This document shows, piece by piece, positions 1 to 64,000 of a DNA stretch of 64,000 nt. Positions within the stretch are counted from its first letter, which is position 1. Each line of letters begins with the position of its first letter. A program made the translations under genes and the position numbers. Below the pieces are notes generated by a model, which was given only the letters and a program-made list of their open reading frames with translations, made no database searches and was not told where the DNA came from. Source of the stretch: the human T2T-CHM13v2.0 reference genome, Homo sapiens. The DNA lies in the NCBI RefSeq assembly GCF_009914755.1, contig NC_060946.1, one strand, 5' to 3'.

Positions 1-336
1 AAGGGCAGTGCAGAGGCATGAAGGCGAGAAAGCGTACACTGTGTTTTGTGGCCTGTCTGGGGTTCATTGTGCTGAAGTACGTGAGTGTCTGTGACAGACA
101 GATGGGGTGGTGTCAGTCATTATAATGAAGCTGGGGAGACGAAGAGGATCTGGATCCTGTAGGGCCTCGGGGAAGAAGTGTGGCCTTTATTCAGAAAGCA
201 TCAGGGAGACACGGGGGCGTTAAGCAGGGGAATGACATCCTGGCGCTTGCACGTTGGAGACACCCCTGGCTACTGCTAGGTGAATGGATTGGAGGAGGCC
301 ACAGCTGAGGCAGAATCGTCAGTGAGGAGGCTGATT

Positions 337-625
337 TTATTTTATTTTTAAGACAGGGTCTGGCTTTGTCATACAGGCGGGAGGGCTGTGATGTGATCTT
401 GGCTCACTGCAACCTCAGCCTCCCCGGCTCAGACAATCCTCAGCCTCCTGAGTAGCTGGGACTATAGGCATGCACCACTACACCTGGCTAATTTTTGTAT
501 TTTTTAGTAGAGATGGGTTTTTGCCATGTTGCCCAGGCTGGTCTTGAACTCCTGGGCTCAAGTGATCCTCCCACCTCCGCCTCCCAAAGTGCTGGGATTA
601 TAGGCATGAGACATTGCGCCTGGCC
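337..625 (-). mobile_element. AluJ-like element
   Basis: Antisense Alu consensus; TSD gaggctgatttta. Confidence 0.9.
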
Positions 626-925
626 AGAGGCTGATTTTAAATGTCCCTTCTCAGTGAAATCTTCCCTAGCTAACCTTTCTCACATTCTCTCTTTTTCTGT
701 CACTTATGTAACATTCTGGAGCTTGTCCTTACCTTTTTTTTTTTTTTTTGTCCTTTTTTTCATCTTTGTGAATGTCCATTCCATGGGAACAGGGTTTTCT
801 ATTTGTTTTGTTCACTGCTGTGTCCCTAGCGCCTGGCCCAGAGCCTGGTACATAGATGCTTGATAATTGTGTATTGGAAGGAAGGAAGGAAGGAGCTAGG
901 GCCACAGTCATGAGGATACAGATGA

Positions 926-1340
<415 letters not shown>

Positions 1341-2190
1341 CCGTTCCTGGCTCTTTGCATGGCTCACTGCACAGGATGGATTTGCAGATTTGGGGACTAA
1401 GGTCACATTCCGGAAGATGCTGGAAGGTGTCAGGACCAGCCCACGCCCCTCACCAGATGGTGGCATTCCCAGGAGGTGGCAGCCAGAGACGACTGAATAA
1501 ATGACTGATAAGCTCTCAGATCGAATTTAAGGGTGTAATTATGAAAGATCTTAAACAGCTGTTAGAATGAATCAACACCTCTGAATCTGGGAGAAAAGCT
1601 GCCAAACTGTTTGGTTTTGAATGGAAGTGCTTTTCTTCCCTTCTCTCTTGTGAGGCTTCAAGCTCAGTGGCTGTGTCCCCAGCACCAAGTACAGAACCTG
1701 GTGCTTGGGAGGGAGGCAGTGAGCATTGGCAGAAGTAGGGTCACAAGAGTGGACAAATGAATGCTTTCGAATGACTCCTGTTGAATTTCAGCACCTGTTG
1801 CTCTTGGGTGACCCCCTTCTCAGACAAATGATTTTTTTTCCTGCATGAAATAGCAGAAAATGGGAATCTTGCACTTTGCAAATTAAGCTTGGGGAGATCA
1901 AGCTTGTGGACTTGGCAAGTTCAGCAACAGTAGAGAAACACTCATTGCTAGCCCACTGCCTGGGGTCAGCCTGATGTCCCCTCTCTCACGGTCCTGCCAC
2001 AGCCTCCTGACCTTCCCAGATGGATGCCTTTGTTCTCCATCTGTTCACCGTGCTGCCCTCCATGATAATTTACATACATATGAAACTAGAGGTGGCTTAG
2101 ACTTGGTTTCCCTTCTTTCTCTGGGGAGGTCTTGTTGACTTGGCTTTGGTCATAATGGTCAGCTAATACACTGTTTAAAAAAGAGGCCGA

Positions 2191-3262
<1,072 letters not shown>

Positions 3263-4356
3263 TTATTAATTCATTCATTGACTCATTTGTGCAACTGTGT
3301 TTACATATCAGACATCTGCTAGGCATTTGCAATGGTAACTTGAGAGGCAGTTCAAGATACAAAGCAGATGACGGGTCACAGAGGCACTGTTTGGTGTAGA
3401 GGAGCGTGGACCAAGGGACTTAATTTATCTTGTCCTTCTCCTTTTACTTCCATGCAGTATAGTCCCTGAGGTGGGTTCAAGGTTCCCAAAGTGGGGTGAC
3501 ATTTGTGTACCATTGATCCTAATTCAGCAAACAGTTGCTCTTGGTGACTCTTTTCCCAGGAAAATCCATGCAGAGAAGCATTCATTCCACATTTGGGCAG
3601 GTGAGCTGGTGTGACAGTGTGAGGTTAATGTGGATGTAGCAGGTGCCTGCCCTCGGGGTGGAGCTCCTCTGTGTGGCCCAGTGAAACTGATAGAGGTCTT
3701 TGGGTGAGGGTTGGTAGATTGAGCCTCTGGCTTGTGAAACTGATAGGGGTCCCTGGGTGAGGATTGGTGGATTGAGCCTCTGGCTGAGCACTTCACAGCT
3801 TTTTGATTCTGTCATTCAGTAGCCACAGCCACAGCTAGAGTAACTCATCTTATGTCCCAGATTGCTTAGAGTCATTTGGCATGAGACTCATGGTATCTGG
3901 ACTTATTTAGCATCTTAGAGAGTGGGCAGCAGGGGCAGAAGAATATTTCTTCATTCATTTACTTATTAACTCAGCAATGATTTATTTCTCTATTCAGTAA
4001 TCATGTATCTGGTGCTTTTATGTGCCAGGCTGCTGTGCTAGCCACTAGGGATTTGGGGTGTCCTCTGGCGGGGCTTACCATTGAATGGGAGAGGCTGATG
4101 TGAAGGATGATGTCGTATTAAATGTAACAGTGTAGCTATGCTAAGTCCTGCCAAGCCTCCGAGTGTATGTGGTGCTCTGTGAACAGGTAGGAGGGGGTTG
4201 TACCGGGTTGAAGGGAGACAGAGATGTGTGAACTGTGGTCTGTGTCTGTGTGTGAGCAAGATGGTTGTCCCAGAGAACAGGCATAGCATGTGCAAAGGCC
4301 CTGAGGAGGCATTTGGAGGGCTTCAAAGAGGTACAATGTCCAAATACCGCTAATGT

Positions 4357-4462
4357 AGCTACCAAGTGAAGCACATCACTTGGTAGCAGCTACCAAGTGA
4401 AGCACATCACTTGGTAGCAGCTACCAAGTGAAGCACATCACTTGGTAGCAGCTACCAAGTGA
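4357..4462. repeat. Palindromic tandem repeat, 3.4 x 31 bp (AGCTACCAAGTGAAGCACATCACTTGGTAGC)
   Basis: Perfect copies at 4357, 4388 and 4419, partial copy at 4450; each unit contains a 12-bp inverted repeat. Confidence 0.95.
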
Positions 4463-4931
4463 GTCAGCACCTCGAATGCTCAGTAGCTACCTCCTCTAAG
4501 TCAAGTGAGTTATGCAGGACCACCAGTTCCAATTCTAGGCAATCAGTCCTATTTGCCCCCACATCCTGCATTTAAAAAGTGACATTTGTTACCCAGTTGT
4601 AATTGCTTGTGTGTGTATGTGTGTTTCTTACAGAAGACTGTGAGTTGCATGGTTGCAGGGGATGTTTCATGCTCATCTTTGTACACACCGTAGGTGCTTA
4701 ATAAATGTATCAGAGAACAGGGAAGATTTTTATTGAGCACGTACTGTGGGCTCAGCACTATTTATGCACACGTACATATAAGGCTACAAAATCGAAAAGC
4801 CAAAAGGAGCATACGTTTTACAAGCTGGAGTAGATGCCAGCGGATGCATTTGGAGCTTGAAAGCTTTTGTGCCGTCTGTTCCCATACTGCCAGAACTCCG
4901 GAACTGAGGCTGTCATCCTGTGTCTCCTTAG

Positions 4932-5083
4932 ACCTGCTGAAACTCAGCCTGCTGGGACGAGTCTTCTTTCCCCCTTCTTGTTTCTGCCATGGAAGTGTGT
5001 GGACAGCCCCATTCATGATGACATGTGACACTACTGGCTTTTCCCGGCAGTCACACCCCCTGACCCAGGGCCTGCCAGCTTGG
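4932..5083 (+). other. KIAA1671: Predicted non-coding (5'UTR) exon of KIAA1671, 152 nt
   Basis: Pyrimidine-rich acceptor ctgtcatcctgtgtctccttAG (AG 4930-4931) and consensus donor TGG|GTAAGT (GT 5084) bracket unique sequence about 2.2 kb upstream of the ATG exon. Confidence 0.7.
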
Positions 5084-5747
5084 GTAAGTGGGGCCCATGC
5101 TTGACCCAAGCTTGAGGGCTGGAGTGTCCAAGGGCATGGAGAGTGCCTGTGAGTTCTGCCAGAGAATTTTCTCTCTGTCCTTTGAATCCTGTCATTGTTC
5201 TGTGTCTCATGTCCTGGCTATTACATATGTATCCTCAATCAGGGTTTCCAGAGGTCACAGCTGCTCTCCCAAAAGGCCAATGGCCCTGATTCTGGGTGGG
5301 ATTCTGGAGCCTTAGAACTCTGGTTGGGATCTTTGTGTATGGAAATTCTCCAATTCTCAGATTCTTCATATCTGTCCCTCCATTCTACCTCTAACCGTGT
5401 CTAGACAGTGTTCTCCAGTTTGGGGAGATGGAATCTGTTAGCACCATCGAGCGTGTAAGGAAGAGAAAATATCAAAATCTGTCTGCCTTTCTTTCCTGGA
5501 GGCTGCTGAGTGAGTCAGAGCCGGGGGAGCAGTGTGGGGCCCCAAGGAAGGGAAGTGGAGAGGCTTGTGTTTAACTAAAATACCTTCTACTTTTTTAGTC
5601 CATCTAGGTGGGGGCTGGCTGGGGGCAGTTTCACAGGGAAGAAAACACTGGCATGAAGAGAGCCTGGGGGATCGAGAACAGCAACTTACCTGGCACTTTT
5701 TAAGACCAGAAAGGAATAAAAAATAATTTTTAAAAAGACAGAGCTGA

Positions 5748-6043
<296 letters not shown>

Positions 6044-7115
6044 ACAGAGCTAAGTGGGTGGTGGACTTGAGGTTAGGTTTCAGCTGGGTGATCGTAGGCA
6101 AGTCTGGCGACCTCTCTGGGCCCTTTCCCTTCATCTCCATGAGGGAGATAACGATCATTCCTTCATTCTTGACTTTTGGAGTTGCTGGAGGGTTAATGAG
6201 AGAGGAGGTCCCCTGCTTTGCGAAAACAGATCTCATAGCAGGGTGAACAAGAGGCTTATGCCCCAAGCTACTACAAAATGGGGTCTCCTAATTGTACCCA
6301 CTAAATAGGGTTGTGAGGAGGATGAGATGTATAAAACACAAGAAGCATGTGGCATAGCTCGAGATCTCACTCATGGGAAGACCTCACTGTTGGGCGTTTC
6401 TCTTTCTATTAAGAGTATGAAGGCAGTCAGCATAATATGCGTGTTCAACAGAAAAGAACCACAAAGCAAACAAATAATGAAAGCAGGTTGAGTGAGAAAA
6501 ATGAGAATGGCTTCTTTTTATGGCATCTGGAAGGGTGGGGGAGGGGAAAGAAAAGGGACAAAGGGATGATTGGGTGGGGTTGGTGCCTAGGGCATGGGTT
6601 CCAAGGTCACTAACCAGCTTTGTGCTCCCAGGCACTCCTGAGCTGCATTGCTGTGTGACCTGCAGCAGGTTACTTGCCTTCTCTGTGCTAGATGCTTAGC
6701 ACACACTTGTGATTAGGATCACCTGGGATGTGGGCAGGCTCTGCAGTGGGAAAACAGGGTAACAGGAGTGAGGGAATGTGAGGACGCTCCCACTGAGGCC
6801 TATTCAGGGAGGAGCATGTGTGGTGTGAATTTGGTGTCAAACCTGGTTTTAAGTCCTGACTTCGCCTCTTGCTTCCTGGGTGACTCCAGTTACTTGGCCT
6901 CTCTGAGCTGGTTTCCTTATCTGTGTAGCAGAGATCACTGCTTTTTGCCATTAAGTGCTGGCCTCTAGATTAGCTGTCAGGGGAAAGTCCTCCAGAGCGT
7001 TGATGCCTTTTCTACACCCTTGGAGCTGGAACGAACTTCAGGGATGGGCGTTTAGTCCACTCCCCTCGTCCAGAGCTCAGAGACGGGGAGAGGCAGGCCC
7101 AAGCCTGCCGGGTGA

Positions 7116-8840
<1,725 letters not shown>

Positions 8841-9309
8841 TAAGTAGGCACATCCCACACCCCTCTCTCAGCCGCCCACCCACACACCCTGAGGAAGACG
8901 GAACCAGGCTCCATGCTGGGCACTTGTCACCCCCCCTCAGTTTACCCATAGCCCAAGAGGAGGTAGTGGCAGTGTCCATTTCTCAGATGAGAAAGGTGAG
9001 GTGCGGAGAGGCAGTGCAGCTCTCCTCTGGGTATGGCCAGCCGGGGGGCCCGGAGCCCAATTTTCATGGCTTTTCTCAGCTTCAGATGTAGTGTGTGAGT
9101 GAAGTGGGCGGTATGTGCCCATTTCATGGAGGCAGGGCAGAAGGGTGAAATACTGTGGGGAGGTGGGAGCTGGATGGCATTCCAGCTCAGCCTGTCTCCA
9201 TAGCTAAGCCTTTCTTCCCTGAAGTCAGAGAGAGAACGCTTAAGATTGGGCCTAAGCCTTTATGAGTGGCCCAAAAAATAAACTCAGAGGAGTCAAGGTA
9301 ACTTGGGCT

Positions 9310-10006
<697 letters not shown>

Positions 10007-10224
10007 AACTTGGCCCACTTCCGACATCTCTTCTTTGTTTTCCCACAAGTGGCCACAACAGAGAGATGCCACTCGGCATGATCGACTGGCTCTTAATGGC
10101 ATGCATGCCACTGACATACTTTGTCCAGGGTGGAGCTTGCAAAGGCAGGATCTCTGGGCAGACTGCCCTCCCGGCCCTGGGAACCAGGACAGCCAGCCAA
10201 GCCAAAGCTAGACCACTGGCCCTC

Positions 10225-10995
<771 letters not shown>

Positions 10996-11839
10996 ATTAA
11001 GATATCAGAGAAGGACACCTATGCCACGGTCCTAATATGCTTCCTCTCACTATGTCATGGAAGAGCCTTGGAGAGGCCGTGTGATTATCCCCATCTGACA
11101 GGTGGGGAAACTGAGGCTCTGAGTTTAGACAGAACTCCTCTCAGCCTCACATATCCCAGGAGACAGACCCTGGGTTGCTGAGTATGGGTTAAGTTTAAGT
11201 GGTTTGATTTCTCTCCCTTTCCTTTTCTTCAGTCCCCAGCTTTGAACTAAACACGTGCTACATCTTCAGGTATTTACACCAGAATGCTCTCCAGAGATGG
11301 AAAGATTCTAGCTCCACACCCTCTTCCCTTTTTGAGGTGGGGAAAACGAGGCCCAAAGAGGGCCCTGGTGATCCAGAGAGGCAGAGACAGACCTGGGCCC
11401 CCACACATTCCCTGACAGCCCACTACCCTTCAGTCTGGGGGCTGCTCTGAGGTGGGGCTGCTGTTTTACCTGGCACTGCTAACAACAGCCATTCATTATC
11501 CCTCCTGGGGCATCTTCACTCTTCCCTAAACGCCCTCACGTAGCTATTAGGGCCTTGAGTAGCCTCTTATCTGCCCCATAAAAGGGATGGGGAGGTGTTA
11601 ATTATCCCTGTTTTATAGATGAAGAAACAGAGGCTCAGGTGAGGTCACAAGCCTAAACCAAGCTCCCCCAGTGAAGAGGCAGTAGAGCTGGGACTAGCAC
11701 CTGGGTGTCTTCCCCCAGCTGGGGCTCCTCCACCCCAGTAATGCTGTGTTTGAGGTAGGCTCTCCCCACTGGGCAGTTCTCCTTTTGGTAAGTGGAAAGG
11801 AAATGTCCTTTCTGAAGGTTACTTGGCCTGGCCTCCTGA

Positions 11840-12067
<228 letters not shown>

Positions 12068-12399
12068 TGATCTTCTAGGCCCCAGGAAGACTCAGAAACA
12101 TGTCATGCACACGATAAAACATTTTTTCTTCTAATGTTGGGACTTTGAAGTCCCTTTTGGCATGAAGAGTTGTGATTCCCTACTCCCAGGTGTTAAATGC
12201 TGTTTACAAATGTTATCAGGCATTTTTTTTCTTCGCAAAGAGGCAGAGGGGCATGGCTTTCTTATATAGGAGTGCCTGCTTTGTTAAAATACTAAAATTT
12301 AGGTTTAAGATGTTAATAGAAACTCCTTCAAGGTCCTTCATAGTGGTTCTTATTGCCTTCCCCTTACTTACCACCTAGCCATAGAAGGAAGAAGTAGGT

Positions 12400-17600
<5,201 letters not shown>

Positions 17601-17887
17601 GGATCTGCCTCTTTCTGTGGTAACAAATGCCTGTGCAGTAGTCCATCGTTTGGAGATAATTGAAATTTAGCCAATGCTTTTCCAGTGAGCATTCAGGTTG
17701 TTTCTGTGTTCTTTTGCTTGCACCAACGGTGCTGTCTCAACTTTCTTGTTTGTGTAGGCTTGTGCATGTGGACAAAGTCCTGGGAGGAACTTGGCCGGAT
17801 AAAAGGAAATGAGTATTTTAACATCAGGATAGATACATTGCTTTGCCCAAAGTCGGGTTCATTTATGTTCTCTCCAACAGTATCTGA

Positions 17888-20872
<2,985 letters not shown>

Positions 20873-21034
20873 TAGTCTAGGGGGCCGAAACTCAGATTTT
20901 GTGTGGCCCACTTTGGGTACATAAATGAGTGGAGTCAGGCTGGGTATGAGGCTCCAGGGAGGGGTATGGATTGTGGCAAATGGAGAGCTCATGCCCTATC
21001 TGAACTGGACAACTGCTGCTTGGTCCCACCTGGT

Positions 21035-22071
<1,037 letters not shown>

Positions 22072-24177
22072 TGTAAGCACTTTTTAAGGGGGTGATCCCA
22101 GGAAGAACCAGTAGGGGAGAGAAGAAGTGAGGCAGGTGCTACAGGGGCCATGGTTGGCCACAGAGGCACATCTCACTGGGGACCCCGGGAGGCAGCATGG
22201 AACACCTCTGAAGTTGTCATGTCCAGGGGTCAAGGGACCTGGAGTATGTATTTTCCAATCCCTCTGTCCTTGCCTGAGGCTGTTTGTGGGGTCATGAACA
22301 TTCAGACTTTTCCATCCTGGCTGGCACCATGCACAGCAGAAGAAAGAAAATCTGGCTTCCTTTGTTCAGTGAAGAACAGAGAGAAAGAGAAGAATGGATG
22401 GCAGGGTGGGGGGTGGGGAGGAAAGGAGGAAGGGATCACTTTAATTACAAGCACACCCTTTTGGGGGTACATAAGCAGAATAGCTGTGAAGAAACCCTCA
22501 CCCAAATAAGCCACTTTGTTTTTAACACACACACACAAATTCAAATCTACCCAAATATCTATCAGTGAGGCTCTAGGGTGTTGGCAGAGGGCCCCTTCTC
22601 TTGATCTTTGGCATATACCTGAGTGTTGGGCAGAGTGCTGACACTACCTACTGCTGTGTGATCATCTTCCTGTACAGATGGGGGGAAAAAAACAGAGGCT
22701 CAGAGAGGTGAAATAACTTGTCCCAGGTCACACAGCAGTAAGTAACAAAACTGGTATTTGAACCCAAATCTGGCCTTAATTACCCAACTGGGCCATATTC
22801 TAGGAGACCATTCTGGTGAAGAACCACGAAGGTGGGGAAGAAATCTGAGGCATAAGGACCACCCTTTGAAGCTTCTGATCTCTGTGGGGAGATGGGCCAT
22901 TGTGATCCAAGACTGGGGAGTGATGGGGTGCAGAGGGAGGCACTGGAGAGGTGGCCCAAGGTGTCCTGGAGGAGTCGGTGGTCTCAGCCCAAGCTTGAGG
23001 GTTGGCCATGCTTTTGGGTGGGCTGATGAGGGGAGGTGAGGGCATTCTCAGCAGGGCACAGCATGGACAAAGGTTTGGAGGTGGGAAGAGCGTAGAATGT
23101 TGTGGGGGACATGTGGAAATGGACTTAGCACCGCCCTGTGTGATGTGGCATCAGCAAATCAGGCCACAGATTCTTCCTTTGCCACTTGCAGCTGAGTGAT
23201 ACAGGGCAAAACCTTTCACCTCCCTGCACCCGAGTTTTCTTGTCTGTAAAAGGGACTAGGTGGCCAGTCTGGAAGTGGATGCTGCAGAAAGGAAACTCTA
23301 GGATACAGTCAGTAATGATCATGCGGTGAGGATTTGCCTTCAGTTAAGAGTGGGTAAGTGATGGAGTCAGGCTTTGAACCCATGTCTGTTCCCAAGAGGC
23401 CAAGCTCTCCAACCACCATGTGCAGGATCACGCAGACTTGGCATCTGAATCTCCACGCTGCTACTTGCCTGCTGTGTGTAAAGCAGCCTCTTGGCCTCTC
23501 CTGGCCTCAGTTGCCATGCCAGAGTTAACAGGGATTCCTGCCCCAAAGCACTGTTATTAGACTGAATTGAAATAAAGCACCGAACTTGGGCCATCCCCGT
23601 GTGCTTCCTGAGAAGGGTTTCATCTGTCCCTACCTGCAGGCTGATGTTGTGGTAACAGTGGAAGAAGGAAGAGGCCAAGGAAATGCGACACTTATGTTTG
23701 CCAGCACCTTGCTCAGGGCCCGCTGGTGGTGGGGGAGTCGGGATGTTGTGGAGGGGGGATCCTGGGCTCAGCTCTGTCCCGCAGCCCAGCCTTGGATGCC
23801 TGCCTGGAGCACGCAGGCCCCAGCAGTGCTGGTTGTCAGGGGATCTGTTTTCTCACCACGGGATTGGGAAGCCTTGGACCAGCTTCCCGTTTCTCTCTTG
23901 TCTCCTGCCAAAAGATCTTTGGTTCTTTGATCTTAAAAAAAAAAATAAAAACACACCAATACAGAAGGAAAAAATGTTGGTTGTTAAAATTTTGAACCTT
24001 ACAGGGGTATAGAAAATAAAAGGTGAGTGTTCCCCCAGAGGCAGCCACCATTACATTGTTTATGTCCTTTCGGACTTTCCTATATTGACAGTCACTTATC
24101 AATCATATATATATGCATAATTGTCATGCTTTTCATATTGCAACAGTAGCGAATGCTTGCGTAAAATGTGAAATACT

Positions 24178-24786
<609 letters not shown>

Positions 24787-24894
24787 GTCTAGACACAGAC
24801 ATAGATAAAGGTAAATGCATAGACTTAGATATAGGTAAATACATAAGCTTTCTATGGAAAACTACAACAGTCTATAGAAAATCTTGTGGCTTAC

Positions 24895-27081
<2,187 letters not shown>

Positions 27082-28182
27082 TAATGGTACCCTTTAAAGC
27101 ACAAAAGTTTTTAATTTTGAAGAAGTCTATTTTATTTATTGTTCTTTTGTTGTTTATGCCTTTGGTATCATATTTAAGAAATCACTGCCTAAGCCTAGCT
27201 CTTGAAGATTTACACCTCTATTTTCTTCTAAGAGTTTTCTAGCTTTAGCTCTTACATTTAGGTCTTTGATCTATTTCAAGTTGATTTTGGTATATAGTAT
27301 GTCAGATTTGCAGCATGTTTTGCAGGTAGAGTCTCAGCTTTGCTGATGCAGTGGAGAAAAGTGGGAGAGAATGGGGAGGAGAATGGAGGGCAACCCGAAG
27401 GTCTTGGCCTCCCCAGCTGGGGGATGGATGGGCAAGGTGTGGGAGGAGCAACTGTGGAGAGATGGAATCAAGACGCATGTTTTGAGCACGTGGATCTGAG
27501 ATGAGTGTGAGCTTCCAAGAGATGTTGAGTGAGCAGTGGGATCTCCGAGTCTGGAGTTCCAACACTGAGAAACAGAATTGGCAGGCATCTGGGTGTAGAT
27601 GGGATTTATTTAAAGCCATGGGGGGCGTGAAGAGAGATCCCAGAGGGAATGATGTAGCAAAAGGAGAAATGGCTCTGCGGCTGGCCTGGGACATGTGGGG
27701 ACACTGATCAAAAAGAGCCAGGGGGTTAGGAGGAAAACCAGAGGGTCTCTGAAGGCATCCAGAAAAGAGGCTGTGAGGGAAGGGATTAGAAATCCAGTCT
27801 TCCTCTTCCTGGTGCTGTGTGTTCTTAAGCAGCTCCCTCCCATCTCTGGGCCTTTGTTTCCTTGTCCACGCAGGGAGAGTGTGAAGCATATAAAATATGC
27901 ATCCTGGAGTCCTGGCCTGTGAATGTTTCCCCTATATATAACTAAGTGGAAAAAAACAGCAGGATTCCAAGTAGATGTACTGGAGGTGCTGTGCTGTTCA
28001 TGCACCGTTTCTCTGTGTCTATGCATGTGTGTTTGGGTGCATAAAGAGATGATTAAAATAAGGTCACCAAGAATGACCACTGGCAGTAATGAGGCCAGCC
28101 AGCATTTATGGAGGGCTCCCCAGGTGCCAGGGATGGAGGAGGCTAGGGTAAGCCAAGCCAGGTGCCCAGGACTTGTGCACGT

Positions 28183-28197
28183 CTGCCCCCTGGTGGC
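28183..28197 (-). promoter_or_regulatory. CTCF motif GCCACCAGGGGGCAG
   Basis: Exact match to the CCASYAGRKGGCRS core on the - strand. Confidence 0.6.
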
Positions 28198-28315
28198 TAT
28201 ACTGCATCATGTACATTCCATGTGCTGTTTCTTAGCGCCTAGAAGCTGGGTGCTGTCATCATGGGGTTCCTTTCCCAGATAGTTGAGGCTCAGAGAGGTT
28301 GAGGCACCCACCTGA

Positions 28316-28918
<603 letters not shown>

Positions 28919-31900
28919 TAAGGGAACATAGACTGGTGTTGGAAAGTCCTGGGTTCCAATCCCAGCACGGTCTCCTGTCAACCTCTTTGAGATTTTGAGC
29001 AATTTACTTAATTTCGCTGCACTTCAGTTTCTTCACCTGGAAAACAGGATCTTGATTCCTATCTAGCTGTGTTGCGAGGATGGAATAAAAGTGTGTGTGG
29101 GGCCCAGCACGTCATAACACATTTAGGAACTGACAGTTATGGTGATAACAGGAGGCAGCAGAAAGCTGGTTCCAGAGCCAGATTGCCTGGGTTCAAGTCC
29201 CGGATCTGCATACATTCACGTGTGACCTTGGGCTGGCCTCTGGCTTCAGTTTCCTCATCTGTAGAATGGGGATAATAATAGTATCTACTTTACAGGGCTG
29301 ATGTGGGGCTCAGATGAGAGAATTCATGAAGTGCTTAGCATGCTTCTGGGTACATAGCAAACAATAAGTGTCATCGTCACATAATTATTACTCTTGCTGT
29401 TACTGGTACGACTGTCCTTGTTTTCAAGTCTCCCTCTGGCTCTTGCTTATCTCTGTGTCCTTGTGCCCTCTTCCCCCTCATCCTGTTTCCTTACTTGTGA
29501 AAGGAGGTGAGTACACACTGAGCAGGCCCCAGGGACAGCTGTCCCATTCAGAGCTTCAGTGTGCCCACATGGGTTCCAGGGCTTCGCCACCTCCAGTGAG
29601 TTTCTTTTCGGACTTTAGTTCCATGCTGTTTGGAGTTTTGCACTTGCTCATGAAGCCCCTTTCCGGCCCAGGTCCTATACAGGGGCATCGAAGACAGGGC
29701 TCCTAAGGCAGCGACACTTCTGCCCACAAAGGCCTCTTTGGTTGCTCAGCTCCACAAGCTTCAGGGATACCTGGGCCTGGTCTCACGTTTTGGAGACATA
29801 TGATTTTGTGCTGAAGCTCCATTGAGAGTCCATCCCTTCCAGTTTTATGGCCACAGGCAAGAAACTTTGCTTTCCTGAACCTCAGTTTCCACTTCTGTAA
29901 AATGGGGGTAAAGAAGATACCCTGGCATGGTTTGTGCTAGGAGTGATGCAGAACAGCCACAACGTGAGCCCGACTGTGGGGCTGAGGGAGACGGGCCGGG
30001 GAGGAACTCAGATCCCAGCTAGGTGTTTACTGAGCAGCCCAGGAATTTTCCTCGAGGATCCAGATCCTAGCCAAAGATTCACACACATTTGAAACCTGCC
30101 TGGATTTTTTGATAAACATTCCCTTCCATTGACTTCTTTCTCAGCTATTTCTCCAGTCCCTCTCAGATAGCTCTGACTTAGCTTATCTGATTGTACTTGA
30201 ACTTTTATGAGTGTGTGTGTGAAGACAAAGGTGATGGGAGAGAAGCATTTTAAACCTGTCTTTTTAGAGTCTGCTTGCTGGCATCCTCCTTGGCCGTCCT
30301 GCTCCTCCTCTTTCACTCTCTGTCATTGAAGAGCTTTTGTCCTTGGAGTCCTCGGGCAGCTTGCCTTGGCTCTTTCCTTCTGGCCTCTGAGGCCCCTGCC
30401 CCACTCTTGCCTGCTTGATTTCCTCTCCTCAGAGGTAGGTGGGTGGAGGGACTTAGCATGAACCGGAGAGTGCTGGGGCCTCAGACCTCATTTCCCTGCT
30501 TTTGGGACTCATACCTGCAATTCTGGGGAGTGGCCACAAGGAGGAGGTGGTGTTCAGCTCCTATCCTGGTGCCTCCAACAGCCCATCCTAGAGGGACCTT
30601 TTAGTATTGGGCTCTGGAGGCTGAAAGAAGTGGCTTTAAGTTCCAACTCTGCCACTGTGTGACCTTGGGCAAGTGACTTCATGGACGTCACTAAATATCA
30701 GTTTTTTCTTCTGTAAGATAAGGATAGTTCTCTATGACCTCAAGAGTATTTTTGTGAGTAGTAAATGAGATCACCCAGCACATAGTAAATTCTCAATGTC
30801 TCAACTGCAGTGGTAGCTTTTGCTTCTTTCTCCCTCTTCCCTTCCTCCTTTCCTGATCCTTTCCATCTCTTCTACTTTCCCTTCCCTTTCTCATCCTCCT
30901 CCTCCCCTTCCTCTCCTCTGCTTTTTTTCTCACCTGTCCAATTCTCTTTTTATAAAAGGGGAAAGTGAAGCCAGGAGAGAGGACCTGACTTAACCAGGGT
31001 GACCCAGCAGAGGAGGGCTGGGGTCCTGAGCCCCTGGTGGCTGTCCCTGCTCCTCTGGAAATTGGTCATACATGCATTTTGTGTCTCATGAGGTGTTTGA
31101 AGGGATTCACTGTGTCTGCTATGATTCCCATCACTGCTTTGATGAATGACTTTGTGCTGTTATTTTCCCATTTAAGTTCATGTTCATCTTCATTTTTTGA
31201 GCCTCTCAGGCCTTGCCAATTCCTACTTCAGCCTCATGTTAGTGACCATGAATCCTATTTTGCAGAGCAGGAAAGTGAGGCTCAGAATGCTTCAGCCCCT
31301 TGCCCAAGGCCACACAGCTGCTGGGGGAGCTGGAATGGAAACGGGGCCTATCTCACTCCAGCCTTGGCCCCAGGCCCTTCCCGCCATGGGCCTGTGCTTT
31401 TGGCCTATGGCCAACCCCTGCCAGCCCCTGCCAGCTCCTCTCTCTCCTGGGCCTGCAGCACTCCGTGCATTAGCTACATGAGGAAACAAGACACCCTGAG
31501 CCCTGGGACTCCTCCTGGAGCTGAGAATGTGATATTTGCTCAGCCCGGGGTTGGCCATCAGCTGCTGTGCTGCTGCTGTCTTGCAGAGGGTGCCTGGGAC
31601 CTGCCAGGCCAATGCCCTGCTGATTTGCATAGCCCTGCCCATGGTTGCTGAACTACAGACCCTGCCACTTGCTAGAGGCCTTGAGCAAGTGAGTTTACCA
31701 CTCAGGGCCTCACTTTTCCTCCTCTATAAAGTGGATAGTGATAGCAATAACAAAGCCTAACACTTACTATCGTTACATGTCATGTAGATACTGCTATTAT
31801 TTCCACTTCACAGATGGGCAAACTGAGGCTCAGAGCCATTAAGTGTCTCTTCCAAGTTCTGGGTCTGCAGTCCATGCTCTTAAGTGTCTGCTGAACTTTC

Positions 31901-32014
31901 CACTCGTCTTACGTGGTAGCCCGGTGGGAGGACAGAGCCCAAATGAGATGATGCTTACAAAGCTCTTAGCACAGTGCCTGACACCGAGAAATGGCTTCAC
32001 AAATCATAGCAGCT

Positions 32015-33557
32015 ATTATTATTATTATTATTTGAGATGGAGTCTCACTCTGCCGCCCAGGCTGGAGTGCAGTGGCATAATCTCGATTCACTGCAGCCTC
32101 TGCCTCCCGGGTTCAAGTGATTCTCGTGCCTCAGCCTGCTGAGTAGCTGGGACTACAGGCGTGCACCACCACACCAGGCTGATTTTTGTATTTTCAGTAG
32201 AGATAGGTTTTGCCATGTTGGCCAGGCTGGTCTCAAACACCTGACCTCAAGTTTTCCGCCAGCCTTGGTTTCCCAAAGTGCTGAGATGACAGGTGTGAGC
32301 CACTGCACCCGGCTTATTATTATTTTATTATTATTTGCGGCCAGGTTTTTTTTCTATGCTCTCCCAAAGAGCTGATGGGAAAGACAAACATCCATAGCCT
32401 TAGAAGTTTTTCTGCAGTTGAGGAGACAGGCCCAGTGTAGGGAAGTGTCTTGTGTATGGTCCTGTGGCCTCTAGAGGCAGAGCTGGGGCTGGAGTTCTTC
32501 TTTGTGACTCCTTGGCCAGTGCTCTCTGTTTCTCCCCATCTCCCTTGTTACTTTCAGGGTTCCCCTCAGGACCTCGAGTCCACATGGCGAATCCAAGTCC
32601 TGTATCAGGCTTCCTCCCTCTCCTCTTTTCCCCAGGAAGTGAGCTTTGGTCTGCATTTTCACAGGGACCATAAAACACAGTGACTCAGTTGTGGACTGTG
32701 ACCTCGAGTCACAGTTTACCCTGGAGGCCCATCTTGTGACGATGAAGTCAGAGATTCATCAGCTGGGAGGCTTCCTTGCAATGGGCCAGCGGGAGGGCCT
32801 CTGGTAGTCTCTAGAATTTTCTCCCAATCCCTGAAACCTATTGGTTAGCATATGCTGGCTCATTTGGTTCTTGAGTTTATTTCTTTTTGGGCCTACTATG
32901 CGCCAGGCCCTGCATGATGGGGCCTGGAGATTTTCTCCGTCAGCCTCCTGGAGTTCACAGCCCAGGGGTCTGAAAATGACCTGGGAGGGTCCAGTTAGGT
33001 GCAGGAAGTAGGAGGGGAGACATTTGGGACTGAGAACTCACACAGACAAAGGGGGGTGCTTGGAGGACCAGTTGGGCTGAGGTAGAGTGTTTAGGGATTT
33101 TGCTCCTTTTTTTGACAAATATTTATCTGCATGTGGTAAGTGCTATGCTGGGCAGTGGGCTACAGTTATGACTAAGGCATAGACAATTAAGAAGGTAGGT
33201 AAATAGGCCAGGCACAGTGGCTCACGCCTATAATTCCAGCAGTTGGGGAGGCCTAGGCAGGCGATTCGCCTGAGCTCAGGAGTTCGAGACCAGCCTGGGC
33301 AACATGGTGAAACCCTGTTTCTACTAAAATACAAAAAAAAAAAAAAAAAAAGAAGAATTAGACTGGCGTGGTGTTGCGTGCCTGTAATCTCAGCTACTCA
33401 GGAAGCTGAGGGGCAGGAGAATCACTTGATCCCAGCTACTCAGGAGGCTGAGGCAGGAAAATCGCTTGAACTCGGGAGGCGGAGGTTTTAGTGAGCTGAG
33501 TTTTCGCCACTGCACTCCAGCGTGGGTAACAGAGTGAGACTCCATCTCAAAAAAAAA
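32015..33557. mobile_element. Alus at 32015-32313 (-) and 33206-33557 (+, with internal ~40-bp duplication)
   Basis: Alu consensus; TSD aagaaggtaggtaaata around the second copy. Confidence 0.88.
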
Positions 33558-33607
33558 GAAGGTAGGTAAATAATTGCAGTGGGTTCTAATAGCTAATTTT
33601 CTTTTTT

Positions 33608-33955
33608 TTTCTTAAACAACAGAAATTTGCTTTCTCACAGATACACAGGCTAGAAGTCCAAGATGAAGGAGCTAGCAAGGCTGGCTTCTAATGAGGCTCC
33701 TCTCCGTGGCTGACAGCTGTGTCCTTCATTTGTCTTTGCGTAGCCTCTTCTGTGTATGCAGGGTGGGAGGTGGGTGATAGGTAGATGTCTCTGGTCTCTC
33801 TTCCTCTTCGTTTGCCAGTTTATTACAAAAGATAAGCTGTAGAAGCAGAGATGCGTAGGGTGAGGTATGGGGGAGGGAGTGCAGAGCTTCCATGCCCTCC
33901 CTGGGCACGCCACCCTCCAGGAACCTCCCTGTGTTCAGGTATCCGGAAGCTCCCT
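33608..33955 (-). mobile_element. MLT1 (MaLR) LTR fragment joined to a MER21-like LTR fragment
   Basis: cttaaacaacagaaattt...ctcacag...agaagtccaagat (MLT1); gagcttccatgccctccctgggcacgccaccctccaggaacctcc (MER21-like). Confidence 0.65.
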
Positions 33956-35076
33956 AATAGCTACTGTTTATTGAACATTTACTATATGCCAGGCATCATG
34001 TCATGTGCTTTAATTTAATTTGAATTTGTGTAAAGTCTCCCTGGAGGAGGGAGGGGGTGTCTCCACTTGGGGAGGGCTAGCTGAGAAGCAGGAGTTCGAG
34101 ACCAAAGAGTCTGAGTTCTAAGTCTTGAAGGCTGAGCAGGTGTTTGCCAGGTAACTATGGTCTGGGGAACAGTGGTTTGCCCCTGATCGAGGGAACAGCA
34201 TGGGCAGAGGTTTAGAGGCGTGAAATTGTGCTCTATACAACGGATGTCATCTGGGGTCCTTTAAACTTGACTTCCACGTGACCCTCCTGGACACCCGCAG
34301 TGTTTGGTTTTACACTGAGCTCAGACTTTCCCACATCTCTAACTGGTGAAACTGTGGCCCTTTGCTTCTGAGGCTGGTGCTGTGTCATCGTCATGCCAGC
34401 ATCTTTGTACGCAGGATCTGCCAGGGCAAAGGTTGAGAGGTTTGAGAGCATTTGGACCTGATGACTTTGTTATTAAGACTGGAAAAAGGAGGGGAGGAAC
34501 ATTTGGATTCTGCTGACAGCAGTGGTAGTCCTTGTGAGTGTAATCAACTTGAAATAAGTGGGAACTTGTGAGGTGGCCCCCGCCCAAGAACATATCCTGG
34601 CTGCTAGTTAGAGATTCCCTCTAGATTTCAGTTGGTTGACAGCGAGTCCAAATGAGAAGGAAACAATCAAAATGAAAGACCACACAAGGACTGCTGAAAG
34701 TAACTCATCAAAGGTTGTGACTGAAAAAACAAGTTGTGGGCTGGGCGCCGTGGCTCATGCCTGTCATCCAGTGACTCAGGAAGCCAAGATAGGAGGATTG
34801 CTTGAGGCCAGGAGTTCCAGACCAGCCTGGGCTGAACATAGTGAGACCCCTGTCTCTAAAACAATGAATAAATAAAAATTTAAAAATTAGCCATGGTAGC
34901 TCATTGAGATATTTATTTTCATTTCCCTAATGACTAATGATTTTGAGTATCTGTTCATATGCCAAATGACCAGTTGTATATCTTTTTGGCAGAAATGTCC
35001 GTTCAAGTCCTTTGCCCATTTTTGAATCAGATTGTTTTTTCTTTGTTGTTGAGTTGTAGGAATACATACACACAAA

Positions 35077-35160
35077 CATATATATAGATAGATATAGATA
35101 GATATAGATATAGATATAGATATAGATAGATATAGATACAGATACAGATATAGAGAGAGA
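35077..35160. repeat. (TAGA/TAGATA)n microsatellite
   Basis: gatatagata repeats at the tail of an antisense Alu. Confidence 0.9.
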
Positions 35161-35208
35161 GACAGGCAAACAGACAGACAGGATCTGGCTCTGTTGCCCA
35201 GGCTATAG

Positions 35209-35493
<285 letters not shown>

Positions 35494-36750
35494 TAATCCC
35501 ATATCAGATATTTGCAAATATTTTTTTCCCATTCTGTGGGCTGTCTTTTCATTCTCTTGATAATGTTCTTTGATGCACAAAATTTATAACTTTGATGAAG
35601 TTTGATGACGCCCAACTTTTTCTTTTGTTGCCTGGAAAAGGATTTTTAAAATTGAAGTGTGAGATGAATACAGAAAAGAGCTCATATCCTAAGCCAGATG
35701 GCCTGGGTTTAAATCCCAACTCTGCTACTTACCAGCTATGTGACTTTGAGTGGATTGACATCTCCGTGCCTCAGTTTCCCCATCTCTGAGACTGGGATTA
35801 TAACAGAGCCTACTTGTTAGAAATGCGGTGAAGTGGCCGGGCGCAGTGGCTCACTCCTGTAATCCCAGCACTTTGGGAGACCGAGGCGGGGTGGATCATG
35901 AGGTCAGGAGATCAAGACCTGGTCAACATGGTGAAATGCCATCTGTACTAAAAATACAAAAATTAGCTGGGCATGGTGGCAGATGCCTGTAATCCCAGCT
36001 ACTCGGGAGGCTGAGTCAGCAGAATCGCTTGAACCCGGGAGGTGGAGTTGCAGTGACCCAAGATCGGGCCACTGCACTCCAGCCTGGTGACAGAGTGAGA
36101 CTCTGTCTCAAAAAAAAAAAAAAAAAAAAAAGGCAGTGAAGTGAGATGAGCTCCTATGCACAAGGTGCGATGAACAGTGCCTGACACCTGGTAGGTGCTT
36201 TGTAAGTGTTGGCTATTGTTGCTGTGACTATGTTAGACACTGAGTTTCTATGTGGCAGACGCTGTGCTAAGCACTGTGCAAACACCATCCCATTATCCGT
36301 CTTCATACTCCCCACGTTCTACATGAAGTTCCATTTCCTGGCACTTTTCCCCTAAGTGACTTCACTATATTCTGAAGTGCCAAGAGGATGCCCATTTAAG
36401 AGATTCTGAACCTGAGGCTCAGAGAGGGGAGGTGACTGGCCCCGCAACATGCAGTGAAGAAACAATGATGGCTGGATTGAATCCAGACCTGTGGACTTAG
36501 CCCTTGCAACTTGGGAGGAGAAAGGGTGTCTCTAGTGGGGCAGGATCCCCAGGTGGAAGAAGGATGGCTGGCTTCGGTTTCAGCAGTGCCACCTGGAGCT
36601 CCGGGGCTCTGTGGGCTCCCAGGGACCAAGGCCACGCAGGGCCCCCAGCTGGATGCCGACCGGCCCGCAGGAGAGAGATGAGTGAATGACAGGGACACCT
36701 GTTCCTTGCAAAGCCTCCCTTGTGGAGTAGGCCAGCATCCTGGCGTGCGC

Positions 36751-36764
36751 GCGTCCCCTGGTGG
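36751..36764 (-). promoter_or_regulatory. CTCF-like motif CCACCAGGGGACGC
   Basis: One mismatch to the core; sits in a small CpG-retaining patch. Confidence 0.5.
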
Positions 36765-38475
36765 AACAGCGTGGGATTGCGGGCTCTAGAGGCTCCCCTC
36801 ACTGTTGGAAGGAGACCCAGGAGAGTGAACCTTTTCCACCTGTTAGCCCATTAGCTCACAACGCACTGCCGCCATCTCACAGATCAGGAAAACGGAGGCC
36901 CAAAAGGGTAACGTCACATGTCCAGTGCGCTCTGCTGGGCATTTTTTTTTTTTTTTTTTTTAGACAAGGTCTCACTCTGTTGCCCAGGCAGAAGTGCAGT
37001 GGCACAATCATGGCTCACAGCAGCTTGGACCTGGGCTCAAGCGATCCTTCTGCCTCGGCCTCCCAAGTACCTAGGACCACAGGCATGCGCCAGCATGCTG
37101 GCTAATTTTTGTATTTTTTGTAGAGACAGGGTTTCGCCATGTTGCCCAGGCTGGTCTTAAACTCCTGGGCTTGAGCTATTCACCCTCCTGGGTCTCCCAA
37201 AGTGCTGGTATTACAGGCATGAGGTACCGCACCCAGCCTCATCCCTCCTTTGAATAGAATCCATCCTAGCACCCTGTGGCAGACATGAGTTATGGAAAAA
37301 GCAAGTTTAAGACTTCAGGGTGTGATGAAGGATCCAGATTCCAGATGCAGCCCCACCAGTTGGAACCTAGATTTCTTCTTCTGGAAATGGAAATAACTCA
37401 CTCAGGGAGATTTTCAAAACTTAGATACCCAGGTCACATCCCAGAAATTAAATCTAAATGCATGGGGGCAGGGCCTGGGCATCAGTGTTTTTTAAATAGA
37501 CTTGACTTTTTAGAACAGTTTTAGATTTACAGGAAAATTGGAATGATGGTACAGAGAGTCCCCATACACCCACACCCAGTTTCCAACTGTCATCACCACC
37601 TTGCCTTAGCATGGTATGTTCATTACCATCAATGAGCCAATACTGATACATTCCTATTAAATAAAGTTCATAGTTTATTCCGATTTTCTCAGTTTTAATG
37701 TTACGTCCCATCCAGGATGTAGTATCAGACTTTTCTTTGTTTTTCATGAGCCTGGCAATCTTGAATAGTCTTGGTCAGGTATTTTTAGGATTCCCCCCTA
37801 TTGTCTGGGTGTCAGTATTTTTTAGAGATCCCCGGGGGATACGGCACTGTTCGGAAACTGCTGCTCTAGGGCCTTGTGTGTGTGTCTGGGTGGGGATGAG
37901 TTGTTTATATAAAAACGAGTTAGCCTAAAGAGTAGAAGAGGAGAAGTAATTTCCATGGTCCGGTGATCTGTTGTTATAATGAACCATCACAGAACTTAGG
38001 GGTGTAACAGGGTCATGGATTCCGCAGGTCAAGAAGCCAAGCAGGGCTCTGTGGGTACAGCTCTTCTCTGCTGGGAGCCCTGAACAGCTGGGGCAGGAAT
38101 CATCTGGAAGCCTCATCACTTACGTCTGGTGCCCGGGCTGGGATGACTCGAAGGCTGGGCTCCTGGGACTGATGACCAGAGCACCTGAGTGAGGCCTCTT
38201 CTCAGGACCTCTCTAAACTCAGATGTCACCCCTGGGCAAGGCCTTCCCTGACACCACCTCTGCATAAGGCCCGGGCCCCCATTATTCCCTCACAGCACCC
38301 CCATTATCATGTGCAGTGTCCTTCTGATATCTGCCTCCCTCATCAGGGTGGAGGCTGTTTGCTGACTTCTTATCCCTCCCCCACCAAACAAGAATTGCAG
38401 GACTGTAGGGCTCTTGAAGCTCTTGTTCACTTTTGTGTTTTCAGTGCAGAGTTGAAGCTAGGTGAATATTTTTTA

Positions 38476-38874
<399 letters not shown>

Positions 38875-41174
38875 CTAACCCGACAGAGGAGGGAGTAATT
38901 GGCTCTTCCTTGGCCTGGTGGCAGGGGAACTAGAAAGACTCATCTTGCCCTGGATCCTGACAGGGGAGTAGTTTGGCCAGGCGGAGGGAGGGGCAGGAAG
39001 GGTAACCCAGGTACCAGTCTGCACAAGGCCGGGAGGCTGGACAGCTTGTGTGGCAACAGTACCTTGCTGCCCCTCCCATGTAGTTCCTGGGAGGGGACCC
39101 CTGCACTCTCAGGGTGCCCACTCATCACTGAGCAGAGAGAAGGGTTCAGAGGGAAAATGGAGAATTTAGTTGGGGGCAGAATTCTGAGGGCAAAGTCCCT
39201 TCCAAACTGCCTCAGAAATCCCTGATCTGGGGATTCCTAAATGCCAGGCCTCCTGCAAGGCACCCGGGGCACCTTGGGGCTTGGAACCCGGATTTGCAGG
39301 CCCTTTCCCGGGGATTCTGCATCGGGAGCTGTGCCCGGAAGCCAGGCCAGGCAGGGATGGGGATTTCGTGACAAATGGTGGGGAGGAAGGAGCTTCCCTT
39401 GCATCCCAGCTCTTCCTTGCCCAGAATGTTGGTTGGATCGTCCAGTTTTTCAAGCAGAACTGATGATCCTGATTTTATTTTATTTATTTATTTATTTTGA
39501 GATGGACTCTTGCTCTGTTGCCAAGGCTAGAGTGCAGTGGCATGGTCTTGGCTCACCGCAACCTCTGCTGCCTGAGTTCAAGTGATTCTCCTGACTCAGC
39601 CTCCTGAGTAGCTGGGATTACAGGCGTGCACCATCACGCCTGGCTAATTTTTGTATTTTTAGTAGAGACAGGGTTTCGCCATGTTGGCCAGGCTGGTCTC
39701 AAACTCCTGACCTCATGTGATGGTCCACCTCGGCCTCCCAAAGTGCTGGGATTACAGGTGTGAGCCACCGCGCCTGGCCCAATCCTGATTTCAATGTGAC
39801 ATCTCACCATGTGCTCAGGCCACATTCTAGCTGCCTTCGGTTCACACTCTGGGTATCAGAGGTCTTGTTATTCACACTTGTTATCTCACTGGATCCTTGC
39901 CACAACTCTGGGAGACCCACGGGAAACTGAGGGTTGGCAAAACGAACTGACTTGGCCCAGGCTTCGACACTGGGCAGGTAGCACAGGTGGGGGCTCAATC
40001 CAGGGCCGCCAGTTTCTGTTTTACCTGCCTCATTCTCCTCCCAGGTGAAACAAGGCACTGGTTTTCTTGTGCATCATTCAGAAATGACCACAAGAGGGTA
40101 GGATGGAGACGGTCTATTTTCCACATTTCGTTAATTTGCTTTTAAGCCGTTTTACATTCGGGCCTCCATTCTAAACCTGAAACATCCAAATTTTCCATGA
40201 CCACTTAGATTTTCATCTTTTCATGCAGCCCACTAATTTCGGTAGATGTGTCACTGTGCTCTGTCCCCATTGGGCCCCATGTCAGTTTCTATTTTGTGAA
40301 CCTGACATCAGAGCTGCCCAGCTGAGCTTAGGATGTTCCTCTGCAGCCTTCACAGCCCTGGCTGCCCCATTTATTTTCATGGATGATATTTTCTCTTCCG
40401 GAGAAAGTATTTTTTGGGAAAAAAAAATTTTGTTTTTGTTTTATTTGTAAAAAAGAGCGTGGGGTATGGATAGCCGAGCCTATAGTGAGAAACTTATGGT
40501 TATAGAAACAGCATTTTTCTCTTAAGGAGATGTATTTCCAGAGATGCTGAATCTTCTACTTGAACTCGAGGTCTCTTGAGAATAGGGACATTTTGTCATA
40601 TTTCAAGCCTGGGTTCTGTGCCACCTTCTCCAAGAAGCCCTCCTGGGTTGCACCCTATCCTGTGAACTCCTCCATTCCAGGCCCTCTAGCCTCTAGTGCT
40701 GTAATTTATTCCCAAGTGCTTCTCTTACAGACCGTGAGCCCCGCTGAGGGCAAGAATCCTGCCTCACTCATGTCCCTAATGCTTCACACTTTATCCTCAG
40801 GGCCTTCATTGATTGAGCAGTTGCAGTCAGCCTGCTGAGTGCTTTTCTCATATCATCTGACCTCTGCCTCACTGCCATCCTGTGAGGGAGGAAATTATCA
40901 TGATTGTTGTTGTTATTCTCAGCCTCATTTTATGTCTGAAGAAACCGAGGCACAGAGAAGAGAAGCAGGTTGTCCTGGATGACAGTGTGAGGCAGGGCTG
41001 TAGTTGGGATTTGAACCCCAGGCCTACCTGAGTGCAGATCCCTGCTCCCAGCAGCTTCGCTCCCAGCTCCTGGTAGGGCTTAATCATGTTCACTGACTGA
41101 GTGGGGAGGGAGCGCTCCAGCCAGGTTGTAGGCGCTGCTGGCCCTGCGCATGCCCAGGCAAGACCTTCTAGCTT

Positions 41175-41587
41175 GCTTCTCCCTCTTTTCTCATCCCTTG
41201 GCACGGTTTGCTCCTTCTCCACTTCCTTCTTTTCCTCCTCCCTTTTCTCTTCCTCCCTCTTCTCTTCCTCCTGTTTTTTCTCCTCCTTTTCCTCTTCTTC
41301 CTCTTCCATTTTTATCTCTTCCTCCCTTTTCTCCTCCTTCTGCACTTTTTTTTTTCTTTTTAAAAATCAAGACAGGGTCTGGCCATGTTGCCAAGGCTGG
41401 TATTGAACTCCTGGGCTCAAGTGATCCTCCCACCTCAGCCTCGTGAAGTGCTGGGATTACAGGCCTGAGTCACTGCACTGGGCCCATCTCCTCTTCCTCC
41501 TCCTCTTCCCCCTCCTTTTCCTCTTCCACCTTTACCCCTTCCTCTCTTTTCTCCTCCTCCTCTTTTTTCTTCTTCCTCCTCCTCCTC
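41175..41587. repeat. Polypyrimidine (CTT/CCT) low-complexity tract interrupted by a FLAM/Alu monomer (~41346-41484)
   Basis: Nearly pure C/T on the + strand. Confidence 0.9.
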
Positions 41588-42342
41588 CAATAGCTTATTG
41601 AAGTATAATTTACAGAGTATAAAATTCACTCGATTGAAGTGTACAGCAATTTTTAGTAAATGTACCAAGTTGCCCAGGGATCACTCTCTAGCCCAGAACA
41701 TTGTCCTCACCCCAGAAGGAAGCACTGTACCTATTAGCAGGCACTCCCCCCAGCCCCCACCCCATCCAGCGGAAGCCCCTGGCAGCCACTCGTCTGCGGC
41801 CTGTCTCTGCAGTCTTGCCTTTTCTGCACATTTCCTGTCAGTGGGCTCATGCAGCATGGCTTTGTTGTGTCTGGCTCCTTTCACGCAGCACGGCATTTTT
41901 TTTACGCATCTGCGTTGGTTGTATCAGGACTTCAGGCTTTTCGACTGGGCTGCTGCTTCTTGCTGGGTCCTGTCTTCGCTGACCCCATCTACCCCATCTG
42001 CCCCTCCGCATGGTGGAGAGAACCGATTGGGGCCAGGAGGGCAGTTGTTGGGTCAGGCTGGGAACTGAGAGGATGGAAAATGTGTTTGCTGTTCCCCCCC
42101 TCCCAACCGGCACCCACCCCCGCCCCCCGCCACCCGCCACTCCCTAGTTGTGTGTTTTCAGTGATTTCAAATGTGCTGCAGCTGACAACACTCTTAAGGG
42201 CTCTGTGGGTTGGCTCTGCCCTGGGATTGGCTCAGAGATGCCTTTTTTTGGGGCAGATAACCCCCTTTTCTGATGGGCTGGCCCCAGTTTGGGCTCCCTC
42301 TTATTGCTCTGCTAGCCAAGGGGGCTGAAGTGGATATGCCAT

Positions 42343-43668
<1,326 letters not shown>

Positions 43669-44814
43669 TGAGCCCTTACTGTGTACTGGATTCTGAACAC
43701 TTTGTACGTAGTACCTCATTCATGCCTCCCAGCGACCCTGCGGGGGCAGGCACTGTCATCATCCTTATTTTACGTGAAGGAGTGGGGGCCCAGAGAGATT
43801 AACCAGCTAGCAAGTGTGGGAATGAGGCAATCTAACTCCATCCACACCCTTCCCCTGGGCCCAGGGATGCCTCTGTAATAAGACACCTCATCCTCTCCCT
43901 AGTCCTCAGTTTCCCTCTTTGGGAACCTGTTCTGTCTGCGCCCTGACCTTTCAGGGAATCACAAACTGCTTGAAGATGGGCACATGTCTGGCTTCCCTGG
44001 GTCCCCTTTGGTGGCCGACAATGCAGTGCACACAGTGGGTCTGCCATCTTCATGCCTAGATCTAAAGATGATTTCATTGTGAGCAAGACTGGTGCTGGGA
44101 CAACTGGGAATTCTCTGCCTTTTGGGGAACAGTTACAGAGGACCTACTAAACCCTTGGCTGGTGCCAGGCCCCGAGACCACAGAGATAACCTGGGACCCA
44201 GGCTCTGCCCATGGGGAGCTCCCAGCCCTGTGAGGAAGACAGGCCATCCTCACCCAGCACATCCTACTGTACCCGAAGAGAGGGCGCAGTGACTCATTTT
44301 TTGCCGTTGGCATTAGGTTTAAAAGATGGTTGAACGTCCACAGAAGGAAAAGGAATTCCTGGCAGAGGGCACTGCCTGAGCATAGGCAGGGAGGCTGAGC
44401 AGCCACGTGTGCTTGAGCGCTGGTTTGGCGAGGCAGCAAGCGGCGGCTGTATGGTGAAGGGTGTTGAAGGCTGAGCCAGGAATCAAGGCTGCTGGCCACA
44501 GACGCATTGATGATGGATGACGTGCTGGTGGGGCTGAGCACCTGAAAAAAAAGGGTGTCAGTTCCCAAAGCAGGGCCTGGCATACAGTAGGCCCACAGGG
44601 AGAGCATGAGGAATGGGTGGCCGCCTGGGGTCCTGGAGAGTAGTATTTCGGATGTCTGGGCTGTGGGATGTGGGAGGAATGTCACTGAGCCATTCCTCAG
44701 GTGGCACATGCCATTCCTGCCCCGTCCCCACATAGGAATGCGGGCCACTTCTCACAGGCTGGAAGATGGCCTTGCTACATGCGAGTCTTCTGATGTTTAA
44801 ATGTTGGTTAGTAA

Positions 44815-45157
<343 letters not shown>

Positions 45158-45239
45158 TGAACTCCTGACCTTGTGATCCTCCTGCCTTGGCCTCACAAAA
45201 TGCTGGTATTACAAGTGTGAGCCACTGCGCCTGATCGAG

Positions 45240-45900
<661 letters not shown>

Positions 45901-46689
45901 CCTGGAGAATCCAGGCTGATCTCACCTCATGACCCTTAACCTCGACATCTGCAAAGACCATTTCCAAATATGGTCGCATTTGCAGGTTCTAGGTGGACAT
46001 ATGTTTTTAGGGGTCTCCATTCAACCCACTTAGGGGAGGAAGCCTACTTTCGACAGCATGGGCAAAGTCTTTATGGGTGCCTGGCTCACAGGGTGGGGTC
46101 AAGTGGTGGGAGGTGCACAGGGGCCTGGGGTGGGAGGGAACAGGTTGGATTTTCTCCCAAGAGTGATGAGGAAGCAAGGAAAGCATCTAAGATGTGTGTG
46201 TGGAGTGCCTCGGTCACATCTGTGCTTGCAGGTGGCCCCCTGCCATGGAGAAGGGCCCCTGGGGGCGGGAAGAGAGGACACTGTTCCACTTCGTCAGCCT
46301 CTGACTTCTGATGCAGCCACACTCCCCGGGCTGCCTCGGCCCACGGGTCAGGGTGGTGGTCAGGGCGGCCAGAGCAGGATAACCAGGACTGGGCACTGGG
46401 GGCAGCTTCTCCTGGGGGTGTGCCCTGGTGCGTCTGACCACCTCTGGTTGGGAGATGGGGACTTGGGGGTCTCCATTGTTGGCACCTGCCCAGCGGTGCT
46501 CCCCTCCCCACACCCCCCACCTGGTCCTAGATTGGCTCTGTCTCCACCTTGGACTCGCCGGGTCTTGGACCTTTGAACGTCTCTTTTTATTCTTAGCCCC
46601 CTGCCCTGTCACCATTGTCACTGCCACCTCCAGCTTTCTCCCCGGCTGTTCCTGGTGCTCTTTGTCCCTGCCCGCCTCCCGGGCCATCA

Positions 46690-47020
46690 GTCTGGCTTAC
46701 TTTCTCTGACTTCCTTTGGGGTTCATCCCTTGCCCTGCCTGTCGCTCTCCCATCAGAACCCCTACCCCACCCATCTCCCTCTCCTCTCCCTCCATGTCTC
46801 TCGTCTTTCTCTTTTTCTCCTTTCACCCTCTGTGTTCCCTGTCTTGCCCTTCCCTCCCTGTCTCATGCCTTTCCTGCCTGTAACTTCCTTCTCCTTCCTC
46901 CCACCTTCCTCCCTCTGCCCTGCGCCTGGCCTGCCATCCTCTCTTCCTCTCTCCATCCCGCCTGTCTCTGGCATCCTGTCTGCCTCCTTCCAGCCCCTTT
47001 CTCTCCGGGCATTTCTCTGT
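46690..47020. repeat. CT-rich low-complexity tract
   Basis: Strong pyrimidine skew over ~330 bp. Confidence 0.8.
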
Positions 47021-47444
47021 CCTGGGCTGATAGGAGACCAGACAGTCAACCCTTAGCAGCCTCCATGCTGACTGTGGCCCCTGTCAGCCAAGGGGTGTCA
47101 GAAAGGCCCTGGCGGGCCCCTGTGTTTATGGCAACAGTCATTCAGTAGGGCAGCCGCGAGCGCTGCATGCCCCACTTCTATTAATCCCTCAGTTAGCGGG
47201 GCCTAACCCCAGACTTGACACTCATCAGCCAGTCAGCCAGGACACGCAGCGCCAGGGGTACAGCCAGGCAGCTGGCATCATCCCTCCAGCGGTGCCGCCA
47301 GTGCAGAGGAACCAGCCCTTTTGCTGCACTTTTGTCGGTCAGCAGGACCCAGTGCTCTGGCTATGCTGTCAGCTGGGGCTGTCCTCTGACTGGTACTGTC
47401 AGCTGGTGAGCAGGGCTGGCTTTTCAGCTGTACTGTCTGGCAGT

Positions 47445-47543
47445 TAGGGAGCAGGGCCGGCCTTCCGACTGTGCCGTCAGGGAGCAGGGCCAGCCTTCCG
47501 ACTGTGCCATCAGGGAGCAGGGCCGGCCTTCTGACTGTGCTGC
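47445..47543. repeat. 33-bp tandem repeat, 3 copies (CAGGGAGCAGGGCCRGCCTTCCGACTGTGCCRT)
   Basis: Units at 47445, 47478 and 47511; a degenerate copy near 47406-47437. Confidence 0.9.
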
Positions 47544-47665
47544 CAGTCCCTGGCTCTGCCATCGCTGGGGCCAACCCCTGACTTGTCAGGCAGCGAGCAG
47601 CTGAGACCCAGTGCCTGCTGGGAGTGGGGCGCTGAGAATCAATGAAACCACAGGCCTGCCTCTGA

Positions 47666-47939
<274 letters not shown>

Positions 47940-49119
47940 TAGCCAGGATGGTCTCGATCTCCTGACCTCATGATCTGCCCACCTTGGCCTCCCAAAGTTC
48001 TGGGATTACAGGCGTGAGCCACCGTGCCCAGCCCACCCTCTCCTTATTTAAGTGAGTTTCCTGTTAGATGCTCTGCCTGGTGTCCAGTGGTGAGGCTGAA
48101 GGATGCAGCACAGATGGGCCCAGGATGTTGCTGGGGCAGTCAGTGTGCCAAGCTCCAGCCTGGGGGCGGGAGCCTGGTGCAGAACCCAGGGCCTCTGCCT
48201 GGTGCCTCTGTGAACACCTCCCCCGCCTCAGTTTTCCCCTCTCAGCAGTGAGAAGGACCTTGCCTCAGAAGCACAGCTGTCTTGCATCCGGCGCTCACTT
48301 GCCGGAGTCTCTGGGTTATGGCCTCGGCTTATGAGGAGCAGGTGTTGAGTAGGGGATCCAGGAGCGTCTGGCTTGTATTTGAATCCCTGTCTCACTGTTT
48401 AGCTGCTGCTCACCTCAGGAACCTCTTTTGACCCTGTGAGTTTTGGTTTCCTCATCTGGACAGTAGAAGTGATGATACTGCCCTCATGATATGACCATGA
48501 AAACTAAACTAGATGGTTTGGCAGGATTCTACCTTGTTGAATCCTCAAAGCCCTGAACACAGGGATAATTTGTCGCATTTTACAGAAGGGGTAACTGAGG
48601 CTCAGGAGGATGAGGTGACTTGCTAAAATCATGCTCTTTTGAAGGAAACATCTGGGAAAGTTTGCCTTGGATTTGCCCGAGGTGTGCTTTTATTGCATTT
48701 TAATCTCTGAAAATTGACATTCTCCTCACTCCCCACCTGGTGCAGCTGGCAGCTGGTGCCTCAGGGAGCTGATCCCTCCCTTTGCCAGCACCCCACTCCC
48801 CATGCTGGGCTGGGTGTCCACAGGAGTGGACGGGCCCAGGAATCATGGCTGGGAGGCCTGGGTTCCAGCCTTGCTTTAGCTACCAACTCACCGCGTGACC
48901 TTGGCCAAGTCCCTTGACTTCTCTGGGCCTCGGTTTTCCTCTCTGTAAAATGGGGATGGCCACACCCTCCTTCTGGGGGGATCAGAAGCTTAGCTGAGTT
49001 TAAAAGGAACATGACTGACATCAAAGGAGCCCGGTAAACCAATGGGATCCTGAGTTGATTTCCTTCCCTGTAACGAGTGGCAGGGCCTCCTTCTCCTCAT
49101 GTGGTTTGGGGAGGAGGAA

Positions 49120-49277
49120 CCACATACATTTGGGCTCACACGCACAGCACACAGTCAGTCCACACATGCACAAAACACACTCGTATGCACACATGCACAC
49201 ATACTTGACTCCACGTAAAAGCATGTACACACACACTCCTTCATGCATAAACACACACACACACGCGTGCACACATT
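49120..49277. repeat. Imperfect (CA)n tract
   Basis: cacacatgcac repeats just upstream of the internal promoter. Confidence 0.8.
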
Positions 49278-49339
49278 CAGTTCCCGGGCATCACCTTCTC
49301 TCTTCTTGCCTTCTTGCCGTACAACTGAAAACCCTAAAA

Positions 49340-49663
49340 CCCTCCGTGCCTACGGCTCCCGGGAGGGTGAGGGTCCAGGCAGCTGGGTTCAGAAGGATCC
49401 ACCCCTGGACCCGCCCCACTGGACGAGAAGCCAGAGATGCCCCGGGCGGGGCTCATAGGACCGAGTGGTGGCTTCTCAGTTCCCCAGGCAGCCGTGGCCA
49501 TTAGTGGAGCCGACTGGCTGGTCCCCTGGCCGTGAGCCGGCTTCTGAATGATTTATGCCGCCTTGAACTTGACTCCAGCGTGACAGGAGTGAGAAGAGCC
49601 GCTCCCGCTAGAGGAAAGCTGGAAACCGTACTGTGCTCACCACATAACCTCTGGGTGCTGGAA
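49340..49663 (+). promoter_or_regulatory. Candidate internal promoter/5'UTR for the short isoform
   Basis: Local CpG enrichment in unique sequence; GC boxes CCCGCCCC (~49410) and GGGCGGGG (~49444); TGATTTAT (49549) and TGACAG (49581). Confidence 0.55.
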
Positions 49664-49714
49664 ATGGAGTATTACTACTGCCCCAGCCTGCTGAAGCTCT
49701 TGCGCTACCTCTGG
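49664..49714 (+). CDS. KIAA1671: Predicted alternative first coding exon of a short KIAA1671 isoform (MEYYYCPSLLKLLRYLW)
   Basis: gaaATGg (G at -3 and +4), 17 codons, consensus donor TGG|GTGAGT at 49715 in phase 0, the same phase as the 28663 donor. It follows a CpG/GC-box-rich stretch with no clear polypyrimidine acceptor. Confidence 0.72.
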
Positions 49715-52369
49715 GTGAGTGGCGGGGGGCAGTGCAGGCTCCAGGACGGGGTCACGTCCTTTCCCTCTCCTCCTGCTTCCTGTCAACTTTGCTTTTTGGC
49801 TGTGTCTGGTTAGCAATGTCTCTGTTTTCTTTAAGAAATGGTGGAGGTTACAAGGAAGAGAGAATGTTGGGGAAAAAGGAAACGGGCTTGGTTTGGGAGG
49901 TAGCACAGGTTTGTAGGAAGAGCTGAGACTCCTGAACAGGAATGAAGATCCTGGATCCGATGTGGGCTTTCCTCCAGTCCTCAAGAAAACAGGAAGAACG
50001 AGAACCACTTCAGTGAGTTTTTCAGAAAGCAACATTTATTTGATTTAAAGGACTATTCTTTATTCTGAAATTACATCCCTCTTGCCTCTGTGTGTGTAAG
50101 AATGTCTGTCTTCTATGGGATGAAAATAATAGATTTTGCTTTCCTTTTCCTGAACCTACACAGTGATAGAAGAAGTTGGGACCCCTTCCCCACTAACACT
50201 CACACTGTGCTGTCTCCTCTGGATAACAGAGGAAAAAAACCAGAACATTTTCTGATGAAATGCCAAAGTCAGGGAAGCTGTGCAGAAGTGCTTTGTGAGG
50301 TATAAAATGCTTTCAGGTCTCACTTTGACTTCGCAACTGGTCTGTTTTCTGTGCCTGGGCAAGTTACTTCTCCTCTCTGGGTTTCTGTTTCCTCCTCTGT
50401 GAAATAAGGAGTGGGTGTAGGTGATTCTGGGTTGTGTGACATCCATCAGGGCTCTGGGAATAGAGGGACTTACCGAAGAATTGTCATGGGCTGGTCTCAG
50501 AGTTTTCCAGAATATTTGCCACTGGTTTCAGCACACCCAAAAGGGAAAGTCTTAGGAAATATTATCTTTCCCATTGCTGAGTGTTTGCAAATACTTCAGA
50601 TGCCTTCTTGCCCAGAGAATTTTCCAGCGCTCCTAAAAATACAACTTTAGGAAACATTGCCTTTTAGCCGCCAGTCCCAGAGTGTCTCACCTCCCTCCTG
50701 AGCCCCCCAGAGCAGTGGGGAAACAGGAGATCCCCCCAGTCCATATTGTTCAATCATTGGCCTATGAACATTCTTATATAATAAATGTAAGGCAACATTG
50801 ATTGATTGATTGATTGATGTTTTAATTACAAAAATAATGCATGTGCATGGTAAAAAGATATGGAAAATTCAGACAGGCACAAAGAAGAAAAGAAGTCTCC
50901 AATAATCGTATTTTTGAATTGTGTGGTTTGCAAGGTCTGGATAACCTTGATGTGCCTGGCTGCGTGTTGGGCTCTGGGCTCCATGCTGGAGATGCAGAGA
51001 TGACTAAGATACAGTCCACGGTCCCCAGAACTTAGAGCTTGGCATAGGTGTTGAACTCATTGACAAATGGCTACGATCTCATGTTCATTCAGCACACACT
51101 TACCAGCAGTAGTTTGGAGCTAGCGCCAGATACTTGGAATATAGGAGCAAGACGGCATGGTCCCCTGACCGCATGGAACTTAGTCTGGTGAGAATTTGGA
51201 CTTTGCTCAAGGAACTGAAACAAGGACCATGTATGTGTTAGGATGGGGGTGGTGCACAGTGCCTCAAGGGATATGGTCTCGTTGGGGTGCAGGGGCCAGG
51301 AGAGCCTCCCCAAGGAAGCTGAGTGCTGGAGGATGCCTAGGAGCTGGCAGTTGATGCTAGGGTAGGGGTCCAGGGAAGTGTGTGCCAGGCAGAGGGAACA
51401 GCATGTGCAAAGGGCTGGGGTGGATGTCAGAAAGAGCAAGAGCCCATGGCATGCCCATGGTACATTCCAGGTACTGGCCTAAGCTCATCCTGGCCAGTAG
51501 AGGCTGGGCAGTAATGCCCTCAGCCTCCTAGGGGCAGCTTTGTGGAGTGACAGAGTCACAGCTCCTCACCTGGCTGTGTCCCACCTCTCTAGTGACCTTG
51601 GGCAAGTCTTTTCCTCTCTGGGCCTTGGTTTCCCCATCTGGACCATGAAGAGGTAGGATGAGGCAGTTTAGAAAGTCTTTCCTAGATGTGATAATGAGAG
51701 AGATTTTCATTTGTCCGCTGCTTTCTGTGGGTGACCAGGTCCTGGGGGAGTGAGGAGCCACATAGGCCCACCGCTGGTTTTGCAAATTACCCACAATTTC
51801 TCTGTCTCTCTGAGTCACTGAAGACAGCCTGGCACACGTGTTAACAAGACCGGGATCTTAGATTAGCCCAGGTGTCTGCACTTCTAAACTGGAAACTCTT
51901 GCTTGACCTCTCAAGGAAGCTTGGGAATGTGGACCTGGATTCTGAGGAAGCCCCGTGGCCTTGGGAAGTCCATTTCAGCTTCCCAAACTTCAGCTTCCTC
52001 ATCTGCAAAGCGAGGCCCCGCTGCCTTCCTGATTTGCTTCTTGGGGCAATTCCTTTGAATTCTCTAGCTCATTTCTGAAACCTAGAAGCTGCTCCCAGAA
52101 TGTCAGTTCCTCCTGCTTCCCAGGAGGCCACCGTCAGATTTGGTGACCAGCTAACCAGGAATAATTGCAGAGAGCCAGGTGGAGGTGCTCGCTCCCCTGC
52201 CACTCCTGTAGCTTCGCATAGCTTGAACATGCGTTCATCCATCATTTCTTCAGCATGGGCCCCTCCTCACTGCCCCTGGGCCCTGGTAATGTTGCCCATT
52301 CACTAGGGTCTTCCCTGGTGAATGACCCCCTTCCCTTCTGCATTCTTTGTCCTGTTATTCTACCTTTTT

Positions 52370-55410
<3,041 letters not shown>

Positions 55411-57540
55411 TAAAAAAATCTGCCATGTTATTTAAAAAGTTTGTAACCATGATATTTAATAGCTGCTTAATATTCCTACCTGTTGTCAGCCTTGGTTTAT
55501 GGGGTACTGGTTTCATTTACTTTGGATATATACCCAGAAGAGGGATTGGTGAATCTAGTAGCCAATTCTTTGTGGTTGGAAACTTAGGTTATTCCCAGGT
55601 GTTTATTGTATGCATAATTGTTCCCCGCCTTAAATCTTGATTCACATTTCGAGCTGTCTCCTGTGTCAGCTTCTTAGAAGTGGGGCCAAGCGTGGGCTGC
55701 AACAGGTTTTCTGCAAAGTTGTCACTTGGTGGTGGGATGTTTTTAGCTTCCTGTTGGCAGCCTGAGTCCTTCTCATAGCTGCACTTCTCTTCTGGGGGGA
55801 GAAACCACTATCACCATCAAGCTTGGTGCTGGTCCAGCAACAGTTGGGGCATGGGGAGAGAGATTAAGTTTCTCTTTCAAACTATTAGTAAGAATAGCTG
55901 AGGGCTACAGCCTCTGGTGTGGCTGTTGTGAGTTATTTAATCTCCTTTGTTGCTGAGATAACCTCGCCAGACGGTCCCAAGGCCTGTGGCCTTGCTAGGG
56001 GCATCAAGCTGCTCTCTTGGGGTTATCAATTACAGCAGTAGTAATTAGTGATATAAGCAATAGTCATATGATGATAAAAGTCACCATCACCACCACCACT
56101 CCTACTGAGTGCTCACAAAATCCTGAGCCTGTACTAAACGCCTTTCAGAGGGGTCTCATTATATCCTTATAAGAACCCCAATGGGTTGATCTCATTATTA
56201 CCTGCATTTTGCAATTAGGGAAACTGAGGCCTTGAAAGGCTAGGTATCTCCTCCAAGGTCCCCGGCTAGGAAGTGCTAGAGCCTGTATTTGAACCCAGCT
56301 CTCCCTCTATTATTTTTACTACTTCGTGGAGTCTGATCTTCTGGTTTCTCAGATGGGGAAACTGAGGCCCATGGTGTTGAAGCAACTTCCCAGCCTACAG
56401 GAAAGCTTTCTATGCATATCAAGCTTTGCAACGAGGAGGATGACAGAAGAATGTGGCACTAGGCGAGGCGGGGCTCTGGAGGGAGAACCCTGGCCTAGAA
56501 TCCTGGCCCTGTCTCTACTGGGTGTGTGGCTTTTGGTAAATCACATCATGGCTGTGGGCATCAGTTTCCCTCTCTATAAGTGGCAGTGGTCAGCCCCACC
56601 TTGGAGGAACTGTGCTGAGGATTAGCTAAGAATAAGGGGCATTAGTGTCCTTGGCACAGGGCTGGACTTAGAGTGGGCATTTAATATGGAGATGGTGTTT
56701 GTTGGGAGCTGGGGAGGGCTCTGATATAATGGCAGGGACCCCCACCTCCTGTCCCATGCTCTTCCCAGCTGCCTCTCCAGCCCCGCCCAGGGTCTGTGAG
56801 GCTGACTCTCGCAGGCTTCCTCTACTCCAGCCTCCCATGGCAGAGGTGGCTGCTTTCAGTGTAGTGAGGAACTGCTGAGTGGCCCGTGGGGCGTGACACC
56901 CCAGCTGGGGCTTCTGATAGCTTCTTGGGGAAGGTGCAGATCCCTCACCTGCCCTTTTAAGATCCTCCTGCAGGGTCCGTGTTCCATGCCTTGGTCTCCC
57001 TGGAGATGGGAAATCACTGTGGTTTTCATTGTGTTTCTAAGCTTCATGTCCCCACGTTTGACTCTGTGACCAGATTTTTGAATGGAAAAAATCTAAATGT
57101 GGTTAGTTCCACTGTTTTCTCCCCAGACCCTCTTGCTACTTGTTCATTTGGCTGTGGCCCTCACTCAGCGTGTAATCACCTCTAGGTGACAGTAGTAATA
57201 ATAATAGTCATGAAACAGCAAAAGATATTATCCTCTTTGACGCTAAGTGCCTCAGTGTGTGGGATCTTGATTAATCCTCACAAATAGCCCTGAGGGGTGG
57301 ATTTTATTATTATTTTACCGAAGAGAAAACTGAGATTCTGAGAGGCTGAGTAACCACCAGATATGCAACAGCTGGCCAGGGGCAGAGCTGGGATTTGAAC
57401 TTGGAAATCTGACTCCAAAGCTAATTTGATGACTACATGCAGTCTCTGTCAGGCAGGGAGGTTGCTTGTGTGTTTACCACTGAACTCTCAGCCCTTGGCC
57501 CAGTGCCTGGCACATAATAGGTGCTTAATAGATGTGGGCT

Positions 57541-60500
57541 GGCCAGGTGCAGTGGTTCACGCCTGTAATCCCAAGACTCTGTGAGATCAAAGCGGGAGGA
57601 TTGCTTGAGCCCAGGAATTTGAGACCAGCTTGGGTAACACAGCAATACTCAGTCTCTACAAAAGAATTTTTTTTTGAATAGCCAAGTATAATGGTGTACG
57701 CCTATAATCTCAAATACTCAGCAGGCTGAGGCAGAAGGATCACCTGAGCCCAAGAGTTCGAGGCTGCAGTAAGCTAGGATTGTACCACTGCTTCCCAGCC
57801 TGGGAGACAGAGCAAGACCCTGTCTCAAAAAGAAGTAAAAAATAAAAATAGATGTGGGCTGATGGACCACCCTGTTGACCTGACATGTTGAAAGCTATTG
57901 TGGGGACAAATGGCCTTATCGTAGTGCCTGGCACTCCATACGCACACCGTAAGCAATTACTGTTACCAGCTTCTGAATCTCAGATCATAGTGGCTTCAGT
58001 TTGTGCCAAGGGTCTGGTTTGGCTTTGTCTCAGCAATGTCTGTGGCTGAAATAGAAGAACTGACTATTTTTGTGCTGTTTGAGTTGGGCCTGAGGTTTGG
58101 GCCATGGAACAGTTTGCATCATGAGAGATTTTCATCTGACTTGAGCTGTGGGCGCCTTTTTAGACCCAGTCATGGAGGCAAAAACGGGCTTGGAGTCAGT
58201 CTCTCCTGGCTTCTATTCCCTACTGGGCCACTTATTAATAGAGCATGGGGCCTCGAGCAAATCTCTTAGCCCTCCCAGAAACTCAGTTTTGCCATCTATA
58301 GAGTAGAAATATTGATAGCAACTTCCTCGTGGGTTGGCCTGAGGACTCAGTGAGGCGATGCAAACAAAGCCAGGCATACAGTAGGTGCTGAATAAGTGGT
58401 GGCAGCCGATGCTGGTGCTAGGCACCTGATGTGTCCTCAGTTCAGTTCAGTTGCATGCACCAGGCCCTGTTCTAAAGGTTTGGGATACATCAGTGCACAA
58501 GACAGCCATGTTTCCTGCCCCAGGGACTAACTTTTTTTTTTTTTTGAGATGGAGTCTCGCTCTGTCGCCCAGGCTGGAGTGCAATGGCACCATCTCGGCT
58601 CACTGCAACCTCCGCCTCCTGGGTTCAAATGATTCCCCTGCCTCCGCCTCCTGAGGACCTGTGATTATAGGGGCCCGGCCAGAATTAACATTCTAGTGGG
58701 GTGTTCAGGCAATCAACAATGGGTATGTGTAAGAACGTTGTATAGTATGTCAGGAGGTGGGCTGTGCTGGGGAAAGACAGAAGGAACCAGGTAAGAAGGT
58801 TCTGGAGGGCTTGGGTGTGTGGGGCCTCTGCCTCTCTAAAAAGGTGACATTTGAACAGAGACTTTAGAAGCAGGGAGAGCATAGGCCAGGGGAGCTTGGG
58901 GGGAAACAGGAATAGTCAGTGCAAAGGCTTTAAGGCCCAAGCATGCACAGGCACATTTGCAGAACAGGAGGGATGCCACGGTGGCTGCAGCAGACTGGGT
59001 GAGAGGAGAGAGTGGGCAGTGAGAGCAGGGAGGTGACCATGCCGGGCCTTGCAGTCACTCTAAGGACTGTGCCTCGTGCTTGGGGACACCAGAGCCATGG
59101 GGGAGTGACCCTTTGAATAGGACTGACACAACCCAGCTTGGCCTTTGAGTAGGTCCCTCTGGCTGTCATGTGGGGAACAGACTCAAGTAAGGGGACCAGT
59201 AAGGAACCACTGCAGTGGTCCAGGTGGGAGATGATGGCCGCTCAGACTGGGGCAGGAGAAAAGGAGAAGTGGGCAGATTCTGGATCTAGTTGGAAGGTTG
59301 AGCCCCAGGATGTGCTCATGGATTGGACATGGGATAGGAAAGACTTGAGTCATGGATGACCCTGAGAGTTTGCCATCTGCTAAAAGATGGAGCTGTCATC
59401 AGCTTTCATTAGGAAAACTGCAGGGTAGAGGGTCTTGGGGGCAGATCGGGACCCAGGTTTGCACTTGTTGGTTGAGTTTGAAAAGTCAGTTAGATACCGG
59501 TGTCAGCATACGTTCTCCACCTCTTCCCGTAGCTCCCCTTCCCCAGCTGTACAATGGGAAGGGTCTTTCATGCCCTGCCCATGCCTAAGAGTTGTTGGGA
59601 TACTCAGGTGGGAGGGGAATTGTAAAGGATTAAAACACAGGGATTAAAACACCAATCCCTGTTGTGAGATTCCTCAGCCCCTTGGAAAATCCTCACCATT
59701 TCTGAGCTACAGGAAGAGGTACCCAGAGCCTTTGGAGCAGAAGGCCCTGCTCACATCCACTAGAGGGTTTGAGAATTCAGCTGAGCCCAGGCCAGCTCCT
59801 CTCAGCACCTTCCTCACTGTGACAATTTCAGACTCTTTGTTTTTTATTTATTTTTATTTTTTTAGAGACAGGGCCTGGCTCTGTCACCCAGGTTGGAGTG
59901 CCATGGTGCAATCATAGCTCACTAAAGCCTCGAACATCTGGGCTCAAGTGATCCTCCCACCTTGGCTTCCCAAAGCACTGGGATTACAGGCATGAACCAT
60001 CACACCTGGCCAATTTCAGACTCTTTGTCTGCCTGTTATGGCCCCTCCAAGCAGGACCACTGCCCTGCCTGTTAGTCCACAGGGTCTTTGCCATATGTAA
60101 AATAGATTGCTTTTTACAGTAATAAAAAGAGAGCCATGTGGTAACAATGGCTCCCCAAGCCTAGACTTCCACTTTTTGGTTCTTGGTGGGCCTCAGTCAC
60201 CTTCCCGTGCTGTTGGGAGCTTTGTCCTGAGAGGCTGAAGTGGACCCCACTCTCAGATGGAGGTCTTTGAGGCCCCAGCCCTAACTGTTCCAAAGCAGTC
60301 ATTGCTGGGTGTCAGACATTCCAGGGCTTAGAGCAGTTAGAAGGGGCATGCCAATCTCGTGACTGCTGAAAGGAACCGTAAATGCAAGGCAGAAGCTTGG
60401 GAGGGCTGGACATGTGGGCAAAATACTTCTAGGAGCCAGGATTCCAGGATGCAAATGCCATGTGACCCTGAGCAACTATTTGCCCTCTCTGGGACTCAGT

Positions 60501-63500
60501 TTCTCTGTAGGTATAATGAAAGATTGGACTGGAGTCTCTTAAAGTTTCTTCCTGTGCACAATCTCCCAATTCTAAGAGTCCAGTAAGGAGTGGAGCTTCA
60601 GAGTCAGACAGATGTGGGTTCTAATCCAGCCCTCGCTGCTCTGTGACATTGAACAGGTGACTTCGTGTCTCTGATCTTGTGTCTCACCTGACGATGAGAA
60701 ACTCCCTGTCTCAAATGAGGATTGTGTAAGCATTTCATTGTGGAGACCAGTGGGGAGAGCACCTAGCACACAGTAGGTGCTGTCTTTCCACATATCCAAG
60801 GGAGGAATTGAACCCACAGTGTAGAAGTTGCTGGCTGCCTCGAGGGTGGAATGACTTCTCGATTGAGGCACTAGAGGGCACCCCTGTTCTAACAACAGGG
60901 GTTAGATGGGCAGCTGCTTTTTTTTTTTTAAGCATGTGCAGAGCTACACACTTTCACACCTGAGTGTGTGTGGCTGTCTCAACAGCCAGTGAGGCAGGGG
61001 TTCTGACTGTCCAAATTTTGCAAATGAGGACACCGAGCAAAACCTGACTTGTCCAAAGGTTGCACAGAGCCTCTGGAAAGTCCAACATCAGGAGAGAATA
61101 GTGTGGAGTGTAAAAAGAAGGAAGGAGAAGGGAGGATCATTTGAGGCCTTGGAGTTCCAGACCAGCCTGGGCAACATAGCAAGACTCCATCTCTACAAAA
61201 AATGTAAAAATTACCCCGCTGGGTAGTGCATGTCTATATTTCCAGCTACTGGGGAGGCTGAGGCAGGAGGATCACCTAAGCCCAGGAGTTGGAAGCTACA
61301 GTGAGCTATGGAAGGCTTGATGCAGGTTGATGCCCTCTCCGTGCCCTCTACCCGCACTGTTTGCTGCTGGTAGGCAAATGGATTTTCCAGAGCTGAAAAA
61401 GGACTCAGATTTGGGGGTTTCAAGCTGAGTGGACATGTGGTTTCTGTGTTTGAGACAGAGTTGATGAGTGTGGAGCCAGGATACTGTGACCTTGTGCCAG
61501 CCACCACCCCCTCTGGGCCCAGCATCTTCTTTGTTGAAATGCATTAACTTATCTCATAGTTGGCTTGCCGTGCACGTGTATTGAGTGCCTACCCTGAACT
61601 AGGCCTGAGCTGGGTCTTAACACCTGAGTAGGACAAGAGAAGATGGGCATCCAAGAGGCTGAACCACAATGCGCAGAGGCCAGGCACCTCTGGAGGAAGT
61701 GGGAGATTTGAGGGTGTCATTGATTTTATCACTGTGATTGGAGCCCAGAGGACACAATGTAACCATTTCAGTGGTTCAGTAATGCATGGATGACAAGGTT
61801 TTCAAGGAATTTGGTCTGAATTATTACAGTTTAAGAAAACCTGATGTTGGCCAGGCCTGGTGGCTCATGCCTGTAATCTCAGAACCTTGGGAGGCCCAGG
61901 TGGGAGGATCACTTGAACCCAGGAGTTAGAGACCAGCCTGGGTAACATAGCAAGACCCTGTCTCTACAGAAAATTTAAAAATTAGCTGGGCGTGGAGGTG
62001 CATGCTTTCAAGTCTCAGCTACTCAAGAGGCTAGGCAGGAGGATCACTTGAACCCAGGAGTTGGAGGCTGTAGTGAGCTATGGTTGTGCCACTGCACTCC
62101 AGCCTGGGTGACAGAGCAAGACTCTGTCTCTCTAAAGAACAAAAAAACAAAAAACACCTGATATTTTATATAGAAATTCTGAGGCAGGGACATACAACTG
62201 CAGGTGTTTCATATTGTTTTAATATTTCATATCAAACATTTATATTAATAAAATATAGGCATGTTCATGTTGACCTAATATTTTGTTGCTATAATATAAA
62301 TGTAATAATATCGTAATCAGAGATTTTTATTTTGCTCCTCCTATGTGCTGGTGTATTAGTTTTCCAGGGCTGCCATATTAAAAAACCAGAGACTTCTGAA
62401 TGGCTTAAACAGAAGAAATGTATTTTCTCACAGTTCTGGAGTTTACAAGTCCAAGATCAAGGTGTTGGCAAGTGTGGTTTCTCCTGAGGTCTCTCTCCTT
62501 GGCTTGCAGATAACCACTTTCTCTCTGTGTCCTTACACCATCTTCCCTCTGCGTGTGTGGGCTCCTGTCTGTGTTTCCAGATTTCCTCTAATGACGTTAA
62601 CAGTCAGATTGGATTAGAGCCCAACCTAACACCCTTATTTTAAACCTAATCACAACTTTACAGGCCCTATTTTCAAATAATAGTCACCTTTGATGTACTA
62701 GGGGGTTAGGGCTTCAATATGTGAATTTGGGGGGAATATATTTCAGTCCATAGCAGCCAGGTACTAGGAAAAGCACTTTAGAATGTTTCTTTTTATCCTC
62801 ACAACAGTCTTAGAAGGGAGGCACTGTTATTATGTGCATTTTACAGATAAGGAAAACAAGGCTCAGAGAGGTTAACTCACTTGCAGAAGATCACACAGCT
62901 GGTCAACAGTGGAGCCAAGATTTGATCCCAGGCTGTCTTACTCTGGAGCCTGCACTGTGTTAGTTTATGTCTTTAATTTGACCTTAATCCTAGGGATACC
63001 TTTTCCACATTCTATTGAATTTACCAAGCTGTCCTCATGCCTCATTTTACTCTGCCCTCTCCCTGTTAAGGCCTAGATTGGAAAAGACCCAGATAGCAGG
63101 GAAGAAAGCCCTTTGCCAGACCCCCTGCTGCCCCAGCTTGCCTGGGCCCCACCTGGCCTGTTTGGCTACCTGCCCAGGGGGGAGTGCCTGGGGCCACCCC
63201 CTTCCAGCTCTGCCCTGACCGCCCCTATTTGCCGAGAGCAGCCTGGGCCCAGTGAAAGCCGCCTTTGTCCTCCAGTTCATTCCTCCTGGAGGGATGACCT
63301 AAGTCTTGTCTTGAGGACAAAGCGGCGGCCTGCCACGTGAGTGCAGGTCAGTCCCAGTAGTCTGCAGAGTCTCCCAGCCTAACTGATGGGAGTGGCAGCC
63401 TTAGTTATGGTTTGCCAAGTTTAGTGTGGTCAGGAAGGCTGCAGAGCCCCCTCTGTGTCCTGAGAGATAATGCCAGTGGCTCCTGTGTGTATAGAACTTG

Positions 63501-63773
63501 ACAGTGGCTTACGTCTGTAATCCCAGCACTTTGGGAGGCCGAGGCGGGCGGATCACCGAGGTTAGGAGTTCGAAACCACCTGGCCAACATGGTGACACTT
63601 CATCTCTACTAAAAATACAAAAATTAGCCAGGCATGGTGGCGCACGCCTGTAATCCCAGCTACTCAGGAGGCTGAGGCAGGAGAATCGCTTGAATCGGGA
63701 GGTGGAGATTGCGCCAAAGCACTCCAGCCTCAGCGACAGAGCAAGACTCTATCTCAAAAAAAAAAAAAAAAAA
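57541..63773. mobile_element. Alus at ~57541+, 58532- (partial), 59845-, 61128+, 61849+ and 63502+, among MIR/L2 remnants
   Basis: Alu consensus; MIR cores such as gaaactgagg and cctcagtttc. Confidence 0.8.
62352..62755 (-). mobile_element. MLT1 (MaLR) solo LTR, near full length
   Basis: tgtattagttt...ggcttaaaca...tctcacagttctgg...tttcagtccatagca; TG...CA ends. Confidence 0.8.
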
Positions 63774-64000
63774 TTGACAATGTATAAAAGGTATTTTATG
63801 GTTTCTGGTTTATCTGATCCTCCCAGATTCTGCAGGGTGTGCAGGGCAGGGACCTGTTGAAGAAATGCCTCCAGGCCAGTTATCAGTTGCCATAACAAAC
63901 GACTCCAAAACAGCAGTGCAAACCAACCACTGTTCATTATGTCCATGGATCCTGTGGGTCAGAAATTAGGCAGGGCTCAGTGAGAGTGTCTGCTGCCTGT

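What the first reader, a model, noticed from the sequence alone, without database searches (positions are those of the whole stretch)
49340..49720. Internal promoter and 17-codon first exon that would replace ~1500 disordered residues with a Cys/amphipathic peptide
Seen: CpG/GC-box patch, strong-context ATG at 49664, MEYYYCPSLLKLLRYLW, then TGG|GTGAGT in phase 0, the phase needed to join the exon after the 28663 donor. Inference: a short isoform keeping only the C-terminus. L9/L10/L12/L13/L16/W17 form one helix face and K11/R14 the other, next to Cys6. This fits an S-acylated membrane-targeting helix, and LLKLL is also an LxxLL box. One gene could thus make a giant cytoskeletal scaffold and a small membrane-anchored form. 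I recall a short KIAA1671 transcript being annotated but cannot verify this; I know of no function for this peptide.
Basis: partly seen in the sequence, partly recalled or inferred. Interest (0 to 1): 0.8.

Follow-up and report, generated by a model that had tools for sequence, protein, structure and literature searches.

The report
Conserved alternative first exon of KIAA1671
This is a real, already annotated internal start site of the human KIAA1671 gene whose tiny 17-residue coding exon, kept almost unchanged from frogs to humans, gives a short 313-residue protein whose role nobody has studied.

Summary
Window 49455-49714 is a first exon, with no acceptor in front of it. ATG 49664 has a purine at -3 and G at +4 and opens 17 codons, MEYYYCPSLLKLLRYLW. 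The donor is TGG|GTGAGT in phase 0. The long form's CDS up to 28663 is exactly 1510 codons. The next exon, at window 150081, follows a clean AG and starts in phase 0. Joining seven human exons gives an open 313-residue frame.

The hub's RefSeq table already lists this exon, so it is not new. What I add is conservation. 43 protein clusters carry the same N-terminus: placentals, marsupials, birds, turtles, a gecko and a frog. M1, E2, Y5, P7, K11 and W17 are present in 43 of 43, and C6 in 42 of 43. Primate versus bird identity is 14-15 of 17 here, against 108-114 of 170 in the Pfam domain.

Residues 8-17 and the first eight shared residues form one 18-residue amphipathic stretch in every lineage tested. 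The short-isoform reading is supported. The LxxLL reading fails, with the motif in only 21 of 43. S-acylated membrane anchoring stays possible but untested. I found no paper on this isoform.

The parts
49400..49454 (+). Core promoter region just upstream of the annotated start of the alternative first exon. It carries two GC boxes, CCGCCC at 49411-49416 and GGGCGG at 49444-49449.
   Evidence: GC boxes, GC 0.64, CpG o/e about 0.5. One search found no TATA or CCAAT match in 49300-49500. The hub table lists a RefSeq functional element, enhancer 48921-49471, that overlaps it. Promoter activity itself was not tested here.
49455..49714 (+). Alternative first exon (260 nt) of a short KIAA1671 transcript.
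   Evidence: The hub gene table lists it under 'exons of other transcripts 49455-49714'; the two bases before 49455 are TC, so there is no acceptor; the sequence is unique in the genome, with 1 match.
49455..49663 (+). 5' UTR (209 nt) with two short upstream ORFs: 49548-49583 (11 codons plus stop) and 49555-49566 (3 codons plus stop). Both have a weak ATG context.
   Evidence: One search lists the ATGs in the exon and their contexts; the predicted RNA fold is no more stable than shuffles (z 0.11).
49664..49714 (+). Isoform-specific coding part: 17 codons, MEYYYCPSLLKLLRYLW. It comprises a near-invariant MEYYYCP cap and the first 10 residues of an amphipathic stretch.
   Evidence: sequence and ORF. 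(in-frame TAG at 49502). (43 orthologous clusters and per-position conservation). (hydrophobic moment).
49715..49720 (+). Splice donor GTGAGT in phase 0. It pairs with the acceptor of the next KIAA1671 coding exon at window coordinate 150081, outside the window, across an intron of about 100.4 kb.
   Evidence: donor. (acceptor ...tctttgcag|GACCAG in locus L008). (all seven exons joined: 942 nt, 313 residues, no internal stop, AG/GT at every junction).

Best explanation
Window 49455-49714 is a genuine alternative promoter and coding first exon inside intron 6 of KIAA1671.

Transcription starts behind two GC boxes. Translation starts at ATG 49664. The 17 codons splice in phase 0 to the exon at window 150081. 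This gives a 313-residue protein in which 17 isoform-specific residues replace residues 1-1510 of the 1806-residue form. Everything downstream is kept:
- a conserved DQLKQCF...DTDTLV...QYGTW block;
- a Ser-rich linker;
- the region aligned to the CAPZA2-binding part of TNKS1BP1;
- the Tankyrase_bdg_C domain.

The exon has been kept as coding sequence since before amphibians and amniotes split.

Inferred mechanism: the peptide is a targeting module. It has a near-invariant Met-Glu-Tyr-Tyr-Tyr-Cys-Pro cap. By the established NatB rule for Met-Glu this is expected to be N-acetylated with the Met retained; I did not test this. Behind the cap lies an 18-residue amphipathic helix built half from this exon and half from the shared exon. 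The long form and the 391-residue form cannot make this helix, because they have polar, proline-containing sequence before DQLKQCF. The module would send the shared, probably capping-protein-binding, C-terminus to a different place or partner than the long scaffold.

The confidence of 0.85 is for the exon being a real, translated, selected first exon.

My split for what the helix binds:
- a membrane surface, with or without S-acylation: about 0.35;
- a protein partner or self-association: about 0.35;
- other or unknown: the rest.
For: Shown here:
- Exon anatomy and phases.
- An open human 313-residue frame over seven AG/GT-bounded exons. It is 302/313 identical to the gelada 313-residue protein P0123 and 293/296 identical to bonobo in the shared part.
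- The exon is in the RefSeq table supplied by the hub.
- Of 148 short KIAA1671 relatives seen have exactly 17 residues of this type directly before DQLKQCF. One more has an insert after them. Their sources name placentals, marsupials, birds, turtles, a gecko and a frog.
- Per-position counts over 43 clusters: M1, E2, Y5, P7, K11, W17 in 43/43; Y3, Y4, C6 in 42/43; L10, L13, L16 in 41/43; L9 in 39/43. There is no frameshift or stop in any of them.
- Gelada versus birds: 14-15/17 identical here, against 24-26/31 in the next block, 48-52/86 in the linker and 108-114/170 in the Pfam domain.
- P0216 comes from contigs of at most 1648 nt yet spans all coding exons, so it must derive from spliced RNA.
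- Hydrophobic moment of residues 8-25 is 0.60; 0.1% of 5000 shuffles reach it.
- The 18-mer across the junction scores 0.56-0.61 in primate, marsupial, bird, turtle, gecko and frog, with the two halves in phase (9-43 degrees). The long form scores 0.33 and the 391-residue form 0.36.
- Pfam PF15327 lies at residues 135-304 (E 5.6e-71).
- The KIAA1671 region 1617-1711 aligns to the CAPZA2-binding region of TNKS1BP1. That is residues 124-218 of the short form by my own arithmetic. A proteomic KIAA1671-CAPZA2 interaction is also reported (PMC10092648, passages read).
- KIAA1671 appears among alternate-promoter ('AP') splicing events in TCGA stomach cancer (PMC6111597 Table II, passage read). The table does not say which promoter.
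Against: - I saw no human 5'-end, junction-read, ribosome-profiling or peptide evidence. The only human support is the hub's annotation row, which may rest on a predicted model.
- Most orthologous isoforms are computational gene models ('isoform X'). Each is translated from its own genome, however.
- Two upstream ATGs in the 5' UTR could lower translation.
- The promoter is CpG-poor to intermediate, with o/e about 0.5.
- No mouse, rat or fish protein with this N-terminus appeared in the lists I could see.
- Codon-level selection (dN/dS, PhyloCSF) could not be computed, because no orthologous DNA is held.
- The helix is inferred from periodicity only. The gecko has Pro at position 12 and one seal has Gly at 14.
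Confidence: 0.85

Rival explanations
1. Cys6 is S-acylated, and together with the amphipathic helix it anchors the short isoform on the cytosolic face of a membrane. This would make a membrane-bound counterpart of the cytoskeletal long form.
For: - C6 is present in 42 of 43 clusters.
- The single exception, frog P0384, reads MEYYYMPRFLKCLLSCW. It has Cys12 and Cys16, which fall at 40 and 80 degrees on the hydrophobic face. That fits an acylation site that can move.
- The amphipathic moment is conserved across six lineages.
- Over residues 1-27 there are five basic residues (K11, R14, K21, R26, R27) against two acidic ones (E2, D18), read from the sequence.
- Tyr and Trp residues flank the Cys. 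By general knowledge these favour membrane interfaces.
- Proteins that recruit capping protein are often membrane-targeted (passage of PMC10092648, plus recall).
Against: - There is no experimental or predictive test of acylation.
- Mean hydrophobicity of the helix is only about 0, so it is borderline for surface binding.
- Near-invariance of polar or aromatic positions (E2, Y3-Y5, P7, K11) is more than a generic lipid-binding helix needs.
- Full-text search for KIAA1671 with palmitoyl gave 7 papers, 6 listed. I read none of them for this point, and none has either term in its title or abstract.
Confidence: 0.3
2. The N-terminal module is a protein-binding or self-association helix. It might dock on the shared C-terminal domain, dimerise, or bind a partner such as calmodulin. 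It would not be a lipid anchor.
For: - Sequence identity is very high, not just physicochemical conservation: 13 of 17 positions are at least 90% conserved in alignment A1.
- K11 and W17 are invariant.
- The helix is completed by the shared DQLKQCFS, whose C23 and F24 are invariant in A1.
Against: - No partner is known.
- No Pfam or PDB relative exists for the first 45 residues.
- The two N-terminal isoform exons are unrelated to each other.
Confidence: 0.3
3. LLKLL is an LxxLL nuclear-receptor box, so the short form would be a transcriptional co-regulator.
For: The human peptide contains L9-L10-K11-L12-L13 within a predicted helix.
Against: A strict LxxLL is present in only 21 of 43 clusters. 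Position 12 is F, I, S, C or P in the rest, including most birds and all marsupials seen. The conserved features lie elsewhere: MEYYYCP, K11 and W17.
Confidence: 0.03
4. The exon is non-coding or the ORF is an annotation artefact. The transcript could be an enhancer or promoter RNA, or translation could start further downstream.
For: - RefSeq marks 48921-49471 as an enhancer (hub table).
- There are two upstream ATGs.
- I saw no human protein evidence.
- Unspliced read-through gives only a 49-residue ORF.
Against: - 43 clusters from frog to human keep the 17 codons open, of fixed length and ending on the same Trp before the same junction.
- The peptide is more conserved than the Pfam domain.
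- One spliced-RNA-derived contig carries it (P0216).
- There is no Rfam match.
Confidence: 0.05
5. Cys6-Pro7 is a heme-regulatory (CP) motif that makes the short form heme-responsive.
For: The Cys-Pro dipeptide is present in 42 of 43 clusters.
Against: - The frog has Met-Pro.
- The residue after Pro is S, G, R or N. As I recall it, the motif usually has a hydrophobic residue there.
- There are no other supporting data.
Confidence: 0.03

Closest known systems
Annotated short KIAA1671 isoforms of other tetrapods, for example the 313-residue Theropithecus gelada protein (UniRef A0A8D2GH77, P0123) and the 'isoform X3-X8' models
   Same: Same exon, same 17-residue N-terminus, same junction before DQLKQCF and the same C-terminal 296 residues. 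The human reconstruction is 302/313 identical to P0123, and the 17-mer is identical.
   Different: None in kind; these are the orthologues. They are database models without any published functional study that I could find.
Internal-promoter isoforms of giant scaffold genes, such as dystrophin Dp71/Dp140/Dp260
   Same: An internal promoter with its own short first exon yields an N-terminally truncated protein that keeps only the C-terminal interaction module. (PMC7372313: abstract start seen in the listing. That Dp71 has only a few unique N-terminal residues is recalled.)
   Different: This is an unrelated gene. Here the unique peptide is strongly conserved and completes a helix with the shared exon. 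KIAA1671 also has a second short form of 391 residues from another promoter.
N-terminal palmitoylated amphipathic helices of RGS4/RGS16, and the palmitoylated N-termini of GAP-43 and PSD-95 (recalled, not tested)
   Same: An N-proximal Cys next to a basic amphipathic helix at the very start of a soluble protein.
   Different: There is no sequence similarity and no acylation data for KIAA1671. The Tyr triplet and the Cys-Pro pair have no counterpart that I know of.
Capping-protein recruiters (CARMIL, CKIP-1, CD2AP, CapZIP, WASHCAP) and the paralogue TNKS1BP1
   Same: The shared C-terminus aligns with the CAPZA2-binding region of TNKS1BP1, and KIAA1671 co-purifies with CAPZA2 (PMC10092648, passage). 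Such proteins combine a targeting element with a capping-protein-binding element.
   Different: I did not see a canonical CPI motif (consensus recalled) in the alignment. More distant unnamed family members match the profile only from about position 115-145 onward. They therefore lack the DQLKQCF block that completes the helix.

Membership tests
Alternative-promoter coding first exon of KIAA1671 | The exon begins at a transcription start, not at a splice acceptor. | tested here: met
   The two bases before 49455 are TC. 5'-end data (CAGE) cannot be tested here.
Alternative-promoter coding first exon of KIAA1671 | A start codon in usable context, with an in-frame stop upstream. | tested here: met
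   The context is ctggaaATGg. An in-frame TAG lies at 49502 with no ATG between it and 49664. Two weak upstream ATGs close before 49664.
Alternative-promoter coding first exon of KIAA1671 | Donor and downstream acceptor are in compatible phase, giving an open frame to the normal stop. | tested here: met
   TGG|GTGAGT is in phase 0 and the acceptor at window 150081 is in phase 0. The joined frame is 942 nt, 313 residues, with no internal stop.
Alternative-promoter coding first exon of KIAA1671 | The coding sequence is conserved in orthologues. | tested here: met
   43 clusters from frog to primates, with 13 of 17 positions at least 90% conserved. Codon-level dN/dS was not testable.
Alternative-promoter coding first exon of KIAA1671 | Human transcript and protein evidence: junction reads, ribosome footprints or peptide. 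| not testable with these tools
   Only the hub's RefSeq row and an unspecified 'AP' event in PMC6111597.
S-acylated N-terminal amphipathic membrane anchor | A conserved Cys close to the N-terminus. | tested here: met
   C6 is present in 42/43 clusters. The frog has M6 but C12 and C16.
S-acylated N-terminal amphipathic membrane anchor | An adjacent amphipathic, net basic helix. | tested here: met
   The moment is 0.56-0.61 over 18 residues in six lineages, and 0.1% of shuffles reach the observed value. The helix itself is inferred, not modelled.
S-acylated N-terminal amphipathic membrane anchor | Thioester-linked fatty acid on the Cys, and membrane association that depends on it. | not testable with these tools
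   No assay or predictor is available. No literature was found.
LxxLL nuclear-receptor box | Leu at positions 1, 4 and 5 of the motif, conserved in orthologues. | tested here: not met
   A strict LxxLL is present in 21 of 43 clusters. Position 12 is L in 22 of 43.
Heme-regulatory Cys-Pro motif | A conserved Cys-Pro followed by a hydrophobic residue (consensus recalled). | tested here: inconclusive
   Cys-Pro is present in 42/43 clusters, but position 8 is R, G, S or N.
Tankyrase_bdg_C (PF15327) proteins | A match to the Pfam model above the gathering score in the retained C-terminus. | tested here: met
   P0123 residues 135-304: E 5.6e-71, 238.7 bits against a cut-off of 27.

The most novel reading that the evidence does not exclude
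The 17-residue exon encodes a tetrapod-wide, N-acetylated and S-acylated membrane-targeting module of a so far undescribed sequence type: MEYYYCP plus a junction-spanning amphipathic helix. It would convert the capping-protein-binding C-terminus of KIAA1671 into a membrane-anchored regulator of actin barbed ends. One gene would then place the same effector domain at three sites through three promoters.
Probability: 0.2. Interest if true: 0.6.

Novelty: already known. Interest (0 to 1): 0.4.

Why it matters
KIAA1671 has essentially one functional paper, which studied only the N-terminally EGFP-tagged 1806-residue form (PMC10092648; passages read; it contains no occurrence of the word isoform).

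The gene in fact makes at least three proteins that share a 296-residue C-terminus. The 17-residue N-terminus examined here is better conserved than the family's Pfam domain. This has three consequences:
- Antibodies, knock-downs and knock-outs aimed at the shared 3' exons hit all forms.
- N-terminal tags would mask this module.
- Phenotypes or EWAS/GWAS signals in the gene's interior may belong to the short forms.

The exon is a small, clean handle. Deleting 260 bp would give an isoform-specific test of whether the shared C-terminal module acts at a membrane.

Tried and rejected
- **Direct search with the 17-mer.** I went through the long exon and the C-terminal region of returned orthologues instead.
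- **LxxLL.** Rejected on conservation.
- **Exon duplication between the two short-isoform N-termini.** Rejected. BLASTP of P0123 against P0121 aligns only from D18/D96 onward.
- **A paralogous copy of the N-terminal block elsewhere in the human genome.** None found. Only the two KIAA1671 exons match; a third hit has E 8. The exon DNA has one match.
- **Known domain or solved structure for the first 45 residues.**
  - Pfam: 0 families at E up to 10.
  - PDB: only chance antibody hits at E 0.55.
  - The whole protein against PDB gave nothing below E 0.2.
  - The ESM Atlas returned only the protein's own cluster, score 0.83.
- **Non-coding RNA.** No Rfam match in 48800-50300.
- **Structured 5' UTR.** z-score 0.11.
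- **Presence outside tetrapods.**
  - The profile search of 1.84 billion representatives gave 236 hits, of which 150 were listed.
  - None of the 143 new proteins has a YYCP-type N-terminus.
  - The more divergent short ones start with MDYLGDKL/MEYLGDKL instead.
  - This is weak evidence of absence, because there is one representative per 50% cluster and no names.
- **Structure prediction of the 313-residue form from alignment A1.** The tool was not accepting jobs.
- **A first exon-joining script crashed** and was corrected.
- **Supplementary proteomics tables.** I opened none. An N-terminal peptide identification could sit there unseen.
Full report
**What is there.**
- The hub's RefSeq table gives an exon of 'other transcripts' at 49455-49714.
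- The two bases before 49455 are TC, so the exon is not entered by splicing. It is a first exon.
- Two GC boxes lie 44 and 11 bases upstream of the exon start, CCGCCC at 49411 and GGGCGG at 49444.
- GC content is 0.64 there. CpG observed/expected is about 0.5, against 0.2-0.3 in the flanks. This is a weak CpG patch and not an island.
- A RefSeq 'enhancer' element (48921-49471, hub table) overlaps it.
- Inside the exon the frame of interest has a TAG at 49502 and then no ATG until 49664, in the context ctggaaATGg.
- Two earlier ATGs in other frames, at 49548 and 49555, have weak contexts. They open 11- and 3-codon ORFs that close before 49664.
- The 209-nt leader folds no better than shuffled sequence, z 0.11.
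- From 49664, 17 codons give MEYYYCPSLLKLLRYLW. TGG|GTGAGT then ends the exon in phase 0.

**Does it join in frame?**
- The four in-window coding parts of the long transcript sum to 4530 nt. That is 1510 codons without a stop, so the donor at 28663 is in phase 0.
- The window's genome is held. The next coding exon was found with a gorilla orthologue. It begins at window coordinate 150081 behind ...cttgtctttgcag, with GAC CAG CTG in phase 0.
- I joined the 17 codons to the six downstream coding exons by coordinates. The result is 942 nt and 313 residues, with no internal stop and AG/GT at each junction.
- The product is 302/313 identical to the 313-residue gelada protein P0123. Its shared part is 293/296 identical to bonobo.

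**Is it conserved?**
- The 17-mer was too short to search directly.
- The long exon retrieved KIAA1671 orthologues with names: 161 hits, 120 listed.
- Searching residues 1511-1806 of the gorilla protein among shorter proteins gave 305 hits, 120 listed.
- Searching the C-terminus of a frog orthologue gave 229 hits, 120 listed.
- The 148 short proteins in these two lists sort as follows:
  - 72 start with a 95-residue N-terminus, MDYLGDKL...;
  - 42 have exactly 17 residues of the MEYYYCP type directly before DQLKQCF, and one more (a rhea model) has them followed by a 20-residue insert;
  - 4, plus one extended model, have a 13-residue N-terminus, MTYSLWAALIRRI, seen only in sauropsids;
  - the remaining 30 are fragments, long-form pieces or unrelated leaders.
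- None of the 30 looks like a diverged MEYYYCP exon, so my pattern did not hide divergent members.
- The sources name primates, a rhinoceros, bats, seals, a sloth, a mole, a sengi, hystricognath and spalacid rodents, a pika, a shrew, five marsupials, three turtles, a dozen birds, a gecko and the frog Pelobates fuscus.
- Over the 43 clusters (24 distinct 17-mers) the counts are:
  - M1, E2, Y5, P7, K11 and W17 in 43/43;
  - Y3, Y4 and C6 in 42/43;
  - L10, L13 and L16 in 41/43;
  - L9 in 39/43;
  - positions 8, 12, 14 and 15 vary.
- In an alignment of 32 of the 37 members known at that point, the first 48 residues are among the best conserved of the protein. I left out P0203, P0216, P0219, P0235 and P0237 for partial length, N-terminal extensions or inserts.
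- Gelada versus birds shows 14-15/17 identical residues in the peptide, 24-26/31 in the next block, 48-52/86 in the linker and 108-114/170 in the Pfam domain.
- One member, P0216, comes from contigs of at most 1648 nt. It can therefore only be a spliced transcript.
- I saw no mouse, rat or fish member. The profile search of the representative library listed 150 of 236 hits, with 143 new proteins, and showed no further YYCP-type N-terminus. Its divergent short members begin MDYLGDKL/MEYLGDKL. That library has one protein per 50% cluster and no names, so this is weak evidence of absence.
- Codon-level tests were impossible, because no orthologous DNA is held.

**What the peptide looks like.**
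- The amphipathic pattern does not stop at the exon end.
- Residues 8-25 (SLLKLLRYLW|DQLKQCFS) have an Eisenberg moment of 0.60, reached by 0.1% of 5000 shuffles.
- In primate, marsupial, bird, turtle, gecko and frog the ten residues before the junction (0.64-0.70) and the eight after it (0.46-0.54) point the same way, within 9-43 degrees. The 18-residue moment is 0.56-0.61.
- The same shared residues preceded by the long form's ...RRSGPFV score 0.33, and preceded by the 391-residue form's ...SEPPDI they score 0.36. The sauropsid 13-residue leader is hydrophobic but out of phase, at 0.46.
- So this exon uniquely completes a helix whose other half is common to all isoforms. That it is a helix is an inference from periodicity and from the near absence of Pro or Gly at positions 9-17 (one Pro12, one Gly14).
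- The first 45 residues have no Pfam match, no PDB relative and no second copy in the human genome.
- The peptide is unrelated to the N-terminus of the 391-residue form.

**What is kept.**
- The shared 296 residues carry Tankyrase_bdg_C (PF15327, residues 135-304 of the short form, E 5.6e-71).
- The one functional paper on the gene is PMC10092648. I read passages only. It describes the 1806-residue protein as largely disordered. [quoted passage not shown]
- The same paper notes that residues 1617-1711 align with the CAPZA2-binding region of TNKS1BP1, and that CAPZA2 co-purifies with KIAA1671. That region is residues 124-218 of the short form by my arithmetic.
- The paper contains no occurrence of 'isoform' or 'truncat'.
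- KIAA1671 is also listed among afadin-proximal junction proteins (PMC11581034 tables). Its mouse mRNA co-purified with a podocyte actin network (PMC2714980 Table 1).

**How it most likely works.**
- Shown: an annotated first exon with a usable start, correct phases, an open human frame and strong protein-level conservation across tetrapods.
- Inferred: purifying selection on the encoded peptide, and a junction-spanning amphipathic helix behind a fixed Met-Glu-Tyr-Tyr-Tyr-Cys-Pro cap.
- By the established NatB specificity for Met-Glu the Met should be retained and acetylated. I did not test this.
- I read the module as an isoform-specific address label for the shared capping-protein-linked C-terminus.
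- Between a membrane address and a protein address I cannot decide. I give each about one third.
- For a membrane address with acylation:
  - C6 is present in 42/43 clusters;
  - the frog's loss of C6 comes with C12 and C16 on the hydrophobic face;
  - the first 27 residues are net basic;
  - Tyr and Trp residues lie next to the Cys.
- For a protein address: the near-invariance of E2, Y3-5, P7, K11 and W17 is more than lipid binding usually demands.
- The LxxLL idea fails on conservation, 21 of 43.
- A non-coding reading is very unlikely, given 43 open, length-fixed orthologues.

**Known or new.**
- The exon and the short isoform are in RefSeq (hub table) and in many species' gene models. As a feature it is already known.
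- I found nothing in print about it:
  - 0 papers hold the peptide string;
  - 0 hold Q9BY89-2;
  - of 31 papers with KIAA1671 and 'isoform' (25 listed), I opened three, and none discusses KIAA1671 isoforms;
  - the single paper with 'alternative promoter' only lists the gene among 'AP' events in stomach cancer (PMC6111597 Table II).
- The searches cover open full texts only. I opened no supplements.
- The closest analogy in principle is the set of internal-promoter dystrophin isoforms (PMC7372313, abstract start in the listing).

**Verdict.**
The feature is ordinary in kind and already annotated.
- It carries an unusually well-conserved and unstudied 17-residue peptide that offers a clean experimental handle.

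Noticed in passing
outside the window: window coordinates 91460-91792 (G000:C22:25573460-25573792, locus L012): A third KIAA1671 start. This exon encodes the 95-residue N-terminus MDYLGDKLTVAQTHMTQWMGTVRRSFQEALNLV... of a 391-residue isoform. It was the commonest short form in the lists (72 of 148). Unnamed divergent representatives also carry it, so it may be older than the 17-residue exon. It lies at the 5' end of the antisense lncRNA KIAA1671-AS1 (81701..91974, minus strand, hub table), which suggests a bidirectional promoter.
   Followed up: partly
proteins P0392, P0395, P0240, P0226, P0223 (birds and tuatara; no window coordinates): Sauropsids have a further alternative N-terminus of 13 residues (MTYSLWAALIRRI or similar) joined to the same DQLKQCF exon. 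It is hydrophobic, but its moment is out of phase with the shared half-helix. I did not look for a human counterpart.
   Followed up: partly
protein P0237 (Rhea pennata model): This model has the 17-residue N-terminus followed by a 20-residue hydrophobic insert (ATVSALLLAFSGLTLYHRTA) before DQLKQCF. It is either an extra small exon in this bird or a gene-model error.
   Followed up: no
protein P0003 (gorilla isoform X4) versus human loci L011 and L014: The last 26 residues of this gorilla model differ from those of human, bonobo and another gorilla entry. A weak match with stops lies at G000:C22:25648093-25648383. This suggests an alternative 3' terminal exon.
   Followed up: no
window 49137-49275: A CA-rich, imperfectly repeated stretch sits 180-320 bp upstream of the alternative exon. 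It has a 26-bp unit in 2.4 copies at 49137-49199 and an ATGCACAC unit in 2.2 copies, and it runs into cacacacacacacgcgtgcacaca.
   Followed up: no
alignment A1, residues 18-48 and 136-175 of the short form: The shared block DQLKQCF.R...KDTDTLV.E..SQYGTW is nearly invariant from frog to human but lies outside the Pfam domain. The basic stretch SALKTRVQLSKRSRRRAP at the start of PF15327 is also highly conserved. Neither has a described function that I found.
   Followed up: no
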